Position numbers and translations under genes: made by a program | Part shown: piece by piece, positions 1 to 64,000 of the stretch | Layout of the letters: each line of letters starts with the position of its first letter | Numbering within the stretch: the first letter of the stretch is position 1 | Assembly: GCA_944372425.1 (NCBI GenBank) | Contig: CALVZC010000006.1 | Location: 202 to 64,201 of the forward strand | Direction of reading: 5' to 3' | DNA length: 64,000 nt | Origin: an uncultured Bacilli bacterium | GTDB taxonomy: Bacteria; Bacillota_I; Bacilli_A; RF39; UBA660 | Notes under the pieces: generated by a model | Told to the model about the DNA's origin: nothing | Databases searched by the model: none | Seen by the model: the letters and a program-made list of their open reading frames with translations, nothing else

Positions 1-5
1 GTTAT

Positions 6-425
6 ATGCAAAAAAAAGAAACAGTAGAACGCAAATGGTATGTAATTGATGCAGAGAATCAAGTTCTTGGACGTGTTGCAGCAAAAGCAGCACATATTCT
101 TCGTGGAAAACATAAATCAACTTACACTCCACATGTTGATTGTGGCGATAACATAATTATTATAAATGCAAATAAAGTTGTTTTAACTGGTAATAAACTT
201 GATGACAAAAAATATTATAATCATTCAATGTATCCAGGTGGACTAAGAATTAGAACTGCAAAAGTTATGAAAGAACAATATCCAGTAGAAATGGTTGAAA
301 GAGCTGTAAAAGGTATGTTGCCTCATACAAGGTTAGGACGTCAAATGTACAAGAAATTGTTTGTATATGCAGATAATAATCATCCACATATAGCACAAAA
401 GCCAGAAAAGTTGGAAATTAAATAG
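6..425 (+). CDS. rplM: 50S ribosomal protein L13
   Basis: 139-aa ORF with the KWYVIDA...LGR motif and length typical of L13. Confidence 0.97.
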
Positions 426-437
426 GGAGGTATAGGA

Positions 438-863
438 ATGGCAAAAAAAGAAAAAAACATTTATTACGGTACTGGTAGAAGAAAAGCTAGCATAGCTAAG
501 GTTAGATTAACTCCTGGTACTGGAAAAATTACAGTAAATGGAAGAGATGTTCATGAATATCTACCTTATGAGACTTTGATTATGAATTTGTCACAGCCAC
601 TTGAATTAACTAATACAAAAGAAATGTTCGATGTTGAAGTTAATGTTTATGGTGGTGGTTTTTCTGGGCAAACAGGTGCAATACGTTTAGGTATTTCCAA
701 AGCTTTGTTAGAATATGACTCAACAACTCCTAAAGATAGTGAAAATAGCTATCGTCGTATTTTAAAAGCTAATGGACTTATTACTAGAGATTCTAGAATA
801 AAGGAACGTAAAAAACCAGGATTGAAAAAAGCAAGACGTGCACCACAATTTTCAAAGCGTTAA
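438..863 (+). CDS. rpsI: 30S ribosomal protein S9
   Basis: 141 aa with a GGAGG RBS upstream. C-terminal [12 protein letters not shown] is the S9 signature. Confidence 0.97.
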
Positions 864-882
864 AATACTGTTTTACATTTCA

Positions 883-904
883 AACCCAATTTTGGGTTTT
901 TTTT
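883..904 (+). terminator. Intrinsic terminator after rpsI
   Basis: aaccca/tgggtt stem with a 4-nt loop, followed by a T-run. Confidence 0.6.
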
Positions 905-1166
905 AATATAAAAATGATAATTAAAAATTACGTTAAATTCTAAGTAAAGTGCACAATTATTAAAAAATAATTAGAAATGCTTAAATTACAATAGAAAATG
1001 CACAACTGAGCACAAGAAAAAGCAAGTAAATTCGATTAAATTATGACAATTTTAAGAAAAATATATTGTAAAACACATAACAAAAATAGGAATTTTTAAA
1101 ATTTACAAAAGTAATTGCACAATTCCTTTATTTATCTTTTTAATGCAATTTATTATATAATAAGTA

Positions 1167-1199
1167 AGCATTAAGTCAAGTTATCATTGACTTAATGCT
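1167..1199. repeat. Perfect 13-bp inverted repeat (agcattaagtcaa / ttgacttaatgct), 7-nt spacer
   Basis: Read directly. No T-run follows, so it is not a typical terminator. Confidence 0.8.
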
Positions 1200-1221
1200 A
1201 TGAAAATTGTAATAAGTGAAT

Positions 1222-1268
1222 AATTGTCAATGGTTAAAATAAACTCGCTTTGCTCGCCATTGACAATT
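1222..1268. repeat. Perfect 12-bp inverted repeat (aattgtcaatgg / ccattgacaatt), 23-nt spacer
   Basis: Read directly. Shares the TTGAC/GTCAA core with the neighbouring palindrome. Confidence 0.8.
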
Positions 1269-1359
1269 TAACAATTATAAGTCTTATTGCACAACTTCTG
1301 TGCACTTTCAAAAAAAATCAACGTTATATAAATAAATGATAAATTGTAATAAAAAAGGC

Positions 1360-1389
1360 TTGCTTTTATAATAAACTATATGATATAAT
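1360..1389 (+). promoter_or_regulatory. Sigma-A type promoter of the S10 operon
   Basis: -35 TTGCTT, 18-nt spacer, extended -10 TGaTATAAT. Confidence 0.6.
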
Positions 1390-1395
1390 TTAAAA

Positions 1396-1500
1396 CGTGT
1401 GGCTGCTTAGATGTGTGAGGTTGCTGATACGCCAGGCAAAGTTGCTAGGAATAATTCAGGTTATTTACACGGAGCAAGTCTATACGACGATATAGGCGAG
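1396..1500 (+). promoter_or_regulatory. Structured, GC-enriched 5' leader of rpsJ (candidate ribosomal-protein autoregulatory leader)
   Basis: About 105 nt, clearly GC-richer than the flanks, with complementary segments (ggctgc, gccagg, gttgct repeated). Lies between the promoter and the rpsJ RBS. Confidence 0.45.
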
Positions 1501-1513
1501 AGGAGGATTTAAT

Positions 1514-1819
1514 ATGTCAAATATTATTCGTATTAAATTAAAAGCATATGATCATAGAATTCTTGACAATGCTGCAACAAAAATAGTTGAAACTATTAAA
1601 AGAACTGGTGGAGTTATTAGTGGTCCAGTTCCACTTCCAACAGATGTTGAAAAATTTACTATTTTAAGAGCTGTTCATAAATATAAGGATTCGCGTGAAC
1701 AATTTGAAATGCGTACGCATAAGAGATTAATTGATGTTAAAAATCCAAGTAAGGAAGTTATTGATGCTTTAGCACATTTGGAACTTCCTAGTGGTGTTGA
1801 CATTCAAATTAAACAATAA
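1514..1819 (+). CDS. rpsJ: 30S ribosomal protein S10
   Basis: 101 aa. [10 protein letters not shown]...ISGPVPLPT is the S10 signature. Confidence 0.97.
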
Positions 1820-1839
1820 TTTTAGTGGGAGGAAATGAA

Positions 1840-2568
1840 ATGAAAGGAATCTTAGGTAGAAAAATTGGTATGACTCAAGTTTTTACTAAAAATGGAAAGC
1901 TTGTACCAGTAACAGTAATAGAAGTAGAACCTAATGTTGTAACACAGATTAAAACTAAAGAAAAAGATGGTTATGACGCAATTCAATTGGGTGCTATTAC
2001 TGTTAAAGAAAAAAATTCAAATAAAGCAAAAATTGGTCATACAAAAAAAGCAAATACTACTCCTAAGCGCTTCTTAAAGGAACTTAGAGGAGTAAACGTT
2101 AATGATTATACTTTAGGTCAAGTGATATCAGTAGATTTGTTCAAAGAAGGAGAAATCGTCGATGTCAGTGGTATAAGTAAAGGAAAAGGTTTCCAAGGAG
2201 TTATTAAACGTTATAATCAAAGTCGTGGACCTATGGGACATGGTTCACAATATCATAGAGGTGTAGGTTCTCTTGGAACACTATTACCAATGCATGTATT
2301 AAAGGGAAAAAAATTACCAGGGCATATGGGTAATGTTGCAACGACAATTCAAAATTTGGAAGTTGTATCTGTTGATTTAGAAAATAATGTTATCTTAATT
2401 AAAGGTAATGTTCCTGGTCCAAAAAAATCTTTAGTTATGATTAAAACTTCTATAAAAAATGGTGAAAAGTCTAATGAAGCTCTTGAATTAATTTCTTATG
2501 AATTAGTTGAAGACAAAAATGATGATGCTGTTTTAGAAGAATCTAAAGAAGAAAACGTTGGAGAATAG
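1840..2568 (+). CDS. rplC: 50S ribosomal protein L3 with an acidic C-terminal extension
   Basis: [15 protein letters not shown] start, 7 nt after GGAGG. The 1825 GTG of the track is inside the RBS. About 30 extra acidic residues at the C-terminus. Confidence 0.95.
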
Positions 2569-2621
2569 TCGTCATAGTTAATTTTTATTTCGATTAAATA
2601 TGATGAAGGGAGGAATTATAG

Positions 2622-3242
2622 ATGACAAAGGTTGCACTTTTAAATATAAAAGGTGAAAAGATTGAAGATATTAAATTAAACGAAGATATTTTTGGTATAG
2701 AACCAAATAAAAAAGTTTTATATGATGCTATTATTTTGTCTCGTGCATCATTAAGACAAGGTACTCATAGCACTAAAACTCGTTCAGAAGTTAGTGGTGG
2801 AGGAAGAAAGCCTTGGAGACAAAAAGGTACTGGGCATGCACGTCAAGGATCTATTAGAGCTGTTCAATGGAGAGGTGGAGGAATTGCTTTTGGACCTGTT
2901 CCTAGAGACTACAGCAAGAAAATGAATCGCAAAGAACGCCGTCTTGCTCTTAAGAGTGCTGTTGCTAGTAAAATTAAAGATTTTGTTGTGGTAGATGAAT
3001 TAATTGCTGCTACACCAAAAACAAAAGATATGGTTAAAATTTTAACTGCATTAAACTTAAACAATGTAAATACATTGATTATTGTTAAGGAACTTGATGA
3101 AAATTTGATACTTGCATCTAGAAATATTTCAAATGTTTTATTAATAGAAGCTAGTGAAATAAATGTTTTAGATTTAGTTGCTGCTAATAAAGTTTTGATT
3201 ACTAAAGATGCATTAAGTTCTATAGAGGAGGTGCTAAAATAA
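2622..3242 (+). CDS. rplD: 50S ribosomal protein L4
   Basis: 206 aa with the [16 protein letters not shown]-like motif. Confidence 0.96.
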
Positions 3243-3243
3243 T

Positions 3244-3528
3244 ATGGATACAAAGTATTTAGAAATTATAAAAGCACCAATAGTTACTGAAAAAAGTTCA
3301 AAAATTACTCAAGAAGATGGTAAATATGTGTTTAAAGTAGATTCAAAAGCTACTAAAACTGAAATTAAAAATGCTATTGAGAAAATTTTTAAAGTTAAAG
3401 TAGAAGAAATTTCTACAATGAATATTAAGCCTAAGAAAAGAAGAGTTGGACGTTATGCTGGTGTTAGCAATAGAGCTAAGAAAGCTATTGTTAAATTAGC
3501 TGATGGTCAGACTATTGATCTTGGCTAG
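3244..3528 (+). CDS. rplW: 50S ribosomal protein L23
   Basis: 94 aa. Operon position and the [10 protein letters not shown] motif. Confidence 0.95.
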
Positions 3529-3542
3529 AAGGAGGATTACTT

Positions 3543-4370
3543 ATGGCAATTAGAAATTATCAACCAACTACTAATGCAAGACGTAAGATGAGTTCTCTAG
3601 TTAATGAAGAAATTACTACAGATACTCCTGAAAAAAGTTTGTTAGTTAGTTTAAATAAAAATGGTGGTCGTAACAACCAAGGTAAAATTACTGTTAGACA
3701 TCATGGTGGCGGTGTTAAAAGAAAATATAGAATAATTGATTTTAAAAGAAATAAAAAGGATATTATTGGTAAAGTAGCTACTATTGAATACGATCCAAAT
3801 AGAAGTGCTAATATTGCTTTAATTAATTATGTTGATGGAGAAAAAAGATATATTATTGCACCAAAGGATTTAAAAGTTGGTATGGAAGTTATTTCATCTG
3901 ATAATGCTGATATTAAAGTTGGTAATGCACTTCCTTTAGTAAATATTCCGGTTGGTACAGTTGTTCACAATATTGAGCTTAAGCCTGGAAAAGGTGGAGA
4001 ACTTGCTAGAAGTGCAGGTTCTAGTGCTCAAATATTAGGTAGAGAAGGAAATTATGTTATGCTTCGTTTATCTAGTGGTGAGCAAAGAATGGTTTTAGGA
4101 ACTTGTTATGCGACTATTGGTGTTGTTGGAAACGAAGATTATGAATTAGTTAAGCTTGGTAAAGCTGGAAGAAAACGTCATTTAGGTATTAAACCTACAG
4201 TACGTGGTTCTGTTATGAATCCTAATGATCACCCACATGGTGGTGGAGAAGGTCGTGCTCCTGTTGGGCGTAAAGGTCCAGTTACACCTTGGGGTAAACC
4301 AGCTTTAGGTTATAAAACTAGAAAGAAAAAAGCATCAGATAAATTAATTGTGCGTCGTCGCAGTAAGTAG
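3543..4370 (+). CDS. rplB: 50S ribosomal protein L2
   Basis: 275 aa with the [13 protein letters not shown] motif. Confidence 0.98.
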
Positions 4371-4384
4371 GAAGGAGATTATTT

Positions 4385-4654
4385 ATGGCAAGAAGTCTTA
4401 AAAAAGGTCCTTATGTATTTGAAAGATTATTAAATAAAGTAAGAGAACTAAATAAAAGTGGAAAAAAAGAAGTTATTAAAACTTGGTCACGTCGTTCTAC
4501 AATATATCCTGACTTTATAGGGCATACATTTGCAGTTCATAATGGTAAAGAATTTATTCCAGTATATGTTACAGAAGATATGGTAGGACATAAACTTGGA
4601 GAATTTGCCTTAACTCGTAAATTCGGTGGTCATGGCGAAAATAAAAATAAATAA
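4385..4654 (+). CDS. rpsS: 30S ribosomal protein S19
   Basis: 89 aa. [10 protein letters not shown]...HNGK motif. Confidence 0.97.
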
Positions 4655-4672
4655 TGACTAGGAGGGAAAAAT

Positions 4673-5005
4673 ATGGAAGCTAAAGCAATTGCAAAATCTC
4701 TTAGAATATCACCTATTAAAGCAAGACTTGTTATTGACTTAATACGTGGTAAAGATGTTAATGTTGCATTAAATATATTGAATAATAGAAATAAAAAATC
4801 TAGTAAACTTATTCTTAAAGTTTTAAATTCGGCTATAGCAAATGCTGTTAACAATTTTAAATTGGATGAGAATAAGCTATACGTTAAAGAAGCTAGAGTA
4901 GATGCTGGTCCTGTTATGAAAAGACATATGTTTGATTCAAGAAGTCATATAGGACACAAAGATAGAAGAACTAGTCACATTGTTATAGTTGTGGCTGAAA
5001 AATAA
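4673..5005 (+). CDS. rplV: 50S ribosomal protein L22
   Basis: 110 aa. Operon position and the SPIKARLVIDLIRGK motif. Confidence 0.96.
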   Translation: MEAKAIAKSLRISPIKARLVIDLIRGKDVNVALNILNNRNKKSSKLILKVLNSAIANAVNNFKLDENKLYVKEARVDAGPVMKRHMFDSRSHIGHKDRRTSHIVIVVAEK

Positions 5006-5023
5006 TCTGATAAGGAGGTTAAT

Positions 5024-5677
5024 ATGGGACAAAAAGTTAGTCCAGTTGGACTTAGAATTGGAATTAACAGAAGTTGGGAAGCTAATTGGTATGCTAACAA
5101 AAAAGATTTTAGTAAGTATTTAGAGAATGATTTAAAAATTCGTAAGTTCCTAGAGAAAAAATTAAAAGATGCTGGTGTTAGTTCTATAGAAATTGAAAGA
5201 AATACAAAAAGATGCGAAGTTATAATTCATACTTCAAAGCCTGGTGTTATTATTGGAAAAGGTGGAGAAGAAATTGAAAATTTAAAAAGAGAGATTTCTA
5301 AATTAGTTAATGAAGATATTCAAATTTCAATCGTAGATATTAAAAAGCCTGATTTAGATGCTACTCTTGTTGCAAATAGTATTGCAGCTCAAATTGAAAA
5401 TCGTGCATCTTTTAGAATGGCTCAAAAGAAAGCTATTAGAAATGTTATGAAAGCTGGTGCTAAAGGAGTTAAAACTTTGGTTTCTGGTAGATTAAATGGT
5501 GCAGATATTGCACGTAGTGAAGGATATTCTGAGGGAACAATTCCATTACATACTTTGAGAGCTAATGTTGATTATGCTGTTAGTGAAGCTGATACTACTT
5601 TTGGTAAAATCGGTGTTAAAGTATGGATTTATAAAGGAGAAATTCTTCAAGATAAAAAGGCTAAAGGAGGTAATTAA
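5024..5677 (+). CDS. rpsC: 30S ribosomal protein S3
   Basis: 217 aa. [13 protein letters not shown] start with a KH domain. Confidence 0.97.
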
Positions 5678-5679
5678 TT

Positions 5680-6111
5680 ATGTTAATACCATCAAGAACT
5701 AAATATCGTCGTGTACATAGATTACCTTATGAAGGTCATTCAAAGGGTAATACTGAATTGCACAATGGTCAATATGGTTTAATGGCAGTAGAAGGTGCTT
5801 GGATTACTGCTAATCAAATTGAAGCAGCACGTGTTGCTATGACACGTTATATGAAACGTGGTGGAAAAGTATTTATTAATATTTTCCCACATATGCCTTT
5901 AACTAAAAAGCCACTTGGTACACGTCAAGGAAAAGGTAAAGGTAATGTAGAAGCTTGGGTAGCTGTAGTTAAGTCTGGTAAAATCATGTTTGAAGTATCA
6001 GATGTTACTGAAGAAGTTGCAAGAGAAGCATTACGTCTTGCATCACATAAACTACCAATCAAGACTAAGTTTGTGAGTAAAGAAAATGGTGGTGATATAA
6101 ATGAAGGTTAA
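5680..6111 (+). CDS. rplP: 50S ribosomal protein L16
   Basis: 143 aa. [11 protein letters not shown] start. Confidence 0.97.
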
Positions 6112-6301
6112 TGAAATTAGAAATCTAACCACTGAAGAAATTATTGCTAAAATCAAAGAAACAAAAGAAGAATTATTTAATTTACGTTTTCAACAAGCAA
6201 CTGGTAATTTAGAAAAACCTTCAAGAATCAGAGAATTAAGACATCTTGTTGCAAGACTTAAAACAGTACTTCGTGAAAGAGAATTAAATGAGACTGAATA
6301 G
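6101..6301 (+). CDS. rpmC: 50S ribosomal protein L29
   Basis: 66 aa. ELFNLRFQ motif, overlaps the rplP end. Confidence 0.95.
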
Positions 6302-6309
6302 GAGGGTAT

Positions 6310-6567
6310 ATGGAAAAGACAAATAGAGAATTAGTTGGAAAAGTTGTAAGTTCTGTAAATAATAAAACAATAACTGTATTAGTTGAGACTTATAAAAAAC
6401 ATCCATTATATGGTAAAAGAGTTAAGTCTTCAAAAAAATATGCAGTTCATGATGAAAGCAATAAAGCAAAAGTAGGAGACGTAGTTAGAATTGTTGAAAC
6501 TAAGCCAATTTCTAAAACTAAAAGATTCTACTTAAAAGAAATAGTAAAGGAAGCAGTTATTTTATAA
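6310..6567 (+). CDS. rpsQ: 30S ribosomal protein S17
   Basis: 85 aa. Operon position and the KTITVLVE...HPLYGK motif. Confidence 0.95.
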
Positions 6568-6591
6568 CTCTTAGGTGAAGGAGGATTAATT

Positions 6592-6960
6592 ATGATTCAA
6601 CAAGAAAGTCGTTTGAAAGTTGCTGACAATTCAGGTGCTAGAGAATTATTAGTAATTAGAGTACTTGGTGGAAGCAAAGTTAAAACTGGTAATATCGGTG
6701 ACATAGTTGTTGGTACGATTAAAAATGCCACACCTAATGGAACTGTAAAAAAAGGAAAAGTTGTTAAAGCTGTAATTGTTAGAACAACATTTGGATTAAG
6801 AAGAGAAGATGGTTCTTATATTAAATTTGATGATAATGCTTGTGTTATTATTAAAGATGATAAGAGTCCAGTAGGAACTCGTATTTTTGGCCCTGTAGCT
6901 AGAGAACTTCGTGATAAAGATTTTATGAAGATTGTATCACTAGCTAAGGAAGTACTATAG
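6592..6960 (+). CDS. rplN: 50S ribosomal protein L14
   Basis: 122 aa. [16 protein letters not shown] start. Confidence 0.98.
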
Positions 6961-6969
6961 GAGGATATT

Positions 6970-7275
6970 ATGAACTTAAAAGTAGGAGATAAAGTTATAG
7001 TAATTGCTGGATCTAGTAAGGGTAAAGAAGGTAAGATTACAAAAGTTTTAAGAGCTGAAAATAGAGTTATAGTTGAAGGATGCAATATAGTTAAAAAACA
7101 TAAAAAAGGTAATGGGCAAGAAACAGGAGGTATTCTTGAAACTGAAGCTCCAATTCATGCTTCTAACGTTATGATTATTGACCCTAAGACTAAAAAGAGA
7201 ACTAGAATAGGGCATACTATAGAAAAAGATAAGAAAGTTAGAGTAGCTAAGAAATCTAACGAAAAGATTGATTAG
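6970..7275 (+). CDS. rplX: 50S ribosomal protein L24
   Basis: 101 aa. KVGDKV...G.KGK KOW motif. Confidence 0.95.
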
Positions 7276-7294
7276 TGAAAGGAGGGATTAATTT

Positions 7295-7834
7295 ATGAAC
7301 CGCCTAAAAGAAAAATATTTAAATGAAATCATTCCAAGTTTAATGAAAAAACATAATTATAAAACTGTTATGGAAGTTCCTAAGTTAGAGAAAATCGTTA
7401 TTAATATGGGTGTTGGTGATGCTACTGGTAATTCTAAATTATTAGATGCAGCAGTAAAAGATCTTGAAGTTATTTCAGGACAAAAACCAGTTGTTACAAA
7501 AGCAAAAAAGTCTATTGCTGGATTTAAAGTAAGAGAAGGTCAATCAATCGGTTGTAAGGTTACTTTAAGAGGTGACAATATGTATAACTTTATGGATAAG
7601 TTAGTTTCAATTGGTTTACCTCGTGTTCGTGATTTTAGAGGTGTTTCACCTAAAGCTTTTGATGGTAGAGGTAATTACACTTTGGGAATTAAGGAACAAT
7701 TAATATTTTCAGAAATAGAATATGATAATGTTGTTAAAGTACGTGGAATGGATATTGTATTTGTAACAACTGCAAAATCTAATGAAGAAGCTTATGATTT
7801 ATTAAGTGAACTTGGAATTCCATTTAGAAAGTAA
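7295..7834 (+). CDS. rplE: 50S ribosomal protein L5
   Basis: 179 aa. MNRLKEKY start and operon position. Confidence 0.97.
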
Positions 7835-7848
7835 TTGGAGGGTAAATA

Positions 7849-8034
7849 ATGGCAAAAAAAAGTATGATTGTTAAAGCTAATAAAAAGCAAAAGTTTAAAG
7901 TTCGTGAATATACTCGTTGCAAAAGATGTGGTAGACCTCATGCAGTTATGAGTAAATTTGGAATATGCCGTATTTGCTTTAGAGAATTAGCTTATAAAGG
8001 ACAAATACCAGGAATTAAGAAATCAAGCTGGTAA
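7849..8034 (+). CDS. rpsN: 30S ribosomal protein S14, short zinc-binding (type Z) form
   Basis: 61 aa with CKRCGR...CRICF (CxxC...CxxC). Confidence 0.96.
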
Positions 8035-8054
8035 TTGGGAAGGAGGATTTTATT

Positions 8055-8456
8055 ATGGCTGTAGTAACTGATACAATTGCAGATATGTTAACACGTATTC
8101 GTAATGCAAATTCAATGGGTTATGCTGAAGTAACCATTCCTGCTTCTAAATTAAAAATAGAAATGGCAAAAATTTTAAAAGAAGAAGGATTTATTAAAGA
8201 CTATAAAGTTTCTAGTGAAAATGTTCAAAAGACTATTGAATTGACACTTAAATATGGAAATAAAAAAGAAAGAGTAATTACTGGATTGAAGCGTATTTCT
8301 AAACCAGGATTAAGAGTTTATGTTAAGAGTGATGAAGTGCCAAAAGTATTGAATGGATTAGGAATAGCAATTATTTCTACATCAAAAGGTATTATGACAG
8401 ACAAAGAAGCTCGTAAACAAAATCTTGGTGGAGAAGTTTTAGCTTATATTTGGTAA
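8055..8456 (+). CDS. rpsH: 30S ribosomal protein S8
   Basis: 133 aa. [13 protein letters not shown] motif. Confidence 0.97.
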
Positions 8457-8480
8457 TCTGTAAAGTAAGGAGGCCTTGAA

Positions 8481-9011
8481 ATGAGTCGTATAGGAAATAG
8501 AAAAATTGAAATACCTAGTGGTGTTACAATTACTGAAGAAAATGGAATAGTAAAAGTTATTGGACCTAAGGGTGAACTTACTACTAGTTTAGTAAATGGT
8601 ATTACTGTTAATATAGAGAATAATACTATAGAAGTTTTAAGAAATAATGATAATTTTAAACCAATGCATGGAACAATTAATGCTAATATCAATAATATGA
8701 TATTAGGTGTTACTAAAGGTTTTGAAAAAGCTTTAGAGATTGTTGGTGTAGGTTATCGTTTTTCTCAAAAAGGAAATGTACTAGTTATTAGTGCTGGATA
8801 TTCTCATCCAGTTGAAATGCAAATTCCTAATGGTATTACAATTGAGTTACCTAGTAATACAGAACTTACTATAAGAGGTATCGATAAAGAAAAAGTTGGA
8901 GAATTTGCAGCAAATGTTAGAAAAGTTAGACAACCTGAACCTTATAAAGGAAAAGGTATTCGTTATAAAGACGAACACATTATTCGTAAGGAAGGTAAAA
9001 AAGCTGCTTAA
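8481..9011 (+). CDS. rplF: 50S ribosomal protein L6
   Basis: 176 aa. MSRIGNRKIEIP start. Confidence 0.97.
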   Translation: MSRIGNRKIEIPSGVTITEENGIVKVIGPKGELTTSLVNGITVNIENNTIEVLRNNDNFKPMHGTINANINNMILGVTKGFEKALEIVGVGYRFSQKGNVLVISAGYSHPVEMQIPNGITIELPSNTELTIRGIDKEKVGEFAANVRKVRQPEPYKGKGIRYKDEHIIRKEGKKAA

Positions 9012-9036
9012 AATATAAGATAAGGAGAAGTTACTT

Positions 9037-9399
9037 ATGATTAAGAAAGAATCAAGAAATGCTATGCGTGTTGAAAGACACAAAAGAGTAAGAAAAGATG
9101 TACATGGTACAAGTGCTGTTCCAAGACTTAATGTGTTTAGATCAAATTCAAATATTTTTGCACAAATTATTGATGATGAATCTGGTACTACAATAGTTAG
9201 TGCTTCATCACTTGACAAAGATCTAAAATTAACTAATGGAAGTAATGTAGAAGCTGCAAGTAAAGTTGGTGCAAAAATTGCAGAAGAAGCAAAAAAAGCA
9301 AATATTAAAAAAATTGTGTTTGATAGAGGTGGATATCTTTATCATGGACGTGTTAAAGCTTTGGCAGAAGCAGCACGTGAAAATGGTTTAGAATTCTAG
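9037..9399 (+). CDS. rplR: 50S ribosomal protein L18
   Basis: 120 aa. PRLNVFRSN...[16 protein letters not shown] motif. Confidence 0.97.
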
Positions 9400-9413
9400 A
9401 AGGAGGGTAATTT

Positions 9414-9923
9414 ATGCAAAATAAAAATAATGACCCAAAAGCAAAAACTTTAGAAGAACAAGTTGTTGAAATTAAGAGTGTTGTTAAAGTTAATAAAGGT
9501 GGTAGGCAAAGAAGATTTTCTGCTACTGTTGTTGTTGGGGATAGACATGGTCAAGTTGGACTAGGAATGGGAAAAGCAAATGAAGTACCAGATGCTATAA
9601 AGAAAGCTATTCAAGATGCTAACAAAAATTTAATTAAAGTACCTTTAACTGAAGACAGAACAATTGCTTATGAAGTTGTAGGAACAAGAGGAGCTGCTAA
9701 AGTTTTATTAAGACCTGCTTCTGCTGGTACAGGTGTTATTGCTGGTGGAGCTGTAAGAGCTGTTCTTGAACTTGCTGGTATTCGTGATATTTTATCTAAA
9801 TCACTTGGAGCTAGAACTAAAAATAATATGGCTAATGCTACACTTGATGCTTTAAAGCAAATTAAAACACCTGAACATATTGCTAAACTAAGAGGAAAAA
9901 CAGTAGAGGAGATTTTAGGATAA
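9414..9923 (+). CDS. rpsE: 30S ribosomal protein S5
   Basis: 169 aa. [10 protein letters not shown]...[10 protein letters not shown] motif. Confidence 0.97.
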
Positions 9924-10366
9924 TGAAATTACATGAATTAGAAAAAAATATTGGAGCTACTCATAAAAGAAAAATAGTTGGTCGTGGTAGAGGTTCAGGT
10001 TTAGGTAAAACAAGTGGTAAAGGTCATAAAGGACAAAATGCTAGAAGTGGTGGAGGAGTAAGAGCTATATTTGAAGGTGGACAAACACCATTATATAGAC
10101 GCCTTCCAAAAAGAGGATTTAATAATTATGAATTTGCAATTAAATATGCAGTTATTAATGTTGGTGATTTAAATAGATTTGAAGATGGTACTGTTGTATC
10201 TCCTGCTTTATTGAAGGAAGTAGGGTTAGTAAAAAAACAACTTGATGGAATTAAAGTTTTAGGGAATGGAATTCTTGAAAAGAAATTAACTATTCAAGCT
10301 AATAAGTTTTCAAAGACAGCATTAGAAAAAATAGAAACGTCAGGAAGTAAATTCGAGGTGATGTAA
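9923..10366 (+). CDS. rplO: 50S ribosomal protein L15
   Basis: 147 aa. [19 protein letters not shown] motif. Its start overlaps the rpsE stop (TAATG), leaving no room for rpmD. Confidence 0.97.
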
Positions 10367-10367
10367 T

Positions 10368-11633
10368 ATGTTTCAAACTTTGAAACAATTATTTGCACCT
10401 ACTAACAAAGATTTAAGAACAAGAATATTATTTACATTAGGTGCGTTAGCATTGTTTATTATAGGAACATATATTCAAATACCAGGTACTCCTAATTTAG
10501 ATATGTCATCTACTGCTTTCGGTACATTAAATGCGTTTACCGGAGGTGCAATGCAAAAATTTTCAATATTTTCATTAGGTGTAATGCCATATATTACTGC
10601 TTCAATTATTATGCAGTTGTTACAAATGGACATTGTTCCATATTTTAGTGAATTAAAAGATGAAGGACCTATTGGTCGTCAAAAGATTAATAAAATAACT
10701 AGATATATGGGAATTATATTTGCATTTATTGAAGGTTTTGTTTTTGCTATAGCATTTTTAGGAGATGGTAAGAGTACTATAGATTATATGTATGTTGCTA
10801 CTGTTATAACAGCAGGTACAGCATTCTTGTTATGGTTGGGTGATCAAATAACTCAAAAAGGGTTAGGAAATGGTATGTCATTAATTATCATGGCTGGTAT
10901 TATTGCAACACTTCCAGCAATGTTTGTTACTGCATTTGAAGAACTTATATTGGCTGATACTTTTGCAAAAGGTATTGGTATTGCTATTTTTGTAGCTTTT
11001 GTAATAATATACTTCCTAGTTGTAATTGGAGTTATCTTTATGCAAGAAGCAGAAAGAAGAATTCAAATTCAATATGCAAATAAGTCTACAAGTGTATTTG
11101 GTGCTAATCAATCATATATGCCTATAAAAATTAATACAGCTGGAGTTGTACCAGTAATATTTGCATCAAGTTTACTTACAATACCAGCAGTTATTGCACA
11201 ATTTGTAAATAATAACGAATTTTCAAATTTTGTTAGTAATTATTTAACATATACAAAACCGATTGGGTTTGTAATATTTGTATTATTAATATATTTCTTT
11301 GCATATTTTTATACATTTATTCAATTAAGACCAGAAGAACTTGCAAAGAATTTAAAAAATAATGGTGGTTTTATTCCAGGAGTAAGACCTGGAAAAGACA
11401 CTGAAAATTATATTTCGAAAGTATTATCAAGATTAACTGTTTTTGGTGCATTATTCTTAGTTGTTATTTCTGCACTACCAATAATATTTTCTGCTTTGAC
11501 TGGACTTTCTTCATCTGTATCTGTTGGTGGTACTAGTTTACTTATCGTTGTTGGTGTTGCACTAGAAACATATAGACAACTAGAAGGAAGCTTACTTACA
11601 AGAAATTATAAAAAAGGATATAGTAGAAGATGA
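10368..11633 (+). CDS. secY: Preprotein translocase subunit SecY
   Basis: 421 aa, about 10 TM segments. Conserved position after rplO. Confidence 0.96.
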   Translation: MFQTLKQLFAPTNKDLRTRILFTLGALALFIIGTYIQIPGTPNLDMSSTAFGTLNAFTGGAMQKFSIFSLGVMPYITASIIMQLLQMDIVPYFSELKDEGPIGRQKINKITRYMGIIFAFIEGFVFAIAFLGDGKSTIDYMYVATVITAGTAFLLWLGDQITQKGLGNGMSLIIMAGIIATLPAMFVTAFEELILADTFAKGIGIAIFVAFVIIYFLVVIGVIFMQEAERRIQIQYANKSTSVFGANQSYMPIKINTAGVVPVIFASSLLTIPAVIAQFVNNNEFSNFVSNYLTYTKPIGFVIFVLLIYFFAYFYTFIQLRPEELAKNLKNNGGFIPGVRPGKDTENYISKVLSRLTVFGALFLVVISALPIIFSALTGLSSSVSVGGTSLLIVVGVALETYRQLEGSLLTRNYKKGYSRR

Positions 11634-12298
11634 AAAATTTAATATTATTAGCTGTACAAGGTGCAGGTAAAGGAACTTTAGCTAAAGCACTTAATGAGAA
11701 ATATGGTTATGTTCATATATCAACAGGTGATATTTTACGTGAAAGAGCTTCAATTGATGATGAGACTGGAAGAGAAATAAAAAAACTAATTGATAAAGGT
11801 TTATTTGTTTCTGATGATTTGATTTTTAAAGCAATTGAAGATAAAATTAAAAACATTGGCAATTCTAAAGCATATATTATGGATGGTTGTCCTAGAAATT
11901 TAGAACAAGCTAAAATGTATGATGCAATGGTAAAAAAATTAAATATAGATGGTGGTATTGTAATTAATATGACTATACCAGAAGAGTTATTATTAAAAAG
12001 AATTACTGGTAGAAGAATGTGTAAAAATTGCGGAACAATATACAATATATTTAATGAAAAATTAACACCAAAAGTCGATAATGTTTGTGATAAATGTGGT
12101 GGCCAATTATATCAAAGAGCAGATGATAATCCAGAAGCTCTTAAAACGAGAGTTGAAACTTATTTTAAAGTTACATCTCCAGTAATTGACTATTACAAGA
12201 ATAAAGGAATTTTGTATGAAGTAGACTCTACAAATTCTGAAGAGACGATTAAGTCTGTTGAAAATATATTAAAATCTCTAGGTGATAAAATTGATTAA
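11630..12298 (+). CDS. adk: Adenylate kinase (zinc-lid type)
   Basis: P-loop-like GAGKGT. Lid CKNCG...CDKCGG. Confidence 0.93.
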   Translation: MKNLILLAVQGAGKGTLAKALNEKYGYVHISTGDILRERASIDDETGREIKKLIDKGLFVSDDLIFKAIEDKIKNIGNSKAYIMDGCPRNLEQAKMYDAMVKKLNIDGGIVINMTIPEELLLKRITGRRMCKNCGTIYNIFNEKLTPKVDNVCDKCGGQLYQRADDNPEALKTRVETYFKVTSPVIDYYKNKGILYEVDSTNSEETIKSVENILKSLGDKID

Positions 12299-13037
12299 TA
12301 TTAAGAGCAATCGTGAAATAGAATTATTAAAGATTGCTGGTTCTATTGTTTATCAAACTCATCAATATTTGAAACCTTTTATTAAAGAGGGAATAACTAC
12401 TAAAGAACTTGATACGCTTGCTGAGAAGTTTATTAGAAGTAAAGGTGCTATTCCTTCTTGTAAAGGATACCATGGCTTTCCAGCAACTTTATGTACTAGT
12501 ATAAATCAAGAAGTAGTTCATGGTATTCCTAGTAATAGGAAACTAAAAAATGGTGATATAATATCAATTGATATTTGTGCTTGTTATAAAGGTTATCATG
12601 GCGATTCAGCTTGGACATATAAAGTAGGGAGCGTAACTGATGAAGTTGATAAGTTATTAAAGCATACTGAGGAAGCTTTATATGAAGGTTTAAAAATGGT
12701 TAAACCTGGTAATAGAATTGGTGATATTTCTAATGCAGTACAAAAAACTGCTGAAAAATATCATTTAGGAATTGTTAAGGAACTTTGTGGACATGGTGTA
12801 GGACATAATTTACATGAAGAACCTGATATTCCAAATTATGGTAAAGCACATACAGGAGCTTTAATTAAAGAAGGAATGGTATTTGCAGTTGAGCCAATGT
12901 TAAATATGGGCGATGCAGATATTTGTATATTAGATGATGGTTGGACAATAGAAAGTTATGATAATAGTCCATCTGCTCATTTTGAGCATACTGTTTTAGT
13001 TACAAAAGATGGATATCAAATTTTGACAGGAGAGTGA
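12282..13037 (+). CDS. map: Type I methionine aminopeptidase
   Basis: 251 aa. GTG start overlaps the adk end. Metal-ligand context DICA..GYHGD, GHGVG, EPM. Confidence 0.93.
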
Positions 13038-13041
13038 AAAG

Positions 13042-13385
<344 letters not shown>

Positions 13386-13403
13386 TAGAAAGGAGTGTAA
13401 TTT

Positions 13404-13769
13404 ATGGCTCGAATTAAGGGTGTAGATATTCCTAATGATAAGCAAGTTGAAACTTCAATAACTTATATTTATGGAATAGGTAGAAATTTAGCAAAAAAAA
13501 TAGTTACTAATGCAAAAGTTGAAGGTAGCAAAAGAGTTAAAGATTTAGATAATGATGAATTAACTAGATTGCGTGATGAAATATCTAAATATGTTGTTGA
13601 GGGAGATTTAAGACGTGATGTTAATATGAACATCAAGACTAAAATGGAAATCAATTCATATCAAGGTACACGTCATAAAAAAGGTTTACCAGTAAGAGGT
13701 CAAAGTACTAGAAGTAATGCTAGAACTCGTAAAGGAAAAGGTAAAACTATTGCTAATAAAAAGAAATAA
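13404..13769 (+). CDS. rpsM: 30S ribosomal protein S13
   Basis: 121 aa. [10 protein letters not shown] start. Confidence 0.97.
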
Positions 13770-13801
13770 TAATTAATATATGTTAAAAGGAGGAAAAAAA
13801 C

Positions 13802-14185
13802 ATGGCTTATAAGACAAGAAAGAAAAAAGTCAAGAAAAATGTTCCTGAAGGTGTAGCTCATATTCATTCAACATTTAATAATACAATTACTACAATAACA
13901 GATAAAGAAGGTCGTGCTGTTTCTTGGGCTAGTAGTGGTGCTTTAGGTTTTAAGGGAAGTAAAAAATCAACACCATTTGCTGCTGGTATGGCTGCAGAAG
14001 CTGCTGGAAAAGCTGCTTATGAACTTGGTATGAGAAAAATTGAAGTAAATGTTAAAGGGTTAGGACCAGGAAGAGAGACTGCTATTAGATCACTTCAAAC
14101 AGCAGGTTTGGAAATAACTTCAATTACTGATGTAACACCAATTCCACATAATGGATGTCGTCCACCAAAACGTCCACGTGGATAA
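13802..14185 (+). CDS. rpsK: 30S ribosomal protein S11
   Basis: 127 aa. [10 protein letters not shown]...[12 protein letters not shown] motif. Confidence 0.97.
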
Positions 14186-14216
14186 TTTGTTGTTAATAAA
14201 AAAAGGAGGTAGTTTC

Positions 14217-15167
14217 ATGTTAGAATTTGAAAAACCAAATTATAAAATAACTGATTATGTAGAAAGTAATTTTTATGGTAAATTTGAAATCGAACCACTT
14301 GAAAGAGGTTTCGGTACAACTTTAGGTAATGCGTTAAGACGTGTTATGTTGTCAAGTCTTCCAGGAAGTGCAATTAGTAGTGTTAAAATTGATGGTGTTT
14401 TGCATGAATTTCAAACTATTGAAGGTGTAGTTGAAGATGTTACAACAATTATTTTAAATTTAAAACAAGTAGTTATTAAAAATCATGCGAAAGAAATGAA
14501 AACAATTAGAATTAATGCTACTGAAGAAGGCCCTGTTACAGCAGGTGATATTGAGCACGATGCTGATATTGAAATAATTAATCCTAGCTTAGTAATAGCA
14601 AATGTTGCTAAAGGTGGAAAGTTAGTTATGGAAATGACAGTATCTAATGGTAGAGGTTATGTAAGAAGTGAAGAAAATAAAAGACTTTTAGATATTAAAA
14701 AAGTAGGAGTTATTGCAATTGATTCAATTTTTTCTCCAGTAGAAAGAATTTCTTATGATGTTGAAAGTGCTCGTGTTGGACAAGATGAAAGTTATGATAA
14801 ATTAATTCTAAATGTTTGGACAAAAGGGTCAATAAAGCCTGAAGAAGCAATAGCTTTAGCTTCAAGAATTTTGATTGAGCATTTCAGTATTCTTACTAAT
14901 TTAAGTAATATTGCTGATATGACTGGAATGATGATAGAAAAAACTGAAGATCCAAAAGTAAAAGCATTAGAAACTACAATTGAAGATTTAGATTTTTCTG
15001 TTAGAGCATATAATTGTTTGAAAAGAGCAAATATTCATACATTACAAGACTTAGTAAATAAGAGTGAGAATGATATGATGAAAATACGTAATTTGGGAAA
15101 GAAATCTTTAAAAGAAGTATTAGATAAAGTAAGGGATTTAGGTTTAATTTTACGTAGTGATGATTAG
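14217..15167 (+). CDS. rpoA: DNA-directed RNA polymerase alpha subunit
   Basis: MLEFEKPN start, 7 nt after AGGAGG. The track ORF's 14151 start lies inside rpsK. Confidence 0.96.
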   Translation: MLEFEKPNYKITDYVESNFYGKFEIEPLERGFGTTLGNALRRVMLSSLPGSAISSVKIDGVLHEFQTIEGVVEDVTTIILNLKQVVIKNHAKEMKTIRINATEEGPVTAGDIEHDADIEIINPSLVIANVAKGGKLVMEMTVSNGRGYVRSEENKRLLDIKKVGVIAIDSIFSPVERISYDVESARVGQDESYDKLILNVWTKGSIKPEEAIALASRILIEHFSILTNLSNIADMTGMMIEKTEDPKVKALETTIEDLDFSVRAYNCLKRANIHTLQDLVNKSENDMMKIRNLGKKSLKEVLDKVRDLGLILRSDD

Positions 15168-15181
15168 TAAGGAGGGAAATT

Positions 15182-15523
15182 ATGTCATATAGAAAATTAG
15201 GTGTTGATAATAAACATAGAAGAAGTATGCTTGCTAATTTAGTTAAAGATGTTATTATGAATGGTAAAGTTATTACAACAGAAACAAGAGCTAAAGAAGT
15301 TCGCAAATTTGTTGATAAAATGATTACTTATGGAAAAGATGGTAGTTTAGTATCTAGACGTAGTGCTTTAGCATTTCTTCATAATGATAATGAAGTAGTT
15401 AAAAAAATATTTGATGAGTTAGCCGTAAAATATGCTACTAGAAATGGTGGTTATACTAGAATATTAAAATTAGATGAAAGACGTGGAGATAACGCTTTAC
15501 TAGCTATTATTGAATTAGTATAA
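15182..15523 (+). CDS. rplQ: 50S ribosomal protein L17
   Basis: 113 aa. YRKLG...HRRSMLANL motif. Confidence 0.97.
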   Translation: MSYRKLGVDNKHRRSMLANLVKDVIMNGKVITTETRAKEVRKFVDKMITYGKDGSLVSRRSALAFLHNDNEVVKKIFDELAVKYATRNGGYTRILKLDERRGDNALLAIIELV

Positions 15524-15530
15524 TTTAAAT

Positions 15531-15560
15531 AATATTTACTGTAATAGGTAAATATTTTTT
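15531..15560 (+). terminator. Intrinsic terminator after rplQ
   Basis: aatatttac/gtaaatatt 9-bp stem, 8-nt loop, T-run. Confidence 0.6.
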
Positions 15561-15622
15561 AATTTTTATGGACTATTTTAAATAATTGTAATATACTATT
15601 TTATATAGTAGAGGAGATTGTT

Positions 15623-17038
15623 ATGGGTAGGAAAGTAAAAAAAATTTTGATTGGTTTATTTGTTATTATTGGTGTTATAGCAATATCAGTTGGTGTTGTT
15701 TTAATGTTACAACCAAGTGATAGAGAGATTTTTACTGAATCATTTAAGAAAAATTTTAATAGTATAAAAAATATTCAAAAAGATAACGATTTTGTTTTGG
15801 GTAGTATATCAGATTTAAAAGAAGATTTAAAAGTTAAGTTAAGTACTGATACTTCTATTGAATCATTATTAGATACAGCAAGTATTAAGGGAGATTTTTA
15901 TTTAGATAGTTCTGCTCAAAAATTATATACAACTTTCGATGTAGAATCAAATCTTGAAAAATATTCAATTGAAGCAGTTTTAAAAGATTCTAAACTTTAT
16001 CATATGATTAAAGATGTTTATTCAAAATATTATTATATAGAAGTTGATTTATTTAGTGATGATGATACTAATGATGAAGTAAATATTGACTTTACAGTTA
16101 TTCTTGATTATCTTGAAGAAGCAGTTATTGAACATGTTAATGATGATAATTTAACTATAGAAGATAAAAAGATTACTTTAGGTGATGAGAATTTTAATGC
16201 AAAGAAATATACGGTTAACTTTACACAAAAAGATGTAATTAGTATTTTAAAATCAATTGTTGATAAAGTAAAAGATAATAAAGAATTATATAATTATTTA
16301 TCTGAGTTATTTACTACAGCAACTAGTGGAGATAATTTAGATAGTTATATTTCAATGTTAGATGAAATGTTAGAAAATTCTGATGATACTGATACTTTTA
16401 TATCATATATTATGTATTCAGATGGCGATGATGTAATATCAAATGAAGTAGCTATTAGTATTGAATCAGAAGAAAGTACAGTTACTTTACGACTTACTAT
16501 TAATTCTTATGAAAATAAATCAGGTTATAATAATTTTGAGATATATTTATCTGCAATGGGTATTAAAGTATTTAGCTTTGAAATATTAGGAACTAGTGAT
16601 ACGAAATCTAATATTTCAATGAATATATTAAATTCACTTAATGTTGAAGGTACTCTTGAATCTTCTGATTCTAAGTTTAATCTTGTACTTAATGGAAGTA
16701 TTCCTGAAACTACAACAGATGATTTTTCGGCTTCAACGGAATTAAAAGAATTTTTAAGTTTGGATTTGTTAGTGGAAGAAGCTGTTGAAAATAAAGAATA
16801 TAATATAAATTTGATACTTGACTTATCAACTGATGAAAAAGTTAATATTAATTCAGTTAATAAACTTCTAATTGGTGAAGAAGTTCCAGATATTGATGTT
16901 TCTAATAGTGCCGATATGACAGAAATGACTGATGCAGAAATGGAAGTATTTAATAAATTATTTGGAAACTTTATAGATAATGGGTTAACAGATTTGGAAG
17001 GAAGTATAAACGATATAGGAAAAGACTTATTATTTTAA
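15623..17038 (+). CDS. Hypothetical N-terminally membrane-anchored acidic protein
   Basis: 471 aa. One N-terminal TM segment, then a D/E/S-rich region. I recognise no family motif. Confidence 0.6.
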   Translation: MGRKVKKILIGLFVIIGVIAISVGVVLMLQPSDREIFTESFKKNFNSIKNIQKDNDFVLGSISDLKEDLKVKLSTDTSIESLLDTASIKGDFYLDSSAQKLYTTFDVESNLEKYSIEAVLKDSKLYHMIKDVYSKYYYIEVDLFSDDDTNDEVNIDFTVILDYLEEAVIEHVNDDNLTIEDKKITLGDENFNAKKYTVNFTQKDVISILKSIVDKVKDNKELYNYLSELFTTATSGDNLDSYISMLDEMLENSDDTDTFISYIMYSDGDDVISNEVAISIESEESTVTLRLTINSYENKSGYNNFEIYLSAMGIKVFSFEILGTSDTKSNISMNILNSLNVEGTLESSDSKFNLVLNGSIPETTTDDFSASTELKEFLSLDLLVEEAVENKEYNINLILDLSTDEKVNINSVNKLLIGEEVPDIDVSNSADMTEMTDAEMEVFNKLFGNFIDNGLTDLEGSINDIGKDLLF

Positions 17039-17049
17039 GTCTTTTTTTT
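17021..17049 (+). terminator. Intrinsic terminator
   Basis: aaagactta/taagtcttt stem overlapping the stop codon, then a T-run. Confidence 0.6.
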
Positions 17050-17082
17050 GTTTTATGATATAATAAATTTGGAGTTGATATT

Positions 17083-17838
17083 ATGAAAGCATTAATAACT
17101 GGTGGCTCTTCTGGAATTGGTTATAGTATGGCTAAATATTTGAGTAGTCTTGGCTATGATTTAATTTTAGTCTCTCGCGACAAAGAAAAGTTGCAAAAAA
17201 TTCAAAAAGAATTACCAACTGAAGTAAAAATAGTAGTTGCAGATTTGACAAATGAAGCTAAATTGAAAGAGATTTATGTTTTATGTAAAAATGATAATAT
17301 TGATATACTTATAAATAATGCAGGTTTTGGTTTATTTGGTGATTTTTCTGATACTGATTTAAATAAGGAATTAGAAATGATTGACGTAAATATAAAAGCT
17401 GTTCATGTATTGACTAAATTATTTTTAAAAGATATGAGAAAAAGAAATAGTGGTTATATTCTTAATGTATCAAGTGCAGCTAGTTTTCAAGCAGGACCTT
17501 TGATGGCTACTTATTATGCAACCAAATCATATGTAACTAAATTAAGTCTTGCTATTTATGAAGAATTGAGAAAAGAAAAATCTAATGTTCATATTTCCTG
17601 TTTATGCCCTGGACCAGTTAATACTAATTTTAATAACGTTGCTAATGTTCAATTTGCTATGAAGTCACTTAATAGTGATGATGTTGCAAAATATGCAATA
17701 GATAAAATGTTTAAAAATAAATTAATTATTATTCCTGGATTAAAAATGAAAATGGCAATATTTTTTAACAGGTTTATTTCGTTAAAGTTTGCCTTGAAAA
17801 TAGTTTATAAATTTCAAAAAAAGAAAGAAAAAAAATAA
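17083..17838 (+). CDS. Short-chain dehydrogenase/reductase (SDR) family oxidoreductase
   Basis: TGGSSGIG cofactor motif, NNAG, YxxxK (YYATK). Confidence 0.85.
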   Translation: MKALITGGSSGIGYSMAKYLSSLGYDLILVSRDKEKLQKIQKELPTEVKIVVADLTNEAKLKEIYVLCKNDNIDILINNAGFGLFGDFSDTDLNKELEMIDVNIKAVHVLTKLFLKDMRKRNSGYILNVSSAASFQAGPLMATYYATKSYVTKLSLAIYEELRKEKSNVHISCLCPGPVNTNFNNVANVQFAMKSLNSDDVAKYAIDKMFKNKLIIIPGLKMKMAIFFNRFISLKFALKIVYKFQKKKEKK

Positions 17839-17893
17839 TTCTTTCTTTTTTTTAAAAATAAGATATAATAAACATTAATGAAAGAGTGATTGT

Positions 17894-18706
17894 ATGAATA
17901 ATTTATTAATTTTAAATAATTTATCAATTGGTTATAAAGATTTAATTATTTATAAAGATTTGTCTTTTAATATTACTGAAAATACAATTACTGCAATATT
18001 ATGTCCAAATAATGGTGGTAAAAGTACATTAATTAGAACATTAAGCGGTATTATTTATGGATTAGATGGAAATATAGTGCTAAATAACGTAAAATTAACT
18101 AGAAGAAATTTTAAAAAGTATATTCGTAATATAGGTGTTGTTTTAGAGGATTTAGATTATCAGTTTATTACAGATAATGTTAAAGAAGAAATAACATTTC
18201 CACTTGTTAATTTAGGATATAAAAAAAATATTATTAATAAGCATATTAAAGATGTTTCTAATATCTGTGAGATTGATAACATATTAAATAAAAAAATAAA
18301 AGTTCTTTCTAATTATGAAAAAATAAAGGTTTTAATTGCTACTAGTATTATTCATTTCCCTAAAATATTACTTTTAGATGATCCTTTTAGATTTATAAAT
18401 ATTAAAGAACAAAAAAAAATCTTGAATATTTTAAATAATATAAAAAATAATTATAATATTTCTATAGTTTTTACTACATCGCAAATTTCTTCAATAATCG
18501 ATTTGGAAAACATTATTGTTTTAGGAAATGGAAAAATTGTTATGCAAGGAAATTATAATGATATTATAAAAAGAGATAATGAGTTAAGTAAATTAGGAAT
18601 TGAAATACCTATTATGATAGATTTATCTTTAAAACTACAATTTTATAATTTATTAGACGATATATATTATAATGTTGAGGGGATGGTTGATAAATTATGG
18701 AAATAA
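17894..18706 (+). CDS. EcfA1-like ABC ATPase-fold protein with degenerate catalytic motifs
   Basis: Conserved locus position and an EcfA-type C-terminus (LSKLGIEIP...MVDKLW). Walker A is CPNNGGKST, signature LSNYE, Walker B LLLDD, and the H-loop is lost. Confidence 0.7.
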   Translation: MNNLLILNNLSIGYKDLIIYKDLSFNITENTITAILCPNNGGKSTLIRTLSGIIYGLDGNIVLNNVKLTRRNFKKYIRNIGVVLEDLDYQFITDNVKEEITFPLVNLGYKKNIINKHIKDVSNICEIDNILNKKIKVLSNYEKIKVLIATSIIHFPKILLLDDPFRFINIKEQKKILNILNNIKNNYNISIVFTTSQISSIIDLENIIVLGNGKIVMQGNYNDIIKRDNELSKLGIEIPIMIDLSLKLQFYNLLDDIYYNVEGMVDKLWK

Positions 18707-19386
18707 TTTTGCGAAATAATTATAATTGTAAAAAGAAAATTAATGTTGAAGAAGGCATTATTATATCTTTACAAGCAAGTAACCTTAATGCTATTGTTAA
18801 TAACTTATTAAATGATTATAAATTTATTAATATTAATAATAATCAAATGTATTTTGTAGGTGAAAATGTATATGAGGAGATAAATTTATATAATAAAATT
18901 TATAATTTAAGTTTAATTAATGATGTTCTTAATATTTTAGGATTAGATGATAGTTTTTTTAATAAAAAAATTGAAAATTTATCTTACACTGAAAAAATAT
19001 ATTTAAATATAATTAGAAATTTATCTTTGGATAATAAAAAAGTTTTATTTTATGATGTTTACAATTATTTGGATTATGCTAATCAGAAAAAAATTAAAAA
19101 TTTACTTTTATATTTAAAAGATAAAAAATATATTATTCTTATAACTAGCAATGATGTAAATGTTTTGTATAAACTTGCGGATTATTCAGTATTATGGAAT
19201 AAAAATAATTTTGAATATTCTAAAACAGATGATTTATATTCTGATGTTGAAAAACTATTAAAGTTTAAGTTAGAAGTACCAATTTTATCTAAAATTACAT
19301 ATAAAGCTCTAAAAGATAAAAATATTAAATTATTTTATAGTAAAGATGTAAGAGATATAATAAAGGATATTTATAAACATGTATAG
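18697..19386 (+). CDS. EcfA2-like protein lacking Walker A, all ATPase motifs degenerate
   Basis: 229 aa. The C-terminal KFKLEVPILSKI segment resembles the EcfA2 tail. Signature-like LSYTEK and Walker-B-like VLFYDV, with no P-loop. Confidence 0.55.
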   Translation: MEIILRNNYNCKKKINVEEGIIISLQASNLNAIVNNLLNDYKFININNNQMYFVGENVYEEINLYNKIYNLSLINDVLNILGLDDSFFNKKIENLSYTEKIYLNIIRNLSLDNKKVLFYDVYNYLDYANQKKIKNLLLYLKDKKYIILITSNDVNVLYKLADYSVLWNKNNFEYSKTDDLYSDVEKLLKFKLEVPILSKITYKALKDKNIKLFYSKDVRDIIKDIYKHV

Positions 19387-19966
19387 TGTGAATTGGAAGA
19401 TTAGAGCTTTAATAACAACTATTCTTATTATAATAACTTCTTTAATAAATAATTATTATTTGTTCTGGTTATTATTATTTTATTTATTATTAATTTCAAT
19501 TGTCGATAGAAATATTAAGTCTTTACTTTTAAATTTTTTAATAGTTTTAATTCTTTTGTTTTGTTTTTATACTTCTAAAATAAGATTGCTACTTAAAATA
19601 ATTTGTATTATAAATATTTTAGTTTTATTTTTCTATTCTTTTACTAAAAAAGAAAGAAAATTCTTAAAATTTAAAATATTATATAAATATAGAAAAAGTT
19701 CTCAAAAAAAATTATTTTATAAATATAACATCGATAAAATAAAAGTTTTCAATAAAGAAAAAGCATTAAAAACATATGATGAAAATGTTAATATAGATAA
19801 TAAAGTAAAAAAAGATATGGATTATTTATATCTTTGCAGTAGAATTAGATTTTATGGTTATAGTAATAGACTAGGTAATTATATGGAAAGAAAAATAGGA
19901 ATATATGATTTTGTTTTTTTAGTAGTGTTTATATTTTTTGTTATTCTTTGTGTTTGTTTATGGTAG
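19379..19966 (+). CDS. Short membrane protein in the EcfT position (possible EcfT relic)
   Basis: 195 aa, hydrophobic N-half and C-end, in the ecfT locus position. SRIRFYGY weakly resembles the EcfT coupling-helix xRG motif. Confidence 0.4.
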   Translation: MYSVNWKIRALITTILIIITSLINNYYLFWLLLFYLLLISIVDRNIKSLLLNFLIVLILLFCFYTSKIRLLLKIICIINILVLFFYSFTKKERKFLKFKILYKYRKSSQKKLFYKYNIDKIKVFNKEKALKTYDENVNIDNKVKKDMDYLYLCSRIRFYGYSNRLGNYMERKIGIYDFVFLVVFIFFVILCVCLW

Positions 19967-20713
19967 GTGATGTTTTTGCGTTATTTAATTTATTTTTCTT
20001 ATGATGGTAGTAATTTTAATGGCTTTCAAAAACAACCAAATAAAAGATGTGTTGAAAATATGCTTGAAGATGCTTTATATAGTATTAATAATTATACAAA
20101 AACAAAAGTTACTGGTGCTGGAAGAACTGATCATGGTGTTCATGCTTTTTGTCAATGTGCACATTTTGATTTAAATATCAATATTACTTTATATAAATTG
20201 AAATGTGCCTTAAATAGTTTATTACCTCCTGATATTCATATTTTTAAAGTTATTCAAGTAGATAGTAATTTTCATGCACGTTATATGGTTAAATATAAAA
20301 CTTATAAATATGTTTTAAATTGTGGCGAGTATAATCCAATAGAAAGAAACTATGTATATCAATATTGTAAAAAATTAGATGTTGATAAAATGAAATTAGC
20401 TATTAAAGATTTTATAGGTGCACATGATTTTAAATGCTTTGTTTCCGATTCTGTTGTGAAAGAAAACTATGTTAGAGAAATCTATGATGCATCTATAGAT
20501 GTTGATAATAATAAAATAGTTTTTAGTTTTACTGCAACTGGTTTTATGAAATATCAAGTTAGAAATATGGTTGGTACACTTGTAAAAATAGGTAATGGGA
20601 AACTTAATGTAGATTTTATTAAAAATGTTTTTTTAGATAATACATTAAAGAAATATATTACTACTATAAAACCAGAGGGACTATATTTAGTAGATATTGA
20701 ATATTTTAATTAA
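19967..20713 (+). CDS. truA: tRNA pseudouridine(38-40) synthase
   Basis: YDGSNFNGFQ and GAGRTDHGVHA motifs. The start may be the ATG at 19970. Confidence 0.93.
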   Translation: MMFLRYLIYFSYDGSNFNGFQKQPNKRCVENMLEDALYSINNYTKTKVTGAGRTDHGVHAFCQCAHFDLNINITLYKLKCALNSLLPPDIHIFKVIQVDSNFHARYMVKYKTYKYVLNCGEYNPIERNYVYQYCKKLDVDKMKLAIKDFIGAHDFKCFVSDSVVKENYVREIYDASIDVDNNKIVFSFTATGFMKYQVRNMVGTLVKIGNGKLNVDFIKNVFLDNTLKKYITTIKPEGLYLVDIEYFN

Positions 20714-20824
20714 TTTTTTGTATAGGAATTAAACTATTTTGATTATAATAAAATAATGTCAAAAATTGTTGAATTTTTTGTTTTTTATGTATAATAGAAA
20801 GCTAATGAGAAAGAGGGAGCAAAA

Positions 20825-20929
20825 ATGGAAAGATTTAATTTATTAAAATTATTAAAAAAATTACGAGAAGTTAATGTACCAAATGAAAAAATTGCAAATA
20901 TTATTTTGAATCAAGAAGAAAACTATTGA
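20825..20929 (+). CDS. 34-codon ORF with a good RBS, possibly the frameshifted 5' end of the downstream repeat-protein gene
   Basis: AGAGGGAG RBS plus ATG. The stop TGA overlaps the TTG start of the next ORF, and the downstream frame is open back to 20887. Confidence 0.35.
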   Translation: MERFNLLKLLKKLREVNVPNEKIANIILNQEENY

Positions 20930-21753
20930 ATTTATTAGCTAATTTAGATGAAGTAAAATTACAAATGTCAATTGAGATAATTGAAAAATATTCATCTACA
21001 GATTATGATGTTTTTGAAGCAGTTAGTTTATTGAATGACTCTAAATATTACCAAGAAACTTATAAAGTTTTAACAAATGAATATGCAATAAAAGCAGGAA
21101 TAGCACTAGAAGGTGCAAAAATAATAAATGAGTCCCAACACGATTTTAATGCTAAAAATGCAATGAAAGTTTTAACAAATGCGAATGCAATAGAAGCTGG
21201 AATAGTGCTAGATGGTGCAAAAATAGTAAATGAGTCTCAACACGACTTTAATGCTGAAAATGCAAGTATAGTTTTAACAAATGCGAATGCAATAAAAGTG
21301 GGAATAGCGTTAGAAGGAGCGAAAATAACAAATGAGTCCCAACACGATTTTAATGCTCTTTATGCAAGTAGAGTTTTAATAAATGCTAATACAATAAAAG
21401 CAGGAATAGCGCTAGATGGTGCAAAAATAGTAAATGAATCTAATAAAGGATTTAATGCCGAATATGCAAGCGCAACATTAACAACCTTTGAGTTAATAAT
21501 ATTTAGACAAATAGGAAACGAATTAATTTTAGAAACTGCTCGAGCAATTAGTAAATTGAAGGATGAAAATAGATCTAGATGGGCATATCATCATTTACTT
21601 GACGTCCCATTCTGTAAGTTAACCTCAACATGTAAGTTCACAATAGAAATGAGTAAAAAAGAAAATATTATTGATGAATTAATTTCAGAATTGGAAAGTG
21701 ATTCTTGTAAAAATGTTGAACCTAAAAGGTATATTAAAAAAATTATGTCCTAA
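20926..21753 (+). CDS. Tandem 34-aa repeat protein, unknown function
   Basis: 275 aa. Four full 34-aa repeats, consensus VLTNANAIKAGIALxGAKIVNESQHDFNAxNAxx. TTG start without a clear RBS. Confidence 0.6.
   Translation: MNLLANLDEVKLQMSIEIIEKYSSTDYDVFEAVSLLNDSKYYQETYKVLTNEYAIKAGIALEGAKIINESQHDFNAKNAMKVLTNANAIEAGIVLDGAKIVNESQHDFNAENASIVLTNANAIKVGIALEGAKITNESQHDFNALYASRVLINANTIKAGIALDGAKIVNESNKGFNAEYASATLTTFELIIFRQIGNELILETARAISKLKDENRSRWAYHHLLDVPFCKLTSTCKFTIEMSKKENIIDELISELESDSCKNVEPKRYIKKIMS
21067..21474 (+). repeat. 4 x 102-bp in-frame tandem repeats
   Basis: Units start at 21067, 21169, 21271 and 21373, each beginning gttttaa(c/t)aaatg. High nucleotide similarity. Confidence 0.9.
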
Positions 21754-21785
21754 AAATTAATAAATAGCTAAATTAGATTTGTGTG

Positions 21786-21817
21786 CTAGTTAATTTAAAA
21801 TATTAACTAGTTTTTTT
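21786..21817 (+). terminator. Intrinsic terminator
   Basis: ctagttaat/attaactag stem plus T7. Confidence 0.7.
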
Positions 21818-22044
21818 GTAAATATTATTTTAAAATTATTGCACATAAATAAAGAAAAATTATATTGAATTTAAAAATACACTGCCAAATAATAAAATTT
21901 ATAGTTTTCTTACATTAATATTTGCTAGTAAAAGATATTTAATTAAATGAACTATCACGTAATATTATAAAATTTAACATTAATTTGTATTCACAAACTA
22001 TAATATTTTTGGTAAAATAATAATATTGAAAAGAGGTATATATT

Positions 22045-23226
22045 ATGAAAATTATGTCAATAAATGCTGGAAGTAGTTCACTAAAATTTTCATTGTTTGA
22101 TATGGCTACAGAAGGAGTACTAATATCAGGATTATTTGAAAGAATCGGAATAGAAGGAAGTGGATACACTTTAAAATATAAGGGCGATAAGATAAAAGTT
22201 GAAACTGAATTACCAGATCATTCAGTAGCAGTTAAAATTTTACTTGAAAAGTTAATGGAACTTCAAGTTATTTCTACATTAGAAGAAATTGAAGGAGTAG
22301 GACATAGAATTGTTCATGGTGGAGATAAATATACTAAATCAGTTATGGTAACAGATGAAGTTATTGATGATATAATTAGATTTAGTGATTTTGCACCATT
22401 ACATAACCCAGCTCATGCAATTTGTATAAAAGCTTTTAAAGAAGTGTTGCCAAAAACACCTATGGTTGTCGTTTTTGATACGGCATTTCATCAAACAATA
22501 GAAAAAGCAAGATATTTATATCCAGTACCATATCATTGGTATGAAGAATATCATGTTAGAAAATATGGAGCTCATGGTACATCACATAGATATATTGCAA
22601 CTAAATTAGCAGAAGAATTAAAAAATGAAAATTTAAATATAATATCATGTCATTTAGGAAATGGTGGAAGTATTACGGCTATTTCAAATGGTAAATGTGT
22701 TGATACATCTATGGGATTTACTCCTCATGCAGGAATAATGATGGGAACGAGAAGTGGAGATATAGATGTTTCTATTGTTCCTTATGTTATGGAAAAAGAA
22801 GGAAAAAGTGCTAGTGAAATAATGAATGATTTAAATAAAAAATCAGGATTTTTAGGAGTAAGTGAATTCAGTAGTGATTCTCGTGATATTGAAGAAGGCA
22901 TTAAGCAAGGCAATGAAAAATGTATTTTAGCTGAAGAAATGTTTGTAAATTCAGTCGTAAAATATATAGCACAATATTATGTTCTACTTGGACATGTTGA
23001 TGCTATCTGTTTTACTGCTGGAATAGGAGAAAATAGTGTTGATACAAGGCTTCAAATCATCGAAAAGCTTGCACCATTAGGTATAAAAATTGATGTTGAA
23101 AAAAATAATGTTAGAGGAAAATTTGCTAAAATAAATAGTGATGATTCAACAGTAGAAATCTATGTAATACCAACTAACGAAGAATTAATGATAGCAAAAG
23201 ATACTATGGATATTATAAATAGATAG
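22045..23226 (+). CDS. ackA: Acetate kinase
   Basis: 393 aa. INAGSSSLKF start motif and FHRIVHGG-like motif. Confidence 0.95.
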   Translation: MKIMSINAGSSSLKFSLFDMATEGVLISGLFERIGIEGSGYTLKYKGDKIKVETELPDHSVAVKILLEKLMELQVISTLEEIEGVGHRIVHGGDKYTKSVMVTDEVIDDIIRFSDFAPLHNPAHAICIKAFKEVLPKTPMVVVFDTAFHQTIEKARYLYPVPYHWYEEYHVRKYGAHGTSHRYIATKLAEELKNENLNIISCHLGNGGSITAISNGKCVDTSMGFTPHAGIMMGTRSGDIDVSIVPYVMEKEGKSASEIMNDLNKKSGFLGVSEFSSDSRDIEEGIKQGNEKCILAEEMFVNSVVKYIAQYYVLLGHVDAICFTAGIGENSVDTRLQIIEKLAPLGIKIDVEKNNVRGKFAKINSDDSTVEIYVIPTNEELMIAKDTMDIINR

Positions 23227-23235
23227 GAAATTATA

Positions 23236-24186
23236 ATGTTAAAAAGTATATATGAAAAAATAAAAAAATTTAATACAATAGTTATTGCTAGGCACATTGG
23301 AGTAGATCCTGATGCTTTAGGAGCACAATTTGCTTTGAAAAAATCAATAGAAAAAACTTTTAAAGAAAAAAAAGTTTATGCCGTAGGAAGTAAAAGTTCT
23401 AAATATAATTATTTCCCTAAATTAGATAAATATGAAAACATTGATAAAAAAGCTTTACTTATAGTTGTAGACACTCCTGACAAGAAAAGAATAGATATAA
23501 CGGATATAGAGAATTATCAAGAGATATGTAAGATTGATCATCATCCTTTTATCGAACAATTTGGTGAATATGAATATATAAAAACAAATTCTAGTAGTGC
23601 ATCAGAGTTAGTACTTGATTTTATAAAAGAAAATAATATGTTTATTGATGAAGAAATAGCTAAATATATATTCTTAGGAATTGTTTCAGATACTAATCGT
23701 TTTTTATTTAATACAACAGCAAATACTTTTGAAATAATATCCAGTTTAATAAAAAAATATAATTTAGATATTGAAAAATTGTATCAAAATTTATATATGA
23801 GACCAATAGCAGAGATAAAATTTCAAGGTTATATTGCTCAGAATATGAAAATAACTGAAAATGGATTAGGGTATGTTATAATAACAAATGAAGTAATGAA
23901 CGAATATGGCGTTGATTCAAGTTCTGCTGGCAATATGATAAATAATTTTAATAATATAGAAGAAGTTATCGTCTGGGCAACTATATCTGAAGATATAAAG
24001 AATCATTTAATAAAGCTAAATATAAGATCAAGAGGACCAATTATAAATACGGTAGCTGAGAAATATAATGGTGGTGGTCATAAATTTGCAAGTGGTGCAA
24101 GAGTTCCTACGATGGAAATAGCTAACATGCTTATAAAAGATTTGGATAATGCTTGTAAAAATTATTTAGAACAAATGGAGGAATAG
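23236..24186 (+). CDS. nrnA: DHH/DHHA1 phosphoesterase (NrnA-type oligoribonuclease / pAp phosphatase)
   Basis: DHH motif (KIDHHPF) and GGGH motif (YNGGGHKFASGA). Confidence 0.85.
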   Translation: MLKSIYEKIKKFNTIVIARHIGVDPDALGAQFALKKSIEKTFKEKKVYAVGSKSSKYNYFPKLDKYENIDKKALLIVVDTPDKKRIDITDIENYQEICKIDHHPFIEQFGEYEYIKTNSSSASELVLDFIKENNMFIDEEIAKYIFLGIVSDTNRFLFNTTANTFEIISSLIKKYNLDIEKLYQNLYMRPIAEIKFQGYIAQNMKITENGLGYVIITNEVMNEYGVDSSSAGNMINNFNNIEEVIVWATISEDIKNHLIKLNIRSRGPIINTVAEKYNGGGHKFASGARVPTMEIANMLIKDLDNACKNYLEQMEE

Positions 24187-24189
24187 ACC

Positions 24190-24801
24190 ATGAAATTTAA
24201 CGATGTTAATTTAGAAATAAGTGCTGTCAGAAGAAGTCAGTATCCAGACGATGGACTTATCGAGTTTATAATGATTGGAAGAAGTAATGTCGGAAAAAGT
24301 AGTTTTATAAACACAATTGTTAATAAAAAAAATTTAGCAAGAATTTCTTCGAGGCCTGGAAAAACAAGTACCTTGAATTTTTACAATGTTGATAATAGTT
24401 TTTATCTAGTAGATGTTCCTGGTTATGGGTACGCTGATACTAGCAAAGAAGAAATAAGAAAATTTGGCCTTATGGTTGAAGAATACTTAGAAAAAAGAGA
24501 AGAGTTAAAAAGAGTTTTTTTACTAATTGATTTTAGACATAAACCAACTAGCGATGATGTATTAATGTATAATTTTTTAAAGTATTATCAAATACCAGTT
24601 ACAATAGTAGCAACTAAAGCTGATAAAGTAAGTGCAAAAGAAAAAGAAAAAAATTTAAAGGCTATTAAAGAAACTTTAGATATAGTAGTAGGAGATAATA
24701 TTGTATTATTTTCTAGTATAAGTAAATTAGGTAGAGAAGAAATAATTTCTATTATGGAAAATATTTTAAGTAATAAATTACTAGAAATTAAGGATAATTA
24801 A
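24190..24801 (+). CDS. engB: Ribosome biogenesis GTP-binding protein YsxC/EngB
   Basis: GRSNVGKSSFIN P-loop, DVPGYGYA, TKADK. Confidence 0.92.
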   Translation: MKFNDVNLEISAVRRSQYPDDGLIEFIMIGRSNVGKSSFINTIVNKKNLARISSRPGKTSTLNFYNVDNSFYLVDVPGYGYADTSKEEIRKFGLMVEEYLEKREELKRVFLLIDFRHKPTSDDVLMYNFLKYYQIPVTIVATKADKVSAKEKEKNLKAIKETLDIVVGDNIVLFSSISKLGREEIISIMENILSNKLLEIKDN

Positions 24802-24859
24802 TAAATAATTTTATAATTTGCAAAAATAAGAAAGAAACATACTATACAATAGGTGAAAT

Positions 24860-25294
24860 TTGGTGAAGTTTTCTATTGTAGACAATAATAAATTTAGTAT
24901 TTATGTTAACAATAAATATTTAGAATTCAAGAATGATAATGAAAGCAATCTATATAATTCATTAAAAAAAATTTTGATAAATGTCAGAAAAAAATACGGA
25001 ATAAATATTTATGGTTTTTTTGATGTAGATATTTATGAAATAAATAAAATAGGCACAATATTGAAATTTGAAAAAAAAGATGATGATGAATTTATTAACA
25101 AAACTGTTGATTTAAAAATTACAAATCATGATAATAATAATATATATTTGAAGTTCTCTGATTATTATTTAATAAATAAATATAAAAATATAAAATTTTT
25201 AAATAAAAGTTATTATCTGAATGTTAATGAAATAAAAGAAGAAGATATAGACAAACTTATAGAATTTTGTGATATTACAATTGGACTTTGTTGA
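24860..25294 (+). CDS. Hypothetical protein
   Basis: 144 aa, N/K-rich. Non-ATG start (TTG/GTG) after AGGTGA. No motif recognised. Confidence 0.45.
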   Translation: MVKFSIVDNNKFSIYVNNKYLEFKNDNESNLYNSLKKILINVRKKYGINIYGFFDVDIYEINKIGTILKFEKKDDDEFINKTVDLKITNHDNNNIYLKFSDYYLINKYKNIKFLNKSYYLNVNEIKEEDIDKLIEFCDITIGLC

Positions 25295-25341
25295 ATAAAG
25301 TCTTTTTCTTTGCTATAATATAGTGGAATTGAGGTGGTAAT

Positions 25342-26646
25342 ATGAAATTACCGACAGTAGCATTGGTAGGTAGACCAAATGTTGGAAAAAGTACAATTTT
25401 TAATAAATTAGTTGGGGAAAAAATATCTATTATTGAAGATACTCCAGGTGTAACTAGAGATAGAATTTATAGTGAAGCTAGTTATAAAAATTATAGATTT
25501 AATGTAATTGATACAGGTGGCATTGATTCTAGTAATGAAGAATTTAATGATAATATAAAAATTCAGGCTGAAATAGCTATTGATGAGGCAGATGTTGTTT
25601 TATTTGTTGTCGATGGAAAAGAAGGATTGACAAGTAATGACTATTTAGTTAGAGATATGTTACGAAATAGCGGAAAAAAAGTTATAGTAGTAATAAATAA
25701 AATCGATAACAAAAAAGCAGAGGAAAATATTTATGATTTTTATGAATTGGGTTTCGATAGTTATATACCAGTAAGTGGTGAACATGGAATAGGTTTTTTT
25801 GAATTATTTGACGAGATTGTTAGTAATTTTTCACCAAACGATAATGTTGTAGAAGATAAAAGATTAAAATTTTCTGTTATTGGAAGACCAAATGTTGGAA
25901 AAAGTAGTTTAATAAACGCTTTATTGAATGAAGAAAGAGTTATTGTAAGTAATGTTGCGGGGACAACAAGAGATGCTATAGATACGATATTGAAGTATAA
26001 TGGTGAAGAATTTATTATAATAGATACAGCCGGAATGAGAAAAAAGGGAAAAGTTTATGAAAATATTGAAAAGTATAGTCTCATGCGAAGCATGAAAGCA
26101 ATTGATAGAAGTGACTTATGTTTGCTGGTAATAAATGCTGAAGAAGGAATAATAGAACATGATAAACATATTGCAGGATATGTTTTAGAAAAAGGTAAAG
26201 GCTTAATAATCGTAGTAAATAAATGGGATAAATTAGAAAATCCTAGTATAAAGGAATACACACAAAAAATAAGAAATGAATTTCAATTCTTAAGTTATGC
26301 ACCGATTGTGTTTGTTTCAGCATTAACTAAAAAAAGAATTCATACGATAATGCCAGAAGTTTTAAAAGTAGGAGAAAATATAAATAGAGAAATAAGTACA
26401 AGCTTATTAAACGATGTAATAAGTGAAGCTTATCTTTTAAATATACCACCATCATATAAAGGAAAAAGACTAAAAATATATTTTACAAATCAATCAGGAA
26501 CAAAACCTCCAAAATTTACCTTTCATGTTAATAACAAAGGACTTGTGCATTTTTCTTATGAAAGATATTTAGAAAATAAATTAAGAGAAAATTTTGAATT
26601 AGAAGGAACACCAATTGTGTTACAATTTAAGAATAGAGGTGAATAA
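25342..26646 (+). CDS. der: Ribosome biogenesis GTPase Der (EngA)
   Basis: Two tandem GTPase domains (GRPNVGKST twice) plus a KH-like C-terminus. Confidence 0.96.
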   Translation: MKLPTVALVGRPNVGKSTIFNKLVGEKISIIEDTPGVTRDRIYSEASYKNYRFNVIDTGGIDSSNEEFNDNIKIQAEIAIDEADVVLFVVDGKEGLTSNDYLVRDMLRNSGKKVIVVINKIDNKKAEENIYDFYELGFDSYIPVSGEHGIGFFELFDEIVSNFSPNDNVVEDKRLKFSVIGRPNVGKSSLINALLNEERVIVSNVAGTTRDAIDTILKYNGEEFIIIDTAGMRKKGKVYENIEKYSLMRSMKAIDRSDLCLLVINAEEGIIEHDKHIAGYVLEKGKGLIIVVNKWDKLENPSIKEYTQKIRNEFQFLSYAPIVFVSALTKKRIHTIMPEVLKVGENINREISTSLLNDVISEAYLLNIPPSYKGKRLKIYFTNQSGTKPPKFTFHVNNKGLVHFSYERYLENKLRENFELEGTPIVLQFKNRGE

Positions 26647-26648
26647 TT

Positions 26649-26822
26649 ATGTGGTGGCCATTTAATAAAGAAACAAAAGAAAATAAAGAAGAAATTTTAA
26701 AAGGTTTATTAAAGGCTCAAGAATTATTAAATCAAAGATTTGCTATGAAACAAATGGATAATGAAACTTATTTAAAAAAAGCAGAAGAATTACGTAAAAA
26801 AATAGAAAAATATCAAAAATAA
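26649..26822 (+). CDS. Hypothetical small helical protein (57 aa)
   Basis: Untracked ORF MWWPFNKETKENKEE...KIEKYQK immediately after der. Coding status unproven. Confidence 0.35.
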   Translation: MWWPFNKETKENKEEILKGLLKAQELLNQRFAMKQMDNETYLKKAEELRKKIEKYQK

Positions 26823-26865
26823 CAAATAAAACGTCTTTACATATAATTATGTAGGAGGTTTTTTT

Positions 26866-27105
26866 ATGTTTGGAGATTCTTTTTTTAAGAAAGTAGAAGA
26901 TAAGACAAAAGTAGATAAAAATACAATTATATCTTTAGCCAATAAATTACAAAATTCTAATATGAAAGATGAAAATGTATTAAGTGAATTAATAGATGAT
27001 ATATCAAATTTAACTGGTAAAAAGGTAAGTGAAGAAAAAAAGAAAAAAATAATAGATACAATTGCCAAAGACAATGTACCAAAAGATATAGACAGTATGT
27101 TATAA
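26866..27105 (+). CDS. SpoVIF-like (stage VI sporulation protein F family) small protein
   Basis: 79 aa. The pattern FFKKVEDKT.V...I..LA..LQNSNMKDEN...LI..IS...GKKVS.E...KII..I matches my memory of B. subtilis YjcC/SpoVIF. Confidence 0.5.
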   Translation: MFGDSFFKKVEDKTKVDKNTIISLANKLQNSNMKDENVLSELIDDISNLTGKKVSEEKKKKIIDTIAKDNVPKDIDSML

Positions 27106-27134
27106 AATAATATTTGTTACTGACATAAAGTAGT

Positions 27135-27163
27135 TTGACAAAATTATTCATACATATTAAAAT
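27135..27163 (+). promoter_or_regulatory. Sigma-A type promoter of cassette 1
   Basis: -35 TTGACA, 17-nt spacer, -10 TAAAAT, 27 nt upstream of the ATG. Confidence 0.6.
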
Positions 27164-27189
27164 TTATTATAGGAGGAATAATAGATAAT

Positions 27190-27705
27190 ATGAGTAACAG
27201 AGATAAAAAAAATATTATGATTGTAGCTCTTTTAATAGCAGTTGTTTTTATGTCAGTAGGATATGCATTATTATCAACAAAATTAGACGTTCAGGGGACT
27301 TCAACAATAGTTGATCCAGTTTGGGATGTAGGAATTATATCAATAAGTGAAAATTCTACAGAAGGCTATGCTAATAGTTTAAATTCAACAGTTATTAATA
27401 AATTTTCAGCAAAATTTAATGTTGAATTGCAAATGCCAAATGATAAAGTCACATATACAATTAATGTCAAAAATGAGGGGACAATTGATGCTAAACTTAA
27501 TTCTATATCGATAATGCCAGAAGATTACAATGAGGGATTTATAAAATATGAAATAGAAGGAATAAAAGCAGGGGAAGTATTATCAGTAGGAGAAAGTAAA
27601 ACTTTCACTTTATCTGTTATGTATAACAGTGATGCAACTGGTCAGCCACAAGAAGAAGACTTAACTAAAGAAATTAGTTTAATACTTGATTATATCCAAA
27701 AATAA
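27190..27705 (+). CDS. Small secreted protein with a TasA/SipW-type signal region (cassette 1 cargo)
   Basis: 171 aa. N-terminal K-rich n-region, h-region, then GYALLSTKLDVQGTSTI. TasA-like PNDKVTYTINVKNEGTIDA strand motif. Confidence 0.75.
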   Translation: MSNRDKKNIMIVALLIAVVFMSVGYALLSTKLDVQGTSTIVDPVWDVGIISISENSTEGYANSLNSTVINKFSAKFNVELQMPNDKVTYTINVKNEGTIDAKLNSISIMPEDYNEGFIKYEIEGIKAGEVLSVGESKTFTLSVMYNSDATGQPQEEDLTKEISLILDYIQK

Positions 27706-27731
27706 GTAATTTATTATAAGTTACTTTTTTT
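27704..27731 (+). terminator. Weak hairpin plus T-run after the cassette 1 cargo gene (possible attenuator)
   Basis: aagtaa/ttactt 6-bp stem, 11-nt loop, T7. Confidence 0.3.
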
Positions 27732-27771
27732 ACTTTATTATTGTTTGTAATAAAAAAATAATGGAGGATTT

Positions 27772-28917
27772 ATGAAAAATAAAAGAATTATACTTTTATA
27801 TTTAATGTTATTTGTATATATTACAATAAACAATTTAATGATGCAGTCTAAATTTGTTTATTATAATTCAGTAATAATTTCTCCATTTTTATTGTTTGTA
27901 ATAACCATAATTGCATATTTCTTATTGCCAACAGCTCAAAAAAGAATTAAATATAAATATGAAAAAAATCAAAACGTTATTATAATAATTTTTTTATATC
28001 TAATTATTTATTTTATTTCTGGATTAATTTTCGGCTATTCATATTCTATATATAGTAAAGACTTATTGACTTTAATAAAAAATATATATAGTGTATCAAT
28101 TATTATAGTTTTAAGTGAATATATAAGAAATAAATTAGTAGTCAATAGTAGTGATAATTATATAAATAATGTACTAATTTCAATAGCTTTAATTTTGATT
28201 ACTTTTAATTTTTCTTATTTTTTTAGAAATATTTATCCTTTTTCAGTAGGATTTAAGTATATAGCATCACAAATTATTCCTAATTTGGTAATAAGCTTTA
28301 CTTTAACTTATCTTTCAAGAAAATGTGGATTGATTTCAACTTTAATTTGTAATTTATCTCTTGGTTTAATTGCAATAATTTTACCAATTTTACCTAATAT
28401 ATCTTGGATAATATTATCAATATTAAAAATAGTCTTAGCAATGTTTCTTTATTTTAACATTAATTATTTTGAATTAATGTATGATAGAAAATATCATCGA
28501 TATTTACTTAATAAGAATACGAAATCAACAACGATTTTGTTTATTATAGTAATAATATTAATTATGTTTATTTTAAAATTTTTTAAATATTATCCAATTT
28601 CTATCTTATCAGATAGTATGAAAAATACTTTTTCTCGTGGTGATATAGCAATTATCGAAAAATTAGATAGAGATTATATTGAAGAAATTCAAGTTAATGA
28701 TATAATTTATTATAAGAAAAATAATAAATTAATAATACATCGTATTGTAAATATTGAAATAATTAACAACAGAATAGTAATAACAACTAAAGGTGATAAT
28801 AATGATGATATTGATCCATGGAAAGTATATGAAGAAGAAATTGTCGGAATAGTTAAAGGGAAAATACCTTTTCTTGGATATCCAGCAGTATGGCTTAACG
28901 AAGCATTTAACGATTAG
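27772..28917 (+). CDS. Polytopic membrane domain fused to an ER/archaeal-type (SipW-like) signal peptidase I
   Basis: 381 aa. About 8 TM segments over the first ~270 aa, then the S26 motifs SDSM (Ser), IHRIV (His rather than Lys), GDNN..D. Confidence 0.8.
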   Translation: MKNKRIILLYLMLFVYITINNLMMQSKFVYYNSVIISPFLLFVITIIAYFLLPTAQKRIKYKYEKNQNVIIIIFLYLIIYFISGLIFGYSYSIYSKDLLTLIKNIYSVSIIIVLSEYIRNKLVVNSSDNYINNVLISIALILITFNFSYFFRNIYPFSVGFKYIASQIIPNLVISFTLTYLSRKCGLISTLICNLSLGLIAIILPILPNISWIILSILKIVLAMFLYFNINYFELMYDRKYHRYLLNKNTKSTTILFIIVIILIMFILKFFKYYPISILSDSMKNTFSRGDIAIIEKLDRDYIEEIQVNDIIYYKKNNKLIIHRIVNIEIINNRIVITTKGDNNDDIDPWKVYEEEIVGIVKGKIPFLGYPAVWLNEAFND

Positions 28918-28925
28918 GAGGAACT

Positions 28926-29999
28926 ATGAAAAATAAAGAGAAAGAAGTTTTAAAAAAGACAGTAATTAGAAGCTCTCTTTTATTAATATCCATTTTTTCT
29001 TTAATATTTGGAATATTAATAACTATTGAAGGAATAACAAACAACAAAGAAGAAAAAGAGGAATTAATTAGTTATGAATCAAACGGTAATATTGATTATC
29101 AGATAAGTTTAAAAGAAAATGATTTTTATAATATTGAAAATACAAATTACAAAAATATAATAGGAAAATATATTGATAATATAAATTTAAGATTTAACTA
29201 TGAATTTTCAGCATCAAATTTATTAAATTCTGAAGTTAAATATTCTTTAAAACTATATTTAGTAAGTGAATATACTGCAAATAATAAAAAAGAAGAAATA
29301 TGGAAACAAGAATATGAACTAATTCCTGAAACAGAAGAATTAAATATTAATAGTGGTATAGTTACGATATCTAAAGATATTACTTTTAATTATGACGAAT
29401 ATAATGAAATAGCTAAGAAGGTAAGATCAGAATCTGGTGTATTAACTGATTCTTACATAAAAGTAGAGTTTATTGTTAATAACAAGTTAGAATTGATAGA
29501 AAAAGATATGAATTTTAACGATAATCATACATTAGTAGCAAAAATATCACTACTAGATAATATTGTAACGTTTGAAAAGATAAATGAATACAATAATAAA
29601 GAAACATTGTATAATACTATTTCTGAAAATGCAAATTATCCATTATTAATAACAGGAATATGTTTATTACTAGTATCATTATTATTATTAATTCAGTCAT
29701 TAAAAATGTTTATAAACACTAGTGCAGAATCAAAATACATAATAGAACAAAATAAAATTTTAAAAAGATATGGTGATGTTATTGCAGAGACATCGACAAA
29801 GCCAAATTTAGAGGATACTAATATAATTGAGATAACTAATTTTATTGATATGATTAATATAGAAGATGAGCTTAGAATACCAATTTTATTTTATGAAAGC
29901 ATAAAAGGAAAAGAATCATGGTTTATTATTATTAACAATAATAAGGCATATAGATATATATTAAAAATAAAATTAAAACGAAAAAGTAATGTAAGTTAG
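28926..29999 (+). CDS. Bitopic membrane protein, cassette 1 third gene (possibly DUF5305-like)
   Basis: 357 aa. TM1 near residue 20, an ~200-aa external domain, TM2 near residue 245, and a ~95-aa cytoplasmic tail. Paralog of 50138..51244. Confidence 0.7.
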   Translation: MKNKEKEVLKKTVIRSSLLLISIFSLIFGILITIEGITNNKEEKEELISYESNGNIDYQISLKENDFYNIENTNYKNIIGKYIDNINLRFNYEFSASNLLNSEVKYSLKLYLVSEYTANNKKEEIWKQEYELIPETEELNINSGIVTISKDITFNYDEYNEIAKKVRSESGVLTDSYIKVEFIVNNKLELIEKDMNFNDNHTLVAKISLLDNIVTFEKINEYNNKETLYNTISENANYPLLITGICLLLVSLLLLIQSLKMFINTSAESKYIIEQNKILKRYGDVIAETSTKPNLEDTNIIEITNFIDMINIEDELRIPILFYESIKGKESWFIIINNNKAYRYILKIKLKRKSNVS

Positions 30000-30244
30000 A
30001 AATATAAAAAGGAAAAAAATAGCGTAAAAAAACAAAAGACAAAACAAATGCTCAAATATAAATATTTTAATTTTGTTTCATATTTTAGTAATAATGAATT
30101 ATTTATTGATAGTTTTTCATTTTATATGGTATTTTCATATTTTTCTTTTTATATATGGAAACCTTAATTTTGATCTTTGTTGTTTTATAATTAAACTAAG
30201 TACGTAAGTAAAAATATATTTAATAATAGGATATTTTGTTTATG

Positions 30245-30275
30245 CCAATTGCAAATATTTGTAATTGGATTTTTT
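30245..30275 (+). terminator. Intrinsic terminator
   Basis: ccaattgcaaa/tttgtaattgg stem (1 mismatch) plus a T-run. Confidence 0.5.
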
Positions 30276-30374
30276 ATAATAATTATTAATGTTTGCAAAA
30301 CACATTTATTTGATTTATTTCTTTTGATTTGATACAATTAACTTGTATTTATATACAATTAGAGGTGATTATTA

Positions 30375-31331
30375 TTGATAGAAGTTAGTATAATAGTTCC
30401 TGTTTATAATAAAGAAAAAGAACTGAGACGTTGTTTGGATTCATTAATAAGTCAAACTCTAAGCAATTTGGAGATTATAGTCATAGATGATAAGAGTACT
30501 GATGATAGTAAAAAAATTATAAAAGAATATCATGAAAAATATCCAAAGAAAGTAATTCCAATGTATAATGATAAAAACGAAGGAATTGGCTTTTGTAGAA
30601 ACAAAGGAATAAAAAAAGCAAAAGGAGAGTATCTTGGTTTTGTAGATGCTGATGATTATGTTGATTTTAAAATGTATGAAAAATATTTAGAATTTGCTAA
30701 AAATAATAGTTTAGAAATTGTAACAGGTTATTATATTAAATGTGGAATGATTAACGAACTATTTAAAAATGAATATTTTTCTATTGGTTCTTTAAAAGAA
30801 AACTCTGAATTATTATTAAAACTTGATTATGGACCTTGTAATAAACTTTTTAAAAAATCATTGATTATAGATAATAATATTTTATTTGAAGAAAAATTAA
30901 AATATGAAGATATGCCTTTTGTATTAAAAAGTCTTAAAAATGCTAATAAAATTGGTCATATAAATAAAGCTTATTATTATTATTATATTCATTCTAATAG
31001 TGAAACAACAACTGTAGATAAACGTGTATTTGATATATTTAAAATAATGAAAATTATAAATAAATATTATAGTGATTATGAAAATTTAGAGTGTCTAGAC
31101 GCATTAAATATTTTACAAATAACAAGATATATGGTACAACAGAGATATCAATGTAATCATAATATTGCAAATAGTTTTATTAATTATGGTTATCAATATT
31201 TGAATGCTATTAATAAAAATTGGAGGAAAAACAGATATTATCTTAAAGAAAATTTTCTTAAAAGAATAATTAAAAATAATAAATTTATTTTAAAAGTATA
31301 CTGTTTTTTTTACAAAATATTTAATAGATAG
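30375..31331 (+). CDS. Family 2 glycosyltransferase
   Basis: TTG start after GAGGTG. SIIVPVYNKEKEL...DD.S.D...DADD motifs. Confidence 0.85.
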   Translation: MIEVSIIVPVYNKEKELRRCLDSLISQTLSNLEIIVIDDKSTDDSKKIIKEYHEKYPKKVIPMYNDKNEGIGFCRNKGIKKAKGEYLGFVDADDYVDFKMYEKYLEFAKNNSLEIVTGYYIKCGMINELFKNEYFSIGSLKENSELLLKLDYGPCNKLFKKSLIIDNNILFEEKLKYEDMPFVLKSLKNANKIGHINKAYYYYYIHSNSETTTVDKRVFDIFKIMKIINKYYSDYENLECLDALNILQITRYMVQQRYQCNHNIANSFINYGYQYLNAINKNWRKNRYYLKENFLKRIIKNNKFILKVYCFFYKIFNR

Positions 31332-31369
31332 TATATTAGAAAAAAGCAAATAGAGGAAAGAGGTAAAAA

Positions 31370-32377
31370 ATGAAAAAAAGTATATTTAAAGATAAAATTT
31401 TATTAATAACAGGTGGAACGGGATCATTTGGTAATGCCGTTTTAAAACGTTTTTTGGATTCTGATTTAAAAGAAATTAGGATATTTTCAAGAGATGAAAA
31501 GAAACAAGAAGATATGCGTATTAAGTATAATAATGAAAAAATTAAATTTTATATTGGTGATGTAAGAGATTATCGAAGCGTTGAAGATGCTATGGATGGT
31601 GTTGATTATATCTTTCATGCTGCAGCTTTAAAACAAGTTCCTTCTTGTGAATTCTTCCCAATACAGGCTGTTGAAACAAATATTCTAGGAACAAATAATG
31701 TTTTAGAAGCAGCAATAAATAAAGGTGTTAAAAAGGTTATTGTATTAAGTACTGATAAGGCTGCATATCCAATTAATGCAATGGGAATGAGTAAAGCTCT
31801 TATGGAAAAGGTTGCAGTTGCTAAAGGAAGAAATTTAAAAGAAAATCAAACTGTTATTTGTAGAACTAGATATGGCAATGTTATGGCTTCACGTGGTAGT
31901 GTAATACCATTATTTTGCTCTCAAATAGAGGAAGGAAAGCCTTTGACAATTACTAATCCAGAAATGACTAGGTTTATGATGACTTTAGAAGATGCTGTTG
32001 ATTTAGTAATATATGCTTTTGAAAATGGAAAACAAGGAGATTTATTTGTTCAAAAAGCTCCTGCTGCAACGATAGATGTTCTGGCTCAGGCAGTAAAAGA
32101 ATTGAAGAAAAGTAATGCTCCTATTAAACATATCGGTTCACGTCATGGAGAAAAACTTTATGAGGTTTTAGTTACTAAAGAAGAAATGGTTAATGCTGAA
32201 GATTTGGGTGATTATTTTAGAATACCTGCTGATAATAGAAATTTAAATTATGCTAAATATGAGAATTTAGGAGATAAAGATTTAGATAAAATAGAAGAGT
32301 ATAATTCACATAATACTAAGAGACTAGATGTAGAAGGAATGAAGAAACTTTTGCTTAAACTAGATTTGTTTAAATAA
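31370..32377 (+). CDS. capE: UDP-GlcNAc 4,6-dehydratase/5-epimerase, CapE/FnlA type
   Basis: ILLITGGTGSFGNAVLKRFLDS..KEIRIFSRDEKKQ and STDKAAYPINAMGMSKA closely match my memory of S. aureus Cap5E. Confidence 0.88.
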   Translation: MKKSIFKDKILLITGGTGSFGNAVLKRFLDSDLKEIRIFSRDEKKQEDMRIKYNNEKIKFYIGDVRDYRSVEDAMDGVDYIFHAAALKQVPSCEFFPIQAVETNILGTNNVLEAAINKGVKKVIVLSTDKAAYPINAMGMSKALMEKVAVAKGRNLKENQTVICRTRYGNVMASRGSVIPLFCSQIEEGKPLTITNPEMTRFMMTLEDAVDLVIYAFENGKQGDLFVQKAPAATIDVLAQAVKELKKSNAPIKHIGSRHGEKLYEVLVTKEEMVNAEDLGDYFRIPADNRNLNYAKYENLGDKDLDKIEEYNSHNTKRLDVEGMKKLLLKLDLFK

Positions 32378-32403
32378 TATCTGTAATTATGTCAGGAGGT
32401 TTC

Positions 32404-33693
32404 ATGAAAAATATTTATAATATTTATTTAATGTTTGGTACTGTTCCAAGTTTATATGCTCAGATGAATATTTATATTGATGATAAACCAAGTGTTGTAT
32501 TTGTTAGGAGTAGTGGCTATTTTAATATTAAAAATAAACCTAGTAATTTAATCTTTTATGATGATTGTATTGGAAATGATTTAGTTTATTTATCTAAAGA
32601 TTATCAAAAAATAGTTGATAGTTTAAATAAAATAATTAGCAAAGATAAAAAAGCAAAATTTATAGTTTATATAGATGATAGTAGAGTCCAATTTTTATTA
32701 AAACCGTTTATTTTAGCAGATTGCTATGACAAAATAGAAAAAATCGTTATGATATCCGAGGGTAATATTACAGAGTATATGTATTCTGATATTGCGGAAA
32801 ATGATTTTGAATTTCAAGAAAAAAGATGGAATTTACTAATAAAAAGCATAAAAGATAATAATCAAGAATCTGAAAAAATGCTAGCAGAAATATCTAATTA
32901 TTGCTTTTATTTGTCTACAATTAACAATAATGAATTACTTTTACCATATTCAGAACTGTTAGAAAATAAAAATGTTTCTAAAGAATATAAGGAAAAAATG
33001 AATCTTAGAAATCTTGATTTACAAATGATGTTAGACAAAGTAGGAAAAAATATTTCTTTTGGAAAAGAAATAGAATCATTTAAGTTTGATGAAAAATCTA
33101 TTGTTATAATTGGTACTTATAATTTTTATGATAATAGTTTTTCAAAAGTCATTTACGAAAACTTAATTGATCAAGTTTTAGTTGATTATCCAGAATATAG
33201 CTTTTATTATAAAGCACATCCGTTGTATCCTGTCGAGAATAATGCCGAACTTTCTAGTTATTTTAAAAGTAGAAAAATTAAAGTTATACCTGAAAAAATT
33301 CCATTAGAAGTTTTATTATATAGGAATAAAAATGTTTCTATAGGAGGTTTTTGTAGTTCTATTCATTCTTTAATATCATTAAATAGAATTAAATTTATGT
33401 TTGGTGAATTTATTGGCTTTTCTAAGCTTTTGAAAAAGAATAATTTATTAAAAGTTAAAGTTTATAATGTTGAAATATCTCAAAAAATTGCTGACGCTTC
33501 TTTAAAAATTTATTATAATAGTCAGTCAAAATTTGGAATAGTTGATTATCATAGTATGCAGATTGAAAATTTAAATAATAAAGTTTATGAATTAACAGAT
33601 AAAATAAATTCCTTAGAAGAAAAATTAAATAAAATTGGTATAAAAAATAATTTAAGAAGAATAAAAAATAAATTTATAAAGAGGAGTAAATAA
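32404..33693 (+). CDS. Putative CMP-ulosonic-acid-dependent glycosyltransferase (sialyl/beta-Kdo-transferase-like) with a C-terminal coiled coil
   Basis: ATG 7 nt after AGGAGG. Has KAHPLYP (HP motif) and SEG (D/E-D/E-G-like). C-terminal heptad segment NLNNKVYELTDKINSLEEKLNKI. Lies in the same locus as a KdsB-type gene. Confidence 0.4.
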   Translation: MKNIYNIYLMFGTVPSLYAQMNIYIDDKPSVVFVRSSGYFNIKNKPSNLIFYDDCIGNDLVYLSKDYQKIVDSLNKIISKDKKAKFIVYIDDSRVQFLLKPFILADCYDKIEKIVMISEGNITEYMYSDIAENDFEFQEKRWNLLIKSIKDNNQESEKMLAEISNYCFYLSTINNNELLLPYSELLENKNVSKEYKEKMNLRNLDLQMMLDKVGKNISFGKEIESFKFDEKSIVIIGTYNFYDNSFSKVIYENLIDQVLVDYPEYSFYYKAHPLYPVENNAELSSYFKSRKIKVIPEKIPLEVLLYRNKNVSIGGFCSSIHSLISLNRIKFMFGEFIGFSKLLKKNNLLKVKVYNVEISQKIADASLKIYYNSQSKFGIVDYHSMQIENLNNKVYELTDKINSLEEKLNKIGIKNNLRRIKNKFIKRSK

Positions 33694-33694
33694 T

Positions 33695-34792
33695 ATGAAT
33701 GTTTTAGTTACTGGTTCAAAAGGGTTTATTGGTAAAAATTTATTAGTATATTTAAGAGAAAAAAAAGATGTTAGAATTTATGAATACGATATAGAAAATA
33801 ATTTTGATGATATTGTAAAAATTATTGATGATATTGATTTTATTTATCATTTTGCTGGTGTAAATAGACCAAAAGATGTTAAAGAGTTTTATGAAGGAAA
33901 TTCTGATTTAACAGTATCTATAGTTGATTTACTTAATAGTAGAAATAAAAATATTCCTTTGGTATATGCTTCTAGTATTCAAGCTGATTTAGATAACGAT
34001 TATGGTAAAAGTAAAAAGAAAGCTGAAGATTATATAAGAAATAATTATTCTAATGGTATTATTTATAGATTTCATAATGTTTTTGGAAAATGGTGCAAGC
34101 CAAATTATAATTCAGTAATAGCAACATTTTGTTATAATATTTCTCACGATTTGGAAATTAACATTACCGATAGAGAAAAAGAAATAGAATTAGTTTATAT
34201 AGATGATATATGTGAAACATTAGTTACACTATTAGATAATTGTGTCGATGTAAGCAAAGATATTAATTATGTATTTCCACGTTATAAAAAAACATTAGGT
34301 GAGTTGGCAGATACATTATATGTATTTAAAGAATGCATGAATTCAATCTATGTACCAAAAACAGGAGATCCTTTTATAAAAAAATTGTTTGCTACTTATG
34401 TTAGCTATGTTGAGCTTCATAACATGGTTACTGATATAAAGACAAATGTAGATAATCGTGGAAGTTTCAGCGAATTAGTTAGAACAAATGATAGTGGCCA
34501 ATTTTCAGTATCTTTTTCAAAACCTGGGATTGTAAGAGGAAATCATTATCACAATACAAAAATGGAAAGATTTATTGTTATAAAAGGAAAAGCTAAAATT
34601 AGTTTTAAGAAAGTTAATAGTGATGAACATATAGAATTTACTGTTAGTGAGGATAAATTGCAAGTTGTTACGATACCTGTTGGTTATACTCATAATATTG
34701 AAAATATTGGGGATAATGAAATGATTTTATTTATATGGTGTAATGAACTTTTTGATCAAAGTCATCCAGATACATATTTTATGGAGGTATAA
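33695..34792 (+). CDS. capF: CapF/FnlB-type bifunctional reductase (SDR N-domain plus cupin C-domain)
   Basis: VTGSKGFIGKNL, GKWCKPNYNSVIATFCYNI, GNHYHNTK...IPVGYTHNIEN and QSHPDTYFMEV match my memory of Cap5F. Confidence 0.88.
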   Translation: MNVLVTGSKGFIGKNLLVYLREKKDVRIYEYDIENNFDDIVKIIDDIDFIYHFAGVNRPKDVKEFYEGNSDLTVSIVDLLNSRNKNIPLVYASSIQADLDNDYGKSKKKAEDYIRNNYSNGIIYRFHNVFGKWCKPNYNSVIATFCYNISHDLEINITDREKEIELVYIDDICETLVTLLDNCVDVSKDINYVFPRYKKTLGELADTLYVFKECMNSIYVPKTGDPFIKKLFATYVSYVELHNMVTDIKTNVDNRGSFSELVRTNDSGQFSVSFSKPGIVRGNHYHNTKMERFIVIKGKAKISFKKVNSDEHIEFTVSEDKLQVVTIPVGYTHNIENIGDNEMILFIWCNELFDQSHPDTYFMEV

Positions 34793-34793
34793 C

Positions 34794-35915
34794 ATGAGTA
34801 AGTTAAAAGTCATGGTAGTTGTTGGAACAAGACCAGAAATAATTAGATTGAGTGAAACTATTAAAGCAATAGATAAATATTTTAATTTAGTTTTAGTCCA
34901 TACTGGGCAAAACTATGATTACACATTAAATGAAGTGTTTTTTGAAGAATTTGGACTAAGAAAGCCTGATTATTATTTATCAACGCCAGGAAAACATTTA
35001 GGAGAAACAGTTGGAAATATTATTTCTAAATCTTATGAAGTAATTAGTAAAGAAAAACCAGATGCTATGTTAGTTTTAGGAGATACTAACAGTTGTTTAG
35101 CTGCTTATTCCGCTAAAAGATTAAAAGTTCCTATTTTTCATATGGAAGCAGGAAATCGTTGTTTTGATTTTAATGTTCCAGAAGAGATTAATAGGAGAGT
35201 AGTAGACCATTTAAGTGATGTCAATCTTGCTTATACAGAAAATGCTAGAAGATATTTGATAAATGAAGGAATTAAAAATGATTTTCTATATGTTACTGGT
35301 TCTCCTATGAAGGAAGTAATTTTTAGCAATATGAAAAATATTGAAAAGTCTGATGTTTTAAAAAAATTAGGTTTAACTAAAAATAAATATTTTGTTGTTA
35401 GTGCTCATCGTGAAGAAAATGTTGATATTAAAGATAATTTTAATAGTTTAATGAATAGTCTTAATAAAGTTGCTGATACTTATAAGATTCCAATTATCTT
35501 TTCAACACATCCAAGAACAGCAAAAAGAATAAAAGAAAGTAATATTGTTTTAAATCCTTTAATAAAAAATATGGAACCATTAGGCTTTTTTGAATATGTA
35601 AAATTACAAATGAATGCTTTTTGTGTTTTGTCAGATAGTGGTACTATACCTGAAGAAAGTGATATTTTGAATTTTCCAGGTGTATCTTTAAGAACAAGTA
35701 CTGAAAGACCAGAAGCACTTGATGCTGGTAGTATAGTTTTAGGTGGGATAAATGAAAAAGATATTTTAAGCTCAATCGAATTAGCAATTAATTCTAGAAA
35801 AGATAGAGAAGAAAATTTAGTTAGAGATTATAAAGATACTAATGTATCATTAAAAGTAGTTAAAATAATTCAAAGTTATTATAATATTGTAAATATTAGA
35901 ACTTGGAAAAAATAA
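34794..35915 (+). CDS. capG: UDP-N-acetylglucosamine 2-epimerase (non-hydrolysing), CapG/FnlC type
   Basis: MSKLKVMVVVGTRPEIIRLS start. The track's 34743 start lies inside capF. Confidence 0.9.
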   Translation: MSKLKVMVVVGTRPEIIRLSETIKAIDKYFNLVLVHTGQNYDYTLNEVFFEEFGLRKPDYYLSTPGKHLGETVGNIISKSYEVISKEKPDAMLVLGDTNSCLAAYSAKRLKVPIFHMEAGNRCFDFNVPEEINRRVVDHLSDVNLAYTENARRYLINEGIKNDFLYVTGSPMKEVIFSNMKNIEKSDVLKKLGLTKNKYFVVSAHREENVDIKDNFNSLMNSLNKVADTYKIPIIFSTHPRTAKRIKESNIVLNPLIKNMEPLGFFEYVKLQMNAFCVLSDSGTIPEESDILNFPGVSLRTSTERPEALDAGSIVLGGINEKDILSSIELAINSRKDREENLVRDYKDTNVSLKVVKIIQSYYNIVNIRTWKK

Positions 35916-35933
35916 TTATAGTGAGGTGTTATT

Positions 35934-36668
35934 ATGAAGGTTATAGGAGTAATTCCAGCAAGATATAAATCAAGTAGATTAGAGGGTAAACCTTTAAAAG
36001 ATATTTGTGGAAAGCCAATGATTTGGTGGGTTTACCAAAAAGTTTTAAAAGTAAAGGAAATTGATGAAGTTTATGTAGCAACTGATGACGAAAGAATAAT
36101 GAACACTTGCAAAGAGTTAAATATAAATGCTATTATGACAAGAGACGATCATAAAATGATGCTTGAAAGAGTATGGGAAGTATCTGAAAAAATTCCTGGA
36201 GATATTTATGTTTCTGTAGCAGGTGATGAACCTTTGATTGAACCAGAAAACATTGCAAAAGTAATTAAACCTTTATTAAAAGATAAAAATTTACTTGTTT
36301 CAAACTTGAAGACTAAAATAACTAATCCAGTAGATTTAGTAAATTGGACAACAATGAAGGTTGTTTGTAATGAGCAAAATGATATTATCCTTGCATCACG
36401 TTCTCCAATCCCATATCCAAAGGCAACAACAGAAGTTATTTATTACAAACATATGGGAACTTATGCTTTAAGAAAAGAAGCTTTAAATTTTTTCTATAAT
36501 AAGGAAAAAGGAAATATTGAATCAATTGAAGACTTTGATTTATTAAGATTTTTAGAAAATCATATTACTGTTAGAGCTGTCGAAGTTAAATCACAAACAG
36601 TATCTGTTGATACTCCAAAAGATTTAGAAAGAGTCAGAGATATTATAAATAAAAACATGAATAGGTGA
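35934..36668 (+). CDS. kdsB: KdsB-family cytidylyltransferase (CMP-Kdo synthetase-like)
   Basis: IPARYKSSRLEGKPLKDICGKPMI, GDEPLIEP and VDTPKDLERVR align with E. coli KdsB as I recall it. The H.SGT.R segment is altered to HKMMLER. Confidence 0.65.
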   Translation: MKVIGVIPARYKSSRLEGKPLKDICGKPMIWWVYQKVLKVKEIDEVYVATDDERIMNTCKELNINAIMTRDDHKMMLERVWEVSEKIPGDIYVSVAGDEPLIEPENIAKVIKPLLKDKNLLVSNLKTKITNPVDLVNWTTMKVVCNEQNDIILASRSPIPYPKATTEVIYYKHMGTYALRKEALNFFYNKEKGNIESIEDFDLLRFLENHITVRAVEVKSQTVSVDTPKDLERVRDIINKNMNR

Positions 36669-36672
36669 TGTT

Positions 36673-39600
36673 ATGAAAGAAAAAATATTACTTTTAACTG
36701 ATATACCACCATGTACAAATTATACTGGTGGAATAATGCTTTCACAATTAGTTAGATTTTTAATAGAAGAAAAAATAGAAGTTGAATATTATTCTATTGA
36801 AGATCCGTATTTGAATGCTAAAATAGATACAACTGTAAGTGATGAGGTAAAGTTAATTAGAGTTAATAGGCCTAATGAGATTATTTCTAAAAAGAATACA
36901 TACAACAATTTTAGTAAAAAATTAAAAGCAGTTATAAAATCCGTAAAAAATTATATTAGTAGTAATAGTTTTTCTAAGATTTGGATTGTAATTCAAGGGG
37001 AGGTTATGACTGAAATAGCATACCATATTATGAATGATAAAAATTATAAATATATTGTTCAAATATGGGATCCAATAGAATGGTGGACTAAGGAGCATAA
37101 ATTCGATAAAGAAAGAGAAAAAAAAGTATTAAATAAGCATGACGAAGTGTTAAAAAATGCTGAATGTTGTATTACTACTTCAGAAGCAATGACTGAATAT
37201 TTTAATAAAAAATTAGGGATAAATTGTATAGAGGTTATGCCACCATTAAAAAAAGTTAATTTTGTATCATCTAAAACAAAAAAAGAAAAAGATAAATTTG
37301 TTATTGCTATGAGTGGACAAGTATATTCGCAAGATGAATTAGAAGCTTTATTTCTAGCTTTAGATAGTATGTCATGGAAGATTGGAGATAAGAACATCTA
37401 TTTTGAGCATTATGGTAGTTGGTATAATAGTCAAGATTTTATTAATGAAAGAGAGAAATATAAAGATAGAATAATTTGTCATGGATTTGTTCATCAGTCT
37501 ATGTTATTAAGTTATTTGAGCAATGCAGATTTGTTATATTGCCCATACTTTTTTTCTAAGGATAAAGCGTTAAAAAAAGTTTCAGAATTATCATTTCCAA
37601 GTAAATTAATTACTTATTTATCTTTAGATGTTCCAGTTTTGATGCATGGACCAAATTATGCAAGTCCAGTAAAATTTCTAGAAAAGTATAACGCTGGATA
37701 TGTAATAACTAGTGATAATCCTAATGATATAGCTAAAAAATTAACTAATATAGCTAGTTTAAATTCAAAAGAAATCTTAATTAATGCTAGAAAAGTTTTT
37801 GAATCTAATTTTACTTATGAAGTAGTAAAAAATAACTTTTTTAAAGCATTGAATATTGGCTATGATAATGAGAAAAAGTTACATATTTTAGAAGTAAATA
37901 ATGTTGATTTATCTGGTAGAAGATTTAATGGTTACGATTTGTCAGAAGAAATTAATACAACGACAAATAATCAAGCAAGACAAATAGTAGTATATAAATC
38001 TTCAGATAATGATGATGTTAAAACTTTTTATCCAAATAATAGGGGTATATCTTTAGATTGGTCTTTAATTGAGAATGAACAAAAAGAACTGTCTGTTCAT
38101 TCTCAATTGTCACTAACTTCTAATGTTCTAAAAAATAATGATTATTTTATAAATGCTGATTTAGTACATTACCATTTGATTCATAATACAAAATTATCTT
38201 TGTATCAAATGATAGAACTATGTTCTAATAAGCCATCTGTATTTACTTTTCATGATCAATGGAATTTTACCGGTAGATGTGTTAATCCACAAGAATGTGA
38301 AAAATGGAAAACAGGGTGTCACAATTGCCAATATTTAAATACATTATTTCCTTTTTTAGAAGATAATTGTCATTCGCTATGGAAATTAAAAAAATATGTA
38401 TATGAGAACTTAGATGTTGACATTGTAGTAAGCACTAAGTTTATGAAAGAAATGATTGAAACTTCACCTTTGACTAAGTGTTTTAAACATGTTCATGTTA
38501 TCCCATTTGGAATAGATTTGGAAAAATTTAAAAAAAAACTAACAAAAGAAGAAGCAAGAAAAAAATTAAAATTACCTGTTGATGATGTTGTAATTTTTTT
38601 CCGTTCACAAATGGCTGCTAAAGGAACAGAATATATAGTTGATGCGATGAAACAATTAAAAACTAATAAAAAGATAACATTATTAAGTTGTAGTGAAATT
38701 GGAAATTTAGACTCTTTAAAAGACAAATATAATGTCGTTGATTTAGGAAATATCGACAATGATAAAATGTTTCTTGCATACGATGCTTGTGATTTCTTTC
38801 TAATGCCATCACGAGGTGAAAGTTTTGGACTTATGGCAATAGAAGCAATGGCTTTTTCTAAAACTGTTGTTGTATTTAATAATACATCTTTACCAGAGGT
38901 TACTTTTGCCCCTGATTGTGGTGTTTTAGTTGAAAATAAAAACTCTAAAAAGTTAATGGAAGCTATAAAGATGTTAATTGATAATCCAGACGAATGTGAA
39001 AGACGTGGAAATTTAGGTAGAAAATTAGCAGAAGAACATTATGATATTAAGCTTTATAATGAACGCATTAAAAAAATGTATGATGAAGCCTATAAACGCC
39101 AGAAAGATAAACCTGTTAAGATACAAGATATGAAAATTGATTATAATTTAATTGATGTTAAAGTTTTAGCATATAAATTAAAAAAGATCTATAAAAATAT
39201 GTATCATATTGATATGAAAGATGATATATTTAAAAATATTAAGGAAATAAGTTTACCAAATTATAAAATAGATTATTCAAATATAAATGTTCAAAATCTT
39301 ATATATCAATTTAACTTAAGTATATATAAAAAGTATTTAGAAATCGAAGCAAGTAAAACTAATAAATATACAAAAGGCTTTTTCAACATGTTAAGGTATG
39401 ATAGAGAGCATCTTTTAGTAGCAATAGATAATAGATTGAAAAAAATTCCAGTTTTGTATCCAATTATAAAAATAATTGCTAATGTTTTGTACTTTGTTTA
39501 TAGAATATTTAGGAGATTAAAGCGTATTCTATTTAATGACTATGCAAATAAAGCTAAAAAAGATATTGAAGAATTAAATAAAGTTATAGATAATCTAAGT

Positions 39601-39687
39601 GAAGAAATAGCATCTTTAAAATATGAAAATGAATTACTTAATAATGAAATCTTGCAATTAAAGAAGAAAAGTAATAAGAAGGTGTAA
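36673..39687 (+). CDS. Large dual-domain glycosyltransferase (two GT-B/GT4-like modules) with a hydrophobic/coiled-coil C-terminal tail
   Basis: 1004 aa. GESFGLMAIEAMA EX7E-type motif in module 2. Hydrophobic segment IPVLYPIIKIIANVLYFVY and heptads near the C-terminus. Confidence 0.7.
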   Translation: MKEKILLLTDIPPCTNYTGGIMLSQLVRFLIEEKIEVEYYSIEDPYLNAKIDTTVSDEVKLIRVNRPNEIISKKNTYNNFSKKLKAVIKSVKNYISSNSFSKIWIVIQGEVMTEIAYHIMNDKNYKYIVQIWDPIEWWTKEHKFDKEREKKVLNKHDEVLKNAECCITTSEAMTEYFNKKLGINCIEVMPPLKKVNFVSSKTKKEKDKFVIAMSGQVYSQDELEALFLALDSMSWKIGDKNIYFEHYGSWYNSQDFINEREKYKDRIICHGFVHQSMLLSYLSNADLLYCPYFFSKDKALKKVSELSFPSKLITYLSLDVPVLMHGPNYASPVKFLEKYNAGYVITSDNPNDIAKKLTNIASLNSKEILINARKVFESNFTYEVVKNNFFKALNIGYDNEKKLHILEVNNVDLSGRRFNGYDLSEEINTTTNNQARQIVVYKSSDNDDVKTFYPNNRGISLDWSLIENEQKELSVHSQLSLTSNVLKNNDYFINADLVHYHLIHNTKLSLYQMIELCSNKPSVFTFHDQWNFTGRCVNPQECEKWKTGCHNCQYLNTLFPFLEDNCHSLWKLKKYVYENLDVDIVVSTKFMKEMIETSPLTKCFKHVHVIPFGIDLEKFKKKLTKEEARKKLKLPVDDVVIFFRSQMAAKGTEYIVDAMKQLKTNKKITLLSCSEIGNLDSLKDKYNVVDLGNIDNDKMFLAYDACDFFLMPSRGESFGLMAIEAMAFSKTVVVFNNTSLPEVTFAPDCGVLVENKNSKKLMEAIKMLIDNPDECERRGNLGRKLAEEHYDIKLYNERIKKMYDEAYKRQKDKPVKIQDMKIDYNLIDVKVLAYKLKKIYKNMYHIDMKDDIFKNIKEISLPNYKIDYSNINVQNLIYQFNLSIYKKYLEIEASKTNKYTKGFFNMLRYDREHLLVAIDNRLKKIPVLYPIIKIIANVLYFVYRIFRRLKRILFNDYANKAKKDIEELNKVIDNLSEEIASLKYENELLNNEILQLKKKSNKKV

Positions 39688-40692
39688 TTGATGAAAAAGC
39701 CAAAAGTATCAATAATAATACCTGTATATAATGGTTCATTATATTTAGAAGAAGCTATTGAATCAGCAATTAATCAAACTTATTGCAATATAGAGGTTAT
39801 TGTTGTTAATGATGGTAGCAATGATAATAATAAAACTAGATTAATTGCCGAAAAATATAAAAATAAAATTAAATATTTTGAGAAAGAAAATGGCGGTGTT
39901 TCAACAGCTTTAAATTTAGGTATTAAAAAGATGACAGGAAGTTATTTTTCTTGGCTAAGTCATGATGATAAATATAAGCCGGATAAAATAGAAAAGCAAA
40001 TTAAATATTTATTTGATAATAATTTATTAAATAGTAATGTTATATTATATGGTGATTTTGAGGCAATAGATAAAAAATCAAAGTATTTATGGACAGAAAG
40101 AAAAGATCATAATATTTCTATTGATAAACCTGAATATATTCTTTTAAGGGGACAAATAAATGGTATTACTTTATTGATACCAAAGAAGGCTTTTGATGAT
40201 TGTGGTTTATTTGATGAAAAACTTCGTTGCACTCAAGATTATGAGCTTTGGAATAAGATGTGTAGTAAATACAAATTTATTCATTTACCTTATATTGTTG
40301 CTGAGTCTAGATTTCATCCTAATCAAGTAACTAATAAAAGTCCGTTAGTCATTACTGAAGGAAATAAATTATGGTTAAAACTAATTAAAAATGTTCCTGA
40401 TAATAGAAAAAAAGAATTGGAAGGATCATTATATGCCTTCTATATGGAAATGCTAAATTTTATTAAAGATTCTGGATATGATGAAGTTATATCCTATTGT
40501 AGAAAACAAGTTGAAAAAATGGAAGATAATATTAAGTATAATGATGATGTAATTAATTATCAAAAAAGAAAAAAAAATGAAACTATTAGAAAAGACAATA
40601 AGAGCATAACAAAAAAAATAAAATTATCTATAAAGACTGTTGGAGTAAGAAAAACATTAAAAAAGATTATTGATAAATTTAATAAAAGTTAG
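39688..40692 (+). CDS. Family 2 glycosyltransferase
   Basis: VSIIIPVYNGSLYLEEAIES...NDGS.D motif. An ATG at 39691 is an alternative start. Confidence 0.85.
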   Translation: MMKKPKVSIIIPVYNGSLYLEEAIESAINQTYCNIEVIVVNDGSNDNNKTRLIAEKYKNKIKYFEKENGGVSTALNLGIKKMTGSYFSWLSHDDKYKPDKIEKQIKYLFDNNLLNSNVILYGDFEAIDKKSKYLWTERKDHNISIDKPEYILLRGQINGITLLIPKKAFDDCGLFDEKLRCTQDYELWNKMCSKYKFIHLPYIVAESRFHPNQVTNKSPLVITEGNKLWLKLIKNVPDNRKKELEGSLYAFYMEMLNFIKDSGYDEVISYCRKQVEKMEDNIKYNDDVINYQKRKKNETIRKDNKSITKKIKLSIKTVGVRKTLKKIIDKFNKS

Positions 40693-40750
40693 CTTCTTTT
40701 TTATTTGCTCATTTATAACTAACGTGATAAAATTTGTTTAGGGTGTTAGA

Positions 40751-43339
40751 ATGAAAAAGAAATATTTGTGGTTAAGTGTTTTTATATTGGGTGTTTTAAG
40801 TGTTATTTATATTATTAAAGGTATATTTCCTTTTGGTAATGAATCAGTTATTTGGAGTGATATGCATGAGCAAATAACAGCAATTTATTATCATTTTTAT
40901 GATGCAATAAGGGGTAATTCTTCTGTTTTGGTCGATTTTACTTCTGGTGGAGGAGTTAATTTTGTTGGTATATTAGCTTATTATATTTTAAGCCCATTTA
41001 CTTTACTTTTACTTTTATTTCCTCGTGATTTAGTGGAAAATGCTGTTTCTATTGTGGTGGCTTTAAAAATACTTGCTTCTGGAATTACTTGTTTATACTT
41101 TTTAAGTAAAACATTTAAAAAAGTTAATTCAAGTTATCAAGTATTATTATCTATTTTATATGCTTTTTCTAGTTACACTTTAGCTCTTTATATTATTACT
41201 CCATGGATGGATTTAGTTTATCTTTTTCCACTATTAATGTTCGGTTTAAGAAAGCTTCTTGATTTAGAAGATACTAAAGTATATATTATAGTTCTTAGTA
41301 TTTGTTTAATATGTTCTTTTTACGTTTCTTTTATGATTCTTTTATTTATTATTATTACGTCTTTAATATATTTATTAATTTATAATAAAAATAATAGAAA
41401 AAAAGCTATTTTTAATTTAGGTGTTTCAACAGTTATTTCTCTATTAATTTCTTCAATAGTTTTAATTCCAAGTTTTATTCAAATTTTTGATTCTCAAAGA
41501 GCAGGATTTGATTTAAATGTAATTTTAAATTCTAAATTTGGTCCACTTTCTGATAAAATTTCATTTTTATTTGGTAGTACTATATTATTTGCTTTTGCTT
41601 TATTATTAATTTTTAATTATAAAAAACATAAGAATTTCAGTTTATTTCTATTATTAAATTTATTTATATTAATGCTTCCATTAATTATAGAACCTCTTAA
41701 TAAAATGTGGCATTTTGGAAGTTATGTATATTTTTGTTATCGTTATGGGTTTATCTTAATTTTTATGTTAGTTGTAGGAGCAGCTTATTACTTAAATAAT
41801 ATCGATGTTAAAAAAGATTATTCATTTAAAATTAAAAGAATATTACCAATTTCTTTATTTGCTTTTTCTTTATTGATAATGATTTTTATATTTATTAAGT
41901 TTCGTATTAATATTTTAGAAGCAATTGACCAGTTAACTTTAACTAGAGATAAAAAAGCTTTATTTTCTCTTTTTATTGTTTCTTTATTTGTTTTTATTGT
42001 TACCTTTAGTTTAATCTTTACTAATAAAAAGAATGAAAGATTTACTATATATTTTATTTATTCTTTATCAATAGTTCAAATTTTATTTAATTGTTATTTT
42101 TATTTTAATAGAGAAGATAGCATTATTTTAGCTAAACAATACGATTGGATGTTAGAATTGAATAATGTTGATGAATTAAAGAGTAATTATTATGTTAAAG
42201 AAATTAATAGAGATTTAATTAGTAATTATGGAATGGTTTCTGGTGTTAAAACTTTTTCTAATTTTACATCTCTTACAGATAAAACTAATTTTTTTACTAT
42301 GCAGAGATTAGGATATGATTCATATTGGATGGATACAGAATCAATTGGTGGAAATCTGTTTACTGATATAGTATTAGCACAGAAGTATATAATTTCTAAA
42401 GCTAATTTTAATGATTCTTATTATTCATATGTAAATAATATTAGTGGCCTTAATTATTACAAATTTAATTCAAATATGTCTTACGGATATTTTATTAAAG
42501 AAAATAATTCATTAATTAATTCTAAAAATAGTTATGATGCTAGTAATATTATTTATAAGTCTATTACTGGTAATGATAATTTATTTGATATATATGATCT
42601 TTTTGTTAATAAGAATAATAAAATAAATTTTTATGAAAAAGGTATTTTAATTGATAAAGATATTGAGATTAAAGGAAGAAGAAGATTATATTTAGAGATA
42701 TTTACAGATTATGATAGCTATGTAAAAAACAATAATTATAATGGTTTTGATATTTATATTAATGATAAAATTTTTACAAAAAATTATCCTAATGATGATA
42801 GAAATGGTAGTATTTTTTTAGGTGAATATTCAAATAATACTGTTAATATTAAAATAGTTTCAGTAAAAAATACTAAAGTTAGAAATATTACAATCGGTAG
42901 TTTGGATTTAGATAAATTAGATAATTTTATAAACAATAATTATATTAATAATTTAAGTGTAAATTTTAATAGGAATTCTATTGATGTTAATGTTGATGGA
43001 AAAAAAGGTGATATTTTATTTCTTCCAATAACTTATTTAGATGGTTATAAATCTAATACTCACGAAATTTTTAGAGTGTTTGATAATTTCGTAGGTATAA
43101 GGCTTAAAAATGGTAGTAATTCTATTGAGATTACCTATACTCCTAAAGGAATTATTTTAGGTAGTATTCTTTCTCTTATTGGTATTTTAATGTTTATTGT
43201 TTGGGAAAAATATCTTAATAAGTTAAATTTTAATATATTATATACGTTGTTTTATTTCATTTATTTAATTATTTATATTTTTCTTGTTTTCATTTTTTAT
43301 ATTTTAATGCCTTTATTTTTTATTAAATCATTTTTTTGA
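40751..43339 (+). CDS. YfhO-family polytopic membrane protein (GT-C-like glycosyl transferase)
   Basis: 862 aa, more than 12 TM segments in the N-terminal two thirds. PFGNESVIWSDMHEQ N-terminal motif, a large extracytoplasmic C-domain and a terminal TM. Confidence 0.65.
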   Translation: MKKKYLWLSVFILGVLSVIYIIKGIFPFGNESVIWSDMHEQITAIYYHFYDAIRGNSSVLVDFTSGGGVNFVGILAYYILSPFTLLLLLFPRDLVENAVSIVVALKILASGITCLYFLSKTFKKVNSSYQVLLSILYAFSSYTLALYIITPWMDLVYLFPLLMFGLRKLLDLEDTKVYIIVLSICLICSFYVSFMILLFIIITSLIYLLIYNKNNRKKAIFNLGVSTVISLLISSIVLIPSFIQIFDSQRAGFDLNVILNSKFGPLSDKISFLFGSTILFAFALLLIFNYKKHKNFSLFLLLNLFILMLPLIIEPLNKMWHFGSYVYFCYRYGFILIFMLVVGAAYYLNNIDVKKDYSFKIKRILPISLFAFSLLIMIFIFIKFRINILEAIDQLTLTRDKKALFSLFIVSLFVFIVTFSLIFTNKKNERFTIYFIYSLSIVQILFNCYFYFNREDSIILAKQYDWMLELNNVDELKSNYYVKEINRDLISNYGMVSGVKTFSNFTSLTDKTNFFTMQRLGYDSYWMDTESIGGNLFTDIVLAQKYIISKANFNDSYYSYVNNISGLNYYKFNSNMSYGYFIKENNSLINSKNSYDASNIIYKSITGNDNLFDIYDLFVNKNNKINFYEKGILIDKDIEIKGRRRLYLEIFTDYDSYVKNNNYNGFDIYINDKIFTKNYPNDDRNGSIFLGEYSNNTVNIKIVSVKNTKVRNITIGSLDLDKLDNFINNNYINNLSVNFNRNSIDVNVDGKKGDILFLPITYLDGYKSNTHEIFRVFDNFVGIRLKNGSNSIEITYTPKGIILGSILSLIGILMFIVWEKYLNKLNFNILYTLFYFIYLIIYIFLVFIFYILMPLFFIKSFF

Positions 43340-43344
43340 TAAAA

Positions 43345-43373
43345 AAAATAATACTTTTTGGTATTATTTTTTT
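43345..43373. terminator. Bidirectional terminator between the convergent YfhO-family and FemAB-family genes
   Basis: aaaataatac/gtattatttt stem flanked by an A-run and a T-run. Confidence 0.6.
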
Positions 43374-44638
43374 AGCTTTTTATAAATTGTAAAACTCTTT
43401 TTATATATAAAATACATAAATTTATTAATTATTAAATCGAACTCTCCGATGTATTCTTCAACTTGACCACCAAATCCTTTTTTACATTCATATAATCCAT
43501 ATAACTCATCATTTTTGTTATTAAAGTCTCCACTTATACCATAGAAATTATATTTATTATAACCATTATGTAAAGCATGCTTTATTAATTCCCAATGCAA
43601 TGTATAAAATGAAGAGAACTCTTTATATTTATCATAATTTCCACCAAATAAAGCTAATATTTCTTTATTATAAATCATAAATATTATTCCACCCAAAATT
43701 ATTCTTTTTCCATCTGTATCGATTATTTTTTGATAATGAATAATTTTTTCTTCAAATGTTGCATTTAATTTTTTTAATTCTTCTATTTTTCTTTTTGCTT
43801 TATTAGTATTTACAATTTTTGTTTTGTCTTGTAGTTTTTCTTCTTCTTCTTTTAATTCTTTTTTGTTATCTTCTATTTCTTTTTTTGTTTTTTCAAGAAG
43901 ATTTTCAATATTTAATTCTGCAATATAAATTTTCGCATTTTCTTTTAAAACTTCAAGCATATTTTTGTAATATTCAAAAGGTCTATCAATAAAATCTCTA
44001 CGTTCTGAAGTATGATTCATAATATCTTTAAAGATTGCTAATTCTTCTTCTTTTATTTCTCTTACTTCAATATTATATCTTTCATTTTTACTTATTAATT
44101 GTCTTGTTTTTCTTTCCATATTATCAAGAATTTCTTGTTCAGTTTTTCCTTCGAGATTAAGTGTAAATGCCCATCTTGGTTGCATGTTTTCTTGTGATAA
44201 GTTAAATCCCGTATGATGATAATTTAATTTTTTTAAATTCTCTACAACATTTGAGTTATCAATTCCATTAGGAATAATATTTCCTTCTATATCACGTTCT
44301 TTATGAATTAAATATGGATCTATTTTTATGAAAATTCCTTTTTTGTTCTTGGCAAATTTTTTCAATTCATCTGTAAAAAACTCTAACAATTCTCTATTTT
44401 GATAATCCATTAGATATCCACGAGGTGCATAGAAAATACTATATTTTTTAAGTACTTTTTTCTCTAATAAAAGAGTTACTGCTATAATTTCTTTTTTCTT
44501 TTTAACACCTAAAAAATGTGGAATCCAACCATTTCTTTGTTTTAATTTTCCCCATTTTACTGTTTGATAAAAGTTTGAACACGGTAATTTTAATGCTGCT
44601 ACTTCAAATTCTTCTTCATTTAACTTAGAAAATTCCAT
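43364..44638 (-). CDS. FemAB-family peptidoglycan interpeptide-bridge aminoacyltransferase
   Basis: 424 aa. The FYQTVKWGKLK motif, a central charged coiled-coil arm, and the C-terminal YNFYGISG motif. Confidence 0.8.
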   Translation of the reverse strand: MEFSKLNEEEFEVAALKLPCSNFYQTVKWGKLKQRNGWIPHFLGVKKKKEIIAVTLLLEKKVLKKYSIFYAPRGYLMDYQNRELLEFFTDELKKFAKNKKGIFIKIDPYLIHKERDIEGNIIPNGIDNSNVVENLKKLNYHHTGFNLSQENMQPRWAFTLNLEGKTEQEILDNMERKTRQLISKNERYNIEVREIKEEELAIFKDIMNHTSERRDFIDRPFEYYKNMLEVLKENAKIYIAELNIENLLEKTKKEIEDNKKELKEEEEKLQDKTKIVNTNKAKRKIEELKKLNATFEEKIIHYQKIIDTDGKRIILGGIIFMIYNKEILALFGGNYDKYKEFSSFYTLHWELIKHALHNGYNKYNFYGISGDFNNKNDELYGLYECKKGFGGQVEEYIGEFDLIINKFMYFIYKKSFTIYKKLKK

Positions 44639-44701
44639 AAATTCTCTCTCCCTTTTATAGGAAATAGTATAATATTTATATTATTAAAAGTCAAATTAAT
44701 G

Positions 44702-44723
44702 AAAAAAAGATGTTTCCATCTTT
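44702..44723 (-). terminator. Intrinsic terminator (minus strand)
   Basis: aaagatg/catcttt stem, 4-nt loop, U7 on the minus strand. Confidence 0.6.
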
Positions 44724-44967
44724 ATATCATATAGTTATTTGATAATTGGTCATTGTTTGGTACATTAGAAATAGGCATTGGTCTAGGATATGGATAGTTA
44801 TTATTTTCTAGAGTATTGACTCTTCTTTCTAATCTTCTTAATTGACGTTCTAAATTGTCTATTCTGTCGTTTACTCTTCTAAGTTCCATTGTGCATTTGC
44901 ATTGTTGGTTATTAGGATTTTGGGGTGGCATTGGTGGTATAAAACCATAAGGCATTTGATTATTCAT
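44722..44967 (-). CDS. Small P/N-rich protein with a central R/L heptad helix
   Basis: 81 aa with an AAAGGAGGAAAT RBS. PPMPPQNPNN...RRVNDRIDNLERQLRRLERRVNTLENN...YPYPRPMP. Confidence 0.6.
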   Translation of the reverse strand: MNNQMPYGFIPPMPPQNPNNQQCKCTMELRRVNDRIDNLERQLRRLERRVNTLENNNYPYPRPMPISNVPNNDQLSNNYMI

Positions 44968-45028
44968 ATTTCCTCCTTTATTCGTTTTATTATATGCAAT
45001 ATTGCAATAGTGTGTTATAATTAAGTAG

Positions 45029-45673
45029 GTGATTTTGGTGAGGTTACGAAATGTAAAAAATAAAGATCAGATTATTAATAATTCAAATTATTTAGTAAAT
45101 AATCCAAAAGAATATAAAGGAAAATGGCAAGTTTTTTTTGCTAATGACAATCCTATTTATTTAGAAATTGGGATGGGAAAAGGTGATTTTATAATTGAAA
45201 ATGCTAAGAGATATCCTAATGTCAATTTTATTGGAATTGAAAAATATGATAGTGTTATAGTTAGAGCACTTCAAAAACTAGAAAATGAAAATTTAAATAA
45301 TTTAAAACTAATCAGAATAGATGCAAAAATGTTAGGAAATTTATTTTTTCAAGAAATTGACAGGATTTATTTGAATTTTTCAGATCCATGGCCTAAAAAA
45401 AGACATAGTGAAAGAAGACTTACTAGTTATACTTTTTTAAATAAATATGATGATATCTTTAAGAAAGATAAAGTTATATGTATTAAAACAGATAATACTT
45501 CTTTATTTGAATTTTCTCTGGAATCATTAACTCAATATGGTTATTTTATCGATAAAGTATCACTAGATTTACATAATAGTGATGTAAAAGATAATATAAT
45601 GACTGAATATGAAAAAAAATTTGTTGAAAATAATATTAAAATATATTTTTTAGTTTGTAAAAAAAATGATTAA
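45029..45673 (+). CDS. trmB: tRNA (guanine-N7)-methyltransferase
   Basis: LEIGMGKGDF SAM motif and NFSDPWPKKRH motif. GTG start is uncertain. Confidence 0.9.
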   Translation: MILVRLRNVKNKDQIINNSNYLVNNPKEYKGKWQVFFANDNPIYLEIGMGKGDFIIENAKRYPNVNFIGIEKYDSVIVRALQKLENENLNNLKLIRIDAKMLGNLFFQEIDRIYLNFSDPWPKKRHSERRLTSYTFLNKYDDIFKKDKVICIKTDNTSLFEFSLESLTQYGYFIDKVSLDLHNSDVKDNIMTEYEKKFVENNIKIYFLVCKKND

Positions 45674-45746
45674 TTTAAAAAAAAAGTGTTAAAATTATAT
45701 TAATATATTAATTTATTTGATATAATTAAAATAGAGTAGGTGTAAT

Positions 45747-46409
45747 ATGAAAAAAATTATGTTTTTAGTTACCTTGCTTGTGCTTTTCACAGGTTGTTCT
45801 ATAAAAGATATAAATAAATATGATATTAATGATGTTATAGATGATGCATTAAGTAATAATATTAATGTTACTAATGTTAATTTTGATGGTTATAAATATT
45901 ATCTGCCACGTGGTATGAAGATAGTTGATAAAAAAGATTATAATTCAAAATTATTATCTAACGGAAATTATTATTATTTATACGTCGATGTTATTTCTTA
46001 TTATTATAAGAGTAGTTTAGATTATAAAGTAAATAATGATATTTATTTTTCTAAAAAAATTTCTTATGATGATAAAGAAGGATATATTGAGATAGAAAAA
46101 AAAGATGATGATAAATATTTCTTAAAGATAGTGTACAATTATTCAAAGATTGAAGTTTACGTAGACATTAATTCATTAAATAGTGCTATAAGTGATTCTA
46201 TTAAATTATTATCATCAGTTACGTACAACGATATAGTTTTAGCTACTATTATTGGTGAAAATACTTTGAATTATCAAGAAGAACAATTTAGTCTTTTTGA
46301 TTCTAAAAGAGAAGATGGAACTTTTCTTGATTATATCGAAGAATATGATGTTTATGATGAAAAAGATAATGAGCTAAAAGATGAAGATATTCTAGATTCT
46401 GAAAGTTAA
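45747..46409 (+). CDS. Lipoprotein, unknown function
   Basis: Signal peptide with lipobox LFTGC. Confidence 0.75.
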   Translation: MKKIMFLVTLLVLFTGCSIKDINKYDINDVIDDALSNNINVTNVNFDGYKYYLPRGMKIVDKKDYNSKLLSNGNYYYLYVDVISYYYKSSLDYKVNNDIYFSKKISYDDKEGYIEIEKKDDDKYFLKIVYNYSKIEVYVDINSLNSAISDSIKLLSSVTYNDIVLATIIGENTLNYQEEQFSLFDSKREDGTFLDYIEEYDVYDEKDNELKDEDILDSES

Positions 46410-46426
46410 TAAGTGAGGTGCTTTTA

Positions 46427-47374
46427 ATGGGATTATTTGATAAATTAAAAAATGTTTTTTTCGAAGAAGAATATGTTGAAGTAGAGGAACCTGTAAAGAA
46501 AGAAAAGGTTACTGTAGCTAAAAAAATTGAAAACCCTGAAATTAAAGAAATAAAAAAGATAAAAGAGGAAATAAAGCCTAAAGTTGAAAAGGAACCTGTT
46601 AGTGAAGAAAAAAAGGAATTTCCAAAGCAACCAGAGCATGATTTTAAATTTCCAATGGATTTTGATGATAAGGATTTTGAAGTAGAAGAAAAGAAAGTAA
46701 TACCACCTAAAGAAGTTGTTGTTGAAGCTGAAAGTGTTTATGTTCGTGATAAAGTTATGTATGAAGAACCAATAGTAGATTATCACAATACCAATTATCA
46801 AGGATTATATGAAGGTAGTGAAAAAAAAGATAAAAAAGTTGGGTTTTCTCCATCACCTATAATATCACCTATATATGGTATTTTAGACAAAAACTATAAA
46901 AAAGAACAAATCGTTACAAAAAAAGAAATACGTCTTTCAGTTACTCCTAAAAAAGTTGATTTAGATTATGTTAGAGAAAAAGCATATGGTGATTTAGCTA
47001 ATGATATTACTGCATCAATTCATGAAGAAGTTAAAAGCAATAATGATAAAAAAGTCAATAATGATGATTTACTTTATGATTTAAGCGAAGAAGATTCTCC
47101 AGCTGTTAAAGTAGTGACAGTAGGTGACGCTGAGGAATATTTTAATGATTTGGGGTTAGAATATAATGTAGATTATAAAGTTGAACAAGAAAAGAGGGAT
47201 GATAAGGAGAAATCTAAAGAGAATATTACTAGAAGAACACAGAAAAAGCATGATATTGATATTAAAGATGAATATGATTCAGACAATTCAGATGTAACTG
47301 TCGAAAATAAAAAAGATGACGATGATTGTAATTTATTTGATTTAATCGATTCAATGTATGAAGATAAGGAGTGA
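46427..47374 (+). CDS. K/E/D-rich hypothetical protein with an N-terminal amphipathic helix
   Basis: MGLFDKLKNVFF start after a GTGAGG RBS. Low-complexity charged body. Confidence 0.55.
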   Translation: MGLFDKLKNVFFEEEYVEVEEPVKKEKVTVAKKIENPEIKEIKKIKEEIKPKVEKEPVSEEKKEFPKQPEHDFKFPMDFDDKDFEVEEKKVIPPKEVVVEAESVYVRDKVMYEEPIVDYHNTNYQGLYEGSEKKDKKVGFSPSPIISPIYGILDKNYKKEQIVTKKEIRLSVTPKKVDLDYVREKAYGDLANDITASIHEEVKSNNDKKVNNDDLLYDLSEEDSPAVKVVTVGDAEEYFNDLGLEYNVDYKVEQEKRDDKEKSKENITRRTQKKHDIDIKDEYDSDNSDVTVENKKDDDDCNLFDLIDSMYEDKE

Positions 47375-47378
47375 TAAT

Positions 47379-47681
47379 GTGGAAGTTTTAAATGAACTAT
47401 TTCCTGTAGTATTGTATTTTTTAGGAGTTATTTTACTAATATTATTAATAATTTTAGTTGTTAAATTGATAAATACTGTTGAAAAAACTAATGTTCTTTT
47501 AGATGATTTGACTGAAAAATCAAAATCGTTAAATAGTTTGTTTGATGCGATTGAATCAGTTAGTGATACAATAACCTCGGTTAATATGAAAATTATCAGT
47601 ACATTTACAAGTATTATAAGTAAGTTGTTTAGAAAAAAGAAAAATAAAAAAATTAAAAAGGAGAATGATGAATATGAGTAA
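47379..47681 (+). CDS. DUF948-like small membrane protein
   Basis: GTG start 9 nt after AAGGAG. One N-terminal TM then a helical region. Lies adjacent to a YtxH-like gene, as in Bacillus ytxG-ytxH. Confidence 0.55.
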   Translation: MEVLNELFPVVLYFLGVILLILLIILVVKLINTVEKTNVLLDDLTEKSKSLNSLFDAIESVSDTITSVNMKIISTFTSIISKLFRKKKNKKIKKENDEYE

Positions 47682-48078
47682 AGAAAAAAAACGCGGTTTA
47701 GGTAAATTTTTTGCAGGTCTTGCAGTAGGGGCAGGACTAGGAATTTTGTTTGCACCTAAAAAAGGTAGTGAGACAAGAGAGGATTTAAAAAATTTGTTTG
47801 ACGAGATGATAAAAAAAGTAAAAAGTATTAAGCCTGAAGAAGTTAAAGAAACGATTGAAAAAAAAATTGAGGAGATTAAAACAAGTTTAGCGGAGTTAGA
47901 TAAAGAAAAAGTACTTGCTATTGCAAAAGAAAAAGGAATTCAAATAAAAGAAAAATGTGAATCTTTAGTAGCTTATGCAAAGGAAAAAGGGACTCCTGTT
48001 ATAGAAAAAACTGCTAGAGATTTAAAAGTAAAAGCAGCAGATGTTGTTCGTGATGTGTTGGAAAAATTAGAAAAATAA
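47674..48078 (+). CDS. YtxH-domain protein
   Basis: GKFFAGLAVGAGLGILFAPKKGSETREDLK is the YtxH signature. Confidence 0.8.
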   Translation: MSKEKKRGLGKFFAGLAVGAGLGILFAPKKGSETREDLKNLFDEMIKKVKSIKPEEVKETIEKKIEEIKTSLAELDKEKVLAIAKEKGIQIKEKCESLVAYAKEKGTPVIEKTARDLKVKAADVVRDVLEKLEK

Positions 48079-48331
48079 AAAAACTAATGGCAAAAATGTC
48101 AAGAAGTATTGTGAAAATTTAATTTTATCTTTACAATTCTTCTTTTTTGTTTTAAAATAAAACTGTGAATAATACAGAGTGTGTGATTTTAATTTAAGCT
48201 TTTCTATTAGAAAAAAGATTTATTATAAGTTTATTTACAATATAAAAAATGATTTCTACAATAGTAATTTTTTTTAAAAGTTAGTTTAAATTAAAGCTAC
48301 CACATTTATTTATTCAAATAGGAGGAAAAAA

Positions 48332-48922
48332 ATGGAAAAAGATCGAAAAACAAAAGTTTTGGCTGTAATAGCAATAATCATAGCAGTAGTTAGTTTAACT
48401 ATTGGTTTTGCAGCATTTAGTACCACATTGTCAATTGATGGTACAGGAGATGTTAAGTCATCTTCATGGAAGGTAAGGTTTGAAAATTTACAACCTGTTC
48501 AAAGGGTAGGTACGGCAGTAGAAACAACTGCACCAACAATTAATACTAATGATACAACTATTAGTAATTTTGATGTAAGTTTCACAACTCCAGGAGACTC
48601 AGTTAGTTATACATTTGATATAGCTAATAAAGGAACATTTGATGCTGAGATTACTAGTATAAATATTCCAACACCTACATGTCAAGGAACAGGTACAAAC
48701 GCTGAACAAGATGCTACTAATGTATGTAATAATTTAGAGTATAAGCTAACTTATACTGATGGTGGAGCACCTTTAGCACAAACTGATACTTTAAACAAAG
48801 GTGAAAAAAAGAATGTTACACTTACTTTAACGTATAAAGATACTATTGGTGAAGCAGAACTTCCACAAGATAATGTTGACATTAATACTTTAGGAATTAG
48901 CATTGTTTATTCACAAAGATAG
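48332..48922 (+). CDS. Small secreted protein with a TasA/SipW-type signal region (cassette 2 cargo)
   Basis: 196 aa. IGFAAFSTTLSIDGTGDV after the h-region, and PGDSVSYTFDIANKGTFDA. Paralog of 27190..27705, with a Cys-flanked insert. Confidence 0.75.
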   Translation: MEKDRKTKVLAVIAIIIAVVSLTIGFAAFSTTLSIDGTGDVKSSSWKVRFENLQPVQRVGTAVETTAPTINTNDTTISNFDVSFTTPGDSVSYTFDIANKGTFDAEITSINIPTPTCQGTGTNAEQDATNVCNNLEYKLTYTDGGAPLAQTDTLNKGEKKNVTLTLTYKDTIGEAELPQDNVDINTLGISIVYSQR

Positions 48923-48935
48923 ATAATTGTAATAA

Positions 48936-48966
48936 AAAAGTACAGTTATTTTATAACTGTACTTTT
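48936..48966 (+). terminator. Strong hairpin after the cargo gene (terminator/attenuator)
   Basis: aaaagtacagttat/ataactgtactttt, a perfect 14-bp stem. Confidence 0.6.
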
Positions 48967-48996
48967 AAATATATAAGGCATTTATTGGGGTAAAAT

Positions 48997-50130
48997 ATGA
49001 AACAAAGTGAAAAAAATATATTAATTATTGAATTTATTTTTATGGCAATACTTATTTTAAATGCTTTCTTATTTAGAATTGAAAATACTATTCTGATAAG
49101 TATTTTTCTGTTGATTTTTTTAATAATATCTATTGAAGTTTTGGGTTATGAAAAAGATAGACATCGCTATAAAAAAGATGGTATTTTACTTGGGATTATT
49201 TTTGCATCAGGTTTTCAAATATTTATATATTTATTAGGGCTTATAACAGGATTCTTAGAAAATGGATATAGCTTAAAACTAATTAATATTTTTAGAAATA
49301 CTTTACCAAATTTAATACTAATAATAATAACAGAATTATTTCGTTACCAACTTATAACAAAAAGTCAGAAAAGAAAATCATTAAAACTATTAACTACAAT
49401 ATTATTTATTGTGTTAGATATTGTTATTATGATTCCTTTGTATAACTTATATGATTCTAGAAATTTTATTGAGTTTTTATCTATTATTGTTATTCCAAGT
49501 ATCTCAAAAAATATATTATTTACTTATTTTATATTAAAATTTGGATATTTAACTAATATATGCTATAGAGTAATAATGGAACTAACAATTTATATAGTTC
49601 CTATTTTACCGAATATTAATATTTATTTAGATTCAGTTTTTAAGTTTACTTTTCCAATTATTATATTAATGTGTTTACAAAAAATATTAAACGAAAAAAA
49701 GGATATAGAAGTAAGAAAACCTAAAATTTTAAAAATAGTTGATGTCTTTGTTACTTTATTTTTGTTAATTGTTGTATTTTTAACTAGTGGTATTTTTAGT
49801 CATTATGCACTAGTAATAGGATCAGATTCAATGAATCCAAACATAAATAAAGGAGATATAGTTATTGTTAAAAAAATTAAATCTGAGCAAATTGAAAATA
49901 TTGAAGTTGGAGATATTTTAGTATTCAACATGAGAAACAAAGTAGTAGTACACAGAGTACAGAAAATAAATGATAATAATAACAGGATATCGTTTATAAC
50001 AAAAGGTGATAACAATATTGATGTAGATAATTGGGTTGTTAACGAAAATGATGTTATAGGTATAGTAACTGCAAAAATACCAATAGTTGGTTATCCTACT
50101 GTATGGTTAAATGAAATGATAGGAGGATGA
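48997..50130 (+). CDS. Polytopic membrane domain fused to an ER/archaeal-type (SipW-like) signal peptidase I
   Basis: 377 aa. About 8 TM segments, then GSDSMNP, VVHRVQ, TKGDNNIDVDNW. Paralog of 27772..28917. Confidence 0.8.
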   Translation: MKQSEKNILIIEFIFMAILILNAFLFRIENTILISIFLLIFLIISIEVLGYEKDRHRYKKDGILLGIIFASGFQIFIYLLGLITGFLENGYSLKLINIFRNTLPNLILIIITELFRYQLITKSQKRKSLKLLTTILFIVLDIVIMIPLYNLYDSRNFIEFLSIIVIPSISKNILFTYFILKFGYLTNICYRVIMELTIYIVPILPNINIYLDSVFKFTFPIIILMCLQKILNEKKDIEVRKPKILKIVDVFVTLFLLIVVFLTSGIFSHYALVIGSDSMNPNINKGDIVIVKKIKSEQIENIEVGDILVFNMRNKVVVHRVQKINDNNNRISFITKGDNNIDVDNWVVNENDVIGIVTAKIPIVGYPTVWLNEMIGG

Positions 50131-50137
50131 AAATAGA

Positions 50138-51244
50138 ATGAGTGATGAGAAGAACATAAAAAATAGTAATCTTTACCAATCTTTTACAAAGAGAAAAAAA
50201 AGAAGTCGCGCAATAATGTTAATTCTTTTATTAATATCTTTGTTCTTAATTATATTATCTTCTGTATTTTTAAAATCATCAATGAATTTTAAAGATAACT
50301 TTATCAATTATAATGAAAAAGGAGATATTAATTATAAAGTATATTTAAAAGATAATGATTATTATGATGAACCATTTTTAGATAAGGGCATGCAATACAT
50401 TGCAAGTTTAATTAATACTATAAATGTTGACTTTAAATATGAAATTAATTCTTCTGATGAATTATCTTATAAATATAAATATAAAATAACTGGTGATTTA
50501 GTAATAACTGAAAAAAATAATCCTAGCAAGGTTTTGTACAAGAATACGGAAATTTTATTAGAAGAAACTGCAAAAGAGATAACTGATAGTTCATTTGTTA
50601 TTAACGAAGATTTAGATATTAATTATGATAAATATAATGAATATGTTGTTGCATTTCAAAAGGATTATTCTTTGAGTGTCGACAGTAATTTAGTGTTGAC
50701 TTTAGCAGTTGAAACTGTTGGAGAGAACAATATATTAGTTAATAATTTTAATAAAAATAGTAATTTAATTGTTTCTGTTCCTTTATCAGAACATACAATA
50801 AGTATTACAACTGATTTAAATTCACTTAATGGATCAGGAATAATTAGAAGCACTGAAATTGTTAAAATAGATAATGTAATGTTATTCGTTTTAAGTATAT
50901 CTTTAGGATTAATTGGTTTAATAATTCTTATATCTATTGTTTATCTTTATCTATCAAAAAATAATAATAACAATCTTTATGAAAAAGAAATAAAGAATAT
51001 TCTTAAAAACTATGATCGTTTAATTGTTAGTAGTAAAGTATTAGATATAGATGAAAATAAATTTCAAAATAAAGTTCGTGTTACAAGTATTGAAGAACTT
51101 ATTGATGTATATGAAACTACAAAGCAACCGATTATTTATTATGAAGTTATTCCAAATGAAAAAAGTTATTTTATAATTATAAATGATGATACATTATATA
51201 AATTAACAATATCAAAAGAATGGTTAGAAGAAAATAAAAAATAA
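50138..51244 (+). CDS. Bitopic membrane protein, cassette 2 third gene (possibly DUF5305-like)
   Basis: 368 aa. Same architecture and shared motifs as 28926..29999. Confidence 0.7.
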   Translation: MSDEKNIKNSNLYQSFTKRKKRSRAIMLILLLISLFLIILSSVFLKSSMNFKDNFINYNEKGDINYKVYLKDNDYYDEPFLDKGMQYIASLINTINVDFKYEINSSDELSYKYKYKITGDLVITEKNNPSKVLYKNTEILLEETAKEITDSSFVINEDLDINYDKYNEYVVAFQKDYSLSVDSNLVLTLAVETVGENNILVNNFNKNSNLIVSVPLSEHTISITTDLNSLNGSGIIRSTEIVKIDNVMLFVLSISLGLIGLIILISIVYLYLSKNNNNNLYEKEIKNILKNYDRLIVSSKVLDIDENKFQNKVRVTSIEELIDVYETTKQPIIYYEVIPNEKSYFIIINDDTLYKLTISKEWLEENKK

Positions 51245-51263
51245 TAATTATTTAGATTGTAGG

Positions 51264-51292
51264 AAAACTCTGGAAAAACTGGAGTTTTTTTT
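51264..51292 (+). terminator. Intrinsic terminator after cassette 2
   Basis: aaaactc/gagtttt stem plus T-run. Confidence 0.45.
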
Positions 51293-51426
51293 CAATAGTA
51301 AATCCTATCATACAATAAAATGACATGTGTATATAAAATACTCATGCTTTTAAATTTTCTAATATAGCTTGCTATAAATATTAGAATATAGTAAAATTTA
51401 ACTATAAAATAGAAAGAAGGTAAAAA

Positions 51427-51483
51427 ATGGGATTTAGGAATACAAACAAATATTCGAGTGGGGGGGGGGGGACACTTTACTAA
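51427..51483 (+). other. 18-codon upstream ORF containing the G12 tract
   Basis: AGAAGG RBS plus ATG. MGFRNTNKYSSGGGGTLY, then a stop. Confidence 0.35.
51460..51471 (+). repeat. Homopolymeric G12 tract
   Basis: 12 consecutive G by hand count, in an otherwise very AT-rich intergenic region. Confidence 0.95.
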
Positions 51484-51603
51484 ATTAGAAGCCTTTACCT
51501 TAAAAGATAAAATAGGTTTAATCATAATATTAAAAGAAATAATGACAATATTCATATATGAAATAAGAAATAAATTGATATATGAAAGGCGTGAAGTAAT
51601 ATT

Positions 51604-52986
51604 ATGATAAAACCAAAAATAATGTTTTTAATAACAATAACAATTTTAGGATTATCAATAGGATATGGAGCTTTTAATGCTGAATTATCGATAAGTGGAG
51701 AAGCAACAGTTAATGGTCAGAGATATAAAGAAGAAATATTAAATGGAACAGAACCGAAGTTAGAAGAACCATTAATAGCAGTAACAATAGAAGATGATGG
51801 AACAGTAAAGAAAGCAGATTTAACAAGTAAGTGGTATAGTTATGAAGAAAAAAGATGGGCAAATGCAGTAATATTAAAAAATGAAAATAAAGAATATGTT
51901 AGTGGAGAAATAATACCAGAAGAAGAAATAGAGAGTTATTTTGTATGGATACCGAAGTATAGTTATAAGTTATGGGATTTAGGAAATTATACAGATTGGA
52001 CAGAAATAGATGAAAATAAAGTACATGCAATAGAAATAAGATTTGGGACAACAAATACTACTGATAGTGTTTCTGGAGAATGTACAACACCAGGAATATC
52101 AGGAGAGAGTGGAAACTGTGAAGTAGGAGATTACATGACCCATCCAGCTTTTTTAGCATTTAATACAACAGGGATGTGGGTAGGAAAGTTTGAAACAGGA
52201 TATAGTGGAGCAACAAGTGTAAGTGAAGCAGAAAAGAACACAACAGAAGTAGATAAAGTAATAGTAAAACCGAATGTATATAGTTGGAGAAGTATACAAT
52301 TATCCAATGCCTTTACAGTAAGTTATAATTATAAAAGAGAGTTAGAATCCCATATGATGAAGAATACTGAATGGGGAGCAGTAGCCTATTTATCACATTC
52401 TATATATGGAATAAATTATGAAATAAGAATAAATAATAATTCTAATTTTTTAACAGGATATGCAGCAACAACAGAAAACGGAAGTGGAAGTACAACAGAT
52501 GTAGCAATGTGGAACACACCTACAGGTTATTTAGCGAGTACAACAGGAAATATAACAGGGATATATGATATGTCAGGAGGATCAGAAGAACATGTAATGG
52601 GAGTAATGAAAGATGCAAATGGGAATTTAATGTCAGGTTATGATTCTACTTCTAATTCAGGATTTAATGGAACATTATATGATGGAAGTAGTATAACAAA
52701 TGGAATAGATTTTCCAGATAGTAAATATTATGATGTTTATAATTACAATAAAAGCCATACTAATTATTCACGAAGAATATTAGGGGATGCAACAGGAGAG
52801 ATGGGACCATTTGATTATGTATCATCATGGTATAATGATAATGCATCTTTCGTTTATCCTTTATCCCCTTGGTTCGACCGTGGGGGCCACTATTTCGATC
52901 GTTCTGGAGCTGGTGCGTTCTTTTTCGACTACTACTACGGGCATGCTTACAGAACCATTTCTTTCCGTTTGGTTTTGTGCATATAG
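51604..52986 (+). CDS. Secreted protein with a SipW-type signal region and a C-terminal FGE/C-type-lectin-like domain
   Basis: 460 aa. IGYGAFNAELSISGEATV after the h-region. GIYDMSGG, RGG and SFRLV motifs, typical of the FGE-sulfatase / CLec fold. Confidence 0.75.
   Translation: MIKPKIMFLITITILGLSIGYGAFNAELSISGEATVNGQRYKEEILNGTEPKLEEPLIAVTIEDDGTVKKADLTSKWYSYEEKRWANAVILKNENKEYVSGEIIPEEEIESYFVWIPKYSYKLWDLGNYTDWTEIDENKVHAIEIRFGTTNTTDSVSGECTTPGISGESGNCEVGDYMTHPAFLAFNTTGMWVGKFETGYSGATSVSEAEKNTTEVDKVIVKPNVYSWRSIQLSNAFTVSYNYKRELESHMMKNTEWGAVAYLSHSIYGINYEIRINNNSNFLTGYAATTENGSGSTTDVAMWNTPTGYLASTTGNITGIYDMSGGSEEHVMGVMKDANGNLMSGYDSTSNSGFNGTLYDGSSITNGIDFPDSKYYDVYNYNKSHTNYSRRILGDATGEMGPFDYVSSWYNDNASFVYPLSPWFDRGGHYFDRSGAGAFFFDYYYGHAYRTISFRLVLCI
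52848..52980 (+). other. Adenine-depleted, GC-rich 3' coding tract (candidate DGR variable region)
   Basis: Over 52861-52980 I count 16 A of 120 nt and about 59 G+C, against roughly 45-50% A just upstream. Encodes HYFD...FFFDYYYGHAY. Confidence 0.45.
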
Positions 52987-53006
52987 TTTTTCCACTTGTG
53001 GAAAAA
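52987..53006 (+). other. Hairpin immediately after the stop codon
   Basis: tttttcca(c)/(g)tggaaaaa, an 8-9 bp stem with a 2-4 nt loop. Confidence 0.6.
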
Positions 53007-53086
53007 CTTAACCCTGATCTTTGTGGTTTAATGAATAAACAAAGTATATAGATAGACAGATTTAATAGTAGAAGAATATTTTAATT

Positions 53087-53121
53087 ATGCCGATTGCGTG
53101 CGTTTGCAATCGGCATTTTTA
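53087..53121. terminator. GC-rich terminator between convergent genes
   Basis: atgccgattgc/gcaatcggcat 11-bp stem plus T-run. Confidence 0.75.
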
Positions 53122-54576
53122 TTTTATTTTTTTAATACTAGTTTCTTTAGTATTTTCTTTTTCATATCCTGTTATATCTTCTAACATTTTGTACTGAAAT
53201 GCTAAATCAATACATTTATGAATTATTTCATCTCTATCCCATGCATATCTAGTAGAATCAATCATTTTTTTACCATTAGGTAATATTATACTTTTTTGTT
53301 TTCCGTTAGTGATTATTCTTTCTTTTTGATTACTATCTATAAATGTCATTCTATTATGACTTCTATTACTTAATAATGAAAAATTAATATTATTTATTGG
53401 GTCTACAGTTAATTGTGTTCCACTCCATCCAGCTATTGCAAAACTTTTACCGCTTAGTGAATGATGCACTTCACCACTATTAGGCAGTGGGTGTTTTGAA
53501 TAACATAACATTGCTAAATATTGTGAATACTTATCTTTTCCATCATCAGTTACATAGTGAAAACCACATCTATTTTTTGCCATGTAATCTCTTGTGTTAA
53601 AATTTATAATTTTGTTATCTATTAATGCTCTTGCAAGTTTTGTCATATCACTTGAATTAGAAAATAGACCAGCATGACCACTTAGTATTCCTTGTGGTTG
53701 ACCTAATATTCTTGCTTTATCATCAGTTGATACTCCAACAGGTGATGTTGTTCTTATTAGGTAATTTCCATCTTTATAGTATCTTCCGTCATAATTTGAA
53801 TTTGCAACATTTTCTAAATTTTCCTCTGGTATTTTAACAAATGTATTATACATTCCTAAATTATTTAGAATATTTTTAGAAAGATATTCGTAATAAGACA
53901 TTCCACTTGCACTTTCAATTACGTATTTTAATACCATAGGTGCAAAGTCGTTGTATTTATTTGCTCCATATGGTATTTCTTTTTTTGAAGTAGTAAATAA
54001 AATTTCTTCTGCTTCTTTTACATCTTTTGCTTTATCAATTCTTGTTTTTGTTTCAAGTGGTTCAAATGTTAATAAATCAAAAATAGTAATACCTTTTAGG
54101 TTTTCAAATTGTGGTGCATATTCTGTTACGTCTTCTGATAAATCTATTTTTCCTTCTTCAACTAATTTAAGTATAGTAATTGCTGTAAATAGTTTTGTAC
54201 ATGATGCTAAGTCAAAGATAGTATCATGATTCATTTCTTTTTGACTAGGAATAAAAGTCCCTTCATCTAGAATAGTTTCTTCACGATTTCCAATAACTAA
54301 TTGTTCTTGAAATGTTTTAGTACCATAGGAAATTACAGCACCTGGAGCCATTTTTTTTATATAAAAAAAATCTTTTAATAAATCTTCTATTCCAGACTTT
54401 TTATAAAGTTCATTACGTAATTCATCAATATTTGCATCTTTATGTTTATTAAGTACTTCCAAAACATCTTTTAATAGTCTTTCATATTGTTCTTTTGGAT
54501 ATAGATTCTTTTGTGTTTCATCTGCTCCAATATTTTGATTTTTTATTAATTGATTAAGATAATCATTATAACTCAT
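53119..54576 (-). CDS. Beta-lactamase-fold serine hydrolase (class C / esterase family VIII-like), apparently cytoplasmic
   Basis: 485 aa. SxxK motif SCTK and a YxN-like KYND. No signal peptide. Confidence 0.7.
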   Translation of the reverse strand: MSYNDYLNQLIKNQNIGADETQKNLYPKEQYERLLKDVLEVLNKHKDANIDELRNELYKKSGIEDLLKDFFYIKKMAPGAVISYGTKTFQEQLVIGNREETILDEGTFIPSQKEMNHDTIFDLASCTKLFTAITILKLVEEGKIDLSEDVTEYAPQFENLKGITIFDLLTFEPLETKTRIDKAKDVKEAEEILFTTSKKEIPYGANKYNDFAPMVLKYVIESASGMSYYEYLSKNILNNLGMYNTFVKIPEENLENVANSNYDGRYYKDGNYLIRTTSPVGVSTDDKARILGQPQGILSGHAGLFSNSSDMTKLARALIDNKIINFNTRDYMAKNRCGFHYVTDDGKDKYSQYLAMLCYSKHPLPNSGEVHHSLSGKSFAIAGWSGTQLTVDPINNINFSLLSNRSHNRMTFIDSNQKERIITNGKQKSIILPNGKKMIDSTRYAWDRDEIIHKCIDLAFQYKMLEDITGYEKENTKETSIKKIK

Positions 54577-54638
54577 ATTTAATCTCCTTTTATAAATGTA
54601 ATATATTATAACATATTATTTAAATTTTATAAAATTTC

Positions 54639-54666
54639 TTGATTTATATTATTTTTATGATAAAAT
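54639..54666 (+). promoter_or_regulatory. Promoter of the tyrS leader
   Basis: -35 TTGATT, 16-nt spacer, extended -10 TGaTAAAAT. Confidence 0.55.
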
Positions 54667-54672
54667 TATATT

Positions 54673-54876
54673 AATTATTTGACAGTGATAAATGATTTAG
54701 TTACATTTTATTTTTTAGAGAAGTTATGTTTGGTGAAAATAACTAATAATTGTAATGAAGTTACACATTTTGAGTCAAATCGTATTCCTTGCGTTAAAAG
54801 TAAAGTGTATAACATTTTCGTTATAAAGTAAGATGGTACCACGATATTTCGTTCTTACGTTATAACGATTTTTTTA
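54673..54876 (+). promoter_or_regulatory. T-box riboswitch (tyrosine specifier UAC) with terminator
   Basis: AGAGA element, gaagtTACa specifier context, and T-box sequence agatGGTACCAcg. Long terminator helix tcgttataa..gtaaga/tcttac..ttataacga plus T7. Confidence 0.85.
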
Positions 54877-54907
54877 TTTAAGGAATATGTTTATTAGGAG
54901 GATTAAT

Positions 54908-56137
54908 ATGAAATTTTTTGATGAATTAAAGTGGCGTGGACTTATTAAAGATATTTCAAGTCCAGATTTAGAAAAAAAGTTAAATGAAGAGTCAATTACT
55001 TTTTATTGGGGAACAGATCCAACAGCAGATAGTCTTCATTTAGGTCATTATTCTTCGCTTGTTACTGCTAAGCGTTTAGCTAAAAAAGGGCATAAACCAA
55101 TATTGTTAGTTGGAGGTGCTACAGGGTTAATTGGTGATCCAAGACCAACTGCTGAGCGTGAAATTATCTCTTATGAGACAGTAGAAAAGAATTTAAAAGG
55201 AATATCTAATCAGGTATCAAAACTTTTTGATGGAAACGTAACAATCGTTAATAACTATGACTGGACTAAAGATTGTTCTTTTATTGATTTTTTACGTGAT
55301 ACTGGTAAATATATTAATATTAATTATATGTTAGATAAAGATATAATAAGAAGAAGACTTGATTCTGGAATAACTTATGCTGAATTTTCTTATACTTTGT
55401 TACAAGGAAATGATTTTGTTCATTTATTTCAAAATAATAATTGTATTTTACAAGCTGCTGGTAGTGATCAATGGGGAAATATTACTACAGGAATTGAGCT
55501 TATTAAGAAAAAACTTGGAAAAGATGCTTATGGTTTTACTATGCCTTTAATTTTAGATAAAATGGGAAATAAGTTTGGAAAAAGTGAAGGTAATGCTTTG
55601 TGGTTAGATATAAATAAAACGTCTTCTTATGAATTGTATCAATATTTAATTAATACTGATGATGATATGGTTATTCATTATTTAAAGGTATTTACTTTTT
55701 TATCAGTAGAAGAAATAGAAGAATTAGAAAAAGAGCATAAAGAACATCCTGAATTAAGAAAAGCACAGAATGCTTTAGCTCATGAAATTATTAAGGATTT
55801 ACACGGTGAAGAAGAATATCAAAAAGCATTTACTATGAGTAAGGCATTATTTAGTGGTGATGTTTCTAATTTTTCTTCTAAAGATATAGAGACTGTTTTT
55901 AAAGATTTGCCTAAAAATAAATTGGATGGTGATATTAATATAGTTGATATGCTTGTTAATAATAATGTATGTAGTAGTAAAAGAGAAGCAAGAGAATTTA
56001 TTACTTCTGGTACTATAAGTGTAAATGGTGAAAAAGTTGTCGATGTAAATATGATTATAAATAAAGATTTAGCAATAGAAAATAAATATATTATTGTAAG
56101 AAGAGGTAAGAAAAAATATTATATTTTTGAATTTTAA
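54908..56137 (+). CDS. tyrS: Tyrosine--tRNA ligase
   Basis: ATG 6 nt after AGGAGG. HLGH (HIGH) motif, KFGKS (KMSKS) motif and a C-terminal S4 domain. Confidence 0.96.
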   Translation: MKFFDELKWRGLIKDISSPDLEKKLNEESITFYWGTDPTADSLHLGHYSSLVTAKRLAKKGHKPILLVGGATGLIGDPRPTAEREIISYETVEKNLKGISNQVSKLFDGNVTIVNNYDWTKDCSFIDFLRDTGKYININYMLDKDIIRRRLDSGITYAEFSYTLLQGNDFVHLFQNNNCILQAAGSDQWGNITTGIELIKKKLGKDAYGFTMPLILDKMGNKFGKSEGNALWLDINKTSSYELYQYLINTDDDMVIHYLKVFTFLSVEEIEELEKEHKEHPELRKAQNALAHEIIKDLHGEEEYQKAFTMSKALFSGDVSNFSSKDIETVFKDLPKNKLDGDINIVDMLVNNNVCSSKREAREFITSGTISVNGEKVVDVNMIINKDLAIENKYIIVRRGKKKYYIFEF

Positions 56138-56163
56138 AAAGTAACGTTGTTGTTACTTTTTTT
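56136..56163. terminator. Bidirectional terminator
   Basis: aaaaagtaac/gttacttttt stem between convergent genes. Confidence 0.65.
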
Positions 56164-56659
56164 AATCTAAAATAGATGATACGTGTAATGGTATTATCTT
56201 TTTATTATTAATTAATTCTTTTAATACTTGATGATCATCATCTATGTGGATATTTATTTCTTCGTTGTTAGTATTTTCTTCTAAATACTTGCTTTTAATA
56301 ATTTTTGGATGTACAAAATTATATTCTTCTCGTGAAAAAATATGAATGTTATTTGTATTAATAAATGGTAGATATTTTTCTAGCCATTTTATTTTTCCTT
56401 CTATTTGATTTTTATATCTTGTTATAGATAAAATATGAATTCTTATATTTTCTTTATTTTGTAAATTGTTTAATATTTCTATAACAGTATATATTGGTCT
56501 TTTATTTAGAAAAGTATTTTCTTCATTTTGTGTTAGCCTGTGATTGATTAAATCATAATCGACAATAACTCCATCCATATCAAAATAAATATTAATTGGT
56601 TTATTAATTTTTAATTGCTCTATATAATTTAAAAAATAGTTTTTCATTTTTTCCTCCAA
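56162..56659 (-). CDS. HAD-superfamily 5'(3')-deoxyribonucleotidase-like protein
   Basis: 165 aa with the DMDGV (DxDxV) motif. Confidence 0.6.
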   Translation of the reverse strand: MEEKMKNYFLNYIEQLKINKPINIYFDMDGVIVDYDLINHRLTQNEENTFLNKRPIYTVIEILNNLQNKENIRIHILSITRYKNQIEGKIKWLEKYLPFINTNNIHIFSREEYNFVHPKIIKSKYLEENTNNEEINIHIDDDHQVLKELINNKKIIPLHVSSILD

Positions 56660-56685
56660 ATATTATTATAGATTATTTTTATAAA

Positions 56686-56709
56686 TAAAAAAAGCTTACT
56701 TTTGTAAGC
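56686..56709 (-). terminator. Intrinsic terminator of rpsD
   Basis: gcttac/gtaagc stem, then a U-run on the minus strand. Confidence 0.6.
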
Positions 56710-57306
56710 CTATCTATTATAGAATTCAACGATTAATGATTCATCAATATCAGCATTTAATTCTTGTCTTTCAGGTAATCTTACGAATACACCTTCAAGT
56801 TTGTTTTCATCAAATGTAACAAATTCTACTCTTGATACTATTTTTTCTAGAGATTCTTTTACAACTTTTAAATCTTTATCTTTTAAGGAAATAGTTGAAC
56901 CAACTTTTACTCTATATGATGGAATATCAACTTTTTGTCCATTTACTAAGATGTGACCATGATTTACAAGTTGTCTAGCACCTCTTCTAGTTGTTGCAAA
57001 ACCTAAACGATAAACTAAGTTATCCAATCTAGATTCAAGTAATTTTAGAAAGTTTTCACCATGAATACCTTTCATTTTTCCTGCTTCTAAGAAAGTCTTC
57101 TTAAATTGTTTTTCGTTTAAACCATACATAAATCTAACCTTTTGTTTTTCTTTTAATTGTACACCATAGTTAGAAAGTTTTCCTTTACGGTCTGCACCAT
57201 GTTGTCCTGGACCATAAGGACGTCTTGCAATTTCTTTTCCATTTTCTAATAAGCTTAAACCAACTCTACGAGCTTGCTTATAACTAGAACCTGTGTATCT
57301 TGCCAT
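56710..57306 (-). CDS. rpsD: 30S ribosomal protein S4
   Basis: 198 aa. [14 protein letters not shown] start. Confidence 0.97.
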
Positions 57307-57496
57307 TTTTTAAATCCTCCTTTATTTATTTACATAAACAAAAGACTTTTGATATTTCTATTCTTAGGGAGTTTATTTTAATATTTTCACTTAAACAGCC
57401 AAGTTACTAATAAACTTAATAAACACATTAAAAACTAAAATATCAGCTGTTTTGAATATGCATAAGTATTATACAAAAAAATATAGTATTAGTCAA
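57307..57496 (-). promoter_or_regulatory. rpsD promoter and ~150-nt 5' leader
   Basis: Minus strand has -35 TTGACT (57491-57496), a 17-nt spacer and -10 TATAAT (57468-57473). A long leader like this is the site of S4 autoregulation in Bacillus. Confidence 0.55.
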
Positions 57497-57590
57497 ACAT
57501 TTCTTTTTTAAGTTTGTTTAAAAAAAATAGCAAAATCTATTATTTTTGTGTTAATATATTATTATAAGTATTATTATAGGAAAATTTGAG

Positions 57591-59318
57591 GTGATTATTT
57601 TGGATAATCTTTCTTTAATTATTATATCTTATGTAATTATTGCTTTAGTACTTATTTTTGTTGTACTTGGCTTAATAAAGAAAAGAAGAATTAATTCTTT
57701 TAAAGTTGAATTAGAAGAATTAGATAGAAGAAAAAATGAAATTGAAAGTGCACCAGTAATTTCTGAGCTTGCTAAAATAGAGACAATTGTTAAAAATGAT
57801 AAAATGGAAGAAAAGTATAAGTCTTGGCTTAATTCGTTTGAGCATATTAAGAATGAAATAATTCCTAAAATTAACGATATGATTATTGACCTTGATATTT
57901 ATTTGGATAAAAAAAAATATAGAGAGTATATATCTCAAGTTGCTAAGACAGAACTTGCTATTTATAAGGCAAAAGAAGTAATAGATAAAATATTAGAAGA
58001 AATAAAAGAGATAAATTCTAGTGAAGAGAAATATAGAAATATTATTATTAAGTTAAAAGCTAAATATCGTGAATTGCAAGCTAGTTTTGAGGATAAAAAA
58101 TCTAATTATGAGGATATTGCTAATGTAATAGAATTACAATTTGAGAATATTGAAAAAAGATTTCAAGATTTTGAAGATTGTATGGAAGTAAGTGATTATC
58201 AAGAAGTATTTCATATTGTTAAAGGAATTGATGTAATGATAGATCATATGGGGATTGTTATTAAAGAAGTTCCAGATCTTGTATTGCTTGCTAACAAATT
58301 GATTCCTAAAAAAATAGAACAAATTACTGAAATATATGATGATATGAAAGCAAAAAAATATCCTTTAAAGCATTTGAAAATCGAATATAATGTCGAAGAA
58401 TCATTAAAAAATGTTAATCAGATTATTGATAGAATAAAAGTTTTAAATTTAGAGAATTGTATGTTTGAGCTTAAGACTATGCTTGAATATTTAGAATCTT
58501 TATTTAATGAGTTTGAATATGAAAAGAAAGCTAAAAGAGAGTATGATGATAATAAAGAGATTTTTGACAAACGTCTTGATAAAATGGTTAATGTTGTAAG
58601 TGATATCTATGCTCAATTAGATGATATTAAAAATATGTATGATCTTACTGATAATGATGTTAAAACAATCGATTTGGTAAATACAAAATTAAATGATTTA
58701 AATGATAAATATAAATTGATGGTTAAGAGTTTGGGTAAGAAAAAAATACCTTATTCAGAGGCTTATGAATCATTGAGTGATTATTTGACTGAATTAAAAA
58801 TAATTGAAGATGAACTGGATGAATCTTTGAAAAATCTTGGTAACATGTATGATGATGAAGTAAGAGCAAGAGAACAATTAGATGAAATTCAAGAATTGTT
58901 AAAGCAATCAAAAGTTAAGATTAGAAGCTATAAATTACCAATAATTTCTAATAATTATTTCGTAGAATTACAAGAAGCAAACGAAGCTATTTTGGAAATT
59001 ATAAAGGAATTAGAAAAAAAACCTATTGTTATAAAAATTCTAAATACAAGAGTTGATACTGCTCGTGATTTAGTTTTAAAGCTTTATAATACTACTAATG
59101 ATATGATAAAGACAGCTAAACTTGCTGAATATTCTATAGTTTATGGTAATCGTTATCGAAGTCAAGATATTAATATTAATAGTGGATTAAACCAAGCGCA
59201 AATTTTATTTTATAAGGGTAATTATAAAAAATCTTTGGATGTCACCATATCGACTATATCTCGTATTGATAAAAATATAAGAGAGAAAGTAATGGAATTA
59301 TATGAAAAGAAAGATTAA
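57591..59318 (+). CDS. ezrA: Septation ring formation regulator EzrA
   Basis: 575 aa. Single N-terminal TM plus long coiled-coil repeats. Lies in an rpsD/tyrS neighbourhood, as in Bacillus. Confidence 0.8.
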   Translation: MIILDNLSLIIISYVIIALVLIFVVLGLIKKRRINSFKVELEELDRRKNEIESAPVISELAKIETIVKNDKMEEKYKSWLNSFEHIKNEIIPKINDMIIDLDIYLDKKKYREYISQVAKTELAIYKAKEVIDKILEEIKEINSSEEKYRNIIIKLKAKYRELQASFEDKKSNYEDIANVIELQFENIEKRFQDFEDCMEVSDYQEVFHIVKGIDVMIDHMGIVIKEVPDLVLLANKLIPKKIEQITEIYDDMKAKKYPLKHLKIEYNVEESLKNVNQIIDRIKVLNLENCMFELKTMLEYLESLFNEFEYEKKAKREYDDNKEIFDKRLDKMVNVVSDIYAQLDDIKNMYDLTDNDVKTIDLVNTKLNDLNDKYKLMVKSLGKKKIPYSEAYESLSDYLTELKIIEDELDESLKNLGNMYDDEVRAREQLDEIQELLKQSKVKIRSYKLPIISNNYFVELQEANEAILEIIKELEKKPIVIKILNTRVDTARDLVLKLYNTTNDMIKTAKLAEYSIVYGNRYRSQDININSGLNQAQILFYKGNYKKSLDVTISTISRIDKNIREKVMELYEKKD

Positions 59319-59931
59319 TAAAAAAGGATTTGGGAGATCTGAAATAATTATTTGTTTGTGTGCTTTGTTAGTTTTTATGGCTATAGGTATTAAATCTTTA
59401 ATTGAAAACAATGATAATAGTAAGTTTTCTCTTTTAAAAAAGCAAGCTGAAAATTTTGCATACAAAGTTATGCTATATAAAGATAAGTATACAAGAAATG
59501 ACAATATATATTATCTTGATTATTTGCTTGATTCTGAATATTCCGTTGATATTGTTAATCCTTTTAATGGAAGTGAATTTTGCGATAGATATGAATCCTT
59601 TGTTAAAATTGATGGTAATGAAAAAATAATAGAATTAAAATGTGGCAACTATTTAATTGTCGGTGTTTTGGAAGGTAACTTTACAGTTTATCGTATATCA
59701 CAATGGCAGGAGAATGCTACTAATGGTGAAATGGCAATTTTATATAATTATTCTAAAAACAATAAAATAGTTAATAGTAATTATTTATTAGAAAATGAAT
59801 TCATTGACACTTTTAATTTTAACGAAGATGAGAATATTAAAAATTTAGCAGATATTTCTTTTCCTAATATTGAACTTTTAAGTAAAGCGTTATATAGGGA
59901 GAAAACTGTAGTTAAAGAATTTAAAAAATAA
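59302..59931 (+). CDS. Hypothetical protein with a prepilin-like (class III) N-terminus
   Basis: 209 aa. KKG/FGRSEIIICLCALLVFMAIGI has Gly at -1, Glu at +5 and a hydrophobic helix. Overlaps the ezrA end by 17 nt. Confidence 0.4.
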   Translation: MKRKINKKGFGRSEIIICLCALLVFMAIGIKSLIENNDNSKFSLLKKQAENFAYKVMLYKDKYTRNDNIYYLDYLLDSEYSVDIVNPFNGSEFCDRYESFVKIDGNEKIIELKCGNYLIVGVLEGNFTVYRISQWQENATNGEMAILYNYSKNNKIVNSNYLLENEFIDTFNFNEDENIKNLADISFPNIELLSKALYREKTVVKEFKK

Positions 59932-59953
59932 GATGAATTATCATCTTTTTTTT
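59930..59953 (+). terminator. Intrinsic terminator
   Basis: aagatga/tcatctt stem plus T-run. Confidence 0.6.
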
Positions 59954-59976
59954 GATATACTTATTTTGGTGATGTT

Positions 59977-61032
59977 ATGGGAATTTTTAATAAATTAAAA
60001 AATATTTTTAAAAAAGAAGAAAATTATAAAGAAAAAGATAATTTCATCGACAATGAAAATAATATAGAACTAGATAATAAAGAGGATAAAATAGTTATTG
60101 AGAAAGAAAACGTAAAAGTCTATGAAAGGGGTCTATCAAAAACTAGAGATAATTTTGTTTCAAAACTTATTAATCTTACTAACAAATATAGTAAAATAAC
60201 TGATGAATATTTTGATGAACTAGAAGAGATACTTATTATGGCTGATATCGGTGTAAATACAGTAATGGATTTTATGGATAGACTTAGAAAAAGAGTTAAA
60301 AATGAAAAAATTGAGGATTTAGAATATTTAAAAGAAGTTATTGTAGATGAATTGTTTATTATTTATGTTAATGATGAAGTTATTGTTAATAAAATAAATT
60401 TTAGTAGTGATGGACCAACAGTTATTCTTTTTGTTGGTGTTAATGGGGTTGGAAAGACAACAACTATTGCTAAAATTGCTGCTAAGTTTAAAGATGAGCA
60501 TAAAAAAGTTATGATGATTGCTGGAGATACTTTTAGAGCTGGAGCTACAAAACAATTAGAGGAATGGTCTATAAAAACTGATTCTTTATTTGTTGGAAAA
60601 GAAGAAGGAGTTGATCCATCAAGTGTTATTTATGATGGACTAGAAAAAGCAAAAAAAGAAAATGTTGATGTTGTTTTAATCGATACAGCTGGAAGGTTAC
60701 AAAATAAAGTTAATTTAATGAAAGAATTAGAAAAAATAAATAAAGTAATAGGTAAAGTTATCCCTAATGCTCCCCATGAGACTTTGTTGATAATTGATGC
60801 TACTACTGGCCAAAATGGTATTTCGCAAGCTAAAGCTTTTAAAGAAATTACAAATATAACTGGTATTGTTCTTACAAAACTTGATGGTACTGCTAAAGGT
60901 GGTATTGTCTTAGCGATTAAGGAAAGCATTGGAATACCTGTTAAGTTTATTGGCTTGGGAGAAAGAAAAGAAGATTTACAGGTATTTGATATTGAAAAAT
61001 ATATATATGGACTATTTAAGGATATGATGTAG
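59977..61032 (+). CDS. ftsY: Signal recognition particle receptor FtsY
   Basis: GVNGVGKTTT, DTAGR, TKLDG. Confidence 0.95.
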   Translation: MGIFNKLKNIFKKEENYKEKDNFIDNENNIELDNKEDKIVIEKENVKVYERGLSKTRDNFVSKLINLTNKYSKITDEYFDELEEILIMADIGVNTVMDFMDRLRKRVKNEKIEDLEYLKEVIVDELFIIYVNDEVIVNKINFSSDGPTVILFVGVNGVGKTTTIAKIAAKFKDEHKKVMMIAGDTFRAGATKQLEEWSIKTDSLFVGKEEGVDPSSVIYDGLEKAKKENVDVVLIDTAGRLQNKVNLMKELEKINKVIGKVIPNAPHETLLIIDATTGQNGISQAKAFKEITNITGIVLTKLDGTAKGGIVLAIKESIGIPVKFIGLGERKEDLQVFDIEKYIYGLFKDMM

Positions 61033-61036
61033 AGTT

Positions 61037-61330
61037 ATGGATAAAGTTATTTATTTAAATGATTTATATGATTGCTATAAAGAATTATTTACTGATAAGC
61101 AAAGAATGTATTTTGAGGATTATTATTTTAATAATTTATCTCTTAGTGAAATTGCAGAAAATTATAAAGTTAGTAGAAATGCAGTACATAATCAATTGAA
61201 AATTATCGTTGATAAGTTAGAAGAGTTCGAATGTAAGTTGCAATTACTTAATAAGAAAAAAATGATTATTAAAATACTTGATGGAAAAATAAAAGATGAT
61301 CTTTTAGAAAATATTAAGGGGTTATTATAA
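61037..61330 (+). CDS. ylxM: YlxM-family (UPF0122) putative DNA-binding protein
   Basis: 97 aa. Sigma-70 region-4-like HTH (LSLSEIAENYKVSRNAV). Conserved position upstream of ffh. Confidence 0.85.
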   Translation: MDKVIYLNDLYDCYKELFTDKQRMYFEDYYFNNLSLSEIAENYKVSRNAVHNQLKIIVDKLEEFECKLQLLNKKKMIIKILDGKIKDDLLENIKGLL

Positions 61331-61356
61331 ATATTTATAAGTAAGGGATGATAAAT

Positions 61357-62664
61357 ATGTTTGAGAGTTTAGGGGAAAGATTACAAAATGCTTTGCATAA
61401 AATAAAAGGCTATGGAAAAATTAATGAAGATAATATAAGTGATATGATGCGCGAGATACGTCTTGCTCTTTTAGAAGCAGATGTTAATTATACAGTGGTT
61501 AAAGAGTTTACTAATAATGTTAAAGAAAAAGCTTTAGGGGAAGAAGTACAGCGAAGTTTAAAACCTGGTGATTTGTTTGTTAAAATTGTAAAAGATGAGC
61601 TTACTGCACTTTTAGGTGGAGAACAAAAACCACTAAATTTAGTTGGTAATCCTGCAATATTGATGCTTGTAGGACTTCAAGGTAGCGGTAAAACAACTGC
61701 TATTGGAAAATTATCTAATCTATTGCGCAAAAAACATAGTAAAAAGCCACTTTTAGTAGCTTGTGATGTTTATAGACCAGCTGCTATAGATCAATTAAAA
61801 CAAATTGGTAAGCAATTAAATATTGAAGTGTATGAAGAAGGAAAGAAAGATCCTGTTGAAATTGCTAAAAATGCTATAGAATATGCAAAAGAAAATAAAT
61901 TTGATTATGCTTTAATAGATACAGCGGGAAGGCTTCATATTGATGACAATTTAATGGATGAATTAGAAAATATTAGAATCAATATTAATCCTCAAGAAAT
62001 ACTTTTAGTTATTGATTCAATGATGGGACAAGATGCTATTAATGTTATAGAAGGTTTTAATAATAAATTACCGCTTACTGGCGTAATTTTAACTAAACTT
62101 GATGGTGATACTAGAGGGGGTGTTGCACTTTCTGTAAGACATCTTACTAACGTTCCTATTAAGTTTATTGGCACTTCTGAAAAAATGGATGGTATTGATT
62201 ATTTTGATCCAGAACGAATGGCAGGAAGAATTTTAGGAATGGGTGATATTGTATCCCTTGTTGAAAAAGTTCAGTCAGAAATAGATGAGAAAGAAGCTAA
62301 AAATGCGGCTAAAAAATTACAAAGTGGAAAATTTGATTTAGAAGATTTTTTAACACAAATGAAACAAATAAAAAAATTAGGTCCATTAGAAAACCTTTTA
62401 AAACTTATTCCAGGAGCTTCTAAATTAGGTCTTAATAATATAAATATTGATCCAAAGCAATTAGGACATATTGAAGCAATTATTTTATCGATGACACCTA
62501 AAGAAAGACATAATCCTGATATTATTAAAGCTAGTAGAAAAACAAGAATTGCAAAAGGTTGTGGTCTTTCTGTTCAAGAAGTTAATAAACTTTTAACACA
62601 ATTTGAGCAAATGAAAAAAATGATGAAACAGTTTAGTAATGGCAATATGAAACTTCCATTTTAA
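61357..62664 (+). CDS. ffh: Signal recognition particle protein Ffh
   Basis: MFESLGERLQ start. GLQGSGKTT, DTAGR, TKLDGD and a Met-rich M-domain. Confidence 0.96.
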   Translation: MFESLGERLQNALHKIKGYGKINEDNISDMMREIRLALLEADVNYTVVKEFTNNVKEKALGEEVQRSLKPGDLFVKIVKDELTALLGGEQKPLNLVGNPAILMLVGLQGSGKTTAIGKLSNLLRKKHSKKPLLVACDVYRPAAIDQLKQIGKQLNIEVYEEGKKDPVEIAKNAIEYAKENKFDYALIDTAGRLHIDDNLMDELENIRININPQEILLVIDSMMGQDAINVIEGFNNKLPLTGVILTKLDGDTRGGVALSVRHLTNVPIKFIGTSEKMDGIDYFDPERMAGRILGMGDIVSLVEKVQSEIDEKEAKNAAKKLQSGKFDLEDFLTQMKQIKKLGPLENLLKLIPGASKLGLNNINIDPKQLGHIEAIILSMTPKERHNPDIIKASRKTRIAKGCGLSVQEVNKLLTQFEQMKKMMKQFSNGNMKLPF

Positions 62665-62697
62665 AAAAATAGTATTAAATATACTATTATTTTTTGT

Positions 62698-63228
62698 TTA
62701 ATTTTCTTTTTTTAAAATTCCATAACTGTTTTTTTGTGTATCGTAAAATAAGTCTATTTTAGGAGGAAAATATGTTAATGTTAGGAAAACTAAATAGGTT
62801 ATTATAATTAAGACTATACTTATTATTTTACTATTTTTAATTTCTTTTCTTATAATTAATTTGTAACTTAGTAATTCAATAAATAAATAAACTATTATTA
62901 AAATTATTATAGAAATTATTAAGTTATGTCCAATAGTATAATGAATTGGTAAATATATCATTAAGTAAATTATTATTCCTAAAATAATAGAAATAATATA
63001 AGAAAGCGATAAATTATTATATTTAATATTTTTTTTCTTATAAAATAGATATTCAAAAAGCATAAAAATTAATGTAGGTGTTATTATTAATTTCATATGT
63101 TCCCATATACTTTCATTTACTGGGAAAAAAATACTAAAGATAATATTAGGAAAAAAGTCATATATGAAATGACTAAAAATAGATAATAATAAAATTATAA
63201 AAATACCAATAAATTTAAATTTTTTCAT
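62698..63228 (-). CDS. Hypothetical polytopic membrane protein
   Basis: 176 aa, about 5 TM segments. No motif recognised. Confidence 0.55.
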   Translation of the reverse strand: MKKFKFIGIFIILLLSIFSHFIYDFFPNIIFSIFFPVNESIWEHMKLIITPTLIFMLFEYLFYKKKNIKYNNLSLSYIISIILGIIIYLMIYLPIHYTIGHNLIISIIILIIVYLFIELLSYKLIIRKEIKNSKIISIVLIIITYLVFLTLTYFPPKIDLFYDTQKNSYGILKKEN

Positions 63229-63304
63229 ATTAAATATTATGTTATATGTTTTGAAGTTTATACTATATTTATGTTATAATATTTTATATAAAATAAGGAG
63301 TACT

Positions 63305-64000
63305 ATGATGAAAAAAATAGCTATTTTCGGTAATATTTATGGTAATTATCAAGCATTGGATAGTATTTTAAAAGATATTGATAAATATTCTTTTGATAAT
63401 GTGATTTGTCTTGGTAATTTAATTGGTAAGGGGCCTAACTCGATAGATTGTATAAATGCTGTTATAGATTCAAAAGTAATTTTATTAATGGGGAATGAGG
63501 AGTATTTTATTACTAGAGATGATGTAGAACTTAATAAAAAAAGTTTTACTTCATTTTTGAAAAGTCTTTTAGATGATAATCAGAAAAATTATTTAAAGTC
63601 ATTAAAATTTAGTTATGAAATACTAGATAATGGACATTTATTTACGTTTTCTAATTTTTTTATAGATAATAATTCTAAAAATAAATATCCATTTGTAAAC
63701 TATAATTTTTTATATGGTAATGATTTTTATAATTTGTTGGAAAAATCTGATTATGAATATTTGTTTTGTGTTAATAATGGTGAAAGTGTTAATACTTATA
63801 TTGGAAAAAGACTATTTTCTTTTATAAGGGGAAGCGGATGTACTGATAGTGAATATACTTCATATACTATTTTGGAATTTAATAAGAGTATTATTAATGT
63901 TAGAACTAAGATTATTAAATATGATAGAAAAGAATTTATAAAATCTTTTGACAAAAGTAATGCTTTTAAAGAATATATAGAAGATATGAAATCCTTTTTT
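63305..64000 (+). CDS. Metallophosphoesterase-fold protein with substituted metal ligands (partial, runs off the window)
   Basis: Open frame to the window end. FGNIYGN, GNLIGKGP and GNEE stand where calcineurin-like enzymes have DxHG, GDxxDRG and GNHE. Confidence 0.6.
   Translation, partial: MMKKIAIFGNIYGNYQALDSILKDIDKYSFDNVICLGNLIGKGPNSIDCINAVIDSKVILLMGNEEYFITRDDVELNKKSFTSFLKSLLDDNQKNYLKSLKFSYEILDNGHLFTFSNFFIDNNSKNKYPFVNYNFLYGNDFYNLLEKSDYEYLFCVNNGESVNTYIGKRLFSFIRGSGCTDSEYTSYTILEFNKSIINVRTKIIKYDRKEFIKSFDKSNAFKEYIEDMKSFF

Follow-up and report, generated by a model that had tools for sequence, protein, structure and literature searches.

A DGR-type variable protein encoded beside a TafD/TafG-like cassette in an uncultured gut Bacilli lineage: a candidate fibre-tip adhesin

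Introduction

TaqVP of Thermus aquaticus (5vf4), Mtd of Bordetella phage BPP-1 (1yu0) and TvpA of Treponema denticola (2y3c) exemplify the design of DGR variable proteins: a variable region (VR) at the extreme C-terminus, variation at AAY codons on an invariant scaffold, and a hairpin after the VR. BPP-1 is the paradigm for target-recognition elements located 3' of a DGR VR. Binding modules are also found grafted onto filament subunits, as in the modular type IV pilins PilB and PilC of Streptococcus sanguinis. In Bacteroides, the type V pilus tip adhesins BfrT, BthT and BunT are DGR-diversified (bioRxiv 10.1101/2024.11.15.621889). For pilins, we found a DGR-type module mentioned in one survey alone, as a rare "G-type pilin" (PMC11661182); our literature search on prepilins left DGRs unmentioned among the best matches listed, and our searches found nothing joining DGRs with TasA, SipW or RF39.

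A quite different group of fibres comprises archaeal tafi, bundling pili and TasA, whose counterparts are barely studied in bacteria. Haloarchaeal Tat-fimbriae (TafC) and Bacillus subtilis TapA/TasA use a dedicated signal peptidase I (TafD or SipW), and TafG, a DUF5305 protein, is the proposed helper of the peptidase TafD (PMC11821415, PMC12337348). In the published model, the N-terminal strand of a tip or minor protein mimics the donor strand of the major subunit, while a lectin-like domain points outward (PMC10151520, PMC9674648). TasA has A-F-N at P1'-P3', with Phe at P2' (PMC10269814).

Here we analyze a gene for a 460-aa protein in a 64-kb window (the whole stretch of DNA under study) from an uncultured Bacilli bacterium. 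On balance, we think this head protein is probably a tip adhesin that a DGR can diversify, mounted on a TasA/Taf-like fibre, although its cleavage, its tip position and present DGR activity are points that we infer. Its resemblance to BfrT, BthT and BunT extends to a CLec head with residues of the DGR-diversified type, a place at the end of a pilus operon, a predicted pilus-tip position and a gut bacterium as host. The two systems differ in their machinery: type V pili are lipoprotein-based, rely on protease-mediated strand exchange and belong to diderms, whereas the window encodes a SipW/TafD-type peptidase and a DUF5305 protein in a monoderm Bacilli lineage. Unlike the Bacteroides adhesins, the head family is also fused to type IV pilins, and no DGR is adjacent to the window gene. 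DGR-diversified pilus tips having recently been shown in Bacteroides, the locus suggests an equal strategy in a monoderm lineage.

Results

Architecture and fold of the head protein

The preliminary description of this DNA had placed a 460-aa ORF at 51604-52986. That ORF is real, and all of the strings quoted from it are present, including IGYGAFNAELSISGEATV (residues 19-36), GIYDMSGG (319-326), RGG (426-428) and SFRLV (453-457). The product is laid out as a signal peptide, a short N-terminal extension, a CLec/FGE-fold head and a C-terminal variable region (Table 1).

Table 1. Features of the head gene, its flanks and the neighbouring cassette (positions in the window).
Feature	Position	Strand	Remark
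Small cargo 2, presumed fibre subunit, 196 aa	48332..48922	+	Carries shared signal motif
Polytopic membrane protein, C-terminal archaeal-type signal peptidase I domain (SipW/TafD-like)	48997..50130	+	
DUF5305 membrane protein, TafG counterpart	50138..51244	+	PF17231, E 2.5e-15
5' leader: Shine-Dalgarno + ATG (51427), G12 tract, type IV prepilin leader relic	51427..51607	+	
G12 tract	51460..51471	+	Sole G or C run of at least 8 in the 64-kb window
Head protein gene	51604..52986	+	ATG 51604, stop 52986, 460 aa (ORF list)
Signal peptide, residues 1-22 (MIKPKIMFLITITILGLSIGYG)	51604..51669	+	Model helix at residues 4-25
Candidate donor strand AFNAELSISGEATV, predicted mature N-terminus	51670..51711	+	Low-confidence, unstructured linker ahead of head
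Head domain, residues 43-460, CLec/FGE fold of DGR variable-protein type	51730..52983	+	AF2, Foldseek
DGR-type variable region, 118 nt homologous to TR of related genomes' DGRs	52866..52983	+	
Hairpin, 10-bp stem + 4-nt loop, begins within stop codon	52985..53008	+	
Spacer + intrinsic terminator (terminator 53087..53116)	53009..53120	+	

A CLec/FGE fold had been suspected in the C-terminal part, and structure prediction followed by a fold search upheld it. With 120 diverse representatives as alignment input, the AF2 model reached a pLDDT of 95.5 and a pTM of 0.90 (39 close homologues as input gave a pLDDT of 39.6). Foldseek against the PDB returned TaqVP (5vf4, E 1.2e-8), Mtd (1yu0, 5.4e-4) and FGE (5nxl, 1e-2), with EgtB, PvdO and TvpA as further matches; TaqVP, Mtd and TvpA were the best structural matches of the head. 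It is only 10-16% identical to these three; it has, in addition, inserts and an N-terminal subdomain of ~140 residues that they lack (TM 0.3-0.45). In BFVD, phage tail-fibre and SUMF-like proteins matched with E values down to 2e-9, tail fibres dominating. The head family profile found 5vf4 among PDB sequences at E 0.014, while phmmer of the head protein against the same sequences gave noise alone. Searches of Pfam and NCBIfam with the head protein yielded no match at E<=1, PF03781 included; among relatives, 17 of 80 matched PF03781 weakly (best E 4.9e-4).

The head thus has the CLec scaffold with a C-terminal variable region that marks DGR variable proteins, a type that went unrecognized when it was first read as a lectin or binding module. 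The FGE/CLec fold behind that reading stands. On direct reading, however, the EPN/QPD and WND sugar/Ca motifs are absent from all 460 residues, so the fold does not imply glycan binding: "lectin" is a label for the fold of this head. A Ca-dependent C-type lectin (CTLD) was rejected on the same absence of EPN/QPD and WND motifs.

A signal and N-terminal strand shared with the small cargos

A signal-peptidase-I site is predicted between G-Y-G and A-F-N, where positions -3 and -1 are both occupied by small residues, and the same context (G-[FY]-[AG] before the cut, x-[FL] after it) is also present in small cargos 1 and 2. We wrote this common motif as a regular expression (G-[FYW]-[AGS]-x-[FLMIY]-[STNDQ]-x-x-[LIVF]-x-[IVLF]-x-[GN]) and searched the complete 64 kb with it in six-frame translation. 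There were matches in three places only, the small cargos starting at 27190 and 48332 and the head ORF, in agreement with the earlier claim that a signal and post-h-region motif are common to these three proteins. The motif is kept in 43/43 close homologues with the head protein's N-terminal type. Likeness to the TasA AFND...G-T pattern, also claimed, is narrower: the head protein agrees with TasA in A-F-N at P1'-P3' and Phe at P2' (PMC10269814), but the likeness ends there, and the N-terminal 50-59 residues matched no SipW-cognate signal model in NCBIfam at E<=10.

Beyond the predicted cut, AFNAELSISGEATV is identical to the corresponding stretch of cargo 2 (AFSTTLSIDGTGDV) at 7 of 14 residues and to that of cargo 1 at 2 of 14 (direct reading). 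The pLDDT falls to 57-64 at residues 21-40, and the head starts at about residue 43. The cleavage context and the post-cleavage strand are therefore both like those of the presumed major subunit, and by analogy with TafC and TapA, AFNAELSISGEATV may act as a donor strand (PMC11821415, PMC10151520). Unlike TafC, TapA and TasA, the window protein has the strand only: an Ig-like pilin domain is absent from the AF2 model, in which the head follows straight after the linker. It further differs from TafC in having a Sec rather than a Tat signal and a CLec rather than a laminin-G fold. The head ORF also lacks a class III signal (G-1, F+1, E+5) and a hydrophobic alpha-1 helix.

Variable region and 3' flank

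The last ~60 residues of the head protein behave as a DGR variable region. Hypervariable codons begin at about residue 404 (52813), and these last ~60 residues are hypervariable among the 43 close homologues, with entropy concentrated at discrete positions of residues 404-452. The residues found there (N/S/Y/H/D/G/A/C/F/I/L/V/T/P/R) form a repertoire of the AAY-codon type, set between W409, W423, G437, F439, S453 and R455, which are invariant in the same homologues. As in TaqVP, Mtd and TvpA, the VR lies at the extreme C-terminus (...SFRLVL), AAY-codon variation is laid over an invariant scaffold, and a hairpin follows the VR.

Compared with the TR of L085/L019, the window VR has mismatches at 12 of 28 TR adenines and at 5 of 90 other bases (p 1e-5). 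The TR is 142 nt long, and besides these five non-adenine differences, the window VR has no match to its first 24 nt. In related genomes, DGR-linked VRs differ from their own TR at 15/33 adenines and 0/109 other bases. At L083, the locus of the closest homologue, adenine bias is also strong (p 2e-6), while the VRs and flanks of L001 and L084 are clearly decayed (p about 0.07 to 1). When the window VR was compared by BLAST with all loci, TRs (85.6%) ranked above any other VR. Samples within a 90% cluster share one VR haplotype (cluster member P0392 has the same VR as the window gene), as do three samples of the DGR-linked locus; VR turnover is therefore not rapid.

Canonical DGRs lie beside family members in related genomes, in the order target VR, hairpin, spacer, TR, MutS_I, bAvd, RT, so that, as for TaqVP, Mtd and TvpA, TR, bAvd and RT accompany members of the head family. 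In the 64-kb window, blastn (word size 7) and an RT-motif scan found no TR or RT, and there was no Avd. L083 and L084 derive from a study (ONAT22-1 sample names) that also yielded RT-bearing contigs with the window-type spacer; the TR and the VR core each gave 0 matches in JGI metagenomes. The Sec signal, the pilin-like N-terminal strand, the lack of a nearby TR or RT and the huge expansion of the family set the head apart from TaqVP, Mtd and TvpA.

Candidate target-recognition elements, namely an IMH-like end and a hairpin, are found 3' of the VR. The hairpin (dG -8.2 kcal/mol, z -4.8) has an equal fold at the DGR-linked target of L019, and the spacer shares 92-93% identity with the one between VR and TR at the DGR loci L019, L081 and L003. 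Downstream of the spacer, the window has a convergent gene where the DGR loci have the TR. Aligned with the L019 target, successive 100-nt blocks within the body of the window gene are 45-92% identical, and the 3' flank is 93% identical. If the BPP-1 paradigm applies, the post-VR hairpin and flank would function in target recognition.

The head family and the neighbouring cassette

Homologues of the head protein number ~7,900 in a 90%-clustered database; at E<=1e-3 the family is represented by 3,610 clusters of 50% identity, and a single ~1.3-Mb genome has many paralogues. Fusion partners of the head are type IV pilins, TasA/camelysin-like N-termini and a small-cargo-homologous domain. Since a type IV pilin N-terminus (PF07963) occurs in 26/80 relatives and a Peptidase_M73 (TasA/camelysin) domain in one family member, the head appears to be habitually mounted on filament subunits. 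Many members resemble modular type IV pilins in joining a full type IV pilin (PF07963, GFTLIELL...) to a C-terminal head; the window protein, lacking a class III signal, differs from these and keeps only a degenerate relic in its 5' leader. Other paralogues, P0031, P0048 and P0076, consist of a plain TM anchor, a linker and the head.

The membrane peptidase of the cassette matches TIGR02228 (E 1.1e-26, over the cut-off) and Peptidase_S24/S26; against the SipW equivalog it scores 59 bits, with a cut-off of 190. This peptidase and the DUF5305 protein are the counterparts of TafD and TafG in the donor-strand fimbriae of archaea. Cargo 2 has a weak match to Peptidase_M73/camelysin (E 0.0047, under the cut-off) and is not detectably TasA-like in sequence; profiles of the small cargos and of the stalk found no TasA, Taf or Abp among PDB sequences. 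By hhalign (96.4%, E 1e-9), the small cargos share homology with the N-terminal "stalk" present in head-family members, whereas BLASTP of the cargos against the head family gave a single weak match.

The proposed link between the head protein and the adjacent cassette stood in part. Peptidase, DUF5305 and head genes stand side by side, in that order, in the window, L001 and distant L005. The L005 peptidase is only 30% identical, and the L005 head gene, which encodes a cargo-like domain as well, overlaps that for DUF5305. Stalk-cargo homology points the same way. The closest homologues, P0001 (L083) and P0391 (L084), however, lie at other loci with no cassette alongside, so that a dedicated signal peptidase I and a TafG-like DUF5305 protein accompany the head gene in the window, L001 and L005 but not in L083 or L084. 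Other neighbours of the head gene are TrmB, TyrRS, S4, EzrA and a beta-lactamase-like gene.

Discussion

As a tip adhesin, the head protein would leave the cell through Sec by means of its N-terminal signal and would be cut after G-Y-G22 by the cassette peptidase, perhaps assisted by the DUF5305 protein, as proposed for TafD and TafG. The new N-terminus, a mimic of the small cargo's, could then enter a cargo 2 subunit as a donor strand, and the head, without a pilin domain of its own, would cap one end of a TasA/Taf-like fibre. Its binding surface would be formed by ~20 positions in the last ~60 residues. By their sequence signature, these positions may have been rewritten through adenine-directed mutagenic retrohoming from a TR elsewhere in the genome, for which the head gene would have retained the cis elements: TR-homologous VR, hairpin and spacer. 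Several observations count against this reading: the window without TR, RT or Avd, the five non-adenine differences and the unmatched first 24 nt of the TR, the slow VR turnover, the closest homologues away from a cassette, the 360-bp gap between DUF5305 gene and head gene, the small cargo's lack of detectable similarity to solved TasA, Taf or Abp structures, the missing match to a SipW-cognate signal model and the TM-anchored paralogues.

The DGR part of this scenario could belong to the past. It is possible, though we do not think it probable, that the gene is a fossil target whose VR signature is historical, with no active DGR in the strain and with strain diversity arising from paralogue recombination and ordinary selection. 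The window has neither TR nor RT, VRs are identical across samples within clusters, gene bodies are mosaic, VRs and flanks have decayed in L001 and L084, and the gene unit occurs at differing loci, all as expected of a fossil. Yet adenine bias in the window and L083 VRs is strong, unlike in the decayed copies, the non-coding hairpin and spacer are still conserved at 92-93%, and RT-bearing contigs with the window-type spacer stem from the study that supplied P0001 and P0391. Somewhat more doubtful is a receptor or adhesin of the cell surface outside any fibre, with the hydrophobic N-terminus retained as an anchor or cut by the housekeeping signal peptidase, and the head surface-bound or soluble, DGR-diversified or not. 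The TM-anchored paralogues P0031, P0048 and P0076 would fit such a protein, as would the remoteness of the closest homologues from any cassette, the head gene's own candidate promoter and terminator, and the missing pilin domain. This reading is harder to square with a post-h-region motif that all 43 close homologues keep and that otherwise occurs only in cassette cargos, with the peptidase, DUF5305, head order and overlapping genes of distant L005, and with stalk-to-cargo homology in fused relatives.

The fold itself invites two further explanations. The head shares with the FGE / PF03781 superfamily both the fold and several motifs (a W..A.AY-like helix, G-x-YDMSG, RGG and FR[LV]), and the weak PF03781 matches of 17/80 relatives, along with GIYDMSGG, RGG and SFRLV, would suit an exported FGE-family enzyme (formylglycine generation or sulfoxide synthase) that modifies a substrate. 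We consider this very unlikely and rejected it: the head departs from the superfamily in having no Pfam match, its cysteines are C160, C172 and C459 only (direct reading), which leaves no C-terminal catalytic Cys pair, the region equivalent to the FGE active site is hypervariable, and the closest folds are those of DGR variable proteins, which are not enzymes. A phage receptor-binding protein from a prophage remnant would agree with tail-fibre proteins being the best viral fold matches, but it is the most improbable reading of all, and a prophage tail fibre was rejected on the housekeeping gene context: the neighbours are housekeeping genes and the pilus cassette, no phage genes were found, and the protein has a signal peptide and lacks tail-fibre N-terminal domains.

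Under the tip-adhesin reading, the locus would offer a concrete candidate for adhesion variation in uncultured, reduced-genome gut Bacilli, and a Pfam-less family of thousands of proteins gains a fold and a likely role. It would also make two questions tractable: how a DGR might act in trans through a conserved VR-hairpin-spacer module, and how a protein with only a donor strand might cap a fibre tip. The hypervariable head is also swapped onto type IV pilins. As a broader and distinctly uncertain proposal, we tentatively suggest that one family of interchangeable CLec heads serves both type IV pili and the unrelated SipW/TafD-TafG donor-strand fibres in this lineage of reduced-genome (~1.3 Mb) uncultured gut Bacilli. 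A single trans-acting DGR, recognizing the conserved module, might vary the heads, with on/off switching by 5'-terminal poly-G tracts. On this broader view, the window gene would represent the family at its smallest, a head plus a donor strand, and no earlier DGR target would have been linked to a fibre of the TasA/Taf type.

The 5' leader of the window gene could, speculatively, switch it on and off through its poly-G tract. It contains a degenerate prepilin-leader relic, EAFTLKDKIGLIIIL, similar to the leader of L019 (MNNINTNKYSSWGGGHFTKVKGFTLIELL); if the tract had 11 or 14 G, the frame of the relic would run to a TGA overlapping the head ATG. The 360-bp gap between the DUF5305 gene and the head gene also holds a weak terminator-like hairpin and a candidate promoter. 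Among close homologues, the leader is otherwise conserved, and the tract is G10 in L083 and G8 in L084.

Fold and variability of the head domain

The 460-aa ORF at 51604..52986 (+) lies where a preliminary description of the sequence had placed it, and all strings quoted there were found. Its product, the head protein, has no Pfam, NCBIfam or PDB-sequence match and belongs to a family with ~7,900 matches in a 90%-clustered database (3,610 cluster representatives at 50% identity). AlphaFold reached a pLDDT of only 39.6 with close homologues as input, versus 95.5 (pTM 0.90) with 120 diverse representatives. The model consists of a helix at residues 4-25, corresponding to the signal h-region, a low-confidence linker (residues 26-42) and one compact domain from approximately residue 43 to the C-terminus. 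Top Foldseek matches in the PDB were TaqVP (5vf4, E 1.2e-8) and Mtd (1yu0, 5.4e-4), both variable proteins of diversity-generating retroelements (DGRs), followed by formylglycine-generating enzyme (FGE), EgtB, PvdO and TvpA. Phage tail fibres and SUMF-like proteins were matched in a viral structure library, 5vf4 was also found by sequence with the family profile (E 0.014), and PF03781 was matched weakly by 17 of 80 relatives. Because the confident model and these searches agree, the FGE/C-type lectin fold previously proposed for the C-terminal part can be assigned with high confidence. Elsewhere in the family, the giant proteins P0121 (3713 aa), P0190 (4516 aa) and P0243 (4340 aa) contain up to six matched head-domain stretches, and other members also bear Laminin_G_3, Flg_new, Big_2 or ALK/LTK glycine-rich domains.

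Across 43 close homologues sharing the head protein's N-terminus type, entropy per 20-residue block was 0.1-0.9 bits to residue 280 and 0.4-1.2 bits to residue 400, rising to 1.4-1.7 bits in the final 60 residues. Residues at the variable positions (404-406, 411, 413, 415, 418-421, 425, 429, 431-432, 442-445, 447 and 449-452) are almost all within reach of AAY codons via adenine mutagenesis, and W409, W423, G437, F439, S453 and R455 between them are invariant. Compared with the template repeat (TR) of the related L085-type locus, the 3' 118 nt of the gene, its variable region (VR; 52866..52983), are mismatched at 12/28 adenines and at 5/90 non-adenine positions (p 1e-5). The VR of the gene's closest homologue, in L083, differs from the TR at 13/28 adenines and 5/90 other bases, and the bias is absent from the clearly decayed VR copies of L001 and L084. 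Among all loci, the best matches to the window VR are TRs (85.6%), with other VRs at most 80% identical. We are therefore highly confident that this VR is DGR-derived.

What, then, is the head? The fold would allow an FGE enzyme, a reading rejected since the catalytic Cys pair is absent and hypervariability falls on what would be the active-site region; a calcium-dependent lectin was likewise rejected, the EPN/QPD/WND motifs being absent, as was a type IV pilin as the identity of the protein. On the predicted structure, the head appears to be a non-enzymatic, DGR-type version of the fold, and it shares both fold and VR logic with Mtd, TaqVP and TvpA and would work as they do. We would class it among the DGR-type variable proteins, with the caveat that its cognate TR and reverse transcriptase (RT) are known from related genomes alone.

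DGR cassettes and retrohoming elements

An RT-motif scan of 80 related loci found two DGR RTs directly downstream of head-family members, in L019 and L053. In L019, part of a circular 1.31-Mb 'uncultured Bacilli' chromosome, the cassette is canonical: a pilin-fused head with VR is followed by a hairpin, spacer and terminator, TR, MutS_I-domain gene, bAvd and RVT_1 RT, with TR and VR 87% identical. This locus also turned up in other metagenomes (L081, L085-L087). VR and own TR differ at 16/33 adenines and 3/109 other bases in L019, and at 15/33 and 0/109 in the L085-type locus. The MutS domain I gene looks like a putative accessory gene of these cassettes.

No TR or RT motif was found anywhere in the 64-kb window, where a convergent beta-lactamase-family gene follows the VR-hairpin-spacer module in place of a TR. 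The window gene body matches the L019 target at 45-92% per 100-nt block, but over the 134 non-coding nt that follow the stop codon, identity to the VR-to-TR spacers of L019, L081 and L003 is 92-93%. Given the adenine bias, the TR-like VR, this conserved 3' flank and the lack of a local TR or RT, we conclude that the head gene probably is, or until recently was, a remote target of an L019-type DGR, and it appears to keep the cis elements for retrohoming. Our confidence is lower that the head is diversified at the present day: different samples have VR haplotypes in common within 90% clusters, and three samples share one at the DGR-linked locus, so diversification is episodic at best. At the DGR-linked target of L085, L086 and L087, from three metagenomes, the VR is identical despite 78 differences in ~1,800 nt between the L085 and L086 gene bodies, which may reflect strong selection on the VR or spread of the VR and its flank through recombination.

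A degenerate copy of the post-VR spacer (~75% identical; TGATCTTTGT.GTTT.AT...TTATGCCAATTGC) lies at 30159..30240, just downstream of the DUF5305 gene of cassette 1, where a head gene is absent; this suggests that cassette 1 may formerly have had a head gene, since lost.

Features of the window and of related loci
Feature	Position	Strand	Evidence or remarks
Second cassette of the same kind (cassette 1)	27190..29999		peptidase + DUF5305 + cargo 1
Cassette 1 peptidase	27772..28917
Polytopic protein with archaeal-type signal peptidase I domain	48997..50130	+	TIGR02228, 1.1e-26
DUF5305 protein	50138..51244	+	DUF5305 match, 2.5e-15
Shine-Dalgarno and ATG of short upstream ORF	ATG 51427	+	5' leader 51427..51607, in 360-bp gap
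G12 tract	51460..51471	+	only G or C run of at least 8 in the window
Hairpin, 10-bp	52985..53008	+	begins within head stop codon; dG -8.2 kcal/mol, z -4.8
Terminator	53087..53116		within conserved 3' stretch of head gene
Gene unit	window 51369..53116; L083 3001..4386; L084 172..1554
Small MutS domain I protein, TR-bAvd interval	L019 11905..12288; L081 524..910; L085 3287..3673; L053 2641..3105		PF01624, E 1.4e-8
G tracts upstream of head domain, 14 loci	L008, L010, L011, L012, L015, L016, L019, L022, L024, L058, L061, L062, L071, L075		G9-G13

Predicted signal processing and proposed association with a fibre

The post-h-region motif said to be common to the head protein and two small cargos was confirmed by a regular expression run over the six-frame translation of the entire 64-kb window, which matched at three places only: small cargo 1 (27190..), small cargo 2 (48332..) and the head ORF. 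Aligned, the three N-termini read h-region, G-[FY]-[AG], then [AL]-[FL]-[SN]-x-x-L-[SD]-[IV]-x-G, and small residues occupy -3 and -1 of the predicted cleavage site in each, so a type I signal peptidase fits. The proposed TasA-like pattern holds in part: the predicted mature end A-F-N is the same as TasA P1'-P3' (PMC10269814 notes Phe at P2' of TasA), but no curated SipW-cognate or TasA model matches the three N-termini. In both cassette peptidases a ~250-aa polytopic N-terminal membrane domain precedes the S26 domain; SipW of B. subtilis differs in this respect, and the score with the SipW equivalog model is far below the cut-off (59 against 190 bits). We hold SipW-type processing of the head protein with moderate confidence.

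The DUF5305 protein of haloarchaeal Tat-fimbriae, fibres built by strand donation, is TafG; its gene adjoins the signal peptidase gene tafD, deletion of which leaves the major subunit unprocessed; TafC is modelled at the tip, its N-terminal donor strand in the next subunit and its lectin-like domain outward (PMC11821415, PMC12337348). TapA has a comparable strand-complementing role toward TasA (PMC10151520). The order peptidase, DUF5305, head recurs in the window, the syntenic L001 and the distant L005, where the peptidase is only 30% identical and the head gene, overlapping that for DUF5305, encodes a signal, a cargo-like domain and a head. In one family group, the ~180 residues before the head (signal, strand, stalk domain) are homologous to the small cargos found in the window, with an hhalign probability of 96.4% (E 1.1e-9, 95 columns). 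Among 148 cluster representatives, the head nearly always sits behind a filament-subunit-type N-terminus: by a rough motif count, ~35 are type IV pilin, ~31 TasA/camelysin-like (xSYAxW/F), 14 of TFALY/SFASFE type and 11 of window type. One family member has a Pfam Peptidase_M73 domain. Gene order, stalk-cargo homology and these N-termini together tie the head to Taf-type machinery.

After predicted cleavage, only a 20-residue flexible extension precedes the head, its first 14 residues identical to cargo 2 at 7/14 positions and to cargo 1 at 2/14; the window protein is the minimal version. The strand of this extension would be donated to a fibre subunit, and the head protein would form the cap at one of the fibre's ends, since a strand-only protein donates a strand and has no means of accepting one. 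We hold tip display with lower confidence. Against an obligatory link to the cassette, the closest homologues (P0001 in L083, P0391 in L084) are at unrelated loci, the window gene has its own candidate promoter and is 360 bp away from the DUF5305 gene, the small cargo lacks sequence similarity to solved TasA/Taf/Abp structures, and some paralogues bear a plain membrane anchor. As a fibre component the head protein functionally resembles TafC and TapA, but it has no pilin domain and is not matched by the curated sequence models for TasA and SipW.

Bacteroides type V pili are known to bear tip adhesins diversified by DGRs (bioRxiv 10.1101/2024.11.15.621889), and the 'G-type pilin' domain was rare among VR-bearing domains in one survey (PMC11661182). 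Our literature search found no paper joining DGRs with TasA, SipW or RF39, and DGRs were unmentioned among the top-listed prepilin matches. The original observation thus stands and its reading as a tip or adhesin-like protein is borne out in part; added here is that the protein is a hypervariable DGR-type head and that its family, very large and unannotated, has such heads attached to type IV pilins as well as to SipW/Taf-type subunits in gut Bacilli not yet cultured.

Upstream G tracts and mobility of the gene unit

The short upstream ORF, which contains the G12 tract, continues 3' of it into the degenerate remains of a leader and alpha-1 helix of type IV prepilin kind (NTNKYSSGGGGHFTKLEAFTLKDKIGLIIIL), resembling the L019 leader NTNKYSSWGGGHFTKVKGFTLIELLAVIIIL. 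The window leader is conserved in L083 (G10) and L084 (G8), and 11 or 14 G would put the ORF's end at a TGA overlapping the head ATG. Related loci hold 19 runs of at least 8 G in ~1 Mb, in each case as G on the strand of the head gene; 14 of them precede the head domain by 200-700 nt. Some fall in the 5' coding region, giving WGGG or MGGG N-termini, and at least one, that of L011, occupies the spacer of a promoter (TTGACA-T-G12-TATCATGATAAAAT, 9588..9620). These tracts look like sites of putative slipped-strand phase variation, with the window's G12 a candidate switch.

The gene unit (poly-G leader, head gene, VR, hairpin, spacer and terminator) occurs at three unrelated sites in close relatives: adjoining the pilus cassette, between genes for a 532-aa protein and a sulfatase-family protein, and upstream of hrcA-grpE-dnaK. 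The same unit at three such sites indicates a module that is relocated or copied as a whole. Elsewhere in the window, 18001..20000 is strongly AT-rich (GC 0.18); an ABC-transporter ATPase is encoded there, along with two ORFs (18697..19386, 19379..19966) that have no Pfam matches.

Follow-up and report, generated by a model that had tools for sequence, protein, structure and literature searches.

The 3' end of one gene in the 64-kb stretch of DNA analysed here (hereafter, the window) is very probably the variable region (VR) of a target gene of a diversity-generating retroelement (DGR). The gene lies on the forward strand at 51604..52986 and encodes a 460-aa protein that ends in ...ISFRLVLCI and is predicted to be secreted or located on the cell surface. 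The VR, which is the span homologous to the template repeats (TRs) of related genomes, occupies 52848..52983 on the same strand and corresponds to the last ~45 codons of this open reading frame (ORF). Based on the tests made with the TRs of relatives, the protein fold, the hairpin that follows the stop codon, and the entropy among homologues, the gene belongs to the DGR target class and works likewise.

Base composition of the VR and its mismatches to template repeats

The end of the target gene had been singled out in a preliminary description of the window as depleted in A and rich in G+C, and our recount agrees with this: 52861-52980 contains 16 A, 45 T, 30 C, and 29 G in 120 nt (13% A and 49% G+C). 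The background figures given there needed slight correction, as the full 64-kb window contains 39.5% A and 25.7% G+C (rather than ~27% G+C) and the part of the target gene upstream of 52848 contains 42.7% A, so that the previous estimate of 45-50% was slightly too high. The highest G+C content among all 120-nt segments of the 64 kb (59/120) is found inside this stretch, and with its 16 A the stretch ranks second in A poverty in the window, behind a segment with 14 A at ~43769.

The two alternative-frame ORFs that had been described, 52787..53011 and 52869..53051, are both present in the ORF list. The G+C-rich patch could be attributed to foreign DNA, to an artefact of assembly, or to a non-coding element that overlaps the gene, given the abrupt shift in composition and the openness of the other two frames, but this explanation is extremely improbable. 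Both frames are open because A is scarce there and TAA, TAG, and TGA each require A. Moreover, the patch is in frame and belongs to a confidently modelled domain, its scaffold residues are conserved across thousands of homologues, and an Rfam search detected no family at the patch.

The evidence that the VR is the product of a DGR comes from related genomes. A TR sequence was guessed from three VR DNA sequences, with AAC at varying sites, and one genome per species was scanned with it; the pattern matched two DGR cassettes in uncultured Bacilli genomes. In L003 (OZ006981.1, a closed 1.31-Mb 'uncultured Bacilli' genome) and L005, the order is target-gene tail, TR, MutS_I ORF, bAvd, and reverse transcriptase (RT). 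In L003, the terminator of an upstream family member comes first. The TR is ~135 nt long and non-coding, with the VR-frame translation FVNSSNPWFNRGGNYNNGSGAGAFYFNNNNGHANSNISFRLVLCI, and is followed on the 3' side by a spacer of ~200 nt and then by a 127-aa MutS-domain-I ORF, a 118-aa bAvd, and a 342-aa RT carrying IGNYTSQ and YMDD motifs. A T-rich stretch upstream of the TR was considered as extended VR homology and was ruled out, as it gave no alignment. The L005 cassette is arranged likewise, and its RT shares 92% identity with the L003 RT; L008 and L009 show the L003-type arrangement with an RT 68% identical; L004, a more distant relative, lacks the MutS-like gene. RVT_1 with both motifs was identified in L003, L004, L005, L008, and L009, and bAvd (PF22296; 64.5 bits in L003 against a cutoff of 40) also in L005, L007, L008, and L009, in relatives only. 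The cassettes adjoin a further paralogue of the target gene. In viral contigs, neither the target protein nor the TR pattern was found, and nothing therefore points to carriage by a phage. A scan of JGI metagenomes with a pattern common to VR and TR yielded no matches.

A cognate VR/TR pair is available on contig L008. The two repeats are 360 nt apart and differ at 17 of 140 positions; all 17 of these coincide with one of the 30 adenines of the TR (p=3.8e-14). The TRs compared with the window VR come from other strains or species and are thus heterologous, so that some differences at sites other than adenine are expected. Using the first 108 nt of the L005 TR as the mismatch reference, we found 23 mismatches in the window VR, of which 16 are at A and 7 at non-A sites (p=4.3e-6). 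The VR of L001 gave the same counts (16 and 7; p=4.3e-6), and those of L011, a sister strain with the same locus, L010_0, and L002 gave 16 and 2 (p=6.5e-9), 16 and 0 (p=5.9e-11), and 15 and 1 (p=4.6e-9), respectively. Five of the seven non-adenine mismatches of the window VR fall within its first 13 nt, and in the 100 nt starting CCTTGGTTC 12 of the 15 mismatches are at TR adenines (p=2.6e-6). The good match extends over a core at 52866-52962, and poor agreement is seen at the 5' edge of the window copy (52848-52865), where TAT CCT TTA TCC stands against AAC TCT AGC AAC in the TR. As many as 70 of the 77 non-adenine TR sites are identical in the window VR, whose G+C content is 0.47.

At the codon level, AAC codons of the TR appear in the window as GAC, CAC, TTC, GAC, TAC (four times), and ACC. 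As a point against the DGR reading, T is the third base in two of the window codons that stand opposite AAC of the TR (TAT and GAT). Adenine substitutions in the TR could generate ~5.3e17 protein variants and no stop codons. The previous reading of this region as a DGR VR is thus upheld by TRs that match it, carry the mismatches mainly at their adenines, and adjoin DGR-type RT genes in relatives.

The target protein and its variation among homologues and strains

At its N-terminus the target protein has a hydrophobic signal or anchor, and the VR lies in a C-type-lectin/FGE-like domain at its C-terminus. We identified ~8000 database homologues, mainly in ENA and Logan assemblies, nearly all of them from gut metagenome assemblies of uncultured Bacilli. 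Searches of Pfam and NCBIfam with the target protein returned no match. The protein does not reach the gathering threshold of the Pfam family FGE-sulfatase (PF03781), and sub-threshold matches to this family occur in 17 of 71 family members (best E 4.4e-4); the FGE-sulfatase relationship is structural and not a family assignment.

To examine the fold, residues 100-460 were modelled with AlphaFold from 133 sequences of greater diversity (pLDDT 84.6 and pTM 0.88); this model superseded an earlier, unusable model of the full-length protein with 71 close homologues (pLDDT 44). In a Foldseek search against the PDB, the best match was TaqVP of Thermus aquaticus (5VF4; bioRxiv 10.1101/432187), with an E value of 2.4e-8 and a probability of 1.0. 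Mtd of Bordetella phage BPP-1 ranked next (1YU0, E 7e-4), ahead of formylglycine-generating enzymes (FGE), PvdO, and Treponema TvpA (2Y3C). A sequence-profile search of the PDB was marginal, with TaqVP as its sole match (E 0.2, then 1.2). The structural matches support the lectin-fold label that had been given to the gene from its sequence.

Variation in the family follows the TR. In 73 homologues aligned in conserved register, the column entropy was 0.56 bits at positions with A-free TR codons, 2.28 bits at those with one A, and 2.95 bits at those with two (Mann-Whitney p=2.7e-7). Among 30 close homologues, identity to the window protein is 82-92% over the first ~400 aa and 42-68% over the last 57 aa, and the C-terminal variation falls in individual columns set in an invariant scaffold, SSWY..FV...PWF.RGG......AG.F.F....G......SFRLVLC.

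The window was also compared with L011, which represents the same locus in another strain (97.96% identity across 11.4 kb). Of the 235 differences between the two strains, 157 are located inside the 1383-nt target gene, which has diverged by 11.4%, in contrast to 0.78% outside it. Outside the VR the gene still differs by ~10% (52 synonymous versus 40 non-synonymous codon differences), and in several segments the nearer sequence is that of L002, a paralogue from another locus, giving the divergence a mosaic pattern. In the TR-homologous part, 15 of the 23 differences between window and L011 fall at TR-adenine sites. The expected hypervariability at codons with TR adenines is borne out among homologues (2.95 versus 0.56 bits), but between these strains the variation is not limited to the VR, and the gene as a whole stands out for its divergence. 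The whole-gene divergence and the mosaic similarity to L002 indicate that recombination between paralogues also shapes the target gene and therefore contributes to the VR difference between the window and L011.

This raises the question of whether recombination or gene conversion among paralogues could be the only cause, with the base composition simply reflecting a preference for Gly, Tyr, Phe, and Ser. The sharp rise in divergence within the gene between two strains that are ~99% identical in the flanks, and its mosaic relation to a paralogue from another locus, are what such a process would leave. However, it does not explain why mismatches fall on the adenines of a non-coding TR (17/17 in L008 and 16/16 in L010_0), or why a cassette of RT, Avd, and MutS-like (MSL) genes lies beside the repeat. 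Recombination as the sole cause is therefore largely refuted, and we regard it as very improbable.

Putative recognition elements, leader, and neighbouring genes

The 3' end of the VR (52957..52983, forward strand) is conserved and IMH-like, and carries two VR-specific bases, T52968 and T52974, which correspond to C and to C/G in the L003 and L005 TRs. VRs end in CCGTTTGGTTTTGTG or CCGTTTAGT(C/T)TTGGG, with T at both sites, and the L003 and L005 TRs end in CCGCTTGGT(G/C)TTGTG. By analogy to BPP-1, 52957..52983 and the TR end may represent an IMH/IMH* pair.

Immediately downstream is an inverted repeat capable of forming a hairpin or cruciform (52985..53008, forward strand), in which 52985-52994 pairs with 52999-53008 around a 4-nt loop, CTTG. 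It starts inside the stop codon and takes in its AG. A hairpin after the stop codon had been described with a stem of 8-9 bp; it is indeed present, and its stem is 10 bp. Folded as DNA, it has an energy of -8.2 kcal/mol (z = -4.5), and none of 200 shuffled sequences was as stable. In all paralogues inspected (window, L001, L002, L008, L010, and L012), the stop codon is followed by the hairpin, which is damaged in L012. The 3' flanks of the TRs are homologous (TATAGTTTTT...CTTAA), but they contain a 10-13-nt insertion and lack the 14-15 nt that form the hairpin. The presence of the hairpin and the VR-specific bases in VRs and not in TRs would be anticipated if VRs alone act as recipients. By comparison with BPP-1, the hairpin may play a role in targeting.

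The hairpin is followed by a conserved 3' untranslated segment (53009..53086, forward strand), recognized in alignments of paralogues from unrelated genome contexts, and by an intrinsic terminator (53087..53125, forward strand; GCCGATTGC...GCAATCGGC and then a T run), with which the conserved unit ends. Every VR examined has the hairpin at the stop codon, a conserved tail of ~80 nt, and a terminator with a conserved stem; in the cassettes, the stem sequence recurs immediately 5' of the TR. As determined by blastn, the unit shared among paralogues spans 51354..53156, from ~250 nt 5' of the ATG through the terminator. A remnant of the tail that lacks a target gene is present elsewhere in the window, at 30159-30293.

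On the 5' side, the promoter and leader of the 460-aa target type (51354..51603, forward strand) show 90% identity with L002. A short leader ORF at 51427-51483 contains a poly-G tract (G12, 51460-51471), whose length is G10 in L002 and L010. It is the sole run of at least eight G in the window, where 0.03 would be expected. A frame shift at the tract that yields an N-terminal extension of the target protein was ruled out: with either version of the tract (G12+A or G10), the leader ORF terminates at an identical TAA, and no simple in-frame or out-of-frame fusion is produced.

Two genes precede this unit on the forward strand. In the product of 48997-50130, a multi-pass membrane protein and an archaeal/SipW-type signal peptidase I are fused (TIGR02228 score 93.6 bits, cutoff 51.85; Pfam S24/S26 also matches), and 50138-51244 encodes a DUF5305 protein identified by its Pfam match. 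Judging from their adjacency, the genes in 48997..51244 are probably processing and display partners of the target protein. The link to SipW-type export comes from the adjacent peptidase that exceeds the TIGR02228 cutoff; no NCBIfam model matches the target N-terminus. The GAFNAE of the target presumably resembles the AAFND of SipW-dependent (TasA/camelysin-type) proteins. Searches of Pfam and NCBIfam found no type IV pilin motif (TIGR02532 / PF07963) at the N-terminus of the target protein, and paralogues of 590-612 aa begin with a type IV prepilin motif (P0060, 29.2 bits against a cutoff of 16.3). The SipW-type peptidase adjacent to the gene here and the prepilin motif in the paralogues suggest two export and display systems for one diversified lectin module, and the window copy may be exported by the SipW route.

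Possible service in trans, known DGRs, and biological meaning

A TR-like copy was sought on both strands of the 64-kb window with any mismatch allowed at target adenines, and none was found; the scan gave only A-rich chance matches, which were rejected as TRs. Similarly, tblastn detected no homologues of RT, Avd, or the MutS-like protein in the window (best E 0.6). The statement in the preliminary description that TR, accessory gene, and RT are missing from the window is therefore correct. In relatives, paralogues are widely dispersed. One 1.0-Mb contig contains two of them 430 kb apart, in the rpoC/rpsL and sigE/murG intervals, and another contig contains two that are 9 kb apart. Since the paralogues are dispersed and the cassettes adjoin yet another one, service in trans appears to be the norm for this target family, and it is plausible for the window copy.

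The window VR could nevertheless be a relic, written by a DGR in the past and left to ordinary evolution after the cassette was lost or the copy was no longer recognized. The lack of a cassette within 64 kb, the seven non-adenine mismatches, the poorly matching 5' edge, and the tail remnant without a target gene at 30159-30293 would all fit such a history, and decayed VRs do occur in the family: those of L010_1 and L012 have 31 and 22 non-A mismatches and G+C contents of 0.38 and 0.42, respectively. However, the window VR resembles the clean class and not the decayed one in its G+C content (0.47) and its identity at 70/77 non-A sites, and its hairpin and IMH-like end are intact. Codons of this kind would also be expected to erode fast in a genome of 26% G+C. 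The relic explanation is thus rather unlikely, although it retains some weight. From its resemblance to the clean class, we judge that the window VR was recently written and is probably still served, which we consider somewhat more likely than not. Its own genome would then carry a cassette that serves this copy in trans.

The mechanism that we propose is as follows. A non-coding TR of ~135 nt elsewhere in the genome would be transcribed together with the downstream spacer, and the DGR RT, bAvd, and the small MutS-domain-I protein would copy it into cDNA with misincorporation opposite template adenines. The cDNA would then replace the VR in any gene that carries a matching IMH-like 3' end followed by the hairpin. 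Scaffold codons of the TR would have to be free of adenine, as they would otherwise be mutagenized, and the 12 AAC codons would be randomized upon copying; the A-free scaffold codons and the randomization of AAC together would account for a VR that is A-poor and rich in G+C in a genome of 26% G+C. The rewritten residues would line the ligand-binding face of the C-terminal C-type-lectin/FGE-fold domain of a secreted protein that the neighbouring SipW-type signal peptidase probably processes.

Much of this resembles the DGR of phage BPP-1 (Mtd/TR/Avd/bRT), including the adenine-specific transfer from an AAC-rich TR to the VR, the location of the VR in the final ~45 codons for a C-type-lectin-fold protein (with Mtd as a structural match), and bAvd and an RT with the IGxxxSQ motif, which are found here in the cassettes of relatives. 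Homing in BPP-1 requires the IMH and a downstream hairpin/cruciform with a 4-nt loop near the stop codon, and similar repeats lie 4-34 bp downstream of other VRs (PMC3240598). Unlike the phage DGRs, which have a GC-rich stem and a GRNA loop (PMC3240598), the stem here is AT-rich and the loop is CTTG. The system here also differs from BPP-1 in that it is chromosomal, has the order TR-MSL-Avd-RT, and has several dispersed targets, and the (GC)14 element of BPP-1 is not evident here.

DGRs with MutS-like and Avd genes and with remote targets have already been described (Wu et al. 2018, PMC5758913). The Treponema denticola DGR (TvpA) is likewise cellular and has several targets of FGE/CLec fold far from the RT (PMC5758913). 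However, the Treponema element has an HRDC accessory gene and lipoprotein targets, in contrast to the MSL and Avd genes and the targets with putative SipW-type or with type IV pilin N-termini found here. The small MutS-domain-I protein with Avd is shared with the 'architecture D' MSL DGRs, for example that of Legionella (PMC5758913), but the host here is a small-genome, low-G+C gut Bacilli member with another target family. TaqVP of Thermus aquaticus (5VF4) shares the fold and the motif H-M-x-N-x-E-W-x-A-V-A, but only 15% identity with a TM-score of ~0.4, and differs in its N-terminal parts and organism. The type V pilus tip adhesins of Bacteroides offer another parallel, being gut DGR targets with a pilus-associated binding module (bioRxiv 10.1101/2024.11.15.621889). 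They belong to a different phylum and to type V pili, whereas the 590-612-aa paralogues here are type IV pilin-like and the window copy itself has no pilin domain. Within the literature covered by our search, we found no paper that ties DGRs to prepilin-type or SipW-type targets.

A broader reading can be offered tentatively, although we hold it to be less likely true than false. In small-genome gut Bacilli (~1.0-1.3 Mb), one chromosomal DGR may serve a dispersed family in trans, with three variation mechanisms stacked on one another and two display systems. The mechanisms would be rewriting of the protein tip by the DGR, mosaic recombination among paralogues, and slippage of the leader poly-G tract acting as an on/off switch, and the display systems would be type IV pilin-like and SipW-processed. 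Family members would lie between housekeeping genes as units of promoter, gene, hairpin, 3' tail, and terminator, and decayed and intact VRs in one genome would form a natural series from which rules for trans-targetable sites could be drawn.

These results show that a compositional anomaly read by eye can locate a DGR target even when the retroelement is out of view. They also reveal that lectin-fold surface proteins diversified by DGRs form a large family, whose thousands of database homologues occur in uncultured, reduced-genome gut Bacilli, with targets scattered across the chromosome. To our knowledge, the determinants of targeting in trans have been experimentally defined only for the Bordetella phage element, and the coexistence of intact and decayed VRs, with or without a perfect hairpin, provides a comparative handle on them. 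Such Bacilli probably rely on contacts with a host or with other microbes, and a capacity of ~5e17 variants on pilin-like and SipW-type scaffolds would be a plausible way to match changing ligands.

The conserved cassette segment between the TR and bAvd

The DGR cassettes on the related contigs L003, L005, L008, and L009 each encode a 127–147-aa protein consisting of MutS domain I, the mismatch-binding domain. The gene (L003 7160–7543, minus strand; L005 524–910; L008 1353–1739; L009 287–730) lies between the TR spacer and bAvd, and its product matches the 'MSL' accessory class described by Wu et al. 2018 (PMC5758913). The spacer that separates the TR from this gene (L005 320–520; L008 1150–1350; L003 7745–7545, minus strand) is approximately 200 nt long, and its sequence is conserved even between cassettes with RTs of just 68% identity, for example in ...TTTACGGATTATAATTTTG...GTAGAAATCTAATTCCTTTTCAG... 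It is probably the spacer portion of the DGR RNA required for priming.

Insertion sites and VR decay of the paralogues

The pilin-type paralogues of the target gene (L001 10001–11836; L012 6001–7821; L010 1189–3021) occur as single insertions, each carrying a terminator of its own, amid core housekeeping genes in genomes of approximately 1.0–1.3 Mb. The sites used are the rpoC/rpsL and sigE/murG intervals and a position upstream of yabP/yabQ. Some paralogue VRs are decayed (L010 11260–11389; L012 7690–7818), showing 22–31 non-adenine mismatches to the TR and a synonymous drift to A/T codons, with a G+C content of 0.38–0.42. On the L010 contig, the decayed VR lies 9 kb from a paralogue whose VR is a perfect adenine-only variant.

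The target gene and related sequences in the window

The window contains a second SipW-type operon followed by a 3' remnant (27190–30293). The operon encodes a 171-aa secreted protein (27190–27705), a peptidase fusion (27772–28917), and a DUF5305 paralogue (28926–29999), and is followed by a degenerate copy of the 3' tail of the target gene and its terminator (30159–30293, ~72% identity). Neither a target gene nor a VR is present ahead of this tail copy, which may mark the place where a target gene has been lost.

Ahead of the target gene lies a short leader ORF (51427–51483), which is conserved and has a good ribosome-binding site. It contains a G12 tract (51460–51471) approximately 130 nt 5' of the target gene ATG. 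No other run of at least eight G occurs in the window, where 0.03 would be expected at 26% G+C; the tract is G10 at two homologous loci (9860–9869 in both L002 and L010). It resembles a slippage-prone element for phase variation or attenuation.

Between the two strains, the target gene (window 51604–52986 versus L011 24–1409, the same locus in the sister strain) is 11.4% divergent, whereas the 10 kb downstream differ by 0.78%. The hot spot of divergence is the entire gene, the VR being just a part of it. This divergence is mosaic relative to L002, a paralogue at another locus, and such a sequence pattern suggests that the target family undergoes frequent recombination or gene conversion among its members.
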